A stretch of 55,161 nucleotides of DNA from a virus (IMGVR_UViG_3300025120_000065:1-55161); one strand, 5' to 3'. Counted from the first letter of the stretch, positions 1 to 55,161 are shown. The notes: generated from the letters alone by a model not told the origin. Made by a program: numbers and translations.

Positions 1-405
1 CTACATGGCTGAAAGAAATTGACGCAGAGCTTGCAAAGGTAAGCTAATGCTCTACCTATTGTTCACACCTTTCGCTGGCTACTTTGCTATGCTAATTACT
101 ATTGTAATCATGCACAGCGTAGGCTATGACGTGAGAGGTGTGGACACCTTCACTATCTGGTGTATATACATTCAGATATACGTATACTTATTTGTGATAA
201 CAAAACTGAAAGGAATACAACATGACTAAACTAAAAACAAAACTAACTCGTGCGGAAGTACAGAAACTATGTGACTTATACAACGCAATGGACACCATCC
301 TAGATAATGCAGGTGAATCACTTGACGTGAGCCTCAGTAACTTACATTGTATGCGTGACAAGGCGTGGGAACTGCGTGGCATGTTTGAGTTCAAACCTCA
401 GAAGG
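1..405. repeat. Left copy of 405-bp end overlap (matches 54757-55161)
   Basis: Direct alignment at offset 54756; mismatches at 118/54874 (c/t), 201/54957 (c/a), 278/55034 (a/g). Confidence 0.97.
47..229 (+). CDS. Small hydrophobic early protein (duplicate at 54803-54985)
   Basis: TAATG coupling with the upstream gene; two hydrophobic stretches. Confidence 0.6.
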   Translation: MLYLLFTPFAGYFAMLITIVIMHSVGYDVRGVDTFTIWCIYIQIYVYLFVITKLKGIQHD

Positions 406-491
406 ATGAAAATCCAGACAGACCTGCACACTGGCTACCTCAAGTGTTACCTGACGATGATCGTGCATGGTACTATAATGCCGACGATTAA
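222..491 (+). CDS. Hypothetical early protein
   Basis: AAGGA RBS upstream of ATG; operon packing. Confidence 0.75.
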   Translation: MTKLKTKLTRAEVQKLCDLYNAMDTILDNAGESLDVSLSNLHCMRDKAWELRGMFEFKPQKDENPDRPAHWLPQVLPDDDRAWYYNADD

Positions 492-717
492 GGCATATGA
501 AATTGTCTTAGAGATTGATGGACAGGAGAGTTGTATCACACTTGATGATACCTTTCCTGCCATTGATAGCTGGGCAAGTGCTTGCAGCATGGCAGTCCTG
601 ATGGCAAAGCACATTCACCCTAGTAAAGAAGTAGAGTTCGTATCATGTGCAGAATACGAAGCAGACGAGTATGCAGACATTGGTTATGTCTATGATGCAC
701 CAGTAGTATTGCAATAG
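478..717 (+). CDS. Hypothetical acidic protein (start moved to MPTIK)
   Basis: ATG at 478 minimises overlap with the previous gene. Confidence 0.65.
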   Translation: MPTIKAYEIVLEIDGQESCITLDDTFPAIDSWASACSMAVLMAKHIHPSKEVEFVSCAEYEADEYADIGYVYDAPVVLQ

Positions 718-726
718 GAGATAGCA

Positions 727-1080
727 ATGGCAGCTAATATAAAACTAACTGAACGTATGTTGAACAAGTCAGAGATCAATGCTAATAAAACTGTAAAACA
801 GTTCTTGTTGGATGACTTTGGTATGGAATATACAGACCCATTCTTTACGGTGGGTAACAAGCTCACTGTAGTGGGTGAATACATAGACGGTGAGGAAGCA
901 GACATAAACTTCTTCAGACGATCAGGCCGTGGTGACACGATGCTCAGTATACAAAAGCTGAAGCAATATGCTGATGCGGGTAATGAAGTACGCCTCATCT
1001 CAGACAGCGAAAGCGATGGCGATGGTACACGAATATTCATATCAGTCCACTCAACAGGAGAAGAAACAGATGCCGCCTGA
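727..1080 (+). CDS. Hypothetical protein
   Basis: AGGAG RBS; operon packing. Confidence 0.75.
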   Translation: MAANIKLTERMLNKSEINANKTVKQFLLDDFGMEYTDPFFTVGNKLTVVGEYIDGEEADINFFRRSGRGDTMLSIQKLKQYADAGNEVRLISDSESDGDGTRIFISVHSTGEETDAA

Positions 1081-1135
1081 TGATCCTTGTGATGATTGGT
1101 CAGGTACACCTTTACCTAAGAGGAAAGACAAATGA
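1070..1135 (+). CDS. 21-aa micro-ORF MPPDDPCDDWSGTPLPKRKDK (not in ORF track)
   Basis: GGAG at 1057-1060; ATGA overlap with the next gene. Confidence 0.45.
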   Translation: MPPDDPCDDWSGTPLPKRKDK

Positions 1136-1527
1136 TTGAAGCAGCATTGATGTGCCTTGCACTTAACGTATACTTTGAGGCACGTAACGACAGTATGGTT
1201 GGGCAGTATGCCGTAGCACAGGTAGTAATGAACCGTGTGCAGTCTAGCAAGTTCCCCAATGACGTATGCTCTGTGGTTAAGCAGTCACGTAATGACGGCA
1301 CATGTCAGTTCAGTTGGTACTGTGACGGTAAAAGTGACAGGCCACGTGAGCCATATGCATGGGCTTATGCTCAGATGGTAGCAGCAGATGTACTGCAAGG
1401 CCAAGGCTTTGACACAGTAGACATGACACAAAGCGCAACGCACTACCATGCAAACTATGTACGCCCATACTGGGCTGACAAACTAGAATACACTGTGACT
1501 TATGGGTCACACCTGTTCTACAAATAG
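1132..1527 (+). CDS. Cell wall hydrolase, SleB/Hydrolase_2 family
   Basis: CLALNVYFEAR, AVAQVVMNRV, CQFSWYCDG, ATHYHA and HLFY motifs. Confidence 0.9.
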   Translation: MIEAALMCLALNVYFEARNDSMVGQYAVAQVVMNRVQSSKFPNDVCSVVKQSRNDGTCQFSWYCDGKSDRPREPYAWAYAQMVAADVLQGQGFDTVDMTQSATHYHANYVRPYWADKLEYTVTYGSHLFYK

Positions 1528-1609
1528 CTTATCGTTACTAGTATAGGGGTGGTATCCCCTACATAACTATGGCACAGTTGCCACATACTTATCATAAGGA
1601 GAAAATAGT

Positions 1610-2458
1610 ATGGCTTTTGATTTTAATCACCCGAATATCTTACCTGAGTACATGGACTTTGACGTAGCTTTTGAGCCTACCAAGGTGAAAGACAAGAAGT
1701 ACGTCATCAATGCTACATCAGGTGAATACCTTGGTGTAGTAGGTAATACGTTTACTTGTGCATCACATGGTGACTTCTATCGTGGCGTCCTTGACACAGT
1801 GACAGAAGAACTGTCTGACCATGAGTTAGCAAATGCCAATACACACTGGCGTACTGCACGTAATGGTGCATGGGCTATGCTTGACATTACCCTGCCCAAC
1901 ATGAAGACTGTCATTGAGACAGATAAACACAGCACTGAGATTGGCAACCGTATCATATCATTACATGGTATTGATGGGTCATGCAGCAATCAGGTGTACT
2001 TTGGTGCGATTGATTTCTTTTGTACCAATGGAATGATTAGAGGGGAGTATGACAAAGTGCGTAAGAAGAACACATCTAACTTTACTATGGAAAGTTTCAT
2101 CTATGAACTGACACGAGCACGTAAGGACTTCTACGAGGAAGCCAGTAAGATGCAAGTGTGGGCGCAAACAGATCTCAAGTACGTAGACGTAAGCTCACTG
2201 CTTGATAGCATGATTGCATCTAAGCGTAAGTCTGAGAAGATGTACAGCTTATACATGCAAGAGGCTTCACAACGTGGTCACAATAAGTGGGCATTGTATT
2301 CTGCCTTCACTAACTATGCCAGCTATGCTGATGAGCGTAATGGGTTCAACCTGCGTAACACAGGCAATGACACACAGGCTGTAAGCATGTGGTCACGTGA
2401 GCAAGAGGTGAGCAAGTGGGTTAGTGATGACAAGTTTATTACTTTGGAGGCTGCATAA
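1610..2458 (+). CDS. DUF932-like phage protein
   Basis: LGVVG, HGIDGS, FFCTNGM and WALYSAFT pattern. Confidence 0.7.
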   Translation: MAFDFNHPNILPEYMDFDVAFEPTKVKDKKYVINATSGEYLGVVGNTFTCASHGDFYRGVLDTVTEELSDHELANANTHWRTARNGAWAMLDITLPNMKTVIETDKHSTEIGNRIISLHGIDGSCSNQVYFGAIDFFCTNGMIRGEYDKVRKKNTSNFTMESFIYELTRARKDFYEEASKMQVWAQTDLKYVDVSSLLDSMIASKRKSEKMYSLYMQEASQRGHNKWALYSAFTNYASYADERNGFNLRNTGNDTQAVSMWSREQEVSKWVSDDKFITLEAA

Positions 2459-3583
2459 TTGCCAAACCTACCACGTTATGTACAAGAACGGGTGTCATCT
2501 ACGGGTGACATCTCATACCGCTTTAACCCGCCACAGAACCTTGTTGATGAGGGTGTGGTCAAACGTGAGGAGTACGGCACAGACCTAAAACAGGTACGCA
2601 AGATTGTTCGTGATCACAACAAGGCGATTGACACATGGCGTGAAGAACAAGCACAGGTTGTACGAGTAAAGTCTAGCAGCAAGGTGACTGATCTTATTAA
2701 CTATTACTATATGTCTAATGATTTCAATGCATTGCGTCATACAACTAAGGTTGACTATAGGTACTTTCTGACTGTGCTGCACCAGACTATGGGGTGGCGT
2801 AAGTATGAGCACGTTACCTCTAAGGTTGCAAAGCAATCATACGAAGAATGGGTCAAACGTGGCATCAGTTTTGCTAATCATGCGGCAACATGTGCCAGTA
2901 GGGTGTACAACTATGCGATACAGATGGAGCACACAACATACAATCCTTGGGCAAACATCAAGCGTAAGTCTGCTGCACAGCGTAAGGTGGTGTGGACACA
3001 TGATGATGTTGTCAAGTTTCTTGACGTAGCATACAGCGACTTTGAGTATCGTAATGTTGGTTTGATTGTACAGATGGCATACGAGTGGTGCCAACGACTA
3101 GGTGACATGCGTATGTTGACGTGGGATAGCATTGACTTTCGTACACAGAAGCTGGCACTAGAACAGAGTAAGCGTAGGGCTGACGTAGAGCTACCAATAT
3201 CAGAGGGTCTATTACACATGTTGAATGAACAACGTAATGACTTTGGTTTTCAAGACTACGTTGCCCCACATCCTAGACCTACGGGTGGTACTTATAACCC
3301 TTATGCTATGGAGAGGCTATCCAAAGTGGGTAGAAGGGTAATGCGTCTAGCTAAACTACCCGAAGAGTTACGTCTTATGGACTTACGTAGGACTGGTGTG
3401 ACACAGATGGTAGATGCAGGTGTACCATTGCCCCAAGTTATGGCAGTGACAGGGCACAATCATGTGTCTTCTGTGAAACCATACATGAAACATACTTACA
3501 CTAGTGCAAATAGTGCCTTGACACAGAGAAACGTAAGTGTATCCTTGAGTGGAGCGAACAACATAGAAAGTGATACAGTATGA
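2459..3583 (+). CDS. int: Tyrosine recombinase/integrase
   Basis: QRLGD (catalytic R), DLRRT, TGH and PY catalytic motifs; TTG start abuts the previous stop. Confidence 0.9.
   Translation: MPNLPRYVQERVSSTGDISYRFNPPQNLVDEGVVKREEYGTDLKQVRKIVRDHNKAIDTWREEQAQVVRVKSSSKVTDLINYYYMSNDFNALRHTTKVDYRYFLTVLHQTMGWRKYEHVTSKVAKQSYEEWVKRGISFANHAATCASRVYNYAIQMEHTTYNPWANIKRKSAAQRKVVWTHDDVVKFLDVAYSDFEYRNVGLIVQMAYEWCQRLGDMRMLTWDSIDFRTQKLALEQSKRRADVELPISEGLLHMLNEQRNDFGFQDYVAPHPRPTGGTYNPYAMERLSKVGRRVMRLAKLPEELRLMDLRRTGVTQMVDAGVPLPQVMAVTGHNHVSSVKPYMKHTYTSANSALTQRNVSVSLSGANNIESDTV
3518..3545 (+). promoter_or_regulatory. Putative sigma70 promoter for primase-helicase
   Basis: TTGACA-N16-TATCCT inside the integrase 3' end. 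Confidence 0.5.
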
Positions 3584-4344
3584 ATATGGATGATCTTATA
3601 CATGACTTAGGACTAGCTAATGGTGAGACTAAACGTATGACATGTCCTGCATGTAATACTAAGAATACATTTACTATTACTAATAATATGGGTAAGATCA
3701 TATGGAACTGTTACAAAGCTGGGTGCAGTGTGTCGGGTGGCACACGTACTCAACTGACTGCTGATGACATACGTAAGTCATTGGGTAGTGTTGCAGAAGA
3801 GACACATGTATCAACATTCTCAAAACCAGATTGGTTTGTGCGTGATGATTCAAAGATCAAAGATTTCTGTGACCAGTGGGAGCTAGACCCACAAGATTTA
3901 GGCTTGTTGTATGACGTTAAGGAACATCGTGTGGTGTTCCCTGTTGTACACAATGGAGTTGCAGTCGATGCCACAGGCAGATCACTTGGTAAACGTATAC
4001 CTAAGTGGAAAAGGTATGGTAAAAGTGACTTGCCATACGCTGCTGGACGTGGTAAAACGGCTGTAGTTGTTGAGGACTGCGTGAGTGCTGCTATTGTAGG
4101 TGATGGTGGTGTATATGTCGGGGTCGCAGTGTTGGGTACATCATTGTCCACTGGACACAAGAGGTACTTGTCGCAGTTCTCAACAGCAATAATTGCATTA
4201 GACCCCGATGCTTTACCTAAGACACTGCAGTTTGCAAGAGAGCTACGTCAGTACGTAGACACTATCAAGATACTGTACTTGCGTGACGATTTGAAATACC
4301 GTAACCCTACCGACTTTGAAAAACTTACAACACTAGGAGACTAA
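3580..4344 (+). CDS. DNA primase (zinc finger + TOPRIM)
   Basis: CPAC...CYKAGC zinc finger; VVVED and ALDPDA TOPRIM motifs. Confidence 0.9.
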   Translation: MNMDDLIHDLGLANGETKRMTCPACNTKNTFTITNNMGKIIWNCYKAGCSVSGGTRTQLTADDIRKSLGSVAEETHVSTFSKPDWFVRDDSKIKDFCDQWELDPQDLGLLYDVKEHRVVFPVVHNGVAVDATGRSLGKRIPKWKRYGKSDLPYAAGRGKTAVVVEDCVSAAIVGDGGVYVGVAVLGTSLSTGHKRYLSQFSTAIIALDPDALPKTLQFARELRQYVDTIKILYLRDDLKYRNPTDFEKLTTLGD

Positions 4345-4347
4345 CAC

Positions 4348-5571
4348 ATGGAATTATCATTGATACGTAGTCTGATGGACAAAGACTTTTATGACGAGCA
4401 TCGTGGTGCACGTTGTCCTGACAGACTATTCAGTAAAGATGTACGTAAGATCAAGCAGTCTATTGACACTGCTATGGATCGCTATGAGCGTACAGTTACA
4501 CCAGCAGAGATTGAGGCATTGTTTATGGCGAACAACCCCACTCTCACAACTGCACAGAAGACTGCCTACAGCCACCTGTTTGGGCAGGTAAGCAAGGAGC
4601 AGCCAATGGGCAGTGACGTAGCACAAGAGGTGCTATCTAAGCTGTTTCAACAGGTGATTGGTGAGGACATTGCCAACCTTGGCTTTGACTATGTGAATGG
4701 CAGCAAGTCTACACTGGAGCCATTACGTCAGATGCTTGAGCAGTATGGCGATGACTTCACACCCAACCTACGTATTGATTGGGAAGACATTGACCTTGAT
4801 ACTATCCTTGCTATGACTGACCTTGAATCACAGTGGACATTCAACATACCTACGTTGACACGTAAAGTTGAGGGCATCAACGCTGGTCACTTGATTGAGG
4901 TAGGTGCACGTCCTAACACAGGCAAGACATCCTTCCATGCCTCACTTGTAGCTGGGCCTAATGGCTTTGCATGGCAGGGTGCACGTGTTGTTGTGTTGTG
5001 TAACGAGGAAGGCTATCATCGTGTGGCTCACCGTTACATCACAGCAGCTACAGGAATGGACAAGTTTGAAATCGTCAAGAACAAACAGCAAGCCATGAAC
5101 ACATTCAATCAGATACGTGACAAGATCATGTTCAAGGATGCAACAGGACGTGACATGAACTGGGTTGAGTCTGTGTGCAAGTCATACAAACCTGACGTAG
5201 TTATACTAGACATGGGTGACAAGTTTGCCCGTACTGCTGGCTTCTCACGTCCTGATGAGGCACTCAAGGCTAATGCCATACAAGCTCGACAGATTGCCAA
5301 GCAGCAAGAGTGTGCCATGTTCTACATGTCTCAGCTATCTGCAGAAGCAGAAGGTAAGGTTGTACTCAACCAAGCTATGATGGAAGGTTCACGTACTGGT
5401 AAGGCAGCAGAAGCTGACCTTATGATTATGATTTCTAAGAACCCAACAGTTGAGGGTCAAGAGGAAGAAGACAACCAACGTCACATCAATGTGGTAAAGA
5501 ACAAACTATCTGGGTGGCATGGCATTGTTCACACAGATCTTGAATACAAGATAGCGAGGTATGTATCATGA
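4348..5571 (+). CDS. SF4 (DnaB/T7 gp4-like) replicative helicase
   Basis: Walker A GARPNTGKT, VVILD Walker B, SQL, KNK. Confidence 0.92.
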   Translation: MELSLIRSLMDKDFYDEHRGARCPDRLFSKDVRKIKQSIDTAMDRYERTVTPAEIEALFMANNPTLTTAQKTAYSHLFGQVSKEQPMGSDVAQEVLSKLFQQVIGEDIANLGFDYVNGSKSTLEPLRQMLEQYGDDFTPNLRIDWEDIDLDTILAMTDLESQWTFNIPTLTRKVEGINAGHLIEVGARPNTGKTSFHASLVAGPNGFAWQGARVVVLCNEEGYHRVAHRYITAATGMDKFEIVKNKQQAMNTFNQIRDKIMFKDATGRDMNWVESVCKSYKPDVVILDMGDKFARTAGFSRPDEALKANAIQARQIAKQQECAMFYMSQLSAEAEGKVVLNQAMMEGSRTGKAAEADLMIMISKNPTVEGQEEEDNQRHINVVKNKLSGWHGIVHTDLEYKIARYVS

Positions 5572-5804
5572 GCGATTGGATAATGAAATATGTATTAGTT
5601 ATTCCTTATGATGTGTGGGAGCCGGAATATGACAACCCCGTAGAAAGAGTGACCACTGAATTTTTTGAAACACCCGAAAGGGCTATGAAGTATTTGCACG
5701 ATTACATATATGATGCAAATAATAAATATCCTTTAAGATATGAAACATGGGAAGAATGGGGAGAAAAACAAGACATTTACTTATATGAGAGGTATGTATC
5801 ATGA
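5556..5804 (+). repeat. 16-bp direct repeat GAGGTATGTATCATGA (5556-5571, 5789-5804) bracketing one gene
   Basis: Exact match; both the helicase and the bracketed ORF end in RYVS*. Confidence 0.9.
5568..5804 (+). CDS. Hypothetical aromatic/acidic protein
   Basis: ATGA overlaps at both ends. Confidence 0.75.
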   Translation: MSDWIMKYVLVIPYDVWEPEYDNPVERVTTEFFETPERAMKYLHDYIYDANNKYPLRYETWEEWGEKQDIYLYERYVS

Positions 5805-6319
5805 TAGAAAGTGGAACAATACGTAAAGATGGAAAACGTTGGGATGGATCAGTCTGGCGTAAAGTAGGGGTTAATCATCACTTAAATGAAAAAGGACTTG
5901 TATATTACAAACGTAAGTACAGAACTCTTAACGGATACCTACAACAAGGCGGTAAGATTGATCGTCTTGTCTTTAATAGAATGAACCCAAAAGATATTGG
6001 TATATTTGCTAAGGCGCTATATGACAATCAAAAAGCAGGACATGTGTATGTAATTGTAAATGATGCATGGCCTGAGTGGGTTAAGATTGGCAAGGCTGTC
6101 GATGCACAAGATCGACTGAATGGGTATCAAACAAGTTCGCCCATGCGTGACTACAGATTAGTGCACTCAGTTTATTTTGAAGACCGTCATACAGCAGAGA
6201 AGAAAGCACACATTGCAGCAACATTTAATACTAAACATCCGTGGAATAAACATGACAACGGTGAATGGTTTAAGCTGACACAGCAGCAAGCAATAGGTAT
6301 AATAAAGGAAATAGAATGA
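5801..6319 (+). CDS. GIY-YIG-like (T5orf172/MUG113-type) nuclease domain protein
   Basis: GHVYVI, WVKIG, RLNGYQT and GEWF motifs. Confidence 0.8.
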   Translation: MIESGTIRKDGKRWDGSVWRKVGVNHHLNEKGLVYYKRKYRTLNGYLQQGGKIDRLVFNRMNPKDIGIFAKALYDNQKAGHVYVIVNDAWPEWVKIGKAVDAQDRLNGYQTSSPMRDYRLVHSVYFEDRHTAEKKAHIAATFNTKHPWNKHDNGEWFKLTQQQAIGIIKEIE

Positions 6320-6405
6320 TGAGTGAAGCATTAACAGCACTTATGATACTATTGTTTCTAATTTGTGGTATTATATGGATAATAATTAGTGAGGTAAATA
6401 AATGA
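6316..6405 (+). CDS. 29-aa single-TM microprotein (not in ORF track)
   Basis: MMSEALTALMILLFLICGIIWIIISEVNK; ATGA overlaps with both neighbours. Confidence 0.6.
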   Translation: MMSEALTALMILLFLICGIIWIIISEVNK

Positions 6406-7058
6406 TACAAACATTTTACGTAGACCACATGGGTACAGACTTATCTGTAGCTAATGCAGCACGAGTGAGCTTTGGTAAGCGTAGTGAGATGGATACGAGT
6501 GACGTATGGGGTCCACCTACCTTGAAAGATAAGGATGCAAAGCTTATACGTTACTTAGCCAAGCACAGGCACATCAGCCCATTTGGGCATTGCTTTGCAA
6601 CCTTCCACGTAAAAGCACCTGTCTTTGTAGCACGTCAACTTGTCAAGCACAAGTTTCTACGATGGAATGAAATAAGCCGCAGGTATGTGGATAGTGAGCC
6701 TGAGTTTTATTTACCTACGGAGTGGCGTGGGCGTAGTGTAGATGCCAAACAAGGTAGCACTGGTGTAGTTGAGGTAGCTAATAAGCCCATTATAGGTCAA
6801 GCAGTGTGGCGATCTTTAGAGTGTTACAGAGAATTATTGAGGCAAGGTGTGTGTCCAGAGCAAGCACGTATGGTACTGCCACAGAGCATGGTAACTGAGT
6901 GGTACTGGTCAGGTAGCTTAGATGCATTTGCAGACATGTGCAATCTACGTTGCAAGCCTGACACACAGTACGAGACACAGCTTGTAGCTGGGCACATTGA
7001 CACAGAGATGGCTAAGTTGTTCCCTGTATCATGGAAAGCATTAAGGGAGAATGAATGA
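6402..7058 (+). CDS. thyX: Flavin-dependent thymidylate synthase
   Basis: NAARVSF, HISPFGH, RQLVKH...NEISRRYV, EQARMVLP. Confidence 0.95.
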   Translation: MIQTFYVDHMGTDLSVANAARVSFGKRSEMDTSDVWGPPTLKDKDAKLIRYLAKHRHISPFGHCFATFHVKAPVFVARQLVKHKFLRWNEISRRYVDSEPEFYLPTEWRGRSVDAKQGSTGVVEVANKPIIGQAVWRSLECYRELLRQGVCPEQARMVLPQSMVTEWYWSGSLDAFADMCNLRCKPDTQYETQLVAGHIDTEMAKLFPVSWKALRENE

Positions 7059-7213
7059 TGAGAGGTAACATTAACGGTGCAATCAAGGCGTCAGCTATAG
7101 TCGCATTTATAATAGCAGGTCTACCTATATTGATTGCTATGACGTATGACGAGTTCCCACGTTACTGTAAACAGACTATCTTATTACCTTGTATAGGAGT
7201 TACAAGTGATTAG
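7055..7213 (+). CDS. 52-aa membrane protein (not in ORF track)
   Basis: ATGA overlap with thyX; one hydrophobic helix. Confidence 0.6.
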   Translation: MMRGNINGAIKASAIVAFIIAGLPILIAMTYDEFPRYCKQTILLPCIGVTSD

Positions 7214-7457
7214 GTCAATGACACAAGAAGAAAGAGAACGTTCTACTGAGAGGAGACTTATTAATATGACTACATCAAAATCAATATGCGAGATACGTTT
7301 ACACAATGCTATGGTACGCAACAACCTAACACTAGAGGAGTGTATAAATGCCATAGATTCATACGCTATGGATAAAAAGTTTCACGATGATCTTGACAGT
7401 CTATACAATGTCGAACAAGATACATGGGATGATTGGCACGATGGAGATATAAAGTAG
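7206..7457 (+). CDS. Hypothetical protein (start uncertain)
   Basis: Fills the operon gap before the polymerase. Confidence 0.6.
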   Translation: MIRSMTQEERERSTERRLINMTTSKSICEIRLHNAMVRNNLTLEECINAIDSYAMDKKFHDDLDSLYNVEQDTWDDWHDGDIK

Positions 7458-7465
7458 GAGACAAC

Positions 7466-9508
7466 ATGATACTGACCCTCGACGTAGAAAACACAGTAAC
7501 TAAACGCAACGGCAAGATGCACCTTGATCCGTTTGAACCAGACAACACACTTGTAATGGTGGGTATGCTAGATGATCACATGAATGAAACGATTGTAACG
7601 TTTGATCACGCAGAGCAACAACCCACCACAGATGGGCGGCGTATTGTTCAGGATGCACTGAACTCTACCCGCCTGTTAGTTGCACACAATGCCCCTCACG
7701 ATCTTGTATGGTTGTGGGAGTCAGGCTTTACTTATGACGGTGACATCTTTGATACCATGCTAGGCGAGTACGTACTGCAGCGTGGACAGAAAGAGCTACT
7801 GTCACTTGAGGCATGTGCAGAACGCTACGAGCTTGACACTAAGAAGCAGGATACACTCAAAGAATACTTCAAGAAAGGCTTGTCTACTCGTGACATACCA
7901 CATGCTGAGTTGACTGAGTACTTGTCACATGACTTACATGCTACGCAGCAATTGTTCAATCGTTTGCAGACGAAGTACGAGGAGTGCAGTTCACTAGAAC
8001 CAACGATCACTCTGACTAACCAGCTTGCAATACACCTTGCACGTATCTATCAGCGTGGCTTTCAAGTAGACATGGATGCACTGTTGAAGGTGCGTGATGA
8101 GTTTGAACATGAGCGTAACGTACTTTCAATTGCACTAGAGGAACAGGTTGCAGATCTTATGGGTGACAGACCCATCAATCTCAACAGCCCAGAGCAAAAG
8201 TCATGGGTTATCTACAGCCGTAGGCCACATGACAAAAAGGTGTGGGCAGACTTGTTTGATGAACGTATGCCTGACACAGAGTATCGTAGTACAGTACGCT
8301 TACACAGTGAGCGTTTGTATAAACAGAAAGCACACCAGTGTAAGGAATGTTATGGCACTGGTCAGGTAAGAAAGGTAAAGAAAGATGGAACTCCCTTTGC
8401 TAGAACTAATAAATGTAATACTTGTACTGGAAGCGGTTTCTTTTATACTGACTCTACTTCCCTAGCTGGCCTCAAGTTCTCACCACCTACAGCCAAGTGG
8501 GTAAGCTCCAATGGCTTTGGTACAGACAAAGGTAACTTGCTATACCTTGAGGGCATTGCACGTTCCAAAGGTATGAAAGAGGCAGAGCTATTCTTACAGA
8601 ACCTACGTAGATTGTCTGCAGTAGAGACATATCTCAGCAGCTTTGTAGAGGGCATAGCAACGCATGTAAAGACTGACGGTAGACTGCATGTACGTTTACT
8701 GCAACACCGCACTGGCACAGGCCGTTTATCAGGTGCAGACCCTAACATGCAGAACATGCCACGTGGTGGTACGTTTCCTGTCAAGCGTGTATTCACGTCA
8801 CGTTGGGAAGGTGGTCAGATTATGGAAGCTGACATGGCCCAGTTAGAATTTCGTGTCGCAGCATTCCTTGCACAAGACAAGACTGCTATTGAGGAAGTGT
8901 CTACTGGCTTTGATGTACACGCTTACACTGCACAGGTCATCAGTGATGCAGGTCAGCCTATGTCACGGCAAGAGGCTAAGGCACATACGTTTGCACCTTT
9001 GTATGGTGCCAGTGGTTTCGGTAGGTCACAAGCAGAAGCGACATACTACCAACAGTTTACGACAAAGTATTCTGGTATTGCCAAGTGGCATGAAGCACTA
9101 GCCAAAGAAGCATTGAACACAGGCAAGATCACTACACCTTCTGGACGTGAGTTCGCATTCCCTGACGTAGTACGTAGACGCTTTGGGGGTGTGACATTTT
9201 TCACACAGATAAAAAATTATCCAGTGCAATCGTTTGCAACCGCTGACATTGTACCCATATCTTTGATATACATAGATAGGTTACTAACAGCAAACAGGCT
9301 ACACAGTTGTGTAGTAAATAGTGTACATGACTCAGTTGTGATTGATGTGCACCCAGATGAGAAGGACAAAGTACTAAAGGTTATTAGCACAGCTAATGAT
9401 AAACTAATCGCAATCGTCAACCGTAAGTGGAACATAGATTTCAATGTACCTCTATTATTAGAGGCAAAGATTGGTCCGAATTGGCTTGACGTAAAAGATG
9501 TAATATGA
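7466..9508 (+). CDS. polA: DNA polymerase family A with 3'-5' exonuclease and inserted DnaJ-like zinc finger
   Basis: LDVE, AHNAPHD, YLSHD exonuclease motifs; TGRLS, DMAQLE, RQEAKAHTFAPLYG, VHDS polymerase motifs; CKECYGTG and CNTCTGSG at 8339-8437; AGGAG before ATG 7466. Confidence 0.95.
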   Translation: MILTLDVENTVTKRNGKMHLDPFEPDNTLVMVGMLDDHMNETIVTFDHAEQQPTTDGRRIVQDALNSTRLLVAHNAPHDLVWLWESGFTYDGDIFDTMLGEYVLQRGQKELLSLEACAERYELDTKKQDTLKEYFKKGLSTRDIPHAELTEYLSHDLHATQQLFNRLQTKYEECSSLEPTITLTNQLAIHLARIYQRGFQVDMDALLKVRDEFEHERNVLSIALEEQVADLMGDRPINLNSPEQKSWVIYSRRPHDKKVWADLFDERMPDTEYRSTVRLHSERLYKQKAHQCKECYGTGQVRKVKKDGTPFARTNKCNTCTGSGFFYTDSTSLAGLKFSPPTAKWVSSNGFGTDKGNLLYLEGIARSKGMKEAELFLQNLRRLSAVETYLSSFVEGIATHVKTDGRLHVRLLQHRTGTGRLSGADPNMQNMPRGGTFPVKRVFTSRWEGGQIMEADMAQLEFRVAAFLAQDKTAIEEVSTGFDVHAYTAQVISDAGQPMSRQEAKAHTFAPLYGASGFGRSQAEATYYQQFTTKYSGIAKWHEALAKEALNTGKITTPSGREFAFPDVVRRRFGGVTFFTQIKNYPVQSFATADIVPISLIYIDRLLTANRLHSCVVNSVHDSVVIDVHPDEKDKVLKVISTANDKLIAIVNRKWNIDFNVPLLLEAKIGPNWLDVKDVI

Positions 9509-9514
9509 TATAAC
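9486..9514 (+). promoter_or_regulatory. Putative sigma70 promoter with extended -10
   Basis: TTGACG-N17-TATAAC, preceded by TGA. Confidence 0.65.
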
Positions 9515-9546
9515 CACCATTCGTCACAATGAAAAGGAGATTTAAT

Positions 9547-10440
9547 ATGAATCAAGTAGCAACAATCGACACAAACAATTTCTCAGCAATGGCCCAAGTA
9601 ATGGGCATGGGAGCAGATGCTGCACAGCAGTCATCTAAAGCAAGTACACTTGCACGTTTACGTATTCACCATTCACCTATCATGGGTCAGCAAGAGATTG
9701 CTGGTAAGATGAAGAACGTAGAGGTTGTAAGTGGTGGCACCTACAAGCTAGAGATCCCTGATGGGCCTACATACTACGCTGATAGTGTGTCCATTCGTCC
9801 TTACCTACAACGCTTCATGCATAAGAAGTTTGTTATGGGTAATGACTCAAGACCAAACCGCTATGTCAAAACTGTTATGGGTAATGATCTTAACCATGAC
9901 ATGAAAGACAACGATGGCGGCTTTAACTGTGGTAAACCTGCTGGCTTTATCAAAGATTGGGCTGCACTACCAGACAACATGAAAGACTTGATCAAATCAA
10001 TCAAGCGTGTTCGTGCATTGTTTGGTGTCGTTGAACTGGTCAATCCTACAGACGATCAAGGTAACTCTGTTGACGTGGAGTCTACCCCGTTCATCTGGGA
10101 GATTGACAACCGTGACGCATTCAAAACAGTGGGTGAAGTATTCACTAAGCTGTCAAAGATGCGTCGCTTGCCGCCACAGCATTATGTGTCACTCACCACA
10201 ACAGAAGTACCGTTACCAAATGGTAGCAGCTTCTATGTGCCTAACACTTCACTGGACTTGAACAATACGTTGGACATGGACAATGAAGCACAGGAGAACT
10301 TTGCTAACTTTGTTGCATGGATTGAGAATTACAATACGTATATCCTCAACTCATGGAATGAAAACATGCACAAGAATGAAGAGGTTGACACAGATACTGT
10401 GGAAGAGTTCGTAGACATTGACGCAGAGGACTTTGTCTAA
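9547..10440 (+). CDS. Probable ssDNA-binding/recombination protein
   Basis: Position between polymerase and nuclease; very acidic C-terminal tail ending DAEDFV; function inferred. Confidence 0.55.
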   Translation: MNQVATIDTNNFSAMAQVMGMGADAAQQSSKASTLARLRIHHSPIMGQQEIAGKMKNVEVVSGGTYKLEIPDGPTYYADSVSIRPYLQRFMHKKFVMGNDSRPNRYVKTVMGNDLNHDMKDNDGGFNCGKPAGFIKDWAALPDNMKDLIKSIKRVRALFGVVELVNPTDDQGNSVDVESTPFIWEIDNRDAFKTVGEVFTKLSKMRRLPPQHYVSLTTTEVPLPNGSSFYVPNTSLDLNNTLDMDNEAQENFANFVAWIENYNTYILNSWNENMHKNEEVDTDTVEEFVDIDAEDFV

Positions 10441-11294
10441 TGAACCATCCTGCTGAACTGGCAATCAATCAGTATCTTGAAGATGCTACATCTGGTAAAT
10501 CAACAATGTCGGAAGAAACAATCAAACAGATTGGTGCAGATGTAATGGATGCTGTAAAGCGCCAGTTCGGTGGGGGCAATAAGCGTGACAAGTTTCGGCT
10601 ACGTATGTCTAATGTAGGTAGACCGACTTGTCAGCTTTGGTTTGCAAAGAATAAACCAGAGAAGGCATTGCCCAAGCCGACAACATTCGTAATGAACATG
10701 CTTCTAGGTGACATAGTAGAGGCAGCGTTCAAGGGTATCATAACAGAAGCAGGAGTTAAGTATGAAGACGATGACAACTTTGTTGAGTTACAGTTAGGAG
10801 AGACTACCGTAAAGGGATCATACGATCTTGTGATGGATGGGGCAGTCGATGACGTTAAGTCTGCATCGGACTGGTCATACAGAAACAAGTTTGAATCGTT
10901 CCAAACACTAAAGGACAGTGATCCATTTGGTTACGTAGGGCAACTGGCTGGCTACGCTAAAGCTGCAGGTAAGAAAGCAGGTGGCTGGTGGGTAGTAAAC
11001 AAAGCCAACGGTGGAATTAAATATGTTCCAGCAGATGGTCTTGACATTGATGCAGAGATTACTACATTAGAAGATACTGTTGACACAGTAAACGCTAACG
11101 AGTTCAAGCGTTGCTTTGATCCTGTGCCTGAGACATTCAGGGGCAAGGCATCTGGCAATAAAATATTGAACAGTAACTGTAAGTTCTGTGACTACAGGTT
11201 TGAGTGTTACCATACGCTACAAGAGCTACCATCTAAAGTATCTCAGGCCAAGGTAAAACCCATTGTGGCATACGTAGAAGTAAAGGAGTATTAA
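10440..11294 (+). CDS. PD-(D/E)XK exonuclease (Cas4-like fold)
   Basis: GDIVE, GSYD, DDVKS, QLAGY and C-terminal CKFCDY..C cluster. Confidence 0.8.
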   Translation: MNHPAELAINQYLEDATSGKSTMSEETIKQIGADVMDAVKRQFGGGNKRDKFRLRMSNVGRPTCQLWFAKNKPEKALPKPTTFVMNMLLGDIVEAAFKGIITEAGVKYEDDDNFVELQLGETTVKGSYDLVMDGAVDDVKSASDWSYRNKFESFQTLKDSDPFGYVGQLAGYAKAAGKKAGGWWVVNKANGGIKYVPADGLDIDAEITTLEDTVDTVNANEFKRCFDPVPETFRGKASGNKILNSNCKFCDYRFECYHTLQELPSKVSQAKVKPIVAYVEVKEY

Positions 11295-11522
11295 ATGCTA
11301 GGTGATGATGAAATAAAAGAAATGCAAGAACAGATCAATGCTATGGAACAAGATCTTCTTGAGCGTAAGAAAGCCTTGCACGAGGCTAAGTATGCAGGGT
11401 TACGATCTGCTATGGAAGTACGTAAGGCTGCAGAAGAGACAGTTAGACAAGAGCTACGATCCTTGGGTGTGTCTACTATAAGTAGTTTGCCTAGTCCTTG
11501 GAATGGGTTGTGGCGTATCTAA
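11295..11522 (+). CDS. Small coiled-coil protein
   Basis: AGGAG RBS; heptad pattern. Confidence 0.7.
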   Translation: MLGDDEIKEMQEQINAMEQDLLERKKALHEAKYAGLRSAMEVRKAAEETVRQELRSLGVSTISSLPSPWNGLWRI

Positions 11523-11974
11523 TGAATGGCAAGCAGTTTGCCGCTGCCTTGAAGCATGGGTATAGGAGTGGGCTAGAGATCAAAGTAAAAGACTACTTGG
11601 TAGAACGTAATGTTCGTGTCAAGTACGAAGCCATCAAAATTGAATGGGAAGATCTTATGTACCGCACCTATACCCCAGACTTTGTGTTACCTAATGGGAT
11701 CATAATAGAAACTAAAGGTAGGTTTACATCAGATGATAGACGTAAACATGCCGCTATTAAGAAACAGCATCCCAAGCTAGACATTAGGTTTGTGTTTGAA
11801 AGTAGTAGACGTAAGCTGAGTAAGGGTGCAAAGACAACCTATGGTCAGTGGTGTGAAAGAAATAAGATTTTATTTTATGATAGGATCATCCCAGAAGATT
11901 GGTTAAATGAAAAGGGTAAGGATATGCATCCTGATCTAATACATTTCCCATTCAAGAAAGTGAAGAGGAAATAA
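11522..11974 (+). CDS. Endonuclease I (T7 gp3-like Holliday junction resolvase)
   Basis: YRSGLE, YTPDF, IIETKG, DRRKH, LDIRFVF. Confidence 0.93.
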   Translation: MNGKQFAAALKHGYRSGLEIKVKDYLVERNVRVKYEAIKIEWEDLMYRTYTPDFVLPNGIIIETKGRFTSDDRRKHAAIKKQHPKLDIRFVFESSRRKLSKGAKTTYGQWCERNKILFYDRIIPEDWLNEKGKDMHPDLIHFPFKKVKRK

Positions 11975-11975
11975 T

Positions 11976-12308
11976 ATGGCAGAAGAAAAAGTATTCATGG
12001 ACTTTGATCCAAATGATTTTATTGTACGTATCTCACCTTTCCTAGACCAGAAGGGTAACTGGACAGGGGAGTTGATGGTAGGTACTGTGACTACAGGAGA
12101 GAACACAACTACAGACGATGACTACGTAAACATAATGCGTTTGTGTCACATGGTTTGTGCATCCATTCCAGCTATGGAAGAAGATACTGACATACGAGAT
12201 ACCCTTGCCAAGTATGTCAATGATGTGTTAGAAGATGAGGAGGACAACACACCAAAGGCTACAGTGGAGAGTGTTGAAGATAACGTAGTTAAAGTAAAGT
12301 TTAATTAG
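11976..12308 (+). CDS. Hypothetical protein
   Basis: GAGG RBS; operon packing. Confidence 0.75.
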   Translation: MAEEKVFMDFDPNDFIVRISPFLDQKGNWTGELMVGTVTTGENTTTDDDYVNIMRLCHMVCASIPAMEEDTDIRDTLAKYVNDVLEDEEDNTPKATVESVEDNVVKVKFN

Positions 12309-12319
12309 AGGAGATATGT

Positions 12320-12547
12320 ATGTCAGATACAGATATGGTAAACTCACCAGAGCACTACAACTTTGCAGGAGTAGAATGCATTGATGCCATTCGTGCAGCA
12401 ACTGGTGAGGAAGGTTTTCAGTATTATCTGCAGGGTAATATTATGAAATACCTTTGGCGTTACAGGTACAAGAATGGCATTGAAGACTTACAGAAAGCAC
12501 AGTGGTATCTGAACCAATTAATTGAGGAAGAGAACGGTGATAGTTAA
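12320..12547 (+). CDS. DUF3310 / T7 gp1.7-like protein
   Basis: VNSPEHY, ECIDAI, GNIMKYLWR, KNGIEDLQKAQWYL. Confidence 0.88.
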   Translation: MSDTDMVNSPEHYNFAGVECIDAIRAATGEEGFQYYLQGNIMKYLWRYRYKNGIEDLQKAQWYLNQLIEEENGDS

Positions 12548-12695
12548 AGTCTTTCTTACACTAGAACTAGACGAAGACGAATATCCTATTCCTGTGGATG
12601 GCTTTGTCGATGAAGAAATAAAGGATGCACTACAGGAATTTATCTACGATGTAGATGGTATGACAATTAAATCAATGAAACTAATAACGGAGTGA
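12537..12695 (+). CDS. 52-aa acidic protein, GTG start (not in ORF track)
   Basis: Fills the gap exactly; GAGG upstream. Confidence 0.6.
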   Translation: MIVKVFLTLELDEDEYPIPVDGFVDEEIKDALQEFIYDVDGMTIKSMKLITE

Positions 12696-12700
12696 TGTAC

Positions 12701-14602
12701 ATGGATAACTATTTACCAACAGACTATCAATCCTTCATTCACAAGTCACGATATGCACGATGGCTTGACACAGAAGGTAGACGAGAAGCATGGGATGAAA
12801 CAGTAGAACGTTACATGGATAACGTTGTACGTACTAAAGCTGGCGATGACAGCTATGTAAACAAAATACGTGAGGCTATTCTTAGTTTAGAGGTTATGCC
12901 CTCTATGCGAGCTATGATGACCGCTGGTACGGCACTAGAGCGTGATAACACTGCAGGGTACAACTGCAGTTACCTACCCGTAGATGACCCTAAGTCCTTC
13001 GACGAGGCTATGTTCATCCTCTTGTGTGGTACTGGTGTCGGCTTCAGTGTCGAGAGGCAGTTTATATCTAAGCTCCCTGAAGTTCCTCAGTTGTTCGACA
13101 GTGATACCACAGTCGTTGTCAAAGATAGTAAGGAAGGTTGGGCTAAAGCGTTCCGTCAAGTGCTTGCTCTCCTTTGGGCTGGTGAAATCCCTAAGTGGGA
13201 TGTCTCTAAAGTACGTCCTGCTGGCGCACGATTAAAGATTTTTGGTGGCAGAGCCAGTGGCCCCGCACCGTTGGTAGAGTTGTTTAACTTTGCTGTAACC
13301 ATATTTAAAGCTGCACAAGGACGTAAGTTGTCTAGCCTAGAGTGTCACGATCTTATGTGTTTCATTGGTCAGATTGTAGTTGTAGGTGGTGTACGTAGGT
13401 CAGCCATGATTAGTTTGTCTAACTTATCTGATGATCGTATGCGCTATGCTAAGTCAGGTCAGTGGTGGGAAACTTCCGCACATCGTGCATTAGCCAACAA
13501 CAGTGTTAGTTATACAGAGAAGCCAGACATGGAAACATACATGCGTGAGTGGCAAGCATTAGTTGAAAGTAAATCAGGAGAACGTGGTGTATACAATCGT
13601 CAAGCAGCTAAGAACCAAGCTAAGAAGTTTGGGCGTAGAGATCCAGATCACGAGTTTGGAACTAATCCATGCAGCGAGATCATCCTTCGTCCATATCAGT
13701 TCTGTAATCTTACGGAAGTTGTTGTACGTGCTACAGACACTTTGGCAGATCTTGAGCGAAAAATCCGTTTGGCAACAATTCTGGGAACTATCCAGTCAAC
13801 CTACACCAAGTTCCCATACTTGCGAAAGGTGTGGTCTTCCAATACAGAAGAAGAACGACTGCTTGGTGTGTCACTCACAGGGATAATGGACAACCCTCTG
13901 ATGACATTAAGTAACAAAGGATTGGAGAGTACTCTTGAACATCTTCGTGGGGTCGCTGTATCTACTAATGCTGAATGGGCTGACCGTCTTAATATACCTG
14001 CTGCTGCTGCAATTACATGCGTCAAACCATCGGGAACAGTCTCACAACTGGTGGATAGTGCCAGTGGCATACATGCTCGCCACAGTACCCATTATATCCG
14101 TACTGTCCGTGGTGATAATAAAGATCCGTTGACAAAGTTTATGATGGATCAGGGCATACCTAGTGAGCCATGCGTTATGAAGGGTGATACTACTACAGTG
14201 TTTAGTTTTCCTGTTAAGTCACCCGCAAAGTCAGTAACACGTAACGACATGACCGCCATTGAGCAACTAGAGATGTGGCTTATATACCAGAGACATTTCT
14301 GTGAACACAAACCTAGTGTTACAATCTCTGTACGTGAGGAAGAGTGGATGGAAGTAGGCGCATTTGTGTACAAATACTTTGATGAAATGTCAGGTGTGTC
14401 TTTTTTACCACACTCTGAACATACATATCAACAGGCACCCTATCAAGAAGTAGACAAAGAAACATACAACGTGCTATTAAAGTGTATGCCTAAGAAGATT
14501 AATTGGGCTGGGCTGTCTGAGTACGAGAAAGACGATAACACTATTGCAATGCAGACCATGGCTTGTACTGGTGACGTGTGTGAAATGGTAGATATAACAT
14601 AA
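12701..14602 (+). CDS. nrdJ: Class II (B12-dependent) ribonucleotide reductase
   Basis: PSMR, YNCS, GTNPCSEI, TCVKPSGT, C-terminal CTGDVC; no beta subunit seen in the genome. Confidence 0.92.
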   Translation: MDNYLPTDYQSFIHKSRYARWLDTEGRREAWDETVERYMDNVVRTKAGDDSYVNKIREAILSLEVMPSMRAMMTAGTALERDNTAGYNCSYLPVDDPKSFDEAMFILLCGTGVGFSVERQFISKLPEVPQLFDSDTTVVVKDSKEGWAKAFRQVLALLWAGEIPKWDVSKVRPAGARLKIFGGRASGPAPLVELFNFAVTIFKAAQGRKLSSLECHDLMCFIGQIVVVGGVRRSAMISLSNLSDDRMRYAKSGQWWETSAHRALANNSVSYTEKPDMETYMREWQALVESKSGERGVYNRQAAKNQAKKFGRRDPDHEFGTNPCSEIILRPYQFCNLTEVVVRATDTLADLERKIRLATILGTIQSTYTKFPYLRKVWSSNTEEERLLGVSLTGIMDNPLMTLSNKGLESTLEHLRGVAVSTNAEWADRLNIPAAAAITCVKPSGTVSQLVDSASGIHARHSTHYIRTVRGDNKDPLTKFMMDQGIPSEPCVMKGDTTTVFSFPVKSPAKSVTRNDMTAIEQLEMWLIYQRHFCEHKPSVTISVREEEWMEVGAFVYKYFDEMSGVSFLPHSEHTYQQAPYQEVDKETYNVLLKCMPKKINWAGLSEYEKDDNTIAMQTMACTGDVCEMVDIT

Positions 14603-14613
14603 GGAGATATAAT

Positions 14614-14706
14614 ATGTTTGAAATAATGACGTTTTTTGCAGGTGCAATAGTAGTAGCAGACTTTGTTATCCCGTTGGTAGCGGATACAGTCTCAGGTCTG
14701 TTCTAA
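14614..14706 (+). CDS. 30-aa hydrophobic microprotein (not in ORF track)
   Basis: AAGGAG RBS; TAATG coupling to the next gene. Confidence 0.6.
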   Translation: MFEIMTFFAGAIVVADFVIPLVADTVSGLF

Positions 14707-14894
14707 TGTATGTTCTAGTGCTCATTATGACCTTTCAAGGTGAGATGAAAATACAATCTTATCATACATTATTCACAGACTACGCTAGTTGTAGGAAAGT
14801 AGCAGCACCAATGGAAGAAAGATTAGTGAGCACTAAACCTGCACCAGAAGCAACAGCAGTTACATACTGCATACAGTTACCAACACCCACATAA
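14706..14894 (+). CDS. Small hypothetical protein
   Basis: Coupled start; hydrophobic N-terminus; two Cys. Confidence 0.65.
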   Translation: MYVLVLIMTFQGEMKIQSYHTLFTDYASCRKVAAPMEERLVSTKPAPEATAVTYCIQLPTPT

Positions 14895-14905
14895 GGAGAA
14901 ACACT

Positions 14906-15106
14906 ATGGTAAAGATAACATTAGACGAAGTAGAGTATGAAACAGATGACTTTACTAAGGAACAAAACATCTGGGTAAATGAGATTACATATAACTCAAA
15001 TATCCAGAACCAATTAAACTATCAGTCGAATAGTTTAAAAATATCTAACGAGCTACTTGTTGGTAAGTTACGCAAATCCCTAGAAACTAAAACAGAATCG
15101 GAGTAA
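14906..15106 (+). CDS. Hypothetical protein
   Basis: AAGGAG RBS. Confidence 0.7.
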   Translation: MVKITLDEVEYETDDFTKEQNIWVNEITYNSNIQNQLNYQSNSLKISNELLVGKLRKSLETKTESE

Positions 15107-15109
15107 GAC

Positions 15110-15544
15110 ATGGCTTACAGAAAACCTTTCTCACGTGACCTTTACGCTAAGTATGACGAATCTGCGAAGCAAGCACTGATCACTCACCTTATAGGTGAAG
15201 GTCACGAACTTGTGGATAGCACAGAGTCATACGATGCAGATGTTGTAACACAAAAAGATGGAGTAAAATATTACAGTGAAGCTGAAGTAAAGACTGCGTG
15301 GGTAGGTGAGTGGCCTACCAATTGGGCAGAGATACGTATACTTGAGCGCAAGAAGAAGTTACTATCTAAGCATGATAATCTACAGTTTTATATATTCAGC
15401 AACAGCATGGACAAGTGCTGGTGTATAGATAGCTCACTACTGACAGATGACAAACTACGTGAGGCACGTGGGCGTAACATCTATGCTGGTGAACAATTTT
15501 ACCATGTACCCTACACCGAAGCAACTTTAATCAACGTAGCATAA
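15110..15544 (+). CDS. Hypothetical protein, possible PD-(D/E)XK fold
   Basis: YDADV...EAEVK pattern. Confidence 0.55.
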   Translation: MAYRKPFSRDLYAKYDESAKQALITHLIGEGHELVDSTESYDADVVTQKDGVKYYSEAEVKTAWVGEWPTNWAEIRILERKKKLLSKHDNLQFYIFSNSMDKCWCIDSSLLTDDKLREARGRNIYAGEQFYHVPYTEATLINVA

Positions 15545-15554
15545 GGAGTTTCTT

Positions 15555-15812
15555 ATGATAAAAAGAACTAACAGAAAAGACCGTGGCCTTGGTAAGTATG
15601 ACGCACCATTGCGCTTTCAATATGATCAAGGTTACTCAGCCTTCAAACGTGGGAAAACAATTAATCCCTTTCACAAGGATACAATGCAGTGCAGAGAGTG
15701 GGAGAGGGGATTTAATAAAGCCTACTTTGAACAATTAAAAAGAGTATTAAAGTATGAACAAACTAAAGCAGGAAGCGGAGCAGTTTCTACAGGAGAAGTA
15801 CAGCATGTCTGA
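15555..15812 (+). CDS. Rmf-like small protein
   Basis: YDQGYSAFKRG..NPF....REWERGF resembles the RMF GY.AG..G...CPY.....W..GW pattern. Confidence 0.55.
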   Translation: MIKRTNRKDRGLGKYDAPLRFQYDQGYSAFKRGKTINPFHKDTMQCREWERGFNKAYFEQLKRVLKYEQTKAGSGAVSTGEVQHV

Positions 15813-16134
15813 TTTTAATTCATATCAACGTAATGCATCTAGGACTGCTATCTATCCTGATCAACACAAGATCCTCTACCCTGCGTTGGGTCTTGCTGGT
15901 GAGGCAGGTGAGGTAGCTAACAAAGTAAAGAAGCTTGTACGTGATGGGCCTGACAAACGCCCTGAGACATGGCGAGAGGACATAGCCAGTGAGATAGGTG
16001 ACGTACTGTGGTACTGTGCTGCACTAGCTACTGACCTAAACCTTACGCTGGGTATGATAGCTGGGCAGAATGAGGCAAAGCTAAGTGCTAGAAAAACTGC
16101 AGGTACTATAGGCGGCAGTGGAGACACACGATAA
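15754..16134 (+). CDS. mazG: MazG-like nucleotide pyrophosphohydrolase
   Basis: LGLAGEAGEVA..KK and SEIGDVLWY motifs. Confidence 0.92.
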   Translation: MNKLKQEAEQFLQEKYSMSDFNSYQRNASRTAIYPDQHKILYPALGLAGEAGEVANKVKKLVRDGPDKRPETWREDIASEIGDVLWYCAALATDLNLTLGMIAGQNEAKLSARKTAGTIGGSGDTR

Positions 16135-16140
16135 ACAAAA

Positions 16141-16170
16141 ATAAAGGGGGCTTAATTGCCCCCTCTTTTA
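16141..16170. terminator. Bidirectional intrinsic terminator between the two arms
   Basis: GGGGGC-ttaatt-GCCCCC stem with A tract on the left and T tract on the right. Confidence 0.85.
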
Positions 16171-19100
16171 CTTCCTAGCTTCTGCTATTCCTATTAGTCT
16201 GTTTATATGTTCTGTGTTTAGAACATCTAGCTTATCATCAGGATAATACTTATAGAAATCTAACGTTGCCATCTTACGTAAGTCAGGACGTAGATTACGA
16301 TACCTAACAATGGCTCTTGTGTATTCGTCACCCTCTTTAATACTACCCTCACGTAATGCAGTTTTTATAGAAGTAAACTCTGTTCTTATTAAAGGTTTTA
16401 AATTAGTATTAATATACTTTTCTTCTTTTACTTTTGCTTTAAACTCATCTGATTGTCTAGCATAGTCATTACGATAATACTCCTCAACACCCTGCATTGC
16501 TTCAACTACAGTAGGTACTAGATCACCCAGTAGCTTATTCTCAAACCGTTTGATGCTAGGTACTTTAGATGTACTGCCTAGTCTGTAATCTTTAAAGCCC
16601 ATCCTAGACAGGTACTCACCAGCTTCATTATCTTTTTCACTGAGGTTTAAACCCAAACCAAACCTAGCCAGTGGCATTACACGTTTCTTTGTAGTGTCTT
16701 CAGCAAACAAGAATGAACGTTCAGGTAGCTCTGCCTCTTCCTCTGGTGTAGTAAGAACACCACGTTGTGCCATAGGACGTACAAGCTCACGTTTAAACGT
16801 ACCCATGAAGTCTAACGTAGGATCTTCTGCAGCATCTTTGTATGTTAGTCCACGTATACCTGCAGCCCTCTGTGCTTCTATCACTTGTGCGAAGGGTACA
16901 GCCCATGTGCCTAAGTAGTTGCCTAGTGTACGCCCAGCTAAACGCCCCATACCTTCACCTTTAGTAAGGTCAGTAGCATCAGCAAAGGCAGACACTTCTT
17001 CTAGGATTGCATTGCTTGTGCCTGTACGTAGATTAGTACCAGCAAATGTTTCCACAAACTCTTTGGCGTCAAACCAATCATTGAATGTGCCATCTTCTAA
17101 ACGCTTAGTTGCTTCACCAAGATACAAGTACTGTGGCACAGGATACAGTGGCAGTGTGTCTGCTTGTGTTTCGTCTGATACACCAACCTGATTAAACTCA
17201 GCGGGTGCTTCTTCACTTGTACGGTACATATATGCTGCGCCAACTGCAGCCATACCTGTTAGGTTACGTGATACACGTTGTCTATCTTTAGCAGTAAGAG
17301 GTGCTTTATACTTACCTAGAGTAACAAGCTCTGTCATCTTCTTTGTCAGTGGTATTGATGCACCTGCTGCATACTGACCCATAAGCTCCATGCTGTTAAA
17401 CATAAAGCGTGGAAATTCAAGTAGGATTGTGCCAAAATTATTTGTTATAAACTGTGACGTTTTACGAAACACAGGTACATCAGGTTGTTTTGCATACGTA
17501 ATATCTAGTGACTTTGTTACAGCATCATCTACAATGTTAATAAAAGATCTAGCACCCTCTGGCTTTATAGAGCTTGCATCATTCAGCAAGTCTTTTAGCT
17601 TACCCTCTTGTAGTGCATCAATAAGATCTATCTTATACTCACGCCTAGTTAAACGTTCAAGCTCACCAAAGAATGCACCCCTACGAATAAGATATTCCTG
17701 CCAACGGTTGGGTGTGTTTAGTACATCAGTTACATCTTCAAGACCACTGAGTACATTATCTACTGCACCGCCTTTGCCTCTACCTGTTAGCTCTTGTATT
17801 TCATTAAGGTTATTGAACATTCTGTTGTACTGTGATTCCAACTGTGGTTGTTCAAGAACTAGATCAGTGTACGCCTTGGCTACATCAGGACGATCAAACA
17901 TATACTTCATGTGTCTGAAACTGTCTCTCCAGTTCTCACCAGACACTAACTGCTTACCTGCACCTAAGAAGCCACCAGTTCCCTTACCAATAGGCTGACT
18001 AAACTCATATAGGGCATTGTCCATTACATTACCTAAGCCTTCTAGTGGCGCACGTACACCACCTGACGTAAGGTTACGGGCAGCAGTAGCAATCTGTGAC
18101 ACAAGTAATCCACGACGAACATTCTCAACACGCATAACACCATTACGTATGCTGCCTTGTTGCTCTAGTAATTCTTTTTGTTTAGCATCTGCTTTGATAT
18201 TGTCTGGTTTAACACGAGCTATCTGTGATAGTTTGTTTAGTACCTTACCAGCTTTAGATCCTGAACCAGCTACAGTAAGTACGTAGTCTTCAAACGATAA
18301 GCCGTACCTATTAAGATCATCTATCAGTTCTTGACCACCAATAAGATCTTTATTAACTGTTAATTCAAATAAGTTATCTATAATAGTTTTATTATTATTA
18401 AATGCCTCTGGGTTTTTACGTTTAAGGTCAGATGCAATAGCAACAATACCATTAAACTTATCTGGCTGCAGTATAGGATCTGTGATTACATCGTCACCTA
18501 GTGCTAGATCAAACAGATCACCATCACGTTCTGTAACGGTACGGGCAATGTCTTCACCAGCCTCACGTGCTAAATCAAAGTCAAGTGTTTTTACACCATT
18601 GACTTCTTTTGATACAGTCCTACCTACCTTGTCTTCAAATGCAATGATAAGCTCTTGCGCTATGTCTTTGTTTGCATCCGCAACTTTAGCAGCAGCAATA
18701 CGTGCATCTTCTGCAGCTTCCATAGTAGCAATGCGAGCACCGCCTACGTTGTAACGTTCTGCAATCTTTTTTTGTTTAGTTTCTTTTATAGTTTTCTTTA
18801 CAAGGCCTTTAGCTGCTGCCTTGGGCATAGATTTAGCAATAGATATAAATTTACCAAGAACGCCAACAGCAGGTAAAGTTTCTGAAAACTCTAGTGCACC
18901 AGAGGTTGTGTCCATTATTAAATTTGTAAGCTCTCTAGGAGTAGATATATCAGGATTTCTACCTGCAGAAGCAGCTTTATATAATCCATCTATTACATAA
19001 CTACCCGCCCAGTTCTCAGACATTGCTTCTAATGTATGTTCTATGGCATCTGCTGCTCCAGATCCTCCTATATTTATAGCCTCCCCAAGTTCCATTAGCC

Positions 19101-19641
19101 TTTTAGTACCAAAAGCACCTCCGTATTCAGGAAGAAGACTAATTAATTTTTCAGCAGCACCAGCTTCACCCGCATACGTACCCTCGCCAGATCTTATATC
19201 TTTTGCTATTACTTTGCCAAACGCAGCTATTTCTTCGTCTGTAGCTTCACTAATAAGTTTACCAACGTCTTCACCACTCTCATCTTTAACAAGAATATAA
19301 CCAGAGTATTCTTTTGCTTCAGCTAAACGATCTGCACCAGACCTAAAGGATGGGTCATAGGGTTCTACTTCAGGTACAGGATCTTCATCTGCGCTTGGTA
19401 TACCAAAAGTAGCCATGTCTATTTGTGTAGGGTCTTCATCTACATCTTCTTCTACTTCAGGGAACATAGTTGCAGTAGTATCACCATCACGTTTAGAAGT
19501 GTATTCACTTAACGACATAGAACCCACACCATCTTGTGATGCAGGTTGAGTTGGTAGAGAAGGTGTGACTACTGTATCTTCTTCGTCACTGTCCTTATCT
19601 CTAGACTTTACATAGTCTAAAAGGGAAAGTGTTTCAGCCAT
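16168..19641 (-). CDS. Large internal virion (ejection) protein
   Basis: 1157 aa, helical, last gene of the late arm; call is positional. Confidence 0.65.
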   Translation of the reverse strand: MAETLSLLDYVKSRDKDSDEEDTVVTPSLPTQPASQDGVGSMSLSEYTSKRDGDTTATMFPEVEEDVDEDPTQIDMATFGIPSADEDPVPEVEPYDPSFRSGADRLAEAKEYSGYILVKDESGEDVGKLISEATDEEIAAFGKVIAKDIRSGEGTYAGEAGAAEKLISLLPEYGGAFGTKRLMELGEAINIGGSGAADAIEHTLEAMSENWAGSYVIDGLYKAASAGRNPDISTPRELTNLIMDTTSGALEFSETLPAVGVLGKFISIAKSMPKAAAKGLVKKTIKETKQKKIAERYNVGGARIATMEAAEDARIAAAKVADANKDIAQELIIAFEDKVGRTVSKEVNGVKTLDFDLAREAGEDIARTVTERDGDLFDLALGDDVITDPILQPDKFNGIVAIASDLKRKNPEAFNNNKTIIDNLFELTVNKDLIGGQELIDDLNRYGLSFEDYVLTVAGSGSKAGKVLNKLSQIARVKPDNIKADAKQKELLEQQGSIRNGVMRVENVRRGLLVSQIATAARNLTSGGVRAPLEGLGNVMDNALYEFSQPIGKGTGGFLGAGKQLVSGENWRDSFRHMKYMFDRPDVAKAYTDLVLEQPQLESQYNRMFNNLNEIQELTGRGKGGAVDNVLSGLEDVTDVLNTPNRWQEYLIRRGAFFGELERLTRREYKIDLIDALQEGKLKDLLNDASSIKPEGARSFINIVDDAVTKSLDITYAKQPDVPVFRKTSQFITNNFGTILLEFPRFMFNSMELMGQYAAGASIPLTKKMTELVTLGKYKAPLTAKDRQRVSRNLTGMAAVGAAYMYRTSEEAPAEFNQVGVSDETQADTLPLYPVPQYLYLGEATKRLEDGTFNDWFDAKEFVETFAGTNLRTGTSNAILEEVSAFADATDLTKGEGMGRLAGRTLGNYLGTWAVPFAQVIEAQRAAGIRGLTYKDAAEDPTLDFMGTFKRELVRPMAQRGVLTTPEEEAELPERSFLFAEDTTKKRVMPLARFGLGLNLSEKDNEAGEYLSRMGFKDYRLGSTSKVPSIKRFENKLLGDLVPTVVEAMQGVEEYYRNDYARQSDEFKAKVKEEKYINTNLKPLIRTEFTSIKTALREGSIKEGDEYTRAIVRYRNLRPDLRKMATLDFYKYYPDDKLDVLNTEHINRLIGIAEARK

Positions 19642-20654
19642 TAATAAAAAGGTATTCCTGTTGCTGGATTAACTACTTGTGTATATACAAGTCTTCCTAA
19701 GTTGGGTATGCTGACAACCTCTCCTATGTTAAACTTTCCAGTTCTTAAATCCTCTTGACTATTTAAAGATGTAACTGTTTGAGCACTATCTACATAACTT
19801 TTTAAATTAGCTTGAGCCTGTGATCGTAACGTCGTAATACCATCATATAAAATAGGATCTTCTGTACTACCATATGTGCCCTCAAGATAATCTGCAGTTT
19901 TTAATCTGGCTACTTCTACTTGAGCTTCTTTACCTTCCATTTTAGTTCTAATATTACCTTCCATGTCCATACCTATATCAAAAGCCATCAGTTCCATTTT
20001 AAATTGAGAGTTTACGATAGGTTGAAAAGTACCCAAGTTAAAAGACGGGCCTTTTTCACCATCCTTAATACTTTCAGCTTCTTTCATGGTTCTTAAATCT
20101 TTTAGTATTTTTGTTTTCTGTCGTTCAAAGTCAGCAATCTTATCAGGATCATTAGTTTGTAATTGTTTTTGTGAAAGTACAGCAAGTCTAGAACCAAAGC
20201 TGTTACTTATTTCATCTGGTTCTTGATATTGTTCTTGCAAAAATTTAGCATCAAAACCTCCAAAAGACGTACCAGTTGCAGGTGCTCCTGCATTTACGTC
20301 TTCGTTAAGTTCTGCTACAGAATTTGTTGTTCTCATATTGTAATTTTTACTTACGTCTACACCATTTATAACTGCACGTTTTCCTACGTCTAAATACAAG
20401 TCGCCAGCAGTTTTTCCTTGTGTAGCTATTTCAGCAGCTTGAGTGTCTGTGTAACCTACAAATTTTAAAGCTCCAACTAATTCTTCTGTAGCTTTCTTTT
20501 CAGATTCACGCTCTGCTTGTTTACGTAATCTTACTGCCCTTGCTTCACGTCTAGATTCCTCAAGACGCTTTTGCATTCTATCTTCATTAACACGTATACG
20601 AGTAGTAACCGCATCTGCTGCACCTGCTGCAAAACCCCCAAAATTAAATGCCAT
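19641..20654 (-). CDS. Probable internal virion protein
   Basis: Gly/Ala-rich N-terminus then coiled coil; positional. Confidence 0.55.
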   Translation of the reverse strand: MAFNFGGFAAGAADAVTTRIRVNEDRMQKRLEESRREARAVRLRKQAERESEKKATEELVGALKFVGYTDTQAAEIATQGKTAGDLYLDVGKRAVINGVDVSKNYNMRTTNSVAELNEDVNAGAPATGTSFGGFDAKFLQEQYQEPDEISNSFGSRLAVLSQKQLQTNDPDKIADFERQKTKILKDLRTMKEAESIKDGEKGPSFNLGTFQPIVNSQFKMELMAFDIGMDMEGNIRTKMEGKEAQVEVARLKTADYLEGTYGSTEDPILYDGITTLRSQAQANLKSYVDSAQTVTSLNSQEDLRTGKFNIGEVVSIPNLGRLVYTQVVNPATGIPFY

Positions 20655-21166
20655 TATGCTCTCCTCGCCATAAGACCAGTTGGTTGTGGTTCAACTTCTT
20701 CTGGTACTTCTTCTACCTCAACTGTCTCTTCAGAGTTTAACTCTTCAGGTAAACGTTCTTTCATCTTCTTCATAGCTAGTGCAATCTTACTGCTAGATAT
20801 GCGATCATCATCTTTACGCATTTCTGTACCTGTGTCGTACTCAATGCCAGCGTCATCACCTATGTATGCCATCATCTCAATAAGCACAGGCATAATAAGC
20901 ATACCCACATCAATAGTATGTTTACCTTCCATTACACCTGCTGACTGAATACTATTAGCAATAGTAGTTAAGGGTATACCCATCTCCATAATATCAAGGA
21001 GTTGGTCATTAAAGTTTTCTTCTGTCATTCTAGGTATATAAAAATCTAGAGCTTCCTCAACTGTGTTGTACTGTGGTGGATTCTGCCAAGGTCTACTTCC
21101 TACTTCAGCAGTCATACCCATACCCGGTGTAGGTCTATTGAGGGATACTTCAGGTGTCTCTATCAT
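20654..21166 (-). CDS. Hypothetical acidic late protein
   Basis: Coupled to neighbours; ends GLMARRA. Confidence 0.75.
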   Translation of the reverse strand: MIETPEVSLNRPTPGMGMTAEVGSRPWQNPPQYNTVEEALDFYIPRMTEENFNDQLLDIMEMGIPLTTIANSIQSAGVMEGKHTIDVGMLIMPVLIEMMAYIGDDAGIEYDTGTEMRKDDDRISSSKIALAMKKMKERLPEELNSEETVEVEEVPEEVEPQPTGLMARRA

Positions 21167-21362
21167 CTTTAATCCTCATTCTATCTTCACGTATTTGTGC
21201 TACGTATCTTGCCACACGTTCCATAGGTTCGCTATTAGACGTATCGCTAGACATAGTATCTTTATTACGAGACAGCAATCCCTTTGCTTTATCTAAAGAG
21301 CTTACTTCTTTTTTCTCTGGCATTTTTATATTGTTATATGCATCAGCAAAAACATTAAACAT
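21150..21362 (-). CDS. Hypothetical late protein
   Basis: Operon packing. Confidence 0.65.
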   Translation of the reverse strand: MFNVFADAYNNIKMPEKKEVSSLDKAKGLLSRNKDTMSSDTSNSEPMERVARYVAQIREDRMRIKDDRDT

Positions 21363-24300
21363 TTATTTTTTACTCCCAAATATACCATCAACTAACGAAC
21401 CTGCAAAACTGCCACTAAGATCTGAAGTAAACAATGTACCCACTAAATTACCAAACGCTATAGATGAATTATAATCATTTTGTGCAGTAGTAGCAGCAGC
21501 ACTTGCATCATTATTAAGGTTAGCAATAGCAATATCTACAGTACGTTCACGTTCACTTTCAGCACTAGTCCATACATATTCCATTGTATCGGAGTAGTAG
21601 TTCCACAAGTTATCGTATGCAGTATTAGATACAGCCAACATGTTTGCAGCATTAATCTCATTAGATCTATTGAGAGCGGCAGTGTCTTCTGTTGCTACTT
21701 GTCTACGCCAGTTAGCATTATTCTGCGCTATTACAAGTTGATTAGATGCATTAAACTGATCACGCTGACTTTCAATTTGTGCATTAAACTTGTTTACAGC
21801 ATTTTCTTCACCTGCATTAAATTGAGCAACGGCATTTTTTTGAGTTGCATTAAACTGAGATACTTGTGCAGATAAATTTTCCATAAACATATTTACTTGA
21901 TTCTCACTGCTTGCATTAAACTGAGCAGCGGCATTTTCTGCAGCTTGATCTGACAGTAAGGCTTGTTGCATAGATTGAGATCTAAACATATTTGTTTGTT
22001 GACGATTACTTAGATTAGTCATGTCCATGCTCAAGAATGCTTGTGCGTTTTGAACAGCAGCTTGTTGCCTAGAATTTAAATTAGCCATATCCATATTAGC
22101 TAACGTTGCTGCATTTTGTAGTGTTGCAGTGTTGGCACTAGACATTTCTGCTAATCCAACAGACTGCATCATCTGTGAGTTAGCTAGTGTCATCTGTTGC
22201 TCAGATGTGTACTGAATATTAGCAGCCTCTGCAAAACGTTCAGCATTAATTACGGCTACCTGTTGTTCGTTTTGTAATTCTTGATTACGTAACGTAGCTT
22301 CTACCTGCATGTTAGCCACAGCTACCTGTTGTCTGTTAGATAGTTCTGTCATATCTACAGTCATAGTATTGGTAGCATTAAACAAACGAGTTTGTTGTTC
22401 GTTATTTAATTCTATCTGACGATCTTCAAGTACACTTGAGATATTAAATATAGCAGCTTGTTGACTATTGTTAATAGCCTGACCTTCAAAAGCTGTACGT
22501 GCAGAGTACTCTTGGATAAACGCTTGTTGTTTATTAGAAAGATTAATATTATTAACCTCTGCATAACGCTCTGCATTAATTATAGCAGCCTGTTGTTTGT
22601 TGTCAAGAACTTTACCTTGCAAACTTGCACGTAGTTGTGAATTTGCAAGTGCAGTTTGTTGACGGTTAGAAAGGTTAGCAACTTCAATCTGTAAACTTTC
22701 AGTAGATGCTTGTAATTTTACCTGCTGTTCATTGGTTAGATTAATGTCGTTTACTTGTGCAACACGTGAAGCATTAAACAAAGCTGTCTGCTGTCTAATA
22801 TCCATAGACTTACCTTCAAGTGCAGCACGTGATTGTGCATCTTGCATAAAGGCCTGTTGCTGTGCATTAGCATCAAACTGAGCAGCTTCAAACGTTTGTG
22901 ATGAAGCAAGCACTGCCATCTGCTGTTCATTAGTAAGCTCTTGTCCTGCAATAGAAGCCTGTACCTGAAGATTAGATAACGCAGTTTGTTGTGTGTTAGA
23001 CAAGTTAGCCATATCAACTTGTAAGTTTTCAGATGACCTTTGCAGTAGTGCTTGTTGTGTATTATTTAAGTTTATATTATTTACTTCTGCATAACGTGCA
23101 GCATTTACTAAAGACGTTTGTGTTTTTACATCTAAGTTTTTCTGTTGTACTGCAGATTTAAATTGTGCATTAGCAAGAATAACAGACTGTTCGTTAGACA
23201 AACTTTGTGTTTGTAGTGTAAATGCATTAGTACTATTAGCCAACGCAACCTGTTGCCTGTTATTTAAATTAGCAAGCTCCATGTTTTGGTTTGCTGCAGC
23301 ATTAGATAGAGCTACTTGTTGCTTAAAGTTAGCGTTAGATATATTTGCATCATACAAAAACTTAGCATCGGCAGATGCAATAGGTAATGCAGCCTCCATA
23401 GTGGCCTGTACGATAGCTGCACCTGCCATGCTAGAACCCGCTAAACCCCGTGATGCCATTGCCGCATTAGCCGCTCTCATAGCACCTGCAGCCCATACAG
23501 GTGTACCATTTTCAAACTGTGCCATAAGCTCAGACATCTGACCTTGTACAGTAGACTTAGCTGTAACGTTTACCTGTGCAGCCTCTGCAAGATACTGTGA
23601 CATTGTACCTTGTTCAGCTACCGCTTTAGCTGCAGTGTTTAATTCATTAGCTACAGCAGCAACAGCCTCTACAGCTTGACCTATTTGTAATCCCTGTGCT
23701 TCAGCGTCAATAAGTTCTTGTGCACCCACACGGCCTTCTGCACCTGCAATTGTAGATTGATAAGATGTTGTAGCTATATCTGCTTGAGGAATAGTAGATG
23801 CAGTAGCGGCATTTTCTACAGCAGTTTTTTGTATATTTGCAATATCTGCAGGGGGAAGATTGTAATAGTCTTGAGATGTAATAGTCTCACCATCTGCAAC
23901 TTGTCCACGTGCAGACTCTAGTGTAGACTGATATGTACTAATAGAATTTTCAGCTTGTTCTGCAGTAAGACCTACACCTTCAGCTTTTACAACTTCATTT
24001 TCTTTTACTTGTCCTTCAGCTACACCCATCTTGCCTACATCATAATCAGTGACAGCAGTTACCTCTGGTGTAGGTTCTTCAAACTTTACAGCTTCTGTAG
24101 TTACTACAGGTTTTAGTAATGCTTGAGCTTGTGCTATTGGTATGTTTAATGCAGTAGCGGCTTTAGCAATTTCATCTGCAGATACAGTACGTGCACCAGC
24201 CTTAACTTCTTGTATATACTTTTCATCTACACCAATAGCAGTAGCTAAACTACTATCTGGTATAGTTCCTTGTGCCGCCTGTACTTGAGCTTCAGGTGAT

Positions 24301-24719
24301 ACAGTTCCTGTTTCTGCGACAACACCTTGTAATGCGGTGCTTACTTGAGGTGTAACAGTACTTGGATCTACTGTTGCGGGAGAAATTGATGGCTCTGTTG
24401 GAAGTATACTTAAACTATTGCCCGAACCAACTAATGCTCTTGGATCTTGTTGAATTGGGAAAAATGATGTTTTTGTTGGTCCTTTTGCAGTTGCTGCAGT
24501 TATAGGTGAAGCAGCCGTTACCGTAGGCGCAGTAGGAGCATCACCCGCTGTTGTACTAAGTAATTGATTTGACGTTATAGTAGTTCCTACAGGAGAAACC
24601 TTAGCACCAAAAGGCAAAGAAGGTTGGAGTGCTCTATCTGCCATAAGATCTTCAATAGTCGGACCCTGTACTACAGCGTCTTCATTTTGGTTTTCTTCGT
24701 TTTGGTTTTCTTCTGCCAT
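21363..24719 (-). CDS. Q/N/A-rich repetitive internal virion protein
   Basis: Many NLSN.QQ.AL.N units; RYAEVNNINL occurs twice. Confidence 0.65.
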   Translation of the reverse strand: MAEENQNEENQNEDAVVQGPTIEDLMADRALQPSLPFGAKVSPVGTTITSNQLLSTTAGDAPTAPTVTAASPITAATAKGPTKTSFFPIQQDPRALVGSGNSLSILPTEPSISPATVDPSTVTPQVSTALQGVVAETGTVSPEAQVQAAQGTIPDSSLATAIGVDEKYIQEVKAGARTVSADEIAKAATALNIPIAQAQALLKPVVTTEAVKFEEPTPEVTAVTDYDVGKMGVAEGQVKENEVVKAEGVGLTAEQAENSISTYQSTLESARGQVADGETITSQDYYNLPPADIANIQKTAVENAATASTIPQADIATTSYQSTIAGAEGRVGAQELIDAEAQGLQIGQAVEAVAAVANELNTAAKAVAEQGTMSQYLAEAAQVNVTAKSTVQGQMSELMAQFENGTPVWAAGAMRAANAAMASRGLAGSSMAGAAIVQATMEAALPIASADAKFLYDANISNANFKQQVALSNAAANQNMELANLNNRQQVALANSTNAFTLQTQSLSNEQSVILANAQFKSAVQQKNLDVKTQTSLVNAARYAEVNNINLNNTQQALLQRSSENLQVDMANLSNTQQTALSNLQVQASIAGQELTNEQQMAVLASSQTFEAAQFDANAQQQAFMQDAQSRAALEGKSMDIRQQTALFNASRVAQVNDINLTNEQQVKLQASTESLQIEVANLSNRQQTALANSQLRASLQGKVLDNKQQAAIINAERYAEVNNINLSNKQQAFIQEYSARTAFEGQAINNSQQAAIFNISSVLEDRQIELNNEQQTRLFNATNTMTVDMTELSNRQQVAVANMQVEATLRNQELQNEQQVAVINAERFAEAANIQYTSEQQMTLANSQMMQSVGLAEMSSANTATLQNAATLANMDMANLNSRQQAAVQNAQAFLSMDMTNLSNRQQTNMFRSQSMQQALLSDQAAENAAAQFNASSENQVNMFMENLSAQVSQFNATQKNAVAQFNAGEENAVNKFNAQIESQRDQFNASNQLVIAQNNANWRRQVATEDTAALNRSNEINAANMLAVSNTAYDNLWNYYSDTMEYVWTSAESERERTVDIAIANLNNDASAAATTAQNDYNSSIAFGNLVGTLFTSDLSGSFAGSLVDGIFGSKK

Positions 24720-24724
24720 ATTAA

Positions 24725-25192
24725 TTATCCATTCACTACTTCATTAAGACCCCAGATCATTCCTGCTACACCACCTACGAAGATTACTACTCCGACTACC
24801 AATGATATACCCCAGAATAATCTGTCTCTTTGCTTTGCTTGTAATTCTAACGATTCTTTGTGTCTTTGTCTAGCTGCTGCTTGCTCTTTTACAACTAAAT
24901 CCCACATGCCGGGAGGTCCATATAGCTGACAAGCTGACCTTAATTCATCCATGCATTCTTTGTGTTTCATCTTAGCTTGTGCAATTGCAAAGCCTTCTTC
25001 TTCAGATGAACTCAGTCTAGCTAGTGGGCCTTTATGTGCACCCTTTTCGGCTAACTGTATCTCACTATCTAACTTTGCTAACTTACCAAAGTGAGGCAGT
25101 AAGTCTGCTACGTCACTACCAGCTTTAACTGCAGAACTAACTGCACCAGCTATCTTAGTAACTGCACCTGCTAAAGCTAATACTTCTATCAT
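24725..25192 (-). CDS. Membrane-anchored hypothetical protein
   Basis: C-terminal TM helix. Confidence 0.7.
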   Translation of the reverse strand: MIEVLALAGAVTKIAGAVSSAVKAGSDVADLLPHFGKLAKLDSEIQLAEKGAHKGPLARLSSSEEEGFAIAQAKMKHKECMDELRSACQLYGPPGMWDLVVKEQAAARQRHKESLELQAKQRDRLFWGISLVVGVVIFVGGVAGMIWGLNEVVNG

Positions 25193-25206
25193 CGTGGCAA
25201 ATCCTA

Positions 25207-25470
25207 TTAATCATTATTCGCCATCTTTTCTACTGATGATCTTATTGCTTTTATATTTTCGTCAATACGGGCAAGTGATACTGCTTGATTGTGTACAGAT
25301 GTTTCTAACCTGCCTATACGTTCTTCTAGTGCTATAATCTCTTCTGAGTTATCTTCAATGTCGGACATCATCATAGAGACTGTCCATACAATAGCTGCAC
25401 CCTGAACAATTAGTCCAAAAATCAGTGTAATTGGTACAGACTTGTTTAAGTGCCAGCTATCGTCAGACAT
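25207..25470 (-). CDS. TM + coiled-coil protein (possible lysis accessory)
   Basis: GAGGG RBS before MSDD; N-terminal TM then heptads. Confidence 0.6.
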   Translation of the reverse strand: MSDDSWHLNKSVPITLIFGLIVQGAAIVWTVSMMMSDIEDNSEEIIALEERIGRLETSVHNQAVSLARIDENIKAIRSSVEKMANND

Positions 25471-25471
25471 T

Positions 25472-25795
25472 TTAAGATTCCCCTCTTTCATCACACCAAG
25501 TATCTGCCATAGCTTCTACTTGAGTATTGTTTAGAGGATTATTATCTTCATCTGTAAAAAGATATTTTCCTTTACTAGGACCATATCTATTATGCATAGT
25601 CAGTAATTTAGTTTTTAATTCAGCACGAGTTAATGTTACTACTGTGTCTGGAACATAATAATCACGGTTTGCTAAATCTGGACTGTAACCAACATAAGTA
25701 TTATAGTCTCCGTCAAAAAAATATCCCCCATCTTCTATCCAAGACGGAGTGCGTTTAAGATCCATTTCACGGACTAGCATATATTCAATAATCAT
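25472..25795 (-). CDS. Hypothetical protein linked to the propeller array
   Basis: ATGA overlap with the upstream gene. Confidence 0.75.
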   Translation of the reverse strand: MIIEYMLVREMDLKRTPSWIEDGGYFFDGDYNTYVGYSPDLANRDYYVPDTVVTLTRAELKTKLLTMHNRYGPSKGKYLFTDEDNNPLNNTQVEAMADTWCDERGES

Positions 25796-26604
25796 TTTTT
25801 ATTCTCCAAACGTAACATGTATTCTGTGTTAGCAAAGTCAGCTTTACCAAATATACGTTCTGCTGTTACATCCACATTAACACAGTACTTATCTGCCATT
25901 TGATCTAAGAACTCTTCTAGATCATTAGAGTGAGGTATGTCTTGTTTTTGTATACGTTCAGCAGTATGCGTAACATAACCACTTACCTCTGTTAGACTTA
26001 CTTGTGGATGTACACCGTATTGTTGTAAATATTCTATTGTAGCTGTCTGTGCTCTACCACCATCAAGTAAGTTGCGATACATAAGCTCAAAACCACGACG
26101 AACATGATGACGTTTTTCTTCAGCTTCAAATGTTTCCTCATCCCACTCATCAATGTTGTTTGTTTCTTTTATATTTTCATAGGCATCTATTAATGTTGCA
26201 ATGTCTTTAAACGCACCATTAATTTTAGACTCTAGTCTTTCCAGATTAAATCTTTTTTGTCTTAACTCTGCTTGTGCAACCATATCAATGTCACCCTCAA
26301 GCTGATCTATTTCTTTTAAACATTTAGCATGGCTTACTTGGGCCTCTGCTAGTGCAGACTTACGTTTGTCAATCTCTGCAGTAACTTGACGTAGCATACG
26401 CATAGGAGACTGACCGTTTAACATAGTTAAAGTCATAAGAGATATTGTATGTTGACTGTTTTGCCTATCAAAGGCACGAGTCTTTTCGTCTATTTCTGGT
26501 AAGAACTGATTTACTTTTGCTACAGCAGCAGTATTTATTTTGTCTGCTGCTACTGCTGGTAAACTAAATGTCCATTCTTCTGTGGTTGTTAATTCTTTTT
26601 TCAT
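25792..26604 (-). CDS. Coiled-coil protein directly after the propeller array
   Basis: AAGGA RBS before MKKELT; long heptad region. Confidence 0.8.
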   Translation of the reverse strand: MKKELTTTEEWTFSLPAVAADKINTAAVAKVNQFLPEIDEKTRAFDRQNSQHTISLMTLTMLNGQSPMRMLRQVTAEIDKRKSALAEAQVSHAKCLKEIDQLEGDIDMVAQAELRQKRFNLERLESKINGAFKDIATLIDAYENIKETNNIDEWDEETFEAEEKRHHVRRGFELMYRNLLDGGRAQTATIEYLQQYGVHPQVSLTEVSGYVTHTAERIQKQDIPHSNDLEEFLDQMADKYCVNVDVTAERIFGKADFANTEYMLRLENKK

Positions 26605-26617
26605 TGTTAGTTTCCTT

Positions 26618-27577
26618 TTATGTTCCTGCTGCTCCACCTGCGGCTCTGTAAACCCCCCGTGTTAAATCTCCAAAGTCGACAGCGTTACCAGAAGATGCAG
26701 CTATTGTTAAGTATTGAATTACATTTGAAGGACCACTTGCTGAAGCATCCCCACCTGCAACTATCCCTCTACTTGCATCTCCTCCTCCTCCACCTATATC
26801 CTTGTTATGAGTGTTCAGATCACCTATGTCAGTACCATTTCCATTAGTCGCAATAGTAATTCTTTCTATTCTAGATTCACTACCTTGATTTAGCCCCGCA
26901 CAAAAAACACCATACGTTGTATCTGAAATATTACTAGTAGCGTCTGTAAAGTAGTAAGACAAAGCTCCATAGTCTGTAGCATTACCCGCTGTAGCAACAA
27001 TAATTTTTTCTGTTCTGTACAAATCGTCGCCAATCGTAGTAAAAACCCCTATTGTACCGTCACAAACACCAGCACTACCGTCTGCACTATTTTGTGTTAA
27101 GTCACCAAAATCTGTTGCATTACCTGTAGTAGATATAGTAATATAGTCCATTACATTACTATTACCGCCTTCACCACCCGCAAATACACCACGAGTTCCA
27201 TTAGATAAAGAACCCATGCGTCTTCTAGCAACACTCATGTTTCCAAAGTCCGTAGCATTACCAGTAGTACCTATTGTTATATAATCAATAACATCTTGAT
27301 TACTTCCTGTGTAGCCTCCCCCAAAAACTCCTCTACTCCCGTTTGAAGTACCTGCACCTAAATATCTACCAACAGTCAAATCACCGAAGTCTGTAGCATT
27401 ACCTGTTGTTTGTATTGTTACATAGTCCATAACATTTACAGTACTTGCTCCACCTGCGTGTACATATCTAGCACCGTACCATTTAGGAGTATTGTCACCA
27501 CCAACGGCTACACCACCAACAGTTATAACACCGTCATTGCTAATCTCATTTGTTTGATGATTAAATGTTAATGCCAT
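26618..27577 (-). CDS. Six-repeat beta-propeller-like module 4 (intact)
   Basis: MALTFNHQT leader; six RGVFxGG...DY.TI.TTGNATDFGDL-type repeats; ends AGT*. Confidence 0.85.
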   Translation of the reverse strand: MALTFNHQTNEISNDGVITVGGVAVGGDNTPKWYGARYVHAGGASTVNVMDYVTIQTTGNATDFGDLTVGRYLGAGTSNGSRGVFGGGYTGSNQDVIDYITIGTTGNATDFGNMSVARRRMGSLSNGTRGVFAGGEGGNSNVMDYITISTTGNATDFGDLTQNSADGSAGVCDGTIGVFTTIGDDLYRTEKIIVATAGNATDYGALSYYFTDATSNISDTTYGVFCAGLNQGSESRIERITIATNGNGTDIGDLNTHNKDIGGGGGDASRGIVAGGDASASGPSNVIQYLTIAASSGNAVDFGDLTRGVYRAAGGAAGT

Positions 27578-27578
27578 A

Positions 27579-28112
27579 TTATGTTCCTGAACAGCCACCT
27601 GCGCCATACCTACCTTGAGTTAAGTCTCCAAAGTCAGTAGCATTACCAGTATTAGCTATAGTAATATAATCAATTACAGTATCGTATATTGTACTAAATC
27701 CCCCACCAAATACGCCTCTAGTACCATTAGCAGCACCTGCCATTAAAGTCCTAGCTACAGTTAAATCTCCAAAGTCTGTAGAATTACCTGTTGTATCGGT
27801 AGTAATATACTGCATTACATTAATGTACGGGTAATAACCCCCCGCAAAAACACACCTAGTTTCACTAGAAAGACCACCCATAGAGTCTGACGTGACAACC
27901 AAATCACCAAAGTCAGTAGCATTACCTGTAGTATCTATAGTAATATAATCAATTACGTTACTATAATTATCAGCATAGCCACCTGCAAAAACACCCCTAG
28001 TAGTACCCCCTGCACCAGATATACTATACCTAGCTTGAGTTAAGTCTCCAAAGTCAGTAGCATTACCAGTAGTAGATATAGTGACATAATCTAGCGTGTT
28101 TAACTGACCCAT
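27579..28112 (-). CDS. Propeller module 3, C-terminal fragment (rest of blade 3 plus blades 4-6)
   Basis: ATG one codon after an in-frame TAA; GGAGG upstream; ends SGT*. Confidence 0.7.
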   Translation of the reverse strand: MGQLNTLDYVTISTTGNATDFGDLTQARYSISGAGGTTRGVFAGGYADNYSNVIDYITIDTTGNATDFGDLVVTSDSMGGLSSETRCVFAGGYYPYINVMQYITTDTTGNSTDFGDLTVARTLMAGAANGTRGVFGGGFSTIYDTVIDYITIANTGNATDFGDLTQGRYGAGGCSGT

Positions 28113-28115
28113 AAA

Positions 28116-28547
28116 TTAATTGCCTCCACCAAATACACCACGAGTACCATTACTTGCAGAGGCAAGTGTATCTCTACCTACAGTCAAATCACCAAAGTCA
28201 GTAGCATTGCCAGTAGTAGATATGGTAATATAGTCCATAGTATTTACTCTACCTGCACCACTTGCATTCCCACCACCAAATACCCCACGAGTACGGTTAC
28301 TTACGGCAGTAGTGCCATCTCTTCCTTGAGTTAAATTACCAAAATCAGTAGCATTACCTGTTGAAGCTATGGTAATATAATCTATGGTGTCTAATTTACC
28401 ATTATTAAGATTACCTCCACCGAATACACCACGAGAACCGTAGAAAAAAACAGGACTATTATCCCCACCAACGGCTACACCATTAAAAGTCGTAGCCCCT
28501 GTTAAGTTGCTTATATCGTCTGTCTGATAATTAATTGTTAATGCCAT
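28116..28547 (-). CDS. Propeller module 3, N-terminal fragment (leader, blades 1-2, first strand of blade 3)
   Basis: MALTINYQT leader; stops at GGGN*. Confidence 0.75.
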   Translation of the reverse strand: MALTINYQTDDISNLTGATTFNGVAVGGDNSPVFFYGSRGVFGGGNLNNGKLDTIDYITIASTGNATDFGNLTQGRDGTTAVSNRTRGVFGGGNASGAGRVNTMDYITISTTGNATDFGDLTVGRDTLASASNGTRGVFGGGN

Positions 28548-28548
28548 A

Positions 28549-29529
28549 TTATGTTCCTGAAAGACCTGCCATTGCTTTTCTAGCAACAGTTAAATCGCCA
28601 AAGTCTATAGCGTTGCCAGTAGTATCTATAGTCACATAGTCTATTGTATTATACCTAGTTGAACTACTGTAACCCCCTGCAATAGTAGCCCTGACTGCGT
28701 TTGAAGCCGCTGAAGGTTGTTGTCTTGCAACAGTAAGATCACCAAAATCAGTAGCATTACCTGCTGTAGCCATAGTTACATAATCAATTACATTGGAGGG
28801 GCCAGCGCCACCTGCAAATAAAGCCCTGACTGTACTGCCTGTAGAATACCTGTCCTGAATAGTAACGGTCATGTCACCAAAGTCAGTTGAATTACCTTCT
28901 GTTTGTATACTTAAATATTCTATAGTATTAACTATAGCAAAACTAGGAGCAGATATAATCCCAAGATGAAAAACTGCCCTATCTCCATTAGACCAGCCCT
29001 GTGGCGGTTTAGCAGCAGGTACTGTGCCACTGTAAGATGTAGCATTCCCTGTTGTTGCTATTGTAATTTTTTCTACATTTGTTATACCCTGATTTGAACT
29101 ATTTGTTCCTGCTATTATAATACCTTTAACTCCATCAGATGCACTCGCTGGACTTTGCCTACCTGTAGTAAGGTCTCCAAAATCTACAGCATTCGCTAGA
29201 GTAGCTACAGTAAAATAATCTATATCAGTTGTGTAGTTATACCCACCCCCAACTACCCCACGAGAGCCATCTGAAATTCCAAACGGCGATCTTCCTCTTT
29301 CAGCTACAAGATTGCCAAAGTCGGTGGCATTGCCTGTTGAAGCTATGGTTATGTAATCTATAACATTGGAAAAACCACTTCCAACAGCATCATACCCACC
29401 AGCAAATACACCTCTTGAACCATACCAAAAACGGGGCGTATTATCACCACCAACGGCTACGCCATTAACAAGGATAGTACCAGTAGCATTGCTAATGTCG
29501 TTAGTCTGATGGTTTATGGTGAGAGCCAT
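28549..29529 (-). CDS. Six-repeat beta-propeller-like module 2 (intact)
   Basis: MALTINHQT leader; six repeats; ends SGT*. Confidence 0.85.
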   Translation of the reverse strand: MALTINHQTNDISNATGTILVNGVAVGGDNTPRFWYGSRGVFAGGYDAVGSGFSNVIDYITIASTGNATDFGNLVAERGRSPFGISDGSRGVVGGGYNYTTDIDYFTVATLANAVDFGDLTTGRQSPASASDGVKGIIIAGTNSSNQGITNVEKITIATTGNATSYSGTVPAAKPPQGWSNGDRAVFHLGIISAPSFAIVNTIEYLSIQTEGNSTDFGDMTVTIQDRYSTGSTVRALFAGGAGPSNVIDYVTMATAGNATDFGDLTVARQQPSAASNAVRATIAGGYSSSTRYNTIDYVTIDTTGNAIDFGDLTVARKAMAGLSGT

Positions 29530-29541
29530 TATGTTTTCCTA

Positions 29542-29802
29542 CTATGTTCCTGAAAGTCCACCGCTACCCTGTCTACCTACACTTAAATTACCAAAGTCAG
29601 TAGCGTTACCTGTAGTATCAATAGTTACATAGTCTATAGTGTCCTCAGTAGCTGACGAAGAACTATGCCCCCCACCAAAAGTGGCTCTAGTTCCATTTGA
29701 TGCTGCTGCTGGAACACTTCTAGCAACAGTTAAGTTCCCAAAGTCCGTAGCATTACCCGCTGATGCCATTGTTACATAGTCTATTACATCTGATTTTGGC
29801 AT
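29542..29802 (-). CDS. Propeller module 1, C-terminal fragment (rest of blade 5 plus blade 6)
   Basis: TAATG overlap with the fibre gene; AGGAGG upstream; ends SGT*. Confidence 0.7.
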   Translation of the reverse strand: MPKSDVIDYVTMASAGNATDFGNLTVARSVPAAASNGTRATFGGGHSSSSATEDTIDYVTIDTTGNATDFGNLSVGRQGSGGLSGT

Positions 29803-32800
29803 TATGTATCTCCTCCTACAACTAACATTCTAGTAGCGCTTCCTGTTGCACTGTGATTATTTCTAGCAACAGTTAAATCTCCAAAATCTGTAGCATTACC
29901 TTCTGTTTCAATACTTAAAAATTCCACTGTATTAACCTTAGCTGAACCTGAGTAACCAATCGCAAAAACAGCCCTATCTCCATTTGACCACCCAGTACAA
30001 CTTTGTGCAGAACCTGTCGTGCCACTATATAATGTGGCATTACCTGTTGTAGCTATAGTAAGTTTATCTACATCAGTTCGGGCTGCAATTGCAGAAGAGT
30101 TACCAGCTATTATTAATCCCTTTACACCATTACTAGCACCAGCCGATTGCATCCTACCCACAGTTAAATCACCAAAGTCTATAGCATTTCCTGTGCTTGC
30201 TACAGTTATATAGTCAATTGTGTTTACTGCAGAAGATGTCCTACCCCCTGCAAAAACACCTCGTGTGCCATTTGACATTGAAGCAGGAGATTGATTTCTA
30301 GCCACAGTTAAGTCACCAAAGTCTGTGGCATTGCCTGTTGAAGATATAGTAATGTAATCTATAACATTACTATTACCACCACTGTCATAACCCCCAGCAA
30401 ATACCCCTCTAGTTCCATACCAAACATAAGTTTCATAATCTAATTCGGATGTGTTTATAGTACCTACCCATCTTACATCGTGAGATGCTGCACCAGTTAT
30501 TTCAACTTTAAGCCCTCCATTTGTAGTGTCAGCAGTTAAAGAAACATCCCAATTAGGTGCATTATAATATGTGTTAACTACTTCTGTTAAAAGTGTAGTT
30601 GTGTTAGCTGCACCCTCTCTACGAATAAGACCTTCTATTTTCCACCCAGCACAATCTGTACCATCATCACCCTCTTGTCTTGCAACAATAGTGCCATGAA
30701 AAGTCATTGCAGAATCATTTTTAAGTATAATTTGATTGTCTGTAGAGGCTGAACTATTATTAGTAGTCATTACAGTAGCTGTAGCATCTGTAGTGTCAGC
30801 AACTAAAACGTATAATCCTTGTTGAGCTTGACCTGCTAAACCTGCAAAACTAAATGTACTGTAAGCAAGTTTTCCTATAACATCTGATTTAGCCTTTGAT
30901 CCTATTGCAGTAGAATCTGTAGCATTAGATGCCCCTTCAGAAGCACCAAAAAATGTTGTTGCAGAAGCGTCTGCGAAAGCTAAATTTCCCGATCCATCAG
31001 TTTTAAGAAACTGTCCACTAGAACCATCGGCTGATGGTAGAGTAAACGTTATATCACTTGTAGATTCTGGGCCAGCAAGTGTAACTGCATTACTTCCATT
31101 TGAGCTATTTTCAAGAAACTTAATAGAACCTGCACTATTACTTGCATTACTTACCTGTAGTCTGCCTATTACATTAATACCTCCACTTTCTGTGGTAAGT
31201 TTTTGGTTTCCATTATGGAGTAGCTCAACCTGAGATGAACTTAAATTTAATAGGCTAGTGCCAGAGGCGTTATCAAATTGTATCTCTTGACCTTGTATTA
31301 CTAAATGGCTTGATCCACTTTCTGTAATATGAGATTTGTTAGTAGAAGAGTCATGGTAAATTTGAAGATCATTACCTGCACCAAATCTGACCCTAATATC
31401 ATCATTAAAATCAACGCCTGTTGAGCCACCAATACTTGCTGGTACAGCAGCAAATGCTAAGTTTCCCGATCCATCAGTTTTAAGAAACTGTCCACTTGAG
31501 CCATCTGCTGCAGGGAGAACAAAAGACAAGTTGCCACTATATGCACTATGTGCTGCAGACTTTAACTCAGTGTAATGTGCATTGCTTGACTCACAGTAGA
31601 ACCGTATAGCTGCAACACTACCTGTACCTGTACGTATATCTATACGTCCATCTTGAAGTGTGACACCGCCACTAGAACCATCACCACCAAAAGTAGCACT
31701 ACTACTATTACTTAGTGCAACTGTACCTGTAGCATTAGGGAATGTAATAGTACGATCTGCACTTGGGTTAGTAAAGGCTACAGTAGTTTCATTACCATCT
31801 GCACTAGAACCTTCTACAGTAAAGCCTGAGTCACTTAGATACAAACCAGATACAGTTGGGCTTGTCAGTGTCTTGTTAGTAAGTGTTTTAGTTGTACTTG
31901 AGAAGTATGTATCAAGTAAGTCTACATCACGATAACCTATTTCGTTACCATTGTCAAACATAAGTATAGCATCATTGTTAGCTATTGCAGTACTTGTGTC
32001 TACACTTACAGCAGAAAAGTCAGCTACTGTGTTTAGCTCTGCACCTGTAGCATTAAGACCTGTTACGTTGTTAGATGTACTAGCTACAGTATCTACATAG
32101 GCTTTTACCGACTGTTGTGTTGGAATAAGTGTAGCACTGTTAGATGACATGTTATCTTCATCTACAAATGCTGTAATAGTTATGCTACCATCAGTTAAAT
32201 TTCCATAAGATACAGTACCACCAGTTATAGTGCCTGTGGTTGTAATAGCACTTGAACCATTATCAATAGCACCAAAACCACTTGTAATACTACCGCTATT
32301 AAGAGCACCTACCGTTGTAGCAGCAGTAGTTACAAGGTTAGGCATAGCTGTAATTTCATCGTCAAAGTATGCTGCTAAATCCGTTACTGCAACTTGTACC
32401 ATTGTACCGTTGTCATTCATAATAACACGATCACCATCAGCTACAGTTGTCGAAGTTGCGGATGTATTACCATCTATAATGTTTAATTCAGCAGGTGTAG
32501 CTGTAATGGCTGTGTTACTTGCTGCAGCTAATACAGGAACTGTGCCTGATTGGTTAGGCAAACTAATTGTACGATCTGCAGTAGGATCAACTATAGTAAG
32601 TGTAGTTTCGTTATTATCTGCTGTAGCACCTTCAAATACTATAGCATTTTGTGCGTTAATAGTTACAGTATCTACAACTGTCTGTGTACCTGATACAGTT
32701 AAATTACCCGAAACTATAAGGTCTTGTGATACAGTTACATTACCACCAGAAGCAATAGCAATAGCATCAGTATCACTAGCAGAGCCTATGTTACCACCAT

Positions 32801-34010
32801 CACTGATAATTATATTACCACCAGTAATATTTCCTGTAGTTGTAATAGTGCTAGAGCCAGTATCAATTGAACCAAAACCAGATGTAATAGAACCTGAGTT
32901 TAAAGCACCAACAGCAGTCACACTACTAAGAATACCTAGATTACCCCCTAAATAAGTAGTTAGATCAGGCAAGGCTACTTGTTTCATTGTACCATTGTCA
33001 TTTACTACAAATCGGTCTGCATCTGCAAGAGTAGTAGATGTTGCAGATGTATTACCATCTATTGTATTTAATTCTGCTGCAGTAGCTGTAACTGCCGTAC
33101 CATTTATAGAAAGCGCATCAGTTTCTAAAGTACCGTCAACATCTACATCACCTGATATATCTAGAGTAGCGGCATCAAGCTCACCAGTAATTGTTATATT
33201 TCTTGCACCTGTAAAATCTTTATTACTATCTACAACTATAGCTTTAGAAGCAGCAACAGTTCCTGCTGTTAAATCATCTATAGTTTCTAAGTCAGCTTCA
33301 TTAATATTTGCAGATCCAATTACAAAACTTGTACCTGTAATTGTTGTACCCGTTATAGCAGCAGCACTAGCCCCACCAATAACAGCACCATCAACTGTAC
33401 CACCATTGATGTCTGCAGTATCTGCTACGAGGGCGTCAATGTTAGCTGTACCGTCAATGTACAAATTACGCCACTCAGAGCCTACAGCACCTAAGTCATG
33501 TGTATCATCAGCAGAAGGTAGTAGTGGAGAAGCAACATCAGCAGTAACTGTTACAGTATCACTAGCAGCATTACCAAGTGTAGTATTACCATTTACTGTA
33601 AGATTACCTGTAACAACAGCATTAGCATCTACTTGCAGTGCATCTACTGTAGCTGTACCATCAATAAATAAATCTTTAAACTGTAAACTAGATGTACCAA
33701 GATCAATGTCGTTGTTAGTGACAGGAACAACTGCACCATCTTGAATACGTATTTGCTCTACAGCAGCACTAGATACTTCTACAAATACACCAACACGATT
33801 GTTTGATGTATCAATAGCTACTTTGTTTAAAGCATCTGAGTCTGCAATCAGTGGTACATATGCACCCTCTGCTGCAGTACCATCGTGCTTGTGTCCTGTG
33901 CTTGCGTTAAATGCATCTCGTAATGCATTATACTCTACGTTCAGCGGGTTAGCACGAACAACAGCCGTTGCAATAATATCTGCTGAAGATTGTCTTGTAT
34001 ATCCTGCCAC
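29802..34010 (-). CDS. Tail fibre with C-terminal propeller blades 1-4
   Basis: MAGYTRQS/GHKHDG anchor-type N-terminus; G/T/S/A-rich beta repeats; follows the tail genes. Confidence 0.85.
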   Translation of the reverse strand: MAGYTRQSSADIIATAVVRANPLNVEYNALRDAFNASTGHKHDGTAAEGAYVPLIADSDALNKVAIDTSNNRVGVFVEVSSAAVEQIRIQDGAVVPVTNNDIDLGTSSLQFKDLFIDGTATVDALQVDANAVVTGNLTVNGNTTLGNAASDTVTVTADVASPLLPSADDTHDLGAVGSEWRNLYIDGTANIDALVADTADINGGTVDGAVIGGASAAAITGTTITGTSFVIGSANINEADLETIDDLTAGTVAASKAIVVDSNKDFTGARNITITGELDAATLDISGDVDVDGTLETDALSINGTAVTATAAELNTIDGNTSATSTTLADADRFVVNDNGTMKQVALPDLTTYLGGNLGILSSVTAVGALNSGSITSGFGSIDTGSSTITTTGNITGGNIIISDGGNIGSASDTDAIAIASGGNVTVSQDLIVSGNLTVSGTQTVVDTVTINAQNAIVFEGATADNNETTLTIVDPTADRTISLPNQSGTVPVLAAASNTAITATPAELNIIDGNTSATSTTVADGDRVIMNDNGTMVQVAVTDLAAYFDDEITAMPNLVTTAATTVGALNSGSITSGFGAIDNGSSAITTTGTITGGTVSYGNLTDGSITITAFVDEDNMSSNSATLIPTQQSVKAYVDTVASTSNNVTGLNATGAELNTVADFSAVSVDTSTAIANNDAILMFDNGNEIGYRDVDLLDTYFSSTTKTLTNKTLTSPTVSGLYLSDSGFTVEGSSADGNETTVAFTNPSADRTITFPNATGTVALSNSSSATFGGDGSSGGVTLQDGRIDIRTGTGSVAAIRFYCESSNAHYTELKSAAHSAYSGNLSFVLPAADGSSGQFLKTDGSGNLAFAAVPASIGGSTGVDFNDDIRVRFGAGNDLQIYHDSSTNKSHITESGSSHLVIQGQEIQFDNASGTSLLNLSSSQVELLHNGNQKLTTESGGINVIGRLQVSNASNSAGSIKFLENSSNGSNAVTLAGPESTSDITFTLPSADGSSGQFLKTDGSGNLAFADASATTFFGASEGASNATDSTAIGSKAKSDVIGKLAYSTFSFAGLAGQAQQGLYVLVADTTDATATVMTTNNSSASTDNQIILKNDSAMTFHGTIVARQEGDDGTDCAGWKIEGLIRREGAANTTTLLTEVVNTYYNAPNWDVSLTADTTNGGLKVEITGAASHDVRWVGTINTSELDYETYVWYGTRGVFAGGYDSGGNSNVIDYITISSTGNATDFGDLTVARNQSPASMSNGTRGVFAGGRTSSAVNTIDYITVASTGNAIDFGDLTVGRMQSAGASNGVKGLIIAGNSSAIAARTDVDKLTIATTGNATLYSGTTGSAQSCTGWSNGDRAVFAIGYSGSAKVNTVEFLSIETEGNATDFGDLTVARNNHSATGSATRMLVVGGDT
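30985..31496 (-). repeat. 35-bp exact repeat in the fibre gene (30985-31019, 31462-31496)
   Basis: Lies within the twice-repeated peptide ADGSSGQFLKTDGSGNLAFA. Confidence 0.85.
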
Positions 34011-34013
34011 TTT

Positions 34014-35798
34014 TTATCTCCTATCCCCTACGCCATACAAAATTGAAACAGCCTGTATGGTATGGCTGGGGTTTGTACCGTTAGTAACGTATGCTATTGA
34101 TATAGAATCGCCTGATCCACTTATGTTAGTACTGCGAATTGGTGTAGGGTTTCCGTCATAAACATCTGTTTCATCATAAAGAGTTGAACTTGCGTCAAAG
34201 AAAGATGCTGCACCTGCTGTACTCAAATCAAAGTTTGCTGGTGTGGCAATCTCTGAGTCTCCAAAGTTATACTCTATGCCTACAGATATTGAAGTTGCAC
34301 CCTCTGATTTAAGAAACGTTTTAACTCTGTAAAATATCTTACGTAACTCTGGATCACCCATAAAATAAAACGGAGTTTGATAGACACTTAGTATGTCAGA
34401 TCCACCAAAAGAATTACCTTCTTCTTGTTTAAATACTTTACCTGTAGTGTCTCCATGTAGTACAAACTCAAACTGCCCTACGTATCCACTAGCTACTGCT
34501 GTTGCTTCAATGCCTACAAGCTGACTATATTCAAATGTAGACTGTGCTGAAGAACTTTTACGAATAGCAGCCAGTAACGACAAAGAAGTATTAGCTTCAA
34601 AGAATAATCTAAACTGTGACTTCCTACGAATAACTAAGGCTTTTAGTTTTGTAACATCTTCGTTAGCTGTGTAGTTCTCAAAAGTCTTTTGTATTTCACG
34701 AGATACTGTTTCAAGCTCAACGTCACCAATACGAGAAGTTCCAGAAATAGGTCTAACACCATCGGGTCCAAGAAAGATAATGTCGCCACCAAATTCTACT
34801 ACAGTATCAGGAGCAACACAACCCAAATCATTAGTAACATTTTCTACACTAAAGTTAGAGTAGTTATCTCCAACAATACGTTTAATCTGATTCTGACCAA
34901 ATACATAAAGCTGATTACGAAAGGCTTTTAGCTGAGTTACAGTAAAGCCTATGTTTATAACACCAGCCCCGTTTGCTGGATCAAAATCTGTATCAGCATT
35001 AGGAGATGAAAAGTAAATATTAAATGGTTCGTCAGGATCTCCAGCTAACCACAGATGATTTGAAAAAGCACTAGCAAACTGTGGATTGTTTGGAGCATTA
35101 GTGTGTGTAATCTGTGTGTAAGTAGATCCGTTATATTTAGCAGCAGGGTTAATACCGTCTGTTAGTAGCAGGATTTCTTCAGTCCAATTATAACGCTCAA
35201 ACCTTACAACGTCAACCCCTGTCATAGTAGGACTACCTGCAGATGATACTGCTTGCCAACCCTTGACTGTAGGTGTACTTGCTACTGTACCTGTTGCCGT
35301 AGATGTACCACCTGTAAGTACATTACCTGTAGCAAAAATATTACTAGGCAATTTACCAAAGTTTATTACAAGGGCATTAGAAGTTCTAGATATTACAGTA
35401 CCTGTTGCTGCTATTACAGTTGCATCCCCTGAACTAACTACACCTGTAAGAGTTTCACCTACAGAAAAACCAGAGCCTTGCCCTGATCCTAACGCTACAT
35501 CATAGTAGTGGTTATACCAATGTAAATAGTTATTGCCAGAAGAAGGTTTTCTACAACCAAGTATTCCTTGATTTATTTCACCGTTTACATTAAGACCTAA
35601 AACTTTACCGGTACCGGGAAGTGTACCATAAGAGTTTGCATAACCGCTTATGCGTCTGTAACCACCTTCTAAAGATGGCTCCATGTTAATTAGACGTACT
35701 GCGCTGCCTGACAAAGAGTTACTTTGAGTAAGTGGGTCAACGTTAGTAACAAGACCCCCTGCACAAACAGAGACATATGTTTGTAAAGCGTCAGCCAT
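34014..35798 (-). CDS. Tail nozzle / tubular protein B-like
   Basis: 594 aa, beta-rich, LGCVAPDTV motif; position. Confidence 0.7.
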   Translation of the reverse strand: MADALQTYVSVCAGGLVTNVDPLTQSNSLSGSAVRLINMEPSLEGGYRRISGYANSYGTLPGTGKVLGLNVNGEINQGILGCRKPSSGNNYLHWYNHYYDVALGSGQGSGFSVGETLTGVVSSGDATVIAATGTVISRTSNALVINFGKLPSNIFATGNVLTGGTSTATGTVASTPTVKGWQAVSSAGSPTMTGVDVVRFERYNWTEEILLLTDGINPAAKYNGSTYTQITHTNAPNNPQFASAFSNHLWLAGDPDEPFNIYFSSPNADTDFDPANGAGVINIGFTVTQLKAFRNQLYVFGQNQIKRIVGDNYSNFSVENVTNDLGCVAPDTVVEFGGDIIFLGPDGVRPISGTSRIGDVELETVSREIQKTFENYTANEDVTKLKALVIRRKSQFRLFFEANTSLSLLAAIRKSSSAQSTFEYSQLVGIEATAVASGYVGQFEFVLHGDTTGKVFKQEEGNSFGGSDILSVYQTPFYFMGDPELRKIFYRVKTFLKSEGATSISVGIEYNFGDSEIATPANFDLSTAGAASFFDASSTLYDETDVYDGNPTPIRSTNISGSGDSISIAYVTNGTNPSHTIQAVSILYGVGDRR

Positions 35799-35800
35799 AC

Positions 35801-36517
35801 TTAAAAATTATCAACATTTGCGGTATAGTTAGACCTTTGTATTACTGTAGATATAACATTAATATGTTGATCTACAACTAATCTACGCATCATCTTAATA
35901 CCGTCTTCAAACTTTTTACTGTGCATAGATGCACTTTGTTCATTAGATCTAAACAACATCATATACATCATAGCACCATCAATAACAACATGTTTAAATC
36001 TATCAGGTATAATCGCTGTATCATCATAAGCTGTGAGATCTGCTGGATACTTCCAATATCTATACTCTATAACATACGCTGCATTTGGTATAGGCGTAAC
36101 TCCAAACTTTGTATCTTGTGTTAAGTAAACATAGTCAGGATCAGATCTACCATTATCTCCACCTAAATCTTCTACACTTCTAAACTTAGATAAGTATTGA
36201 TCATACGTAATTAATTTTAATTTTTTAGGTGTATTGTTTTCTGAGGTAAGTTGTTTAATATAAAATGTATCCCAGTCTGCTTTAGAGTAATCAGCAGGAA
36301 AATCATATGTATTAGTGCCAGCGACTAATGTCTGCTCATATGTTACTAAAGTAAAAGGCCACTCTTGAGCATCCTGAAGCATTTGACGAATAGCAGAATT
36401 AATAGAATCTTTAGCCAATGCTTGAACGTTTTTAACATTAGAAAAATCTGATTGGTCAATTTGAACTTCATTCAATCGACGTAAAAGTTCGTTAGTTAGA
36501 TTAAGAAAAGTGCTCAT
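35801..36517 (-). CDS. Head-tail adaptor / tubular protein A-like
   Basis: FLNLTNELLRRLNE, EWPF; position. Confidence 0.7.
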   Translation of the reverse strand: MSTFLNLTNELLRRLNEVQIDQSDFSNVKNVQALAKDSINSAIRQMLQDAQEWPFTLVTYEQTLVAGTNTYDFPADYSKADWDTFYIKQLTSENNTPKKLKLITYDQYLSKFRSVEDLGGDNGRSDPDYVYLTQDTKFGVTPIPNAAYVIEYRYWKYPADLTAYDDTAIIPDRFKHVVIDGAMMYMMLFRSNEQSASMHSKKFEDGIKMMRRLVVDQHINVISTVIQRSNYTANVDNF

Positions 36518-36519
36518 TA

Positions 36520-36906
36520 TTATAACCTTTTAGCAGGTGTAAAGTATAATCTAGCAGAAAGTGTAGCATCAAAGTTCTGTGAAGAAGTGTGCCTAAACAC
36601 TAAAACTTTATCACCCGCATGTAAGAACAAAGGTCCACCGCCAATAAACTGAGTGTGGTTATGACCTGCTATAGCTTCTTCACCTACAAGAAAATGATAA
36701 GTAGTATTATCTGCATGGTATATTTGAATACCGATATTAGATGTTGAGTTATCTTCGTTTGCCACCATAAGAAAAACTATTTCAGCTTCATGGCTTGCTG
36801 GGCAAGTAAATAAAAGTGTAGCATTATTAGGATTACTAGTAGTACTAGCAGAGTTACCCGTAACTGCAGCAAATGCACTATCTGTCCTAAAGTTAATACC
36901 AGCCAT
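36520..36906 (-). CDS. Small beta-rich structural protein
   Basis: LFTCPA..., LHAGDKV pattern; position. Confidence 0.6.
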   Translation of the reverse strand: MAGINFRTDSAFAAVTGNSASTTSNPNNATLLFTCPASHEAEIVFLMVANEDNSTSNIGIQIYHADNTTYHFLVGEEAIAGHNHTQFIGGGPLFLHAGDKVLVFRHTSSQNFDATLSARLYFTPAKRL

Positions 36907-37118
36907 TATTTTTTCTTTTTAAGGTTGTCTACAAATTTTACATCATTTACATATTTTTTTGTAGTCACTACACCACCATTATACAAACCCATAGCTGCTG
37001 ATGTGCCTCTAGAAGACATCATACCTTGAGGTGCACGATTAGCAGAAGGACGGTATCTACTGTCTTCTTGTTCAGGTGTAGTAACACCACCTAAAGCATA
37101 TCCTTTTTTCTTACGCAT
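36906..37118 (-). CDS. Small basic protein with YALGG/LYNGG motifs
   Basis: AAGGA RBS; TAATG coupling. Confidence 0.65.
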   Translation of the reverse strand: MRKKKGYALGGVTTPEQEDSRYRPSANRAPQGMMSSRGTSAAMGLYNGGVVTTKKYVNDVKFVDNLKKKK

Positions 37119-37137
37119 TTTAAAATCCTTATGTAGT

Positions 37138-37164
37138 TAAAGGGCCACCCGAAAGCAGCCCCTT
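37138..37164 (-). terminator. Stem-loop after the capsid genes (probable leaky terminator)
   Basis: On -: GGGGCUGCU-UUCG-GGUGGCCCU then a short U run; G-U pairs favour the - strand. Confidence 0.7.
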
Positions 37165-37174
37165 AATTATTTAG

Positions 37175-37654
37175 TTACGCAAGTGCGTCACGATCTACTT
37201 CGTTAGCAGAGTAGTCACCTTGATCACTAACATCTACCATCCAAGCGTACACACGGATCTTACCCGCTGTAAAAGTAGCACCAGAACCTGCAAATGTCAG
37301 GTCTAGTGTATCTGCTGTTGCAAGAGTAACATCTGCTGCAGGTGTAGCTGATGGTGCATATGCTGCATCAGCAGCGCCATCAATATCAAATGCTGCAACA
37401 AATTCGTCAGCATCTGCTGCACCCAATGTTGCGGTAGCATCTGTGCCTGTGTTTTGTGTTGCAGATTCTACAACTTGAAAACCAGCATGAATTACCCGTG
37501 TGTTAGCAGGGATAGTAATACACTGAACTACGTCACCAGACGAACAGTCAATAGCCTGTGCAGTAAGATCAATAGTTTTTTGTACCATATACGGCGCACG
37601 TCCACGTTGTGAACTACCGTGAGCAGGTAACAATAATGAAGTAATAGTAGCCAT
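37175..37654 (-). CDS. Probable minor capsid/decoration protein
   Basis: Strong RBS; lies between the capsid gene and the terminator. Confidence 0.65.
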   Translation of the reverse strand: MATITSLLLPAHGSSQRGRAPYMVQKTIDLTAQAIDCSSGDVVQCITIPANTRVIHAGFQVVESATQNTGTDATATLGAADADEFVAAFDIDGAADAAYAPSATPAADVTLATADTLDLTFAGSGATFTAGKIRVYAWMVDVSDQGDYSANEVDRDALA

Positions 37655-37668
37655 TTGTTATCCCTCCC

Positions 37669-38727
37669 TTATGCCAAGTGGTACTTAGCGTTCACAAGAG
37701 CTTCTGGACGAAGGATCTTGCGACCATATAGATGCATTCCACGAACAATGTCAGCGAATGAATCTGGATCACGATATGTTTCAGTCTTGTTGATCTGCTC
37801 TGCAGTTGCAACGGCTGAATCGTGACCAGCAACAATCATACCGTAGTTGACAGCAGAGTTCGTACCTGTAAAGGACGGACCTGTACCAACGGCTGGTAAG
37901 TTGTTTGATTGATAAACACGGAAACCATGAATGTTCATTCCGATTTGACCATTAGCCAAGCCTGAACCACCAAAGTCGGCGTTAAACAAACGTGAGTCTT
38001 CGTCTTTCAGAAGTTCCATAAATACTGGATCTACTACCAACCAACGGCCTTGAGTATCCACATTTTGTTGATCCAACAAACGTGACATACGTGCAATAAC
38101 AGTTAATGGGAAAGTATCACCAACAGCAGGAGTAGTGTCAGTTGCACCACCAGCACGTGGCTGAAGGGCAAGCGCATCACCAGCAGAACCACCGAAAGCT
38201 GCTGCATCAAGTTTCATTGAAGACAACAGTTCATCTGTACCTGCAGTTGAAACAGCTACAGTGCCATTTACAGTTGTATTAACTGTGTCTGGTGTACCAT
38301 GCAGTGCTGATTGTTTGAAACCAGTTAAGTAACCAAGTACATCTTGGTCAAACTGATCTGACAAACGATACGCAGCACGATCACTTGCAAGACCTTGGAA
38401 ATTGACATGGGAATGCGCTTCTTCAATATCGTCAACCTTGAAAGCAAAATAATTGGCTTTGTCGATTGTCAATGAGAAATCTTCGTCATCAAGATCTTGT
38501 GGTGTAATAGTAGTACCACGCTCATATGCTTTAACGGTGATCTCAGGTTCTTTGATAATTTTAACTGAGTCGCCCATTGCAGCGATTTCTCCAAAATAAT
38601 CGGAGTTAGTAATAGCTTCACAGATTGATGCTTTGCGGAAAGCAAGTTGCACCTGTTTGCTATAAATTACTGGTGAGAAATTACCATTGGGTAAATTGCC
38701 ATGTCCAGCAGCGGATGTAAATGCCAT
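37669..38727 (-). CDS. Major capsid protein
   Basis: NFSPVIYSK, GDSVKI, FADIVRGMHLYGRKILRPEAL; follows the scaffold gene. Confidence 0.9.
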   Translation of the reverse strand: MAFTSAAGHGNLPNGNFSPVIYSKQVQLAFRKASICEAITNSDYFGEIAAMGDSVKIIKEPEITVKAYERGTTITPQDLDDEDFSLTIDKANYFAFKVDDIEEAHSHVNFQGLASDRAAYRLSDQFDQDVLGYLTGFKQSALHGTPDTVNTTVNGTVAVSTAGTDELLSSMKLDAAAFGGSAGDALALQPRAGGATDTTPAVGDTFPLTVIARMSRLLDQQNVDTQGRWLVVDPVFMELLKDEDSRLFNADFGGSGLANGQIGMNIHGFRVYQSNNLPAVGTGPSFTGTNSAVNYGMIVAGHDSAVATAEQINKTETYRDPDSFADIVRGMHLYGRKILRPEALVNAKYHLA

Positions 38728-38952
38728 TTTATTTCTCCTAGCATTAAATCACAGATGCAAACGACTAATGACTTATACAGAGGCTAATTCTACTAGGGTG
38801 CGTTTATTAGAAAGTTGGCCTACCTTCTAGCAAAACGGGCCATGAGACATTAGGTTGTCCGAAAGCGTGTATTGTTGTTTGCGGATAGTTTAGTTAATTG
38901 GTAGTACGGGTAACTGTAGTTAATACCTAACAGGGCCATACTACCGATTGTA
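38728..38952 (-). ncRNA. Putative structured RNA leader of the capsid mRNA
   Basis: About 225 nt without a track ORF between promoter and RBS; stems 38896-38909/38936-38949 and 38808-38815/38822-38829. Confidence 0.55.
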
Positions 38953-38958
38953 CATATA

Positions 38959-38986
38959 GTTATATCATAAATATATTATATGTCAA
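38959..38986 (-). promoter_or_regulatory. Putative sigma70 promoter for the capsid gene
   Basis: TTGACA-N16-TATAAC with TGn extension. Confidence 0.7.
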
Positions 38987-38991
38987 TAGCT

Positions 38992-39855
38992 TTATCTGGC
39001 AGAACCAGACATATCATAAACAAATTTACCTGTACGAATAGCTTCCATAATTTGGTCAGATGCTTTTTCATATTGTTGAGGTGACATCTTAGCTACTTGT
39101 GATTCTTTAAATGTTGTAGATGAATCATATTCTTCAGGTTGGCTACGATTATTACGACTGTTTACAGAACGTGCAGCATCTTTGGTGCTTGCAGGTTTCT
39201 TTGTTTTAATGTTCTTGTCTGCTTTATACAGATCAATGGCACGACTTGCTGAACGAGCGTCACTGTCATTCTCATACAGTGCGTCTTGTACCCACTTAGG
39301 TTGTTCGTCAGCCCACTCATGGAACTCGTCACTATCACGAATCTCACCAAAGTCTGGGTGTGCTCGCATTAATTCAGCTTCTGCTTTTTCACGAGATGCT
39401 GTAGCTCTCATCTCATCAATTTCTTTTACACGATCTTCTAAACCTGCAGACTGTTCACGTGCCTTTTTAATTGCAATAGTTTCTACAATAGCAGCTACAT
39501 CTGGATATTGTTTTGCCCATGCCTCAATGTCATCATCAGACTTAGGTAATTTAATTTCTTGTTGCGTTACTTCTTTTAACTGACCTTCAAGTTGTTTAAA
39601 TTTATCTTCCCAAGATTTTTCTTTATCTTGCATGTGTCTACGAAGATCACCATAACGTTTTTTAAAACTTCTTTCTTCTGCGTTGGCAGGTTCTGTTTCT
39701 TGTGTACTTTCTACAGCTTCGCCATTTTGTTCTGCAATAAGTTGTTCTAACTCTTCTTCTTCTTTTTTACGTTTGTCTTCATTATTATATTTACGATTGG
39801 CAAATGCAACTTTCTTTTCTGCTTGCATTTCTTCTGCCATAATATCATTAGCCAT
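38992..39855 (-). CDS. Capsid scaffolding protein
   Basis: Acidic coiled coil, FKKRYGDLRRH, HPDF; immediately before the capsid gene. Confidence 0.8.
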   Translation of the reverse strand: MANDIMAEEMQAEKKVAFANRKYNNEDKRKKEEEELEQLIAEQNGEAVESTQETEPANAEERSFKKRYGDLRRHMQDKEKSWEDKFKQLEGQLKEVTQQEIKLPKSDDDIEAWAKQYPDVAAIVETIAIKKAREQSAGLEDRVKEIDEMRATASREKAEAELMRAHPDFGEIRDSDEFHEWADEQPKWVQDALYENDSDARSASRAIDLYKADKNIKTKKPASTKDAARSVNSRNNRSQPEEYDSSTTFKESQVAKMSPQQYEKASDQIMEAIRTGKFVYDMSGSAR

Positions 39856-39924
39856 TATATTTTCCTTACTGGGGCCACCGTAGCCATGTTGGATGGGGGA
39901 TGAGTAGCCAGCGTATCTAGCAAT

Positions 39925-40128
39925 TTAACGTGTTGCTAGTCCACGTTTTTTAACAACTGGTTTTTTAGCTTTACCTAAATTAACATTAGTCATTATTTCT
40001 GGGCCAAGCACTTTGCCAAGTACACGGCCGTGTGATGTACCCATTAAACTACGGATAGCATCTTTATCATCTTCTTGTAGGCCATTAAAACGATTAGCTA
40101 CAAGTTGAGTGTACTCTGAAAATTCCAT
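39925..40128 (-). CDS. Small protein ending KKRGLATR
   Basis: AGGA RBS; operon packing. Confidence 0.7.
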   Translation of the reverse strand: MEFSEYTQLVANRFNGLQEDDKDAIRSLMGTSHGRVLGKVLGPEIMTNVNLGKAKKPVVKKRGLATR

Positions 40129-40129
40129 A

Positions 40130-42613
40130 TTATATTCCTGTAATTGTTCTAAACTTACCTACTGTATATACTAAAGGTTCTAATATAGATCTGTATATAC
40201 GCCCTAAAGTATCTCGTTTTTTATTTTGCATAGAAGCTCTAATATCTGCAGTACGATGACGTGCAATGTGCTCTAGTGCTTTACGTATAATTTTATTATT
40301 TTTATTATATGCTAAGTCTACTAAAGGTAAAAACAATGTATGATAACCTAGCTCATGTTCTTTTGTCAAGTGATCTTTAGAATAAGATAACCAAATAGCC
40401 TGACGATACGAACCAAACCCATAAGAGTTATTCATAGCTGTACACACAATTTTATTGTCTGATGCTTCATTTGCAGCATCTGTGTTAGAAGTATCTCCTG
40501 AAGCAGCTTCGTTAGCACGTCTATTTGCAGTAGCAGTATAGTGTCCTACTAATGCAGGATTAGCGTTTAGTGATTCTTTTTCAACCTTAGATAAATGGTT
40601 AGTAATGTTAGAACTTGTATTAGGATTACTTGAATCTAAACGTGTAGATTTTTCATCTCGTACAGGCGCTGGTTTAGGTGCAGGTTTAGGTGCAGGTCTA
40701 GATTTAGGTCGTATAGAAGTAGTAGGTGCAGATGTTTTTGTAGACGCCGTAGGAGTAGATGTCCTACCTGCTTCACCCATATCCATAGTTGCATAAGAAG
40801 GTGCTGGTGCGGGTGCTGCTTTAGCTACATTAGTAGGTACGTAACCTCTATCTGTAGCTACCTTACTAGCGGGTTTAACTGTTGCTGCTTGAGCTTGCTC
40901 TACCTCATCTCTAGTGACTGTACCATCGGCAGTTACAAAAGTATCAAATACAGTTGAAGGTGTTGGTGTTGTTGTCCTACCTGCTTCACCCATATCCATA
41001 GTTGCGTATGTAGGTGCAGGTGTTGGTGTAGAAGGTGTAGTAAATAATGGAGCATCATCATAACCAGTTACTACTGGTGCACTTGGCGGTACAACGGGCG
41101 GCATTAAACTTTGCATCTGATCATCTGTATCACCATATCTTAGTTTATACGCATCGGTTTGTTGTATATCTTCTGCTATTAAACTAGGGGCTTGTTGAGT
41201 TAGTGCCTCACCAAAAGAACTAGCACCTACAGGTGTTGTAGGTTGAGGTGCAGGAGTAGTTACAGGTGTAGGTGCAGGATACTGAAAAGGCACACCCGCT
41301 GATTCTAGTAAACGAGGATCTGCTTTAACTTCATCGTAACTACTTACTGGTGGTACAGGTAAACTTGGAGTAAACATTAGTTCATCTACTAAAGGAGTAC
41401 CAAAACCACCTTCTTGAGTTACAGTAGGTTCAGATACAGGAGCAGGTGTAGCAGTATCTTTAGCTACATCAGGAGTAAAAGCAGCAGGAGTTTGTTCAAC
41501 TATACTATCTTCTAGTTCAGTTACTTTACTAGCAGTATTAACTGCTGTTTCTTTTTGTTCATTTGATAAATTAAATAAGTCAGATACTGTAGTAGTTAAA
41601 CTAGACAAAGCAGAACTTATACCTGTATTTTTTTCTGTTAAATCTTTTTTAATAGCCTCTAATGCAGCTACCTGACCTGCCATAACTGTTTTTCTAGCTT
41701 GTGCAATTTTGGCATCAATATCTTTTAGTATAACTTTTTTGTCTCTAGAAGCGCCATACATTACTAGTGGTCCTAAACCAAATGCAGCAGCTACACCTGT
41801 TACAACCGTAGATGTTCCATTTGTATATTTAGTAGCCTCATCAATCCACATCTGTAAAGCCTTGCCATCTTTACCTGATGTATCCATATCCCAACTGCCA
41901 GCTTTTTGAAAAGCACTTTGAGGTACTGGTGCAGGTCCGTCATTGTCTCTATCATTACCAGTAGCTCTATTAATAGCTGTAGACACTTCAGTAGCAATAG
42001 CATCAGCCTGATTTTGAGGATCGGCAGTGTCTGTGCTTGCATCATACAAAGTATAACCAGAAGGAATTGGGTATATAGGATTACCTCCCACAAAAGGAAT
42101 CAAAAGACTTGCTCCTTGAGCATTGCGATACTGCTTAAACTCTACAGCATTCTTGCCCATAAGCTGTTTAAAACTTACTTGTTTTCTTTCAGGTTGTTGT
42201 ACTTCGGGTGTAAGTCTACGAGGTGCAGCAGTTTGTTCAATACCATCTACAACCGCCCCACCCTCTGCCATTTCTTTAGGTGCTTCACCAGCTACAATAA
42301 CAAGATCAGGTGCATCCATAGGCATATCGTCAGGTACGGTAGCTTCATCACTATTTCCCATTTGACCCATATCTTCCATACGTTTTAATCCTACTTTTGC
42401 CTTTTGTCGTAGCTGCATAAGTTTATCTAGGCCAATGTATCTTACCACATCTTCAGGAAAAACAAACTCTCCCTCACTTACCATTGCAGGTATATCATCA
42501 CGAACACCTTTACGTGTTCCACCAACAGGAACTTCATTACCAGATTCTTCATCTACCATGCCGCCCTCATCTTTAAGACCGCCATCTTTAAAAAGTTCCA
42601 TTTGATCTTTCAT
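40130..42613 (-). CDS. Multidomain late protein: N-terminal DDIPAMVSEGEFV domain, P/T/A-rich linker, C-terminal KIVCTAM domain
   Basis: Motifs read from the translation; lies between portal and scaffold. Confidence 0.75.
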   Translation of the reverse strand: MKDQMELFKDGGLKDEGGMVDEESGNEVPVGGTRKGVRDDIPAMVSEGEFVFPEDVVRYIGLDKLMQLRQKAKVGLKRMEDMGQMGNSDEATVPDDMPMDAPDLVIVAGEAPKEMAEGGAVVDGIEQTAAPRRLTPEVQQPERKQVSFKQLMGKNAVEFKQYRNAQGASLLIPFVGGNPIYPIPSGYTLYDASTDTADPQNQADAIATEVSTAINRATGNDRDNDGPAPVPQSAFQKAGSWDMDTSGKDGKALQMWIDEATKYTNGTSTVVTGVAAAFGLGPLVMYGASRDKKVILKDIDAKIAQARKTVMAGQVAALEAIKKDLTEKNTGISSALSSLTTTVSDLFNLSNEQKETAVNTASKVTELEDSIVEQTPAAFTPDVAKDTATPAPVSEPTVTQEGGFGTPLVDELMFTPSLPVPPVSSYDEVKADPRLLESAGVPFQYPAPTPVTTPAPQPTTPVGASSFGEALTQQAPSLIAEDIQQTDAYKLRYGDTDDQMQSLMPPVVPPSAPVVTGYDDAPLFTTPSTPTPAPTYATMDMGEAGRTTTPTPSTVFDTFVTADGTVTRDEVEQAQAATVKPASKVATDRGYVPTNVAKAAPAPAPSYATMDMGEAGRTSTPTASTKTSAPTTSIRPKSRPAPKPAPKPAPVRDEKSTRLDSSNPNTSSNITNHLSKVEKESLNANPALVGHYTATANRRANEAASGDTSNTDAANEASDNKIVCTAMNNSYGFGSYRQAIWLSYSKDHLTKEHELGYHTLFLPLVDLAYNKNNKIIRKALEHIARHRTADIRASMQNKKRDTLGRIYRSILEPLVYTVGKFRTITGI
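40760..41005 (-). repeat. 33-bp exact repeat (40760-40792, 40973-41005) encoding ATMDMGEAGRT
   Basis: Direct comparison. Confidence 0.85.
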
Positions 42614-42819
42614 GATTTTAATACCTCATCTCGTAATAGTTTTAATCTACGTAACTGATATATAGCGCCCTGTGACCTATACATAACTTTATCATTATCT
42701 GTTTGTTCCATAGAACGATGTTGCTGTGCTATTAGTTCGTCTAAGTAATTACTGAACTGTTCCCACTGCTGGTGGTTGTTGACCAGCCCCTTGAGCTTGT
42801 TGAGGTGCTCCTTGTTCAT
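42610..42819 (-). CDS. Small portal-adjacent protein
   Basis: YRSQGAI..LRRL motif; overlaps the portal C-terminus. Confidence 0.7.
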   Translation of the reverse strand: MNKEHLNKLKGLVNNHQQWEQFSNYLDELIAQQHRSMEQTDNDKVMYRSQGAIYQLRRLKLLRDEVLKS

Positions 42820-44875
42820 TGCCACTGAATCCTTGTTCTTGAGGGGTTGGTGCTTGGCCTGTACCTATTGTACCGCCACCTGCACCCGTTGGATCTGCTG
42901 GATTAACACCCGCTGGTGCTGGCTGTTCTTGCTGAAAGCCTTTCATTAGCTCTGCTTGAATAGCCGCTTCATCCATGTTGTTAGTTACTTTATCTGGATC
43001 TAACTCTAAAGACTTTGCAATCTCACGAATAATGTACTGAAACTTAGCAAAAGGTGCAAGCGCAGGACTAGACGATATTTGCATAAACTGCATAAGGCGT
43101 TGACTGCGTACCTCATTAGCCATAAGACTTTCAGTACCACGTGCCTTAACCTCTAGATCACCTTTGATTGTTGGATCAAAGTCAAACTGCATATTAAATC
43201 TAAATAGACCTTCGCCTAGTGGACGCAGTAAGTAATCATCTACGTTTTTAATTACATTCTTTATACCGCCTTGTGCGGCACCCATAAGCATAGAAATGCC
43301 AGAAGCAGTACGACCCACACCACTAACCCCTGTTTGACCATGAGCGAAAGATGGAAATCCAGTTGACTCATCTGCTAATACCCTTGCTTTATCAAATAGC
43401 TGCAAGTTTTCTGCAGCAACATTAGGAAACTTTGTTCCAAAGATAGCTTGCCCCGGTGCTCCACCCTGACGCCTAAACACTTTGCCGGGATACACAGATA
43501 AGTCTTGACCCGGTACTAAGTTAGTTTCATCAACCTCAATTAAAAGATTACCAGATAATACAGCATTGTCAACAGCCATTCGCATAAACCCATTCATTAA
43601 GGTTTGCGTATCATCCATATTTTCTGCAATACCTACACCAAAGAATGAGTAGGGGTTAAGCTCATATGGTGCAGCCATGTAAGGAATCTTGGCAGGTTTA
43701 AATGGGTTAAGTACCATGCGAAGTAGTTTACCGTTACAAATCCAAACGTTAGCTTGTAACTCTTCTACCTCTGTTAGTTCTTGTGGAATATCTACGCCTT
43801 GTTCCTCTAGCATATCGGTATCTACCATACCCCAATACTCAAGAACTTCATAACGCTCTACACCATGCTCTGGTGCATAGTCAGCTAAATCGTCTTCCCA
43901 CGATTCTTTATTATAGTTTTCTCCAAGCTGTACTGCTTCTTCAATTACATTGGAACGAAAGTGTGGTCTACGTTTTAGGTTACGTAGTTGAGTACGTGAC
44001 ATTTTATGGCGCTCAATAACAAACTGAGCTTCTTCCATATTATTAGCATCAGGATCAGGATAAAAGTTCCACACAGATACATGGGATACTTGAGGTATTG
44101 TTTTCATCATAGGAGAATACTCTCCATCGTCACCCCAGTTAGGATACTCTTTATCTACAGCAAACGGGCCTTTCATAATACCCGTACCAAATAATGCCAT
44201 TTCAAATGCAGTACTACGCAAATGTTTACTGGCACTAGACTCTTCTAACTGATCGTGTATTTTCTTTTGCATCATCTTAGCCGCAACCATTGCTGGGCTA
44301 AATGTAATTGCTGTAGGAGTTTTGCCTACACCTTCACGTACACCATCTATGCCTTCTAGTTTATCTTTAAGTGGTCCTAGACTTTCTAAAAGAGTTTTAG
44401 AGGTAGCACCTGCAGGTAGTTCTTTGCCATCTCCCCTAAAGCCATATGGACTTACAGGCTCATTTAATCCAGACTCACGTAACTGTTCAGGCTCTTTAGG
44501 ATCAAAGTTTACATCTGCAACTACGCCATCAGGTAGTTCTGTAGGATCTACAGTAAGCGGAAACTTTTGCCCTGCAAATAATACATCTACAATCTGACCA
44601 TATGCAGCTAGTGTTTTTGTTTTAGTTACTTTAATAAATACTCTAGACTTTTCTGCTTCAGTAAACTGTACGTCTGGGCTATACAAACCCCGATAGTTAC
44701 GGTACGCACGTAACCAACGATCCTCATCCTGCTGACGGTAGTCATCTGCACGATTATACTTTTCCATAATAAAAGGAATAATTTTAGAAGTGTCTGCATC
44801 ATCAATAGTTGAGTCATCACTATCTTCTAGAATAATGGCATCGTCTTCAATAAAACCTTCTGTATCTTCTTCCAT
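42749..44875 (-). CDS. Portal protein
   Basis: 708 aa directly after terminase; ALFGTG, NFYPDP, FFGVG, RTASG. Confidence 0.85.
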   Translation of the reverse strand: MEEDTEGFIEDDAIILEDSDDSTIDDADTSKIIPFIMEKYNRADDYRQQDEDRWLRAYRNYRGLYSPDVQFTEAEKSRVFIKVTKTKTLAAYGQIVDVLFAGQKFPLTVDPTELPDGVVADVNFDPKEPEQLRESGLNEPVSPYGFRGDGKELPAGATSKTLLESLGPLKDKLEGIDGVREGVGKTPTAITFSPAMVAAKMMQKKIHDQLEESSASKHLRSTAFEMALFGTGIMKGPFAVDKEYPNWGDDGEYSPMMKTIPQVSHVSVWNFYPDPDANNMEEAQFVIERHKMSRTQLRNLKRRPHFRSNVIEEAVQLGENYNKESWEDDLADYAPEHGVERYEVLEYWGMVDTDMLEEQGVDIPQELTEVEELQANVWICNGKLLRMVLNPFKPAKIPYMAAPYELNPYSFFGVGIAENMDDTQTLMNGFMRMAVDNAVLSGNLLIEVDETNLVPGQDLSVYPGKVFRRQGGAPGQAIFGTKFPNVAAENLQLFDKARVLADESTGFPSFAHGQTGVSGVGRTASGISMLMGAAQGGIKNVIKNVDDYLLRPLGEGLFRFNMQFDFDPTIKGDLEVKARGTESLMANEVRSQRLMQFMQISSSPALAPFAKFQYIIREIAKSLELDPDKVTNNMDEAAIQAELMKGFQQEQPAPAGVNPADPTGAGGGTIGTGQAPTPQEQGFSGNEQGAPQQAQGAGQQPPAVGTVQ

Positions 44876-44892
44876 TTATATTTCCATTGCTG

Positions 44893-46476
44893 TTAATAAC
44901 CAAAGGTAGCATCTGCTACTCGCATACCACCTTGTGGTCTTCCATTTGGATCGTAGTCAAATATACTAAACCTTGGTCTGGACATAATACCATATCGCAA
45001 AGCATCGTACAAGTGATCTTCGGAGGTAGTGTCAATATCTTCTGGGTTTCTTTTGTCGATGGGTAAGGCTGGTAGTTGGGCAACCATATTAGTACAATTA
45101 TTAAAAAACACCATACGAGGCTCTTCCGTAAACTCATCTACCTGTAGCCGCCTATGTACTTCATTCTTACCAGCTACACGTGAGCCTTTAGATCTATCAG
45201 ATGGACGCCACCTACATCCACGATGAATCATTTGTTCAGCCAGTGATGGCCCAGTATCGCCACGCTTATGCCATAAAGAGCTATCAAGAACCCCATACTT
45301 AATATTTCCATCTTCAGCCTCTAAATCTAATACCATATCCGCTAAGTCTGCAGCTAGTACTTTACCTACGTATAGTTCTCTGTATACAATTAATTGTTCA
45401 TTAGGAGATACTGCAAACCAAACTACTCCCGACTTACTTCCATACCCATAGTCACATGCTCTAAACTTTACCCAGTTACTTGGTATACGAAAGGGTTCAA
45501 CTACATGTATGTTTCTGTCAAACTCTGTAAAGGCTGCACCCTCTTTAATATCCCAATCACCATCTAGTAATTGCCTACGTTGTTGTTCAGGTAAAGACAG
45601 AAGCATTGCCTCGTAGTCACCTTGTGCAGCTAAGTAAGGATTATCGGAAAGACGGGCAGGTATAAACTTACGTTTGAATAAAGGTTTACCAGCTTTCTCA
45701 TGTCCAGCAGGATAACGTAATACTTCAGTTGTTTCAATGTCTGTTGCATCAAACGCTTTATTATGCGGAGCAGGATCAATAAACATTTTTTTAACCCAAT
45801 GATGACCTCTACCTCCGGGGTTAGTAGTAGCTCTCATATATACAGGCAAGTCATTTGCTGTAGATCTCAAGCGACTCCTCATGTAGTTCCAAGCAAATGG
45901 AGTAGGCCACTGAGTAAGTTCGTCAAAGCCTATCCAACTAAATGCCAAACCTTGATAGCGTAGTACGTCATCTTCTTTATCTAAGTAAGACATCCACAGT
46001 CTAGCACCCGATGGTGCAGTCCATTGCATCTTACGTTCAGACCACTTAATACCGGGCCAGATCTTAGGGTACATTTCCTGTGACTTAAAGATAAGTTCTC
46101 TTAGTTCTTCTGTAGTATGTCGTAGGAGCAATCCTGAGAAGGCTGGATGGCCCATAAACCGTAATGGGTCAGCCAACATAGCGTATGACTTACCCCCACC
46201 TGCAGAGCCACCATATAGAACCTCACGCTCACCTGCCGCTAGAAAGTTTGTCTGCGGTCCAGCATTAGGTTTAAAGATAATGTTATGCTGCTCTTCTACA
46301 GGAGCAAGGTCATCTACTATTATCTTTGCTGGTTCAGGCTGCGTTTGTTTCTTGGTTGTCTTGCTCTTTCGCCCCGATGCGGTTGTTTTCAAGTTCTTCC
46401 GCTTTGGCGATTGCCTTTTTCGCATAGTCTGCCCATCTGCGTAGGCTTCCAGCTTTGTTTTTTCTTCGTCGCTCAT
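44893..46476 (-). CDS. terL: Terminase large subunit (start uncertain)
   Basis: YGGSAGGGKS Walker A, IGFDE Walker B, TTNPGG, DYGY, DHLYDALRY. Confidence 0.93.
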   Translation of the reverse strand: MSDEEKTKLEAYADGQTMRKRQSPKRKNLKTTASGRKSKTTKKQTQPEPAKIIVDDLAPVEEQHNIIFKPNAGPQTNFLAAGEREVLYGGSAGGGKSYAMLADPLRFMGHPAFSGLLLRHTTEELRELIFKSQEMYPKIWPGIKWSERKMQWTAPSGARLWMSYLDKEDDVLRYQGLAFSWIGFDELTQWPTPFAWNYMRSRLRSTANDLPVYMRATTNPGGRGHHWVKKMFIDPAPHNKAFDATDIETTEVLRYPAGHEKAGKPLFKRKFIPARLSDNPYLAAQGDYEAMLLSLPEQQRRQLLDGDWDIKEGAAFTEFDRNIHVVEPFRIPSNWVKFRACDYGYGSKSGVVWFAVSPNEQLIVYRELYVGKVLAADLADMVLDLEAEDGNIKYGVLDSSLWHKRGDTGPSLAEQMIHRGCRWRPSDRSKGSRVAGKNEVHRRLQVDEFTEEPRMVFFNNCTNMVAQLPALPIDKRNPEDIDTTSEDHLYDALRYGIMSRPRFSIFDYDPNGRPQGGMRVADATFGY

Positions 46477-46756
46477 TATCTAACCGTTTCTTTAATCCTA
46501 CATGAGATATAGTTCTGCCAGTGTTTCTAGTCAGCCAGTTGGCTACCTCACGATAAGAGTACTGCTTTAAGTACTTCTTGGCTTTTACAAGCATATCAAG
46601 TTCGTGTTCAATTGGCAAGAGGATTCCATTATCATCTGGATCTATTTCATATCCAAAGGGTACGGTACGTGCTACACGTGGAATAGGAACCCATTCGTTA
46701 TCTTCTTGTAGGTCTGTCGGTTGTGGTAGTTTCCATTGTCCTAATGGTTTAGTCAT
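46334..46756 (-). CDS. Putative DNA-binding protein (PFGY + HTH-like)
   Basis: VPFGYEI...SYREVANWL...ISHVGL. Confidence 0.6.
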   Translation of the reverse strand: MTKPLGQWKLPQPTDLQEDNEWVPIPRVARTVPFGYEIDPDDNGILLPIEHELDMLVKAKKYLKQYSYREVANWLTRNTGRTISHVGLKKRLDNERRRKNKAGSLRRWADYAKKAIAKAEELENNRIGAKEQDNQETNAA

Positions 46757-47123
46757 CGTCATCCTGTGTTTGCTTGGCTGGCATAAGCATTACACCACCT
46801 TTAGCTTCTACTTGCATCTTCTCAGTTTTAACTAAACCAGTACGATCAAGTAACTCTTTAGCTGCTGCCATCTTATCACGAATACCTAGCTCAGTAGGAT
46901 CGTATAGTGCACTAACCATAGCCATTGCCGCTTTGGGTACATTACGTGCTAAGTAGCTATGTGTTACGTCAATGATTTCTTCTTTAAGACTATTTGTAAT
47001 CTCAGTGTTAGAAGTATTCTCAGAGTACCCAGCAAGTTTCTTAGCCATAGTAACATCGCCACCTGCTTCATCCATAAGGACTGCAAGAAACTTTTGTTGG
47101 CGTTCTGTTAATTCTCTAGCCAT
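46749..47123 (-). CDS. Probable terminase small subunit
   Basis: LTERQQKFL, AKKLAGYS, AAAKELLDR. Confidence 0.65.
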   Translation of the reverse strand: MARELTERQQKFLAVLMDEAGGDVTMAKKLAGYSENTSNTEITNSLKEEIIDVTHSYLARNVPKAAMAMVSALYDPTELGIRDKMAAAKELLDRTGLVKTEKMQVEAKGGVMLMPAKQTQDDDD

Positions 47124-47575
47124 TACATCATCTCAAAATGTGGGGCATCAATAAATGGTCTACGGGATTGTGACCTACGGAGATCTACGTATGCATTCAT
47201 TGCATCTTCTGCAGTACCTGCATACTGTCGAATGTCTCCTTCACTCCATGCAGCACCCCATTTAATTGCTACATTATTCTTTCTAGCGGCTTCAGCCATA
47301 GCATCACAGATGTCATCATAGACATTAAGTTCCCAAGAAATGTCAGAACCAAAGTATGCGACTAGATCTACAGCACGACCCTCAAGATGCTTAGACTTCA
47401 TAGTCTGTGATCTACCAGATTCGTACAGCTTCTTTTGTTCTTCTAGTGTACGTAGTCCAAAGGTAACACCGAAGTCTACTTTAGTAATACCAATAGCATC
47501 TTTAACTACTGATACAATACCTTCATCTACGCCTTCTAGTTTCTTTAAACTTCTACTGCTTAATTTAAATGCCAT
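47123..47575 (-). CDS. Endolysin, peptidase M15 (L-Ala-D-Glu type)
   Basis: GLRT.EEQ, SKHLEGRAVD, WGAAW, DAPHFE. Confidence 0.9.
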   Translation of the reverse strand: MAFKLSSRSLKKLEGVDEGIVSVVKDAIGITKVDFGVTFGLRTLEEQKKLYESGRSQTMKSKHLEGRAVDLVAYFGSDISWELNVYDDICDAMAEAARKNNVAIKWGAAWSEGDIRQYAGTAEDAMNAYVDLRRSQSRRPFIDAPHFEMM

Positions 47576-47928
47576 TACTTTTTCCCAAAGAATTTACTTA
47601 CAGAACGAATACCGATGCTGGCACTTACAATACCGCCAAGGCTATACTGATACCACGCTGGCATAGTCTCTAGTGCAGCAAAGCCAGCTTGCACAATGTT
47701 ATTACCCCAATCTCCACAGAACGCTAAAATTAACGGAATAGAAAAAAGTAGAGTAATCCACTCATCTTTCCAGCTATTCTGTGTAGCTTGTATAGCAGCA
47801 AGATCCCAGTCTATCTCACCAGTAGCTTGCTTTACTTTAATCTCAGCATTAGCTTTCTGTACAGCTACTTTACCATCAAGGTATGTAGTTGCTAGTCCAC
47901 CTACTGCTCCTAAGATCTGACTAATCAT
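47575..47928 (-). CDS. Probable holin
   Basis: TM segments, SWKDEW, basic C-terminus; adjacent to the endolysin. Confidence 0.6.
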   Translation of the reverse strand: MISQILGAVGGLATTYLDGKVAVQKANAEIKVKQATGEIDWDLAAIQATQNSWKDEWITLLFSIPLILAFCGDWGNNIVQAGFAALETMPAWYQYSLGGIVSASIGIRSVSKFFGKK

Positions 47929-48131
47929 TTTTCGTTATTTAACCATACAGCAAAAGCACCCGTCATGGCACCAGTAACAGTTGCAGTAAGTGCTGTAGCT
48001 TGTGTACTTACTTCACCTTGCGGCAAAGACATAAACCATTCTATAACACGTATATACATAACAGTCATAACTAACATCATAAGGCGTGGCATAATTTTCC
48101 AAGCTAGTATTTTTTCCATAGCTAATGTCAT
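47925..48131 (-). CDS. Two-TM membrane protein
   Basis: Hydrophobic helices; ATGA overlap. Confidence 0.65.
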   Translation of the reverse strand: MTLAMEKILAWKIMPRLMMLVMTVMYIRVIEWFMSLPQGEVSTQATALTATVTGAMTGAFAVWLNNEK

Positions 48132-48377
48132 TTAAGTTCTCCTGAATCTAGCGGTCTTCTTTGCAATGCCTTTAGGTTGAGCCACATGCTGCTTACCTGC
48201 CTTCGTGCCTTGTCGTTTAGCTCTGGTTGTAGCTGCATACTCACTGCTGCTAAGAGACTTAATAGCCTTAGCAGGTAGATAACGCTCACCAGTCTTAGCA
48301 CTAGGCTTGCCACTTTTAGTTCGCCAATCTTGCTTAGTCCATTTAGTTAGACTTTTTTGAGACTTTGCTTTAGCCAT
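48132..48377 (-). CDS. Basic protein resembling the C-terminal half of DUF5872
   Basis: SLTKWTKQDWRT...ERYLP. Confidence 0.6.
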   Translation of the reverse strand: MAKAKSQKSLTKWTKQDWRTKSGKPSAKTGERYLPAKAIKSLSSSEYAATTRAKRQGTKAGKQHVAQPKGIAKKTARFRRT

Positions 48378-48378
48378 G

Positions 48379-48453
48379 TTAACAGCAGTCACATTCCTCG
48401 TGACACTTTTTATTAGTTAAAGCGCACCACAATCTTTTAAAATACCTTAACAT
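48379..48453 (-). CDS. 24-aa Cys-rich micro-ORF MLRYFKRLWCALTNKKCHEECDCC (not in ORF track)
   Basis: GGAGG upstream; TAATG overlap; stops 1 nt before the next ATG. Confidence 0.55.
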   Translation of the reverse strand: MLRYFKRLWCALTNKKCHEECDCC

Positions 48454-48635
48454 TATCTATAACCTCCACCCTTTGCTTTGTACTGTTTGGCTAACATCTG
48501 GGCTTTACGTGCAGACCATTGACCTGCACCTCCACCTTTAGATCCTGATTTTATGCGATTAAATAAATTTTTACGCATAGTAGGTTTAGTATAGTTACCT
48601 GCTTTATTAACCGTAGACTTTTTGCCTGACTTCAC
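48453..48635 (-). CDS. Basic protein resembling the N-terminal half of DUF5872 (GTG start)
   Basis: GQWSARKAQML..QYKAKGGGY. Confidence 0.6.
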   Translation of the reverse strand: MKSGKKSTVNKAGNYTKPTMRKNLFNRIKSGSKGGGAGQWSARKAQMLAKQYKAKGGGYR

Positions 48636-48747
48636 CTCTACTGATCCCCATGTCATGCAGTTCCTTATCACTTAGATTCATAAGAATCCAATAGTCGGCT
48701 CTGCGTTGCTGATTTTCTTGTATCTTTTTAAACATACGTTTAAACAT
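48607..48747 (-). CDS. 46-aa DUF1127 (YjiS-like) protein (not in ORF track)
   Basis: LMNLSDKELHDMGISRGEV matches L..LSD..L.DIG..R..; AGGAG RBS. Confidence 0.8.
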   Translation of the reverse strand: MFKRMFKKIQENQQRRADYWILMNLSDKELHDMGISRGEVRQKVYG

Positions 48748-48812
48748 ATTCTATCTCCTATATATGTAGGTAAGAGTTACTTACCCTTACAGAGATAGTT
48801 ATACCATACTTA

Positions 48813-48841
48813 GTTATAACACATAATAGTTAAGATTGCAA
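48813..48841 (-). promoter_or_regulatory. Putative promoter for the DUF1127 gene
   Basis: TTGCAA-N17-TATAAC; a second TGGTATAAC lies just downstream. Confidence 0.5.
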
Positions 48842-48862
48842 TCCCGTTATGCATTAAATGCC

Positions 48863-49114
48863 TTATGCAATAATAAAGTCTACAATCTGTCCATCTGGTG
48901 TACGTAGTTTATTTGGATTAGGATTGTATGCATACATCTGATTCACTAGCTTTAGATCTTCTACAGGTGTATCAGGTGTAATGCGATTAGGTTCTTCTAG
49001 TTTGTATTCTTCATTATTTCTTCTAGACCTATCCTTGTCTGCCTTCTCAAACACAATGTTATCATGTGTCTGAAAAGGAAAACTAGGTAAAGGAAAGTGA
49101 GAGATAAGTGTCAT
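48863..49114 (-). CDS. Hypothetical protein
   Basis: Operon packing. Confidence 0.65.
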   Translation of the reverse strand: MTLISHFPLPSFPFQTHDNIVFEKADKDRSRRNNEEYKLEEPNRITPDTPVEDLKLVNQMYAYNPNPNKLRTPDGQIVDFIIA

Positions 49115-49309
49115 TTAAAGTGTGCCTTGCATTTGATAACATTGATAACGAGCATAAAAGTTTCTACCCTTCATCATATTGCTTACGTCATCTTCTACCT
49201 GCGCTGTACAAGCAGCCTGACTAAAAAACCCTTGATCAGTACGAACTAACACATCACAGGTTTTAACGTCTACTGGAGAAACGCACATTAATATAACTGC
49301 AATCCACAT
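49115..49309 (-). CDS. Small Cys-containing protein
   Basis: TAATG coupling; four Cys. Confidence 0.65.
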   Translation of the reverse strand: MWIAVILMCVSPVDVKTCDVLVRTDQGFFSQAACTAQVEDDVSNMMKGRNFYARYQCYQMQGTL

Positions 49310-49449
49310 TACTTTTTCTTTTTAGCCATACCACCACGCATCATTTTTTTCTTAGCTGCCATACCGCCACCACGCATCATGGTTTTTTTAGCCATACCAC
49401 CGCCACGCATAGGTGTTTTCTTTTTCATTGCTCTAGGTTTCATTGCCAT
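49309..49449 (-). CDS. 46-aa Met/Lys/Gly-rich basic peptide (not in ORF track)
   Basis: MAMKPRAMKKKTPMRGGGMAKKTMMRGGGMAAKKKMMRGGMAKKKK; GGAG RBS; coupled to both neighbours. Confidence 0.75.
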   Translation of the reverse strand: MAMKPRAMKKKTPMRGGGMAKKTMMRGGGMAAKKKMMRGGMAKKKK

Positions 49450-49967
49450 TGTTTCTGTCTCCGTTGTCTTCTATCTAATACGAGTGCTTCATACTCGTCT
49501 TTAGGATATACATTATAGTATCCTAACTTTTCTAACCGTAAACTTGCGTCATCTACTTTACTTAAAGATTGAATAAACAACATAGCATATTCATCTTCTA
49601 TATCAGACTCCCACTCATGTTCATACAAAAAGTCTAAGTCTGCATCTTCTGCACCGTAGTCTGGATGAAACTCCATTATGTGCAAATCTCTAGGTGTGTA
49701 TGTATCGTTTAAAAATGTAGTAAACTCTTTAAGCTGCAGCGGTGACGGGAAGTAATATGATGCAACTACAACTAAGTCATACGTATTATCAAACATATTA
49801 GCTTGTGTAATAGCTTCAATGCCAAGGTGCTTAGTTTCTACTACACGTACTTTGTTTTGCTTCCATGCTTGCTGTGCATAAGGACATGCGGGTAGGCCAC
49901 CTAAAGCATCGTTAGGTACTTCTAATACTTTACTAGACCAATCTCGTATATCACTTTCTATGCTCAC
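49440..49967 (-). CDS. DUF1415-like protein
   Basis: LPACPYA and FHPD motifs. Confidence 0.5.
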   Translation of the reverse strand: MSIESDIRDWSSKVLEVPNDALGGLPACPYAQQAWKQNKVRVVETKHLGIEAITQANMFDNTYDLVVVASYYFPSPLQLKEFTTFLNDTYTPRDLHIMEFHPDYGAEDADLDFLYEHEWESDIEDEYAMLFIQSLSKVDDASLRLEKLGYYNVYPKDEYEALVLDRRQRRQKQWQ

Positions 49968-50452
49968 TATTTGAACAAGCCACCCTTACGCATGTCTACA
50001 TGACCCTTAGTAACTTTGCCACCACTCTTCATGTAGCCCATTTTATTACGTACAGCAGTAGGCAGTTTCTTCAGGCCAGACTGACTTGCAGAAGGTTTAG
50101 TGAGGCCACCTTTAGCGAAAGGTGTTTTAGGTAATGTTACAGGTTTAGCTTTACGATCTGAAGCAGCCTGTGCAGACTTACGACCCGCAAGATCTTTTTC
50201 TTTAGCCTGTTTAGCACGAATTTTATTTTCTTTCTTTTTTAATTCTGCCAAGAAAAATTTACGAAGCTCTGGATCTTCCATCTGTTTAATTTGAGAACGT
50301 GCTACACTTACATCTTTAAGTGTCTTAGCTTCATCAATAGCTGTTTTACTTGTAGAAGTTTTAGTAGCAATAGAACCTTTTTGTTCTGCTGTATCCCTTA
50401 CTACTTTAGATACTTTTTTTCCTGCCTTAGCAAGTGTCTTTGCAATGCCCAT
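49967..50452 (-). CDS. Lys-rich protein with three xxxGG motifs
   Basis: AGGAG before MGIAK; FAKGG, MKSGG, MRKGG. Confidence 0.75.
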   Translation of the reverse strand: MGIAKTLAKAGKKVSKVVRDTAEQKGSIATKTSTSKTAIDEAKTLKDVSVARSQIKQMEDPELRKFFLAELKKKENKIRAKQAKEKDLAGRKSAQAASDRKAKPVTLPKTPFAKGGLTKPSASQSGLKKLPTAVRNKMGYMKSGGKVTKGHVDMRKGGLFK

Positions 50453-50468
50453 CGGTATATCTCCTATA

Positions 50469-50762
50469 TTACCATTTAACTTTGTGTGACCAATATCTCG
50501 CACTTAGCTTACTAGGCTTAGAGTCTTGAGCATTGTGTCTAGCGTAATAGCTCTTTTTACGAGCTTTGTCTTTTGCAGTCTTAGGACTCTTACCAGCACC
50601 GCTTACACCCTGCTGTCCGAATCTAATAAATTTATATGTATCACCTTCTTTAGCCATTACGCAGTGTGACTTCTTAGGATGACTAGGAGTTCTCTTAGGT
50701 TTGTTAACGCCCTTGAGTCCTTCTTCTTTCATTTTAGTTTTAACTCTTTCAGGTACGCTCAT
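50469..50762 (-). CDS. Basic phage protein
   Basis: KFIRFGQQG, RKKSYYARH, SARYWS..KW. Confidence 0.75.
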   Translation of the reverse strand: MSVPERVKTKMKEEGLKGVNKPKRTPSHPKKSHCVMAKEGDTYKFIRFGQQGVSGAGKSPKTAKDKARKKSYYARHNAQDSKPSKLSARYWSHKVKW

Positions 50763-50961
50763 CCGTCCATCCCTCTTCACGCATAGCCCACTCTACATGC
50801 TCTAATGTAAATTTACGACCGTAGTGGGCTTCCACTGCAGTCTTTACATAGAATACATCGCTATGGGGAATATGTAAATCTTCAAGATTACCATCTAATA
50901 CGTGTCGGTAAAATTCTTCAAGAACATTATCTGTATATAGTTTTACTGATTTCTTTGCCAT
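50749..50961 (-). CDS. First gene of the late arm, hypothetical
   Basis: Downstream of the leftward promoter. Confidence 0.65.
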   Translation of the reverse strand: MAKKSVKLYTDNVLEEFYRHVLDGNLEDLHIPHSDVFYVKTAVEAHYGRKFTLEHVEWAMREEGWTDERT

Positions 50962-51150
50962 TGTCAATACTTAATTTGTACAAATATAAAAGGACTTGCC
51001 TACGGCAAGTTACCATTTAAATGTATCACTGTACGTGTATACTTACATATAATTATAGTTACATAATATTTAAGAGATTAGTATAAGTGATTATAAGTGT
51101 ATACTGTACGTGTATCACTTATAGTGACCCTACCCTAACTAACATATATA

Positions 51151-51178
51151 GTTTTACACATTATATAATACATGTCAA
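51151..51178 (-). promoter_or_regulatory. Putative promoter for the late arm
   Basis: TTGACA-N16-TAAAAC-TATAT, same layout as the capsid promoter. Confidence 0.65.
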
Positions 51179-51837
51179 CCCCTAATCGTACAGTTGTAAC
51201 ATTATGTGATATACTGAAACATTTTGTTACCTATAATGTATCACGATTTGTTTCACATGTGTAACCCTACGTGTATGTAAACCACCTTATGTGTATAGTG
51301 GTTAACAGTCACATTTTCCTGATCTGTGTATGAGTACATGTATATATATACGTATACCCCCCGCATGGCCCCTGCCCACCCGTGCATGACACACGTACAC
51401 ATCACACATCATGTGCTTGCATCGCTGGTGTACACATTATGCGACACACATCACACCAACACACGAGGAACTGTAACAAAAACAATGCTTTACGATACTG
51501 CGACAACTGTTATGTAATCAGTTGCCATACTAAAGTATGATGTGAACCACGGGATATAGAAAGGTGGTGAGTGTTGAAGAGTTGATGCATATTATCCTCT
51601 AACAGAGTTAGTGCCATCACAAATCAATCAAACCAATAGTGTCCAACATTGGACATGTCACAGTATAACTGTGGTAATTATGCAACACCAACTGTTTGCC
51701 CAACCCAAACTAGCCTCACGAGTTTAGCGCACGAACTTCGTAATTATTTATAATTACTGCAGTAGCATGGGAAACGACAGGCGCAGAGGATCACATGTGA
51801 AGAACCGACTTGACAGAACTTATACTATATTCTACTA

Positions 51838-51896
51838 GTTTATAAAGAGAACTATATCTCACTATTTGTGAGAGATATAGGTTCTCTCATATAAAC
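51838..51896. repeat. Long inverted repeat H1 before the first early gene
   Basis: AGAGAACTATATCTC/GAGATATAGGTTCTCT stem with one bulge; loop ACTATTTGTGA; TTGACA at 51810. Confidence 0.8.
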
Positions 51897-51921
51897 AGAA
51901 TATAGATAAAAGGATAAACCG

Positions 51922-52497
51922 ATGAAAAACTCAACAGCAACTTCAGGAACTTCAATCGACGCTTTAGTGAAAGAGGGCAAAGCCCTTGGATCAATTTGGC
52001 GTCAAGTGAACAGCCTCAAGCAAACCACCAAAGAGAGTGGTTTTGATACAAGGTTGGGTAAATTGCTACAGCAATTGAAAGCGTCATCAACTGTCGATAG
52101 TGGTCAAATACCAACACATGTTCTCCGAACACATGGTATTCAACAGATTGATCGTCGGCGTCGTTCAGAGGCTTTGTGGTTCGTTGAAAACGAAAAGGAG
52201 TGTCGCCAGTTTATCGTAGATAACAAGTTCAAAGGTTCATCACTGACAGCTTTACAAGCTGCAATGCGTAAGGCTGCTAAAGCAGATGACGCTGATAACA
52301 GCGAAGCTGAACCGTCCAATGTTGGACAATCTGAGGCTACTGAACAGCCAAAGGCTGATGCACCTAAGCAACGGTACTCCAAAACAGCCATTGTAAATGC
52401 TGTTATTGCTCAGGCTGAGCTCAACGAAGTTGACCTTGAAGAAATCATAAATGATTTAATTGAGGTACTTGCTGACCGTCAAACGGCTGCCGCATGA
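51922..52497 (+). CDS. First early protein, putative DNA-binding (DUF3102-like pattern)
   Basis: AAGGA RBS; RLGKLLQQLK...GQI...IDRRRRSEALWF; family call is tentative. Confidence 0.6.
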   Translation: MKNSTATSGTSIDALVKEGKALGSIWRQVNSLKQTTKESGFDTRLGKLLQQLKASSTVDSGQIPTHVLRTHGIQQIDRRRRSEALWFVENEKECRQFIVDNKFKGSSLTALQAAMRKAAKADDADNSEAEPSNVGQSEATEQPKADAPKQRYSKTAIVNAVIAQAELNEVDLEEIINDLIEVLADRQTAAA

Positions 52498-52694
52498 GGT
52501 ACAAAGTACCTAACACCAAAGCAAGCGTTGAGCAATCACAGCTTGACGCTGCTATGGCACAGTTCTGTGAACTCGCAGACGATATGAACCGTCCAACATT
52601 GGACACTTTGATTGCTAACACATTAACTCCTAAAGAGTTAAAGCAACACGAACCAACACTTATCTACGATAGTGGATGGAAGGATGTATCATGA
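52494..52694 (+). CDS. Hypothetical early protein
   Basis: ATGA overlap. Confidence 0.6.
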   Translation: MRYKVPNTKASVEQSQLDAAMAQFCELADDMNRPTLDTLIANTLTPKELKQHEPTLIYDSGWKDVS

Positions 52695-52858
52695 AGATTA
52701 TTCTCGCTATTGCTTGGTCTGTAATACTTGTATTACTTACCTATTTGACCATTGCCGTTGTATCACTCAATGGTCACTTGCATATACTCATTGGCATTGC
52801 GGTGCCTGTGGCAATGTTGGGCTTTATCACAATTTGTGAACGGCCTCTTGACAAGTAG
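52691..52858 (+). CDS. Two-TM early protein
   Basis: ATGA overlap; AAGGA RBS. Confidence 0.6.
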   Translation: MKIILAIAWSVILVLLTYLTIAVVSLNGHLHILIGIAVPVAMLGFITICERPLDK

Positions 52859-52924
52859 TATTACATAGTTATATAAACACTTGAAACTTTAGTGAAAGTG
52901 TTATATAACATATGTATAATACTA
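52856..52924 (+). promoter_or_regulatory. Inverted repeat H2 containing promoter TTGAAA-N17-TATAAC
   Basis: Nested arms around loop GAAACTTTAGTGA; -35 at 52881, -10 at 52904. Confidence 0.75.
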
Positions 52925-52932
52925 AAGATAAC

Positions 52933-53249
52933 TGAAACCGTCCAATGTTGGACACTTTAAACGGAGTTTATTATGGATTTAGATTTTTTCAGTGATTTGT
53001 ACAAAGATGTACATGGCATTAGACCTCGTGGTATTGTGCCAACACCAGAAATGGTGGACTACTTACAACGTGAGTTGGAATACCAACTTGCAGAGGAACG
53101 TGCCGATGAGGATGCAAGCATCAATGCTTGTATGGATCATGGTGCTCCCGACATAGACACTGCCATGCGGTGGCTTGAACAAGCTAACATCCACGCTGAG
53201 TGGGTATGATTGAAACCGTCCAATGTTGGACACTTTAAACGGAGTTTAT
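52933..53249 (+). repeat. 39-bp exact direct repeat (52933-52971, 53211-53249) flanking one gene
   Basis: TGAAACCGTCCAATGTTGGACACTTTAAACGGAGTTTAT twice. Confidence 0.95.
52973..53209 (+). CDS. Acidic early protein
   Basis: GGAG RBS; FSDLYKDVHGIRPR motif. Confidence 0.8.
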   Translation: MDLDFFSDLYKDVHGIRPRGIVPTPEMVDYLQRELEYQLAEERADEDASINACMDHGAPDIDTAMRWLEQANIHAEWV

Positions 53250-53253
53250 AAAA

Positions 53254-53448
53254 ATGTTGGAAATTACTCGTAGATCAATCGTTTCTGGTGTTGAAAACAC
53301 AATGAAACTTGACGTTACCATGCATGAGTACTTGCTATGGCGTGAGGGTATGCTCATCCAAGAGGCAATGCCTAACTTGTTAGCAGTGGAACGTGAGTTC
53401 CTCATTACAGGAATGAGTGAAGCGGAGCAAGCTGAACATTGTGTATAG
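53254..53448 (+). CDS. Early protein
   Basis: GGAG RBS; LIQEAMPNL...EREFLITG motif. Confidence 0.8.
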   Translation: MLEITRRSIVSGVENTMKLDVTMHEYLLWREGMLIQEAMPNLLAVEREFLITGMSEAEQAEHCV

Positions 53449-53504
53449 TATAAGTTATATATACTTGATACTTTAGTGAAAGTATATATAACTTATACAT
53501 ATAC
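53443..53504 (+). promoter_or_regulatory. Inverted repeat H3 (perfect 19-bp stem) containing promoter TTGATA-N16-TATAAC
   Basis: 53448-53466 pairs with 53480-53498; loop GATACTTTAGTGA. Confidence 0.8.
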
Positions 53505-53554
53505 TAACCACCACCGAAACCGTCCAATGTTGGACACTTTAAAAGGACGATACA

Positions 53555-54184
53555 ATGTATCAACGTGATGTAAATGAAATCAAAGCATTCGTAAAATGGC
53601 GTGGCCCAGATGCCTTGGTAAACACTGGCCTGTTTGTACTGCTTACGATACAAGCTGGCCTATCCACAGTACGTGGCAGCATGGTCAAGGTTGAACGTGA
53701 CTTCTACCAAGCTGATTGCTTGTGGGGTAAGAAAGCTGATGGCTACGAGTACCTAAACGAGAACCGTGATTTCTTATATGGCAAGCTGTATCACATTGCT
53801 GACACCAAAGGTTACGAAAGCGTAGAAGCGTGTGCCGATGTTATACAGTTGTTCATGGCTGTACCTAACCTTGGCATGGTCAAAGCTGCCTTCCTAGCTC
53901 AATGCTTAGGCTTCAATGTGGCATGTATTGACAGCCACAACATCAAGCGGTTGGGTATATCACCTAACCTTGTGAAGACGCCACCATCAGGCATGAAACC
54001 TGCGACAGTACGAAAGAAAGTTGAGCAGTATGTCGAACTGACCCAGCAAGAGGGCACTGAGTACTGGTGGAATACATGGTGCGAATATGTGGCAGGTAAT
54101 CGTGCCAACCGTGCTTTGGATACTGGTGACGTAGTGTCTAGGTATCATGTAGAATGTGTAACATATGGATTTGAACATGGCTAA
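53555..54184 (+). CDS. Helix-hairpin-helix DNA glycosylase-like protein
   Basis: VPNLGMVKAAF (HhH with Lys) followed by VACIDSHN (catalytic Asp region). Confidence 0.65.
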   Translation: MYQRDVNEIKAFVKWRGPDALVNTGLFVLLTIQAGLSTVRGSMVKVERDFYQADCLWGKKADGYEYLNENRDFLYGKLYHIADTKGYESVEACADVIQLFMAVPNLGMVKAAFLAQCLGFNVACIDSHNIKRLGISPNLVKTPPSGMKPATVRKKVEQYVELTQQEGTEYWWNTWCEYVAGNRANRALDTGDVVSRYHVECVTYGFEHG

Positions 54185-54347
54185 AAAAACTTCTGTAACA
54201 TACCGAAACCCTGTGGCAAAGGCAATGTTACAGGAGCGTAAATCACCACAAGTCGTGCCGCCTAAGAAAGGTGGCAAGGCTAAACACAACCGAAGAAAGG
54301 ACAATCTCAATGCGATACGAGATGCAAAACTTTATAAAGATGACTAA
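54177..54347 (+). CDS. Small basic early protein
   Basis: RNPVAKAM...KKG...NR pattern. Confidence 0.6.
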   Translation: MAKKTSVTYRNPVAKAMLQERKSPQVVPPKKGGKAKHNRRKDNLNAIRDAKLYKDD

Positions 54348-54453
54348 TAAAAAACCGTCCAATGTTGGACAGAAATCTACTCGTGATGAGTGGAAACGTG
54401 CTCGTAAAGTTGCACGTCAAACTAAACTAACCCTTCGTAAATCAGTAGCATAG
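54310..54453 (+). CDS. Small basic early protein (start uncertain)
   Basis: AAGG upstream; contains palindrome copy 7. Confidence 0.5.
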   Translation: MRYEMQNFIKMTNKKPSNVGQKSTRDEWKRARKVARQTKLTLRKSVA

Positions 54454-54464
54454 GAGCTAACACA

Positions 54465-54803
54465 ATGACCGACACTAATGTAAATGCACCCGTAGTAAAA
54501 ACTTCACACCCTGAGTTGTATGCAGAGCATACGTATCACATGAAGAAAGCCGTATGTTATACATATAACTACGTGGTAATTGACGAAGTTATTCGTGAGC
54601 TTTGGGGTGACATGACTATGGCAGAGATTGCCGAAGCGTTAAACGAGTACCCAAATCGTATTGCGTATCGTGTCCAAGTTTTAAAAGATCTTGGCGTAAT
54701 CAAAGGCAAGTATAACATGCACCGCTCAAACCTTATGCGGCAACGTAAAGAGGCGGCTACATGGCTGAAAGAAATTGACGCAGAGCTTGCAAAGGTAAGC
54801 TAA
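54465..54803 (+). CDS. Putative HTH DNA-binding early protein
   Basis: MTMAEIAEALNE...IAYRVQVLKDLGVI resembles a winged HTH. Confidence 0.6.
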   Translation: MTDTNVNAPVVKTSHPELYAEHTYHMKKAVCYTYNYVVIDEVIRELWGDMTMAEIAEALNEYPNRIAYRVQVLKDLGVIKGKYNMHRSNLMRQRKEAATWLKEIDAELAKVS

Positions 54804-55161
54804 TGCTCTACCTATTGTTCACACCTTTCGCTGGCTACTTTGCTATGCTAATTACTATTGTAATCATGCACAGTGTAGGCTATGACGTGAGAGGTGTGGA
54901 CACCTTCACTATCTGGTGTATATACATTCAGATATACGTATACTTATTTGTGATAAAAAAACTGAAAGGAATACAACATGACTAAACTAAAAACAAAACT
55001 AACTCGTGCGGAAGTACAGAAACTATGTGACTTGTACAACGCAATGGACACCATCCTAGATAATGCAGGTGAATCACTTGACGTGAGCCTCAGTAACTTA
55101 CATTGTATGCGTGACAAGGCGTGGGAACTGCGTGGCATGTTTGAGTTCAAACCTCAGAAGG
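54757..55161. repeat. Right copy of 405-bp end overlap
   Basis: Matches 1-405 with 3 substitutions. Confidence 0.97.

Follow-up and report, generated by a model that had tools for sequence, protein, structure and literature searches.

The beta-propeller is a textbook fold that is built through repeat amplification. RSL-like lectins are trimeric and form their propellers from two-blade chains, and in phage and bacterial operons translational coupling takes place at overlapping stop and start codons (TAATG, ATGA). In PMC6805158, propellers are described as nearly always single-chain, and attempts to make complementary WD40 fragments form hetero-oligomers failed. The same paper describes sub-propeller chains of tachylectin-2, NHL/Pizza and WD40 WRAP that assemble into whole rings, a principle that would permit assembly of phage propeller halves; those rings are homo-oligomers and mostly engineered, whereas the phage pairs reported here are natural and predicted to be complementary heterodimers (PMC6805158). 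With regard to propellers completed by a second protein, PMC3115789 states that Sec13 takes its seventh blade from Nup145C or Sec31 and that Seh1 pairs likewise with Nup85, so that in these eukaryotic coats an unrelated partner gives one blade to an open six-blade protein. The phage splits resemble Sec13 and Seh1 in that strands of two separately encoded polypeptides make a closed propeller, but differ in that one ancestral gene is cut into adjacent coupled ORFs, with blades divided from 1+5 to 4+2, and in that a single blade is predicted to be shared, two strands from each chain.

The window, that is, the whole stretch of 55,161 nucleotides analysed here (IMGVR_UViG_3300025120_000065), represents an HMO-2011-type marine podovirus genome in full. 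Four paralogous Kelch-like propellers, each of six IDY...GG repeat units, lie on the minus strand in its tail-fibre locus: the 1402-aa tail fibre bears one as a C-terminal fusion, and the other three are separate genes whose products begin with a short N-terminal adaptor (Table 1). The fibre ORF comes after tail-tubular-like genes, with terminase, portal and capsid genes upstream, and the propellers lie at the fibre gene's distal end or in the cassette adjoining it, as is expected of a receptor-binding tip. Two of the four modules are broken, M1 into 4+2 and M3 into 2+4 blades. No match was found in cultured phages to positions 26000-31000 (megablast) or to M2 (tblastn), and for M3b the sole match, a weak one, was to Synechococcus phage S-SKS1; the PHROGs matches were families 19111 and 26444, both of unknown function.

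Table 1. Features of the propeller modules and their junctions, in window coordinates
Feature	Position	Strand	Description
Fibre ORF	34010..29802	-	1402 aa; terminates ...GTA GGA GGA GAT ACA TAA
M1a	29805..30416	-	C-terminal propeller part of the fibre ORF: closing strand YGTRGVFAGG and four repeats; end ...MLVVGGDT
M1 Gly-Gly codons GGA GGA	29811..29816	-	GGAGG Shine-Dalgarno-like motif, 9 nt before the M1b ATG
M1 junction TAATG	29800..29804	-	Overlap of fibre stop and M1b start; downstream frame -1
M1b	29542..29802	-	86-aa ORF, MPKSDVIDY...; repeats 5-6 and C-terminal closing strand
M2	28549..29529	-	Intact, 326 aa; N-terminal adaptor MALTINHQTNDISN and six repeats
M3a	28116..28547	-	143-aa ORF (ATG 28547): adaptor, closing strand, two repeats; end GVFGGGN TAA
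M3 junction	28110..28130	-	GGT GGA GGC AAT TAA TTT ATG
M3 junction, GGAGG	28127..28123	-	
M3 junction, stop	28118..28116	-	
M3 junction, ATG	28112..28110	-	
M3b	27579..28112	-	177-aa ORF, MGQLNTLDY...; repeats 3-6; same frame as M3a
M4	26618..27577	-	Intact, 319 aa, six repeats

The intact module M2 is predicted to fold as a Kelch-type six-bladed propeller (pLDDT 89.4, pTM 0.86). When this model was compared with the PDB by Foldseek, the top matches were Kelch domains and SAKe6 designs (E about 1e-16, TM 0.73-0.90; TMq 0.73-0.78 for the best), which share 11-16% identity with it. The 24 repeats are 45-51 aa long, and most carry (V/I)FxGG, within the 44-56 aa and with the Gly-Gly doublet of Kelch repeats. 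Thus the phage modules are like the Kelch propellers of KEAP1, KLHL12 and SAKe6 in predicted fold, repeat length and Gly-Gly doublet, and probably also in closing the ring by strands from both chain ends. They are unlike them in their own repeat signature (IDYITI..GNATDFGDL..TRGVFxGG), their tail-fibre setting and the fact that some members consist of two genes. Moreover, hmmscan of six proteins gave no match to the Pfam Kelch model at E up to 1, nor any meaningful Pfam family; we therefore call the propellers Kelch-like by fold only.

The preliminary description had read a TAATG overlap with a change of frame at 29802 in M1, where one A serves both the TAA stop of the fibre and the ATG of M1b, and an in-frame stop and restart at 28116 in M3, each inside the variable loop between the Gly-Gly and the IDY strand and each leaving fragments that sum to six blades. 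All of this was borne out by the sequence. It had also held that Met is confined to the two broken loops; none of the 22 intact loops of the window contains it, but four blades have a Met at the start of the strand (MDY or MQY). In favour of a sequencing or assembly error in this metagenome-derived genome, repeats abound in the region, contigs placed on it show many chimeric joints, and the two runs that contain 98% of the sampled words of the stretch, X1 and X2, could both derive from the source sample. Against this, independently built Logan contigs of X1, possibly the source, reproduce both junctions without any difference over 28042-28762 (depth 215.6) and 28735-29901 (depth 236.5), neither junction is a homopolymer, and the M1 junction is seen again in contigs of other collections and in eight protein clusters (ENA, JGI, Logan). 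The chance of error is thus vanishingly small in our estimate, and for M1 this reading is already largely refuted. Short contigs of three other runs (X3, X4 and X7) cover M2 alone (28525-29509), with 32-48 differences, and the breaks lie outside their coverage.

The proposal that the fragments assemble into a propeller from two chains agrees with the co-folding of M3a and M3b, which are predicted to make one propeller. The pair scored an ipSAE of 0.93 in three of three runs, against 0.00 for the best of three controls; the mark is one that 58 of 80 solved complexes and 2 of 110 mismatched pairs attain, a calibration that holds just roughly here because the alignments were made for this analysis. 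At least 95% of contacts are common to the runs, with a partner pLDDT of at least 91. Cross-chain contacts are predicted in both the split blade and the closure blade, among them M3a 136-139 (RGVF) with M3b 7-12 (LDYVTI), which would place the break within a single structural blade, separating the second from the third strand of one sheet, and not between blades. Likeness to single-chain Kelch propellers known to the model may account for the score.

To see how such breaks are distributed, a blade HMM was applied to the window together with 389 related loci (390 sources). Among 501 distinct uncut ORFs with blade matches, 359 have six blades, 88 about 12, three have 18 and 38 have other counts; 27 of these 38 belong to 14 split junctions of the types 1+5, 2+4, 3+3, 4+2 and 3+9. 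Outside the M1 trio and the L096/L168 pair, each C fragment is closer to some intact propeller than to any other split one, and for this reason the 14 junctions are counted as 11 independent events. In every one of the 14, the stop falls exactly two codons after the conserved Gly-Gly (GG+2), and the start codon overlaps it or comes at most 3 nt later. The junctions are TAATG in 11 cases and TAGTG, TAA T ATG and TAA TTT ATG in one case each; counted by event (11 and one shared type), TAATG accounts for nine and the other forms for one each. The junctions have the layout of translationally coupled genes, a start that overlaps or adjoins the stop and, 5-13 nt upstream, a Shine-Dalgarno-like motif. 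The preliminary description had ascribed this motif to the glycine codons, and the census lends it statistical weight: GGAGG or GGGGG is present in nine of ten split events and in 765 of 2466 intact Gly-Gly sites (31%; binomial p = 2e-4). Its expectation that breaks in relatives would fall in this loop and be followed by a start codon likewise holds in all 11 independent events, and Met is rare in the intact loops of relatives (18 of 1506, non-redundant). This pattern is far from chance. Some samples are enriched for splits because C fragments served as queries, and their position statistics are usable while their frequencies are not. Several ORFs stand apart: P0283, a protein-only match, ends in Gly-Gly and three residues and may be an exception or a cut gene, and L318 and L106 contain ORFs of two and three repeats.

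We consider it likely that the splits are heritable, translationally coupled gene fissions that yield two-chain propellers, with the GG+2 position set by the Shine-Dalgarno motif of the Gly codons and by a tolerant loop. Two of the four modules of this genome would then have undergone true gene fission into adjacent ORF pairs cut in the variable loop after the Gly-Gly. The ribosome would terminate two codons past the Gly-Gly and restart at the adjoining or overlapping ATG. The purine-rich Gly-Gly codons (GGAGG), lying some 9-10 nt upstream, would aid the restart as a Shine-Dalgarno motif, so that both chains would be made together from one mRNA. The chains would assemble into one closed propeller in which one blade is common to both, two strands each, and the usual closure blade is likewise divided. 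The fixed position would follow from two constraints together, a loop in which free ends are tolerated and a ribosome-binding site already present at a suitable distance. The splits resemble operon coupling in the overlap of stop and start and in a Shine-Dalgarno motif within the upstream coding sequence; they are unlike ordinary coupling in that the junction interrupts a sequence that elsewhere encodes one domain and that the motif consists of conserved Gly-Gly codons.

A single-chain propeller could still be produced if a programmed -1 frameshift occurred at TAATG or the TAA of M3 were read through, since the downstream frame is -1 at TAATG junctions and M3 is in frame across its single TAA. 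Such recoding has no need of an immediate ATG or GTG, which all events possess, and the bases before the stop vary (GAT ACA, TTA GAT, AAC AGC, GAA AAT, ATT GCA, GAG GAT, ACT ACA, GAG GCT). The same junction types, including TAATG and TAA T ATG, also join complete propeller genes of the same cassettes. We regard recoding as highly improbable. Its frameshift form was rejected outright, because there is no X XXY YYZ slippery heptamer and the pre-stop bases are different in every event.

Three split types (M1, L063 and L096) persist in diverged relatives with different N-terminal adaptors. ORFs like M1b, of 85-86 aa, form eight further 90% clusters (86-91% identity), each beginning with M[PA]KS[DN]VIDY. 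The M1 junction is kept in L317, one close relative among the GNATDF matches listed in a metagenome scan, and in L397, a further one found via a degenerate DNA pattern; in both, the N fragment is a 285-aa adaptor protein and not a long fibre, and P0251 gives a third N-terminal context. In an alignment of nine diverged M1b sequences, all intact, 61 of 86 columns are invariant and the variable ones are concentrated in the loop at 46-54; dN/dS is 0.33-0.50 in both halves of the M1 type, and dS is equal between them (0.18 vs 0.16-0.18). The L063-type N fragments (n = 5, 67-94% identity) all have the AGGLD end. L096 and L168 have in common only the 842-nt split module, at 96.4% identity, with a dS of 0.057 and 0.059 in the two halves and a dN/dS of 0.74 in the C fragment from few changes (12.5 non-synonymous, 5.5 synonymous). 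Over the three types dN/dS ranges from 0.27 to 0.74, values that few changes underlie. Module shuffling is seen at the adaptor boundary, not at the split site.

These data bear on the possibility that one or both split modules are degenerating, with a non-functional downstream ORF or whole module and incidental start codons. So far the M3 split is known from this genome alone, the intact paralogues M2 and M4 might cover a loss, and broken propellers without restart do exist, namely L361 (a frameshift within a blade, no start codon), L380 (a truncation) and P0036 (a frameshifted tail). On the other hand, decay would scatter the breaks, whereas the 14 complementary junctions all fall at the same codon position and a start codon is immediate in each; the conservation and dN/dS below 1 of M1b, and L063-type fragments that are intact down to 67% identity, also argue against it, and we judge decay to be very unlikely. 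With regard to M3, no relative of its split was found, the best identity in IMG/VR being 63%; protein searches with M3b and M3a gave at best 59% and 68% identity among the 120 matches listed for each, which is weak evidence of absence because a ranking by score favours long proteins, and neither M3a nor M3b of the window itself was among those listed. The M3 split could therefore be recent, with the test of selection still ahead of it, and the case for M3 is made by analogy. Hence, of the earlier claim that both splits are selected and not decay or error, the part that stood is that the breaks are real, non-random and, in the M1, L063 and L096 types, persistent; for M3 it holds by analogy only.

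The post-Gly-Gly loop helps to build the ligand face in Kelch domains such as KEAP1. Since the cut sits in this variable loop, the fission may be adaptive, through free ends on the long-loop face that alter or diversify receptor binding or through exchange of half-propellers; the 11 independent events, the two split modules out of four in one genome and the long persistence of some split forms are in line with this idea. However, split forms are rare, 6 against about 397 intact propellers, or about 1%, in a less biased sample that predates the metagenome and pattern scans and includes two scans with C-fragment queries. Moreover, the halves are co-inherited with equal dS, both in M1 and in L096/L168, and together with shuffling at the adaptor boundary this leaves no sign of mix-and-match; restart needs alone account for the fixed GG+2 position. 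The suggestion that splitting is a route to diversifying the binding surface is thus not supported, and we think adaptation of this kind unlikely. We rate the split as tolerated or nearly neutral, not as shown to be adaptive. A broader form of selection is conceivable, though we would rather doubt it: recurrent GG+2 fission would be selected, and phages would tune their chain architecture for host recognition, with three, two or one propeller per chain or one propeller over two coupled chains, and possibly homo-oligomeric rings from the two- and three-repeat ORFs on trimeric fibres. The benefit might be that the tip folds more easily on a long trimeric fibre or that free termini come to lie in the receptor-binding face.

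In open-access full text, our searches turned up no account of split phage propellers; reports in subscription journals may exist. If the splits are coupled fissions as we propose, propeller fission in this phage family is recurrent and stereotyped, with no fewer than 11 independent events at exactly the same codon position and with some split forms outlasting substantial divergence and module shuffling. This gives studies of protein evolution and design a natural matched set of split and intact propellers, and a rule for where to cut a Kelch-type ring. Gly-Gly codons that double as a ribosome-binding site would be a case in which coding sequence pre-adapts a site for gene fission. Finally, small ORFs beside fibre genes, such as the 86-aa ORF of this phage, may be pieces of the receptor-binding tip and not orphans or pseudogenes, which pipelines for annotation and host-range prediction would otherwise overlook.

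The record of 55,161 nt is 100% complete by CheckV, and its capsid protein shares 82% identity with the counterpart in Puniceispirillum phage HMO-2011 and 80% with that in Roseobacter phage CRP-345. The minus strand has terminase, portal, capsid and tail-tubular-like genes upstream of the fibre gene. The fibre end and the following ORFs share the repeat IDYITI..GNATDFGDL..TRGVFxGG and make up four Kelch-like propeller modules, M1 to M4, of which M1 and M3 are split into halves (a and b). The propeller of this region (window 26618-34010) was not found by tblastn (E limit 1e-5) in any cultured phage of the collection, and metagenomes are so far the sole source of the fibre tip of this lineage.

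Coordinates of propeller ORFs in the window and of unusual ORFs in related loci (L-numbers)
Feature	Position	Strand	Content
Fibre ORF, 1402 aa	34010..29802	-	four repeats at its end
M1b, 86-aa ORF	29802..29542	-	two repeats
M2, 326-aa ORF	29529..28549	-	six repeats
M3a, 143-aa ORF	28547..28116	-	two repeats
M3b, 177-aa ORF	28112..27579	-	four repeats
M4, 319-aa ORF	27577..26618	-	six repeats
L317 adaptor remnant	~5000-5257	+	20 codons, stop-ended
L361 broken gene	3287-5404	+	12 repeats
L318 short ORF	6159-6782	+	two repeats
L106 short ORF	3409-3816	+	about three repeats
L293 short ORF	3994-4191	+	one repeat

Re-reading of the sequence confirmed both breaks of the preliminary description. The fibre ends in GGA GGA GAT ACA TAA, whose final A doubles as the first base of the ATG of the 86-aa ORF, giving a TAATG junction that puts the downstream ORF in the -1 frame. 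The end of M3a reads GGT GGA GGC AAT TAA, and TTT ATG comes next in frame. Both cuts lie in the loop from the Gly-Gly to the next IDY strand, every module retains six repeats including the broken ones (M1, 4+2; M3, 2+4), and the 22 equivalent loops that are intact in the window are free of Met, while four blades have Met as the first residue of the strand after the loop. On the coding strand, M2/M3a and M3b/M4 are joined by one and the same sequence of 20 nt, CAGGAACATAATATGGCATT (window 27570-27590, 28540-28560), in which the Ser-Gly-Thr codons at the C-terminus of a module give AGGAA for the module that follows. The sequence at the M1 split, GGAGATACATAATG, is similar to that of these natural gene boundaries.

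With regard to sequencing or assembly error as the origin of the breaks, both junctions were re-found with 0 differences in contigs of sequencing run X1 (28042-28762, depth 215.6; 28735-29901, depth 236.5). These contigs were assembled independently by Logan from the reads of the run, are not raw reads and may derive from the source sample, so that an assembler artefact is excluded and a minor variant may still exist. In all, 98% of sampled words of 27400-30000 are present in two runs, both of which may be the source sample. Three other marine runs (X3, X4, X7) cover M2 alone, outside the breaks. There the M2 gene is ~95-97% identical (window 28525-29509) on contigs of just ~1-1.3 kb whose ends coincide with the gene borders, suggesting that M2 has different flanks in other strains. 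The M1 junction is independently supported by sequences from other collections; an error can be excluded for M1 and is improbable for M3.

Relatives were surveyed with a 47-position blade HMM made from the 24 repeats of the window, applied without use of start codons to all stop-to-stop frames of 390 sources, namely the window and 389 loci from IMG/VR (four protein scans and one DNA-pattern scan) and one metagenome scan. In those scans that were seeded with downstream (C) fragments, split frequencies are biased upward. Among 501 distinct ORFs uncut by a locus end, 359 have six blades, 88 about twelve and 3 eighteen, 13 have partial hits only and 38 have other counts; thus, the architectures of the family range from fused through single to split. 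Chains of two or three propellers (12 or 18 repeats) occur in L028, L035, L037-L039, L041, L046, L052, L055, L058-L060 and others. The odd counts are mostly from split genes: 27 of these 38 ORFs belong to 14 split junctions, as 13 complete pairs and L341, whose upstream (N) fragment runs past the contig end.

Split junctions, with residues before the stop, stop-restart sequence and repeats in the N + C fragments
Locus	Junction	Repeats
Window M1, L317, L397	GGDT TAATG	4+2
Window M3	GGGN TAA TTT ATG	2+4
L063	GGLD TAATG	3+3
L096, L168	GGNS TAATG	3+3
L230	GGEN TAATG	2+4
L372	LGIA TAATG	2+4
L341	GGEA TAATG	2+4
L374	GGED TAATG	1+5
L376	GGLQ TAA T ATG	3+9 of a double propeller
L383	GGQG TAGTG (GTG start)	2+4
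L393	GGTT TAATG	1+5

The loop placement proposed from the two window breaks extends to the relatives: the stop lies exactly two codons past the Gly-Gly position in all 14 junctions, and each has a start codon overlapping the stop or at most 3 nt after it. Except for the M1 trio and the L096/L168 pair, C fragments are nearer to an intact propeller than to other split ones, which indicates 11 independent events. The loop is about one sixth of the repeat (mean 7.6 of ~47 residues), and chance placement hitting the same codon 11 times is excluded. The fixed position and the immediate start codons also argue against the view that one or both split modules are decaying.

The 11 further odd-count ORFs include a degenerate six-blade ORF (L062), a truncation (L380), a low-quality sequence with Ns (L390) and spurious short hits (L356, L359, L366). 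In L361 (two ORFs, on a contig with Ns), a frameshift inside a blade ends the frame at …TVARTEWS with no start codon nearby. This is probably error or decay, in contrast to the loop splits, and as the one clear within-blade break, lacking a restart, it shows that the scan can detect such breaks. Short ORFs of three (L106), two (L318) and one (L293) repeats have an adaptor (the short N-terminal part ahead of a propeller), the closing strand of the N-terminus and a canonical end at the C-terminus, and no complementary fragment adjoins them. Deletion could have left them as remnants, or they may trimerise or dimerise to a six-blade ring on a trimeric fibre. Candidate extra fragments among protein-database entries, P0283 (201 aa), P0039 (223 aa), P0027, P0045, P0113 and P0293, either start with an M inside the loop or stop shortly past GG; in P0283 three residues follow the final GG, so this entry may depart from the position rule.

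Met is found in 18 of 1506 non-redundant intact loops of relatives (18 of 11,493 residues), so intact homologues lack a pre-existing Met at the site, contrary to the possibility that they already carry it. The Gly codons were proposed to supply the Shine-Dalgarno sequence, and GGAGG or GGGGG is indeed present at 9 of the 10 split events having GG, with the aligned GGT of M3 scored conservatively, versus 765 of 2466 intact sites (31%; binomial p = 2e-4). The motif precedes the start by 9-10 nt. Moreover, TAATG and TAA T ATG also link complete propeller genes (window M2/M3a and M3b/M4; L135, L138, L157). These sequence features support stop-restart coupling, by which the second half would be translated through reinitiation. 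The cut is probably restricted to this codon because the site has a ready Shine-Dalgarno sequence with the right spacing and a loop tolerating free ends. Programmed frameshifting was rejected, as the junctions have no conserved slippery site.

Conservation of split forms likewise speaks against decay. M1b has relatives of 85-86 aa (86-91% identical) in another eight clusters at 90% identity, drawn from ENA, JGI and Logan, all beginning M[PA]KS[DN]VIDY. In their alignment 61 of 86 columns do not vary, and the inter-repeat loop (positions 46-54) forms the main variable stretch. The DNA of L317 and L397 keeps GGDT TAATG, with a 285-aa N fragment with its own adaptor versus the 1402-aa fibre in the window, and P0251 gives a third N-terminal context. 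In the M1 type, dN/dS is 0.33-0.50 in both halves, with equal dS (0.16-0.18). The L063 N fragment has five further clusters, 67-94% identical with several adaptor variants, all ending TRALFAGGLD. L096 and L168, from different samples, have unrelated flanks and adaptors and share only an 842-nt segment of 96.4% identity, the split propeller itself, with dN/dS, on few changes, of 0.27 in the N and 0.74 in the C fragment. The retention of these three types indicates that split modules move and diverge as units that keep the cut. For the M3 split, no close relative was found among the matches listed in protein searches or in the IMG/VR scan.

The same propeller, including its split, stands behind unrelated N-terminal parts (the long fibre, a ~80-aa TEYH..WW adaptor, a ~35-aa MALTINHQT adaptor), pointing to recombination at the adaptor/propeller boundary. 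Such exchange is seen at L096 versus L168, at window 29805-30416 versus L397 and P0251, and at A5. In L317, the M1b-like ORF is separated from the module that follows by a MALEFNHQT adaptor remnant, which looks like debris of module exchange.

The predicted model of M2, aligned with 65 homologues translated from related loci, has a mean pLDDT of 89.4 and pTM of 0.86. In the PDB it matches best with six-bladed Kelch domains (KLHL12, KEAP1) and with designed SAKe6 proteins (E about 1e-16, TM 0.73-0.90, 11-16% identity). No Pfam Kelch model matched the propeller sequence, so 'Kelch-like' refers to the predicted fold only. Co-folding of M3a and M3b, each with its own 50-row alignment, gave ipSAE 0.93 in 3/3 runs versus 0.00 for the best of three controls, with at least 95% of contacts agreeing and partner pLDDT at least 91. 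Among solved complexes 58 of 80 attain this mark, compared with 2 of 110 mismatched pairs, a rough calibration because the alignments are our own. The result supports predicted M3a-M3b binding, though halves of a single fold may score because the prediction model has learned single-chain Kelch structures. The lowest-error predicted contacts are antiparallel, between M3a 136-139 (RGVF) and M3b 7-12 (LDYVTI), and the N-terminal strand of M3a is predicted to touch the C-terminal strand of M3b. In the model, the cut would therefore lie inside a four-stranded blade, between strands two and three, and not between blades, and the predicted chains have two blades in common, that of the cut and that of the closure. 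The equivalent loop in KEAP1-type Kelch domains is presumably on the ligand-binding face.

PMC6805158 states that propellers are nearly always single-chain, that complementary WD40 fragments gave no hetero-oligomers, and that engineered homo-oligomeric propellers from fragments exist. PMC3115789 describes closure in trans of the Sec13 propeller by Nup145C or Sec31 and of Seh1 by Nup85. We found no report in open-access papers and bioRxiv of split phage propeller genes, nor of Kelch-type repeats in which fission has a stereotyped site.

The preliminary description regarded the splits as selected, not as decay or error. Error is out for M1, and the fixed position and conservation weigh against decay. 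An adaptive role is possible but less likely. In its favour, two of the four modules of this genome are split and some split forms are old; on the other hand, split propellers are few (6 versus ~397 intact in the sample before the metagenome and pattern scans), and the halves are inherited together, not exchanged. The best-supported explanation is heritable, translationally coupled gene fission, in which coupling would express both halves of the propeller gene and the two chains together would form the predicted propeller.

Follow-up and report, generated by a model that had tools for sequence, protein, structure and literature searches.

A seven-copy palindrome array in the early region of an HMO-2011-type marine podophage co-varies with the first early protein, its putative reader

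Why does a phage repeat one perfect palindrome seven times across its early region, and which protein reads it? The DNA examined here, called the window, is a stretch of 55,161 nucleotides and is a complete HMO-2011-type marine podophage. Seven exact copies of GTCCAAnnTTGGAC lie at 51641–54370, with 0 expected, and none is found elsewhere in the 55 kb. The sequence-only reading had placed seven exact cores at the early end only, and the motif scan of the whole window with the pattern GTCCAANNTTGGAC returns just these seven (s1 to s7 in the table).

In 100 dinucleotide-preserving shuffles, this pattern has a mean of 0.00 matches. When up to two mismatches are tolerated, the window still yields seven sites and none is gained, where 1.82 ± 1.25 are expected. 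The half-site GTCCAA occurs 20 times on both strands, 14 times as an array member and 6 times elsewhere, against 22.4 ± 5.2 expected in the whole window, and is not common outside the array.

Each palindrome is a dyad of 6+2+6 architecture, and the site-to-site spacing is 277–835 bp in an array limited to about 3 kb of the early region. AACC precedes every copy except s1, and ACTTT follows s3, s4, s5 and s6. Three copies (s2, s3 and s7) are within ORFs, three (s4, s5 and s6) have a start codon 19–22 nt downstream with GGAG or AGGA in between, and s1 is non-coding. The flanks and the placement inside ORFs, before ribosome-binding sites or in non-coding DNA had been described from the sequence before and hold on recount.

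Table. Palindrome sites, promoter-like elements and genes of the early region (coordinates in the window)
Feature	Coordinates	Strand	Description
Site s1 (GTCCAACATTGGAC)	51641..51654	.	non-coding; the first early gene follows about 280 nt downstream
First early gene, 191 aa	51922..52497	+	proposed cognate site-specific binding protein
Proposed recognition helix codons, residues 107–125 (SLTALQAAMRK...)	52240..52296	+	from co-variation; helix predicted at 108–125
Site s2	52314..52327	.	inside the first early gene; codons of the disordered linker, reads PSNVGQ
Site s3	52591..52604	.	inside the 66-aa ORF 52494–52694, different reading frame (RPTLDT)
Promoter-like element P2	52892..52920	+	upstream of s4; GTGAAA-17-TATAAT, 10/12 consensus match only
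Site s4	52940..52953	.	19 nt after promoter-like −10, 19 nt before ATG 52973
Site s5	53218..53231	.	cistron junction, ATG 53254 22 nt downstream
Promoter-like element P3	53476..53505	+	upstream of s6; GTGAAA-18-TATACT, 9/12
Site s6	53522..53535	.	16 nt after promoter-like −10, 19 nt before ATG 53555
Small basic ORF, 47 aa	54310..54453	+	overlaps the end of ORF 54165–54347; always has a site
Site s7	54357..54370	.	inside the small basic ORF, reads PSNVGQ
Borderline winged-helix protein, 112 aa	54465..54803	+	HTH_24, E 3.1e-4, 20.7 bits vs cut-off 21.9

The promoter context differs among the sites. Two of the seven, s4 and s6, are 16–19 nt past promoter-like −10 hexamers, and P3 is located in a repeat of the P2 region. 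No good promoter-like element is found within 75 nt upstream of the other five, the best match upstream of s5 being only 7/12, and five of the seven sites fall within ORFs or in a junction lacking a promoter-like element. Taken as a class, promoter-like sequences show no enrichment in this region (14 found vs 12.5 expected). In most relatives the common feature is a site 19–27 nt before a start codon, not promoter proximity.

The first early gene has its candidate −35 hexamer about 155 nt downstream of s1. This is no classical place for an operator, and a copy occupies the position of s1 in relatives too. A second dyad of variable sequence follows s1 at 51659–51673. The only terminator-like sites found are the palindromes themselves.

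The array is shared at the same places by the Roseobacter phages CRP-1 and CRP-345, the type phage HMO-2011 and about 100 uncultured contigs, and it is present in 65 of 82 related loci. There are 6 copies in CRP-345 and 5 in CRP-1, against 0 matches to the reversed control pattern, while HMO-2011 has 5 copies of a variant site. CRP-1 and CRP-345 are cultured phages. The outer half-site bases vary among the phage subfamilies as GTCC, CCCC and TCCC.

In many lineages, all the copies of a genome are switched together, for example to GTCCGAnnTCGGAC. The switch from GTCCAA..TTGGAC to GTCCGA..TCGGAC is found inside each of three flank classes. The copies in ORFs retain the 14-mer though their flanks differ, and the linker copy s2 is retained even in distant subfamilies, recoded per site type as SNVG, SDVG, PNVG or PDVG. 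The small basic ORF also has its copy in the compared relatives.

These copies keep their wobble bases and their peptide is recoded with the site change, which argues for selection at the nucleotide level. Selection on the DNA had been proposed for the window earlier from the conservation across reading frames, and the recoding of SNVG to SDVG in the relatives bears it out.

What changes in the phage when the site changes? Among 810 alignment columns of four early protein families, a single column is disjoint between the site types, and it is residue 109 of the first early protein, Thr versus Ser. The 45 genomes with Thr109 have A:T at half-site position 5 in 215 of 225 sites. The 16 genomes with Ser109 and Lys113 have G:C there in 78 of 80 sites, and Lys113 accompanies Ser109 in 16/16 genomes having fully G-type sites. 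The codons of residues 109 (Thr in the window) and 113 are 52246–52248 and 52258–52260.

Other residues at 109 come with other sites. Lys109 (9 genomes) has G:C in 42 of 43 sites and Gln109 (1 genome) has T:A in 3 of 4. Ser109 with Arg113, found in 8 genomes of one clade, has mixed sites (16 G/T, 24 A/T and 1 A/C), and this clade may represent an intermediate state.

The G-type label requires no fewer than 4 changes on the protein tree, where the mixed group forms one more clade. Beyond these at least 4–5 tree switches, two more switched pairs of close relatives are seen. The rule of residue 109 also held in 29 genomes fetched after its discovery. Among these, the Thr genomes (n=9) have A:T in 37/37 sites, including arrays with the outer bases CCCCAA and TCCCAA, and the Ser genomes (n=10) have G:C in 47/48 sites.

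That residue 109 follows base pair 5 is the co-variation of palindrome and first early protein that the sequence-only reading had proposed looking for, and it extends over more than 100 related phages. Its suggestion of a site-plus-binding-protein system in the early region, with this protein as the candidate, gains support from the co-variation and from the predicted homodimer described below. The genome comparisons thus support the view that the site and the first early protein form a specific pair.

Two earlier suggestions are not supported. The borderline winged-helix protein downstream of the array had been the second candidate reader, but none of its 132 alignment columns (61 sequences) is disjoint between the site types. 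A DUF3102 likeness had been seen in the first early protein, but the PF11300 model has no match in the window at E ≤ 10 and is absent among the 25 Pfam families listed for the 67 scanned family members. Its only trace is a weak language-model lead (0.89, with 123 of 256 features shared).

The first early protein belongs to a small, unnamed family of 135 representatives, with no Pfam or PDB sequence relative found; its members occur in the HMO-2011-type phages of this comparison. By tblastn, none of the 17 motif-less relatives has it. Its N-terminal domain (~12–125) is all-helical and is followed by a disordered acidic linker (~126–153) and a helical C-terminal domain (154–190), and the two AlphaFold2 models are all-helical with mean pLDDT of 76.8 and 88.7. 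An invariant block of D77, R79–R81, E83, A84, W86 and F87 is arginine-rich, the arginine run spanning 78–81.

The protein is predicted to form a homodimer, with a score of 0.45, the best of 3 controls scoring 0.00. Between runs, at least 88% of the contacts agree, and the partner pLDDT is at least 71. In the calibration of the tool, its mark is reached by 20 of 30 one-chain pairs and 1 of 23 single-chain structures, counts that hold at best roughly here because our own alignment was supplied. Both the helix 107–125 and Arg78–81 are outside the predicted dimer interface.

By the models, no known DNA-binding protein appears to be a clear relative of this fold. Foldseek searches of the PDB with the two models give no match at E ≤ 0.001. 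The first row of VIA-align is, for both models, the KorB DNA-binding domain on its operator (1r71_A), with Z 5.3 (rmsd 3.3 over 87 residues) and Z 5.0 (rmsd 3.3 over 86). Spo0J (1vz0_A) comes at rank 16 with Z 3.9, and the KorB and Spo0J rows are within 1 Z of unrelated helical rows.

How would such a pair work? Moderately probable, in our judgement, is a dyad operator array on double-stranded DNA that is read by the phage's own dimeric regulator and probably limits early transcription. The seven palindromes would be putative operators for the first early gene product, and each subunit would read one 6-bp half-site via the helix 107–125. Base pair 5 would be read by residue 109 with the aid of residue 113, and the two central bases would be left unread.

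The centre of the sites in the Thr and Ser arrays is limited to TG, CA or CG, in either orientation. In HMO-2011, the asymmetric 4-base centre (ACAG / CTGT) is inverted at one site before a ribosome-binding site, and hence the central bases appear not to be read strand-specifically. The dyad sites suit the predicted dimer and their central bases occur in either orientation, both of which favour double-stranded DNA as the target.

The first early protein would be made first and then occupy the array. Occupied would be s4 and s6 just past promoter-like elements, s5 ahead of another early cistron's ribosome-binding site, s2 in its own coding sequence, s1 upstream of its own gene, and s3 and s7 inside two other small ORFs. 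Early transcription, including that of its own gene, would be blocked or limited. The role may be an early shut-off in the lytic cycle, that of the lysogeny repressor missing so far in these integrase-bearing phages, or both.

The same sites may instead act as hairpins in the early mRNA that the first early protein binds, for repressing translation of the next cistron, for polymerase modification like lambda N/boxB or as a processing mark. The placement suits this reading, as sites of all subfamilies lie 19–27 nt before start codons and just upstream of the Shine-Dalgarno despite their differing sequences, and the sense strand carries all the genes concerned. Single-arm variants on this strand are 16 G.U versus 2 A.C, and the way from A-U to G-C via G.U is the classical compensatory path; however, a single clade supplies 16/16 of the G.U-type variants, and a mutational strand bias could yield the same pattern. 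In one ORF, a non-synonymous change is tolerated and the synonymous one on the other arm is rare, as would suit a hairpin. The protein adds its arginine-rich invariant block with four arginines at 78–81 and a weak language-model lead to the T4 RegA family (score 0.89). On the other hand, the hairpin is weak (−4.9 kcal/mol, 5-bp stem), and its loop is unconserved and occurs in both orientations, TG/CA and, before ribosome-binding sites in HMO-2011, ACAG/CTGT, which makes a loop-reading RNA binder unlikely. Moreover, a symmetric dimer fits a DNA dyad whereas a hairpin stem has none, s1 precedes the first gene's candidate promoter, and besides the palindromes there are no terminator-like sites for an antiterminator to override. 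Rfam 15 gives three matches with E 0.18–3.4, all of microRNA families and far under their gathering scores. On balance, we give the hairpin reading only a small chance.

The protein may also bind the DNA sites for another end, as a ParB/KorB-like array for loading, silencing or partition, or as a device for coating, protection or entry of the leading end of the injected genome. The multi-copy dyads are spread across the first-entering early region, the domain order (helical DNA-binding, disordered linker, C-terminal dimerisation) and the top KorB row recall ParB/KorB, and the site specificity has diversified repeatedly, as it also does in partition systems. Yet the KorB Pfam model PF08535 has no match in the window at E ≤ 10, no ParB/KorB family is among the 25 Pfam families listed for the 67 members, and the KorB Z scores are inside the range of unrelated helical rows. 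The N-terminal nucleotide-binding domain of ParB is a mixed alpha/beta fold and the models are all-helical, so a ParB-type N-terminal domain is not evident. The CRP-345 record has an integrase annotated but no partition protein, and the sequence holds nothing bearing on DNA entry. The operator array is favoured over a parS-like array and over the protection of incoming DNA, and we regard these as improbable. Passive repeats, that is, recombination cassettes or structural hairpins duplicated and homogenised by gene conversion without a dedicated reader, are a further reading, and T4-type phages have comparable promoter-stem-loop cassettes. The small ORFs between the sites differ in close relatives, the 66-aa, 55-aa, 78-aa and 64-aa ORFs being in 21, 9, 12 and 44 of the 65 motif-bearing loci, respectively. 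Between the window and the locus L004, the edges of BLAST matches coincide with the sites and promoter-site cassettes are exchanged, and L061 and L062 have one class-2 G-type cassette within an otherwise class-1 A-type genome. Gene conversion, however, fails to explain one residue tracking the site type over at least 4–5 switches and in 29 further genomes, or the 14-mers kept in ORFs while the flanks diverge. This reading is very unlikely, and the cassette shuffling is more plausibly a by-product of the repeats. Hardly any weight goes to a host regulator box borrowed by the phage. The core GTCC....GGAC is common to phages of different hosts, Roseobacter RCA (CRP-1 and CRP-345) and SAR116 (HMO-2011), but the site type differs between near-identical phages, following the phage protein, and the outer bases vary by phage subfamily. 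We know of no host box of this sequence.

The small basic ORF at the end of the array is found by tblastn in 63 of 65 motif-bearing and 0 of 17 motif-less loci, a signal that comes partly from the site itself. Its basic region is constant across the site types.

Within the operator-array reading, a further step is possible but doubtful. The first early protein may be the long-missing lysogeny or immunity repressor of the HMO-2011-type phages, with roadblock operators before each early cistron and in its own gene, and with a code of residues 109 and 113 that has flipped many times with all 5–7 operators following. If this is true, the code flips would give rise to lineages without mutual immunity, living side by side in the ocean. 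A scan of 185,579 species, one genome each, finds no prophage copy of the gene but a single weak match, and lysogeny and immunity are putative for this phage.

The HMO-2011-type phages are described as a marine viral group that is dominant and broadly distributed (PMC9038755). In a word search of that paper, palindrome, inverted repeat, promoter, repressor and RNA polymerase are not mentioned, and our literature search on these phages found no work on regulation. The unnamed protein family, its sites and the base-reading residue would make up a first candidate regulatory circuit for them.

How does this circuit compare with known ones? The lambdoid repressor/Cro and N/boxB systems are alike in that the first early product acts on its own early-region sites, the specificity varies among related phages and a site lies shortly downstream of an early promoter. 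In contrast, the 5–7 sites per genome here are mostly at cistron junctions and in ORFs, while the lambdoid ones are clustered at two promoters, and there is no homology with lambdoid repressor/Cro or N. Unlike N/boxB, the loop is unconserved here and the protein is predicted to be a folded dimer.

KorB of plasmid RK2 also has a multi-copy palindromic operator and the same order of a helical DNA-binding domain, a linker and a C-terminal dimerisation domain. However, the Z scores are too low for kinship and PF08535 has no match. Unlike ParB and KorB, the phage protein shows no evident ParB-type N-terminal domain, and the annotation lists no ParA partner.

The Cluster A mycobacteriophage repressors are reported also to terminate elongation at numerous genome-wide binding sites and to read an asymmetric sequence as a monomer (PMC9283540). 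The evolution of the Cluster A immune specificities has been studied (PMC6550527). The sites here are 14-bp dyads with a predicted dimer, whereas those are asymmetric sites with a monomeric two-domain repressor, and the array takes about 3 kb of the early region against the whole genome there. No sequence relation to the Cluster A repressor was found.

Nevertheless, the Cluster A stoperators (L5 gp71 type) are alike in having many sites of one phage protein inside transcription units, in addition to those at the early promoter. The Cluster A system is temperate, and the HMO-2011-type window and its relatives carry an integrase. Cluster A repressors and their sites diverge together, and the repeated natural switches found here offer a ready data set on the joint specificity change of a protein and all its sites.

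The pattern GTCCAANNTTGGAC occurs exactly seven times in the window, whereas 100 shuffles average 0.00 matches; this bears out the claim of the sequence-only reading that the palindrome is confined to the early end. No further site appears with two mismatches permitted, and the isolated half-site is rare beyond the array, with 6 copies against 22.4 +/- 5.2 expected for the whole window. The details described along with the array hold as well. Six copies have AACC before them and four have ACTTT after them; three fall within ORFs and use two reading frames; three are ahead of a ribosome-binding site, 19-22 nt from the start codon with a Shine-Dalgarno sequence in between; and one is non-coding.

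The window is a complete podophage genome, from a record rated 100% complete. Its closest named relatives are the Roseobacter phages CRP-345, CRP-1 and CRP-9 and the Puniceispirillum phage HMO-2011, which places it in the HMO-2011-type group. The rightward genes run from about 51.9 kb on and continue at the window start, including the integrase and a primase, and the genes before about 51.0 kb are leftward. The array lies at the start of the rightward early region. Just left of this region, a non-coding stretch with many alternating TG/CA and TA runs is a possible origin of replication or packaging site. The terminal 405 bases match with 3 mismatches (positions 118, 201 and 278), and are either a terminal repeat or an overlap left by the assembly of a circular or permuted genome out of a mixed population.

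Features of the early region and of the window ends
Feature	Position	Remark
Palindrome copies s1-s7	51641, 52314, 52591, 52940, 53218, 53522, 54357	start of each copy
First early gene	51922-52497	191-aa protein
209-aa early protein	53555-54184	best-conserved gene of the region
60-aa ORF	54165-54347	
47-aa ORF	54310-54453	very basic; overlaps the end of the 60-aa ORF in another frame
112-aa protein	54465-54803	borderline winged helix
Promoter-like repeat, copy before s4	52860-52925	
Promoter-like repeat, copy before s6	53448-53510	
Second dyad	51659-51673	four bases past s1
Imperfect hairpin	51825-51906	about 80 nt, -31 kcal/mol
TG/CA and TA runs	51320-51470	non-coding
Integrase	2468-3580	rightward
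Matching ends	1-405 and 54757-55161	

The spacer of the promoter-like repeat has its own small dyad, ACTTT-4 nt-AAAGT, whose ACTTT is the same five bases that follow four palindromes. The second dyad, near s1, has arms of 6-7 bp and a centre of 3 bases. It is found in the same place in the related loci L003-L063, its symmetry being kept while its sequence changes through at least six versions, and, as judged by eye, it tracks neither the clades of the 191-aa protein nor the 112-aa protein. It could form a hairpin or be bound by another dimeric protein. Four public metatranscriptome runs cover parts of the early region, with little or no cover in the bins of 51186-51900, but as contigs they cannot show starts, ends or strand, and they break at repeats, as with assembly breaks.

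The array is conserved among the relatives. There are 6 copies in CRP-345 and 5 in CRP-1, compared with 0 for a reversed control pattern, and they lie at equivalent places: upstream of and inside the first gene, before the next larger gene and inside the small basic ORF. Related contigs (n=80) were fetched with the 209-aa early protein as the query; this protein matches nothing in Pfam or PHROG and is 49-100% identical over all 80 loci fetched with it, array-less ones included. The array is present in 65 of 82 loci and absent from 17. Copies within ORFs keep their wobble bases fixed while the peptide shifts with the site (SNVG to SDVG), and therefore selection acts on the nucleic acid. By tblastn, the 47-aa ORF is found in 63 of the 65 motif-bearing loci and in none of the 17 motif-less ones; its first ten N-terminal residues are nearly invariant, and a site lies inside it in the relatives listed.

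The flanks of the copies fall into three classes, and every class is uniform inside one genome. Each includes genomes with all copies switched from the A-type, GTCCAA..TTGGAC, to the G-type, GTCCGA..TCGGAC, that is, from A:T to G:C at half-site position 5. Over the window and the 82 loci, the A-type form is found 251 times, the G-type 46 times, the hybrid GTCCGA..TTGGAC 16 times, the opposite hybrid twice and other forms 10 times. The uniformity within genomes and the repeated switching between them call for a sequence reader.

Several copies stand apart from this pattern. A copy with a GG centre lies in the integrase gene of some relatives (L004 10269, L025 4885, L029 9486, L034 9499, CRP-345 7079, CRP-1 6868) and is not in the window. 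It remains A-type even in the G-type genome L004; because it is unchanged when the other copies switch, we leave it out of the system as probably a coding coincidence. In L061 and L062, whose sites are otherwise A-type and of class 1, a gene is preceded at position 4792 by a G-type core with class-2 flanks, apparently a cassette taken over from a different lineage. The small genes between sites vary among close relatives, and the edges of similarity between genomes coincide with the sites. The repeats therefore seem to double as joints for cassette shuffling, as a side effect.

The reader was sought among four early proteins, as alignment columns with residues disjoint between A-type and G-type genomes. 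The alignments comprised 352 columns from 44 sequences (191-aa protein), 132 from 61 (112-aa protein), 66 from 50 (60-aa ORF) and 260 from 62 (209-aa protein). Exactly one disjoint column emerged, residue 109 of the 191-aa first early protein, within the otherwise invariant S107, L108, A110, L111 and Q112. It is Thr in 30/30 A-type genomes, and Ser in 6/6 G-type and 8/8 mixed genomes. On the protein tree, no fewer than 4 changes are needed to account for the G-type label, and the mixed genomes form a clade besides. Moreover, near-identical pairs differ in both residue 109 and site type (L063 vs L059/L060; L040 vs L038). The palindrome thus co-varies with the first early protein over the relatives, as the sequence-only reading had proposed to check.

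The other candidates did not pass. The 112-aa protein, the second binder suggested from the sequence alone, has no disjoint column, and neither have the 60-aa ORF and the 209-aa protein. As for the 47-aa ORF, its basic region is the same whether a sister genome is A-type or G-type.

The protein family is small. Its profile found only 135 proteins, mostly of about 200 aa, among 1.84 billion representative proteins. In 67 sequences of this set, a conserved helix varies at position 109, with T 27, S 18, G 6 and further residues. We added 33 further loci of distant members, 1 with the query P0022 and 32 with a sub-alignment; a single-protein scan of viral contigs with P0060 gave no locus. The newly fetched genomes alone repeat the pairing, with 37/37 sites A:T in 9 Thr genomes and 47/48 sites G:C in 10 Ser genomes, and provide fresh pairs of close relatives (L103/L104 vs L106, in the CCCC context, and L105 vs L107-L109).

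Residue 109 of the first early protein and half-site position 5
Residue(s)	Genomes	Half-site position 5
Thr109	45	215/225 sites A:T
Ser109 + Lys113	16	78/80 sites G:C
Ser109 + Arg113 (one clade)	8	16 G/T, 24 A/T, 1 A/C
Lys109	9	42/43 sites G:C
Gln109	1	3/4 sites T:A

By the outer bases, the Thr109 genomes are GTCC in 34, CCCC in 2 and TCCC in 6, the array being undetected by the filter in 3. Of their ten odd sites, 6 are C/T copies that one class has at s1, 2 are imported cassettes and the other 2 are look-alikes without relation to the array. In the type phage HMO-2011, gp74 is a homologue of the first early protein (E 7.3e-46) with Lys at position 109, and that phage has five AGTCCG-N4-CGGACT sites, around the gp74 gene and ahead of the following start codons. 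The Ser109 + Arg113 clade (L011, L017, L018, L021, L022, L024, L027 and L028) mixes A-type and half-switched sites, and may be a relaxed-specificity intermediate caught in mid-switch.

Three parts are common to two AlphaFold2 models of the first early protein, one built with 18 sequences (mean pLDDT 76.8) and one with 67 (88.7): a helical N-terminal domain (12-26, 41-55, 65-71, 78-89, 91-101 and 108-125), a low-confidence linker of about 126-153 and two C-terminal helices. The palindrome copy s2 falls in the linker codons, the least constrained stretch of the protein. A homodimer is predicted with a score of 0.45 vs 0.00 for the best of 3 controls, by a tool whose mark was reached by 20/30 proteins with solved structures of one-chain pairs and by 1/23 with solved single-chain structures, a calibration that is rough here as our own alignment was used. 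The runs share at least 88% of contacts, with a partner pLDDT of at least 71. The predicted interface (residues 15-52, 70-76 and 151-183) leaves free the helix 107-125 and the Arg78-81 run.

No known family fits this protein in the profile and structure searches that had been suggested for it. The 191-aa protein has no Pfam or PHROGs match among the 8 early proteins scanned, 67 family members match no DNA-binding family in Pfam, two profiles find nothing below E 0.069 among PDB sequences, and Foldseek gives neither model a PDB match at E <= 0.001. The DUF3102 likeness noticed at first is not supported, as the Pfam model is without a match in the window at E <= 10. BFVD gives a single match with no name attached (S4S2E1, E 1.2e-5), and the ESM Atlas gives weak leads only (DUF6192 0.90, closterovirus coat protein 0.90, RegA 0.89, DUF3102 0.89). 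With VIA-align over 48,161 chains, the top row for both models is the operator-bound KorB DNA-binding domain, at Z 5.3 and 5.0; this modelled likeness is a lead only, Z being too weak. The Pfam model of the KorB family itself has no match in the window at E <= 10.

The reader appears to act on double-stranded DNA, and its reading the sites as RNA hairpins is well behind. A dyad site and a predicted symmetric dimer fit double-stranded DNA. At the centre of the site the two bases differ between copies (TG, CA or CG) and are found in either orientation; in the HMO-2011 subgroup the centre of four bases is asymmetric and is inverted at one site before a ribosome-binding site, an inversion that an RNA-loop reader should not accept. 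The pairings of Thr with A:T, Ser or Lys with G:C and Gln with T:A are of the kind expected for DNA major-groove contacts. What speaks for RNA is that sites lie 19-27 nt ahead of start codons in all subfamilies, that single-arm variants go 16 to 2 towards G.U on the sense strand, and that one ORF tolerates a non-synonymous change whereas the synonymous one, on the opposite arm, is seldom seen. However, all 16 G.U-type variants come from one clade, a mutation bias on the non-template strand would produce the same skew, and the hairpin is weak (-4.9 kcal/mol). Rfam returns only three microRNA rows, far below threshold.

Two roles in transcription initiation were also considered for the palindrome. 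An N4-like phage RNA polymerase with hairpin promoters is discounted, none being annotated in CRP-345 and the wobble-type variants not being on the strand that a template-strand hairpin would require. The right arm as a -35 element is rejected too, since it would put the -10 position on the start codon.

The co-variation of residue 109 thus supports, at the level of sequence, the earlier proposal of a site-plus-binding-protein system on the early region with the first early gene as the candidate. Judged from the sequences, the system is probably an operator array and its regulator, the latter of a protein family without a name. Two sites are 16-19 nt past promoter-like elements, which would be shortly after the transcript start, and the remaining ones are at cistron junctions or inside ORFs, one of them within the gene of the first early protein itself. 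Most simply, this protein would be a self-limiting repressor that blocks transcription of the early region at initiation or during elongation. The imperfect hairpin between the candidate promoter of its gene and the ribosome-binding site is kept in the relatives of class 1 and in most of those of class 2, with compensatory changes in the outer stem, and may be a structured leader controlling the expression of the regulator itself.

The main paper on the group (PMC9038755), in its accessible part, makes no mention of a palindrome, inverted repeat, promoter, repressor or RNA polymerase. All motif-bearing loci whose flank is long enough have the integrase (65-83% identity), and it is absent from four motif-less loci with 5 kb flank; L056 has an integrase without the array. 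As the array-bearing phages carry an integrase and CRP-3, a member of the group, is reported to integrate (PMC9038755), the first early protein may be a so far unrecognised lysogeny repressor. Against this, a single profile scan covering one genome per species turned up no prophage copy of the gene; its one weak match, 42% identity over 52 residues, was in a Polyangiaceae MAG. Under the repressor reading, the repeated changes of specificity would fit selection to escape the repressor of a resident relative.
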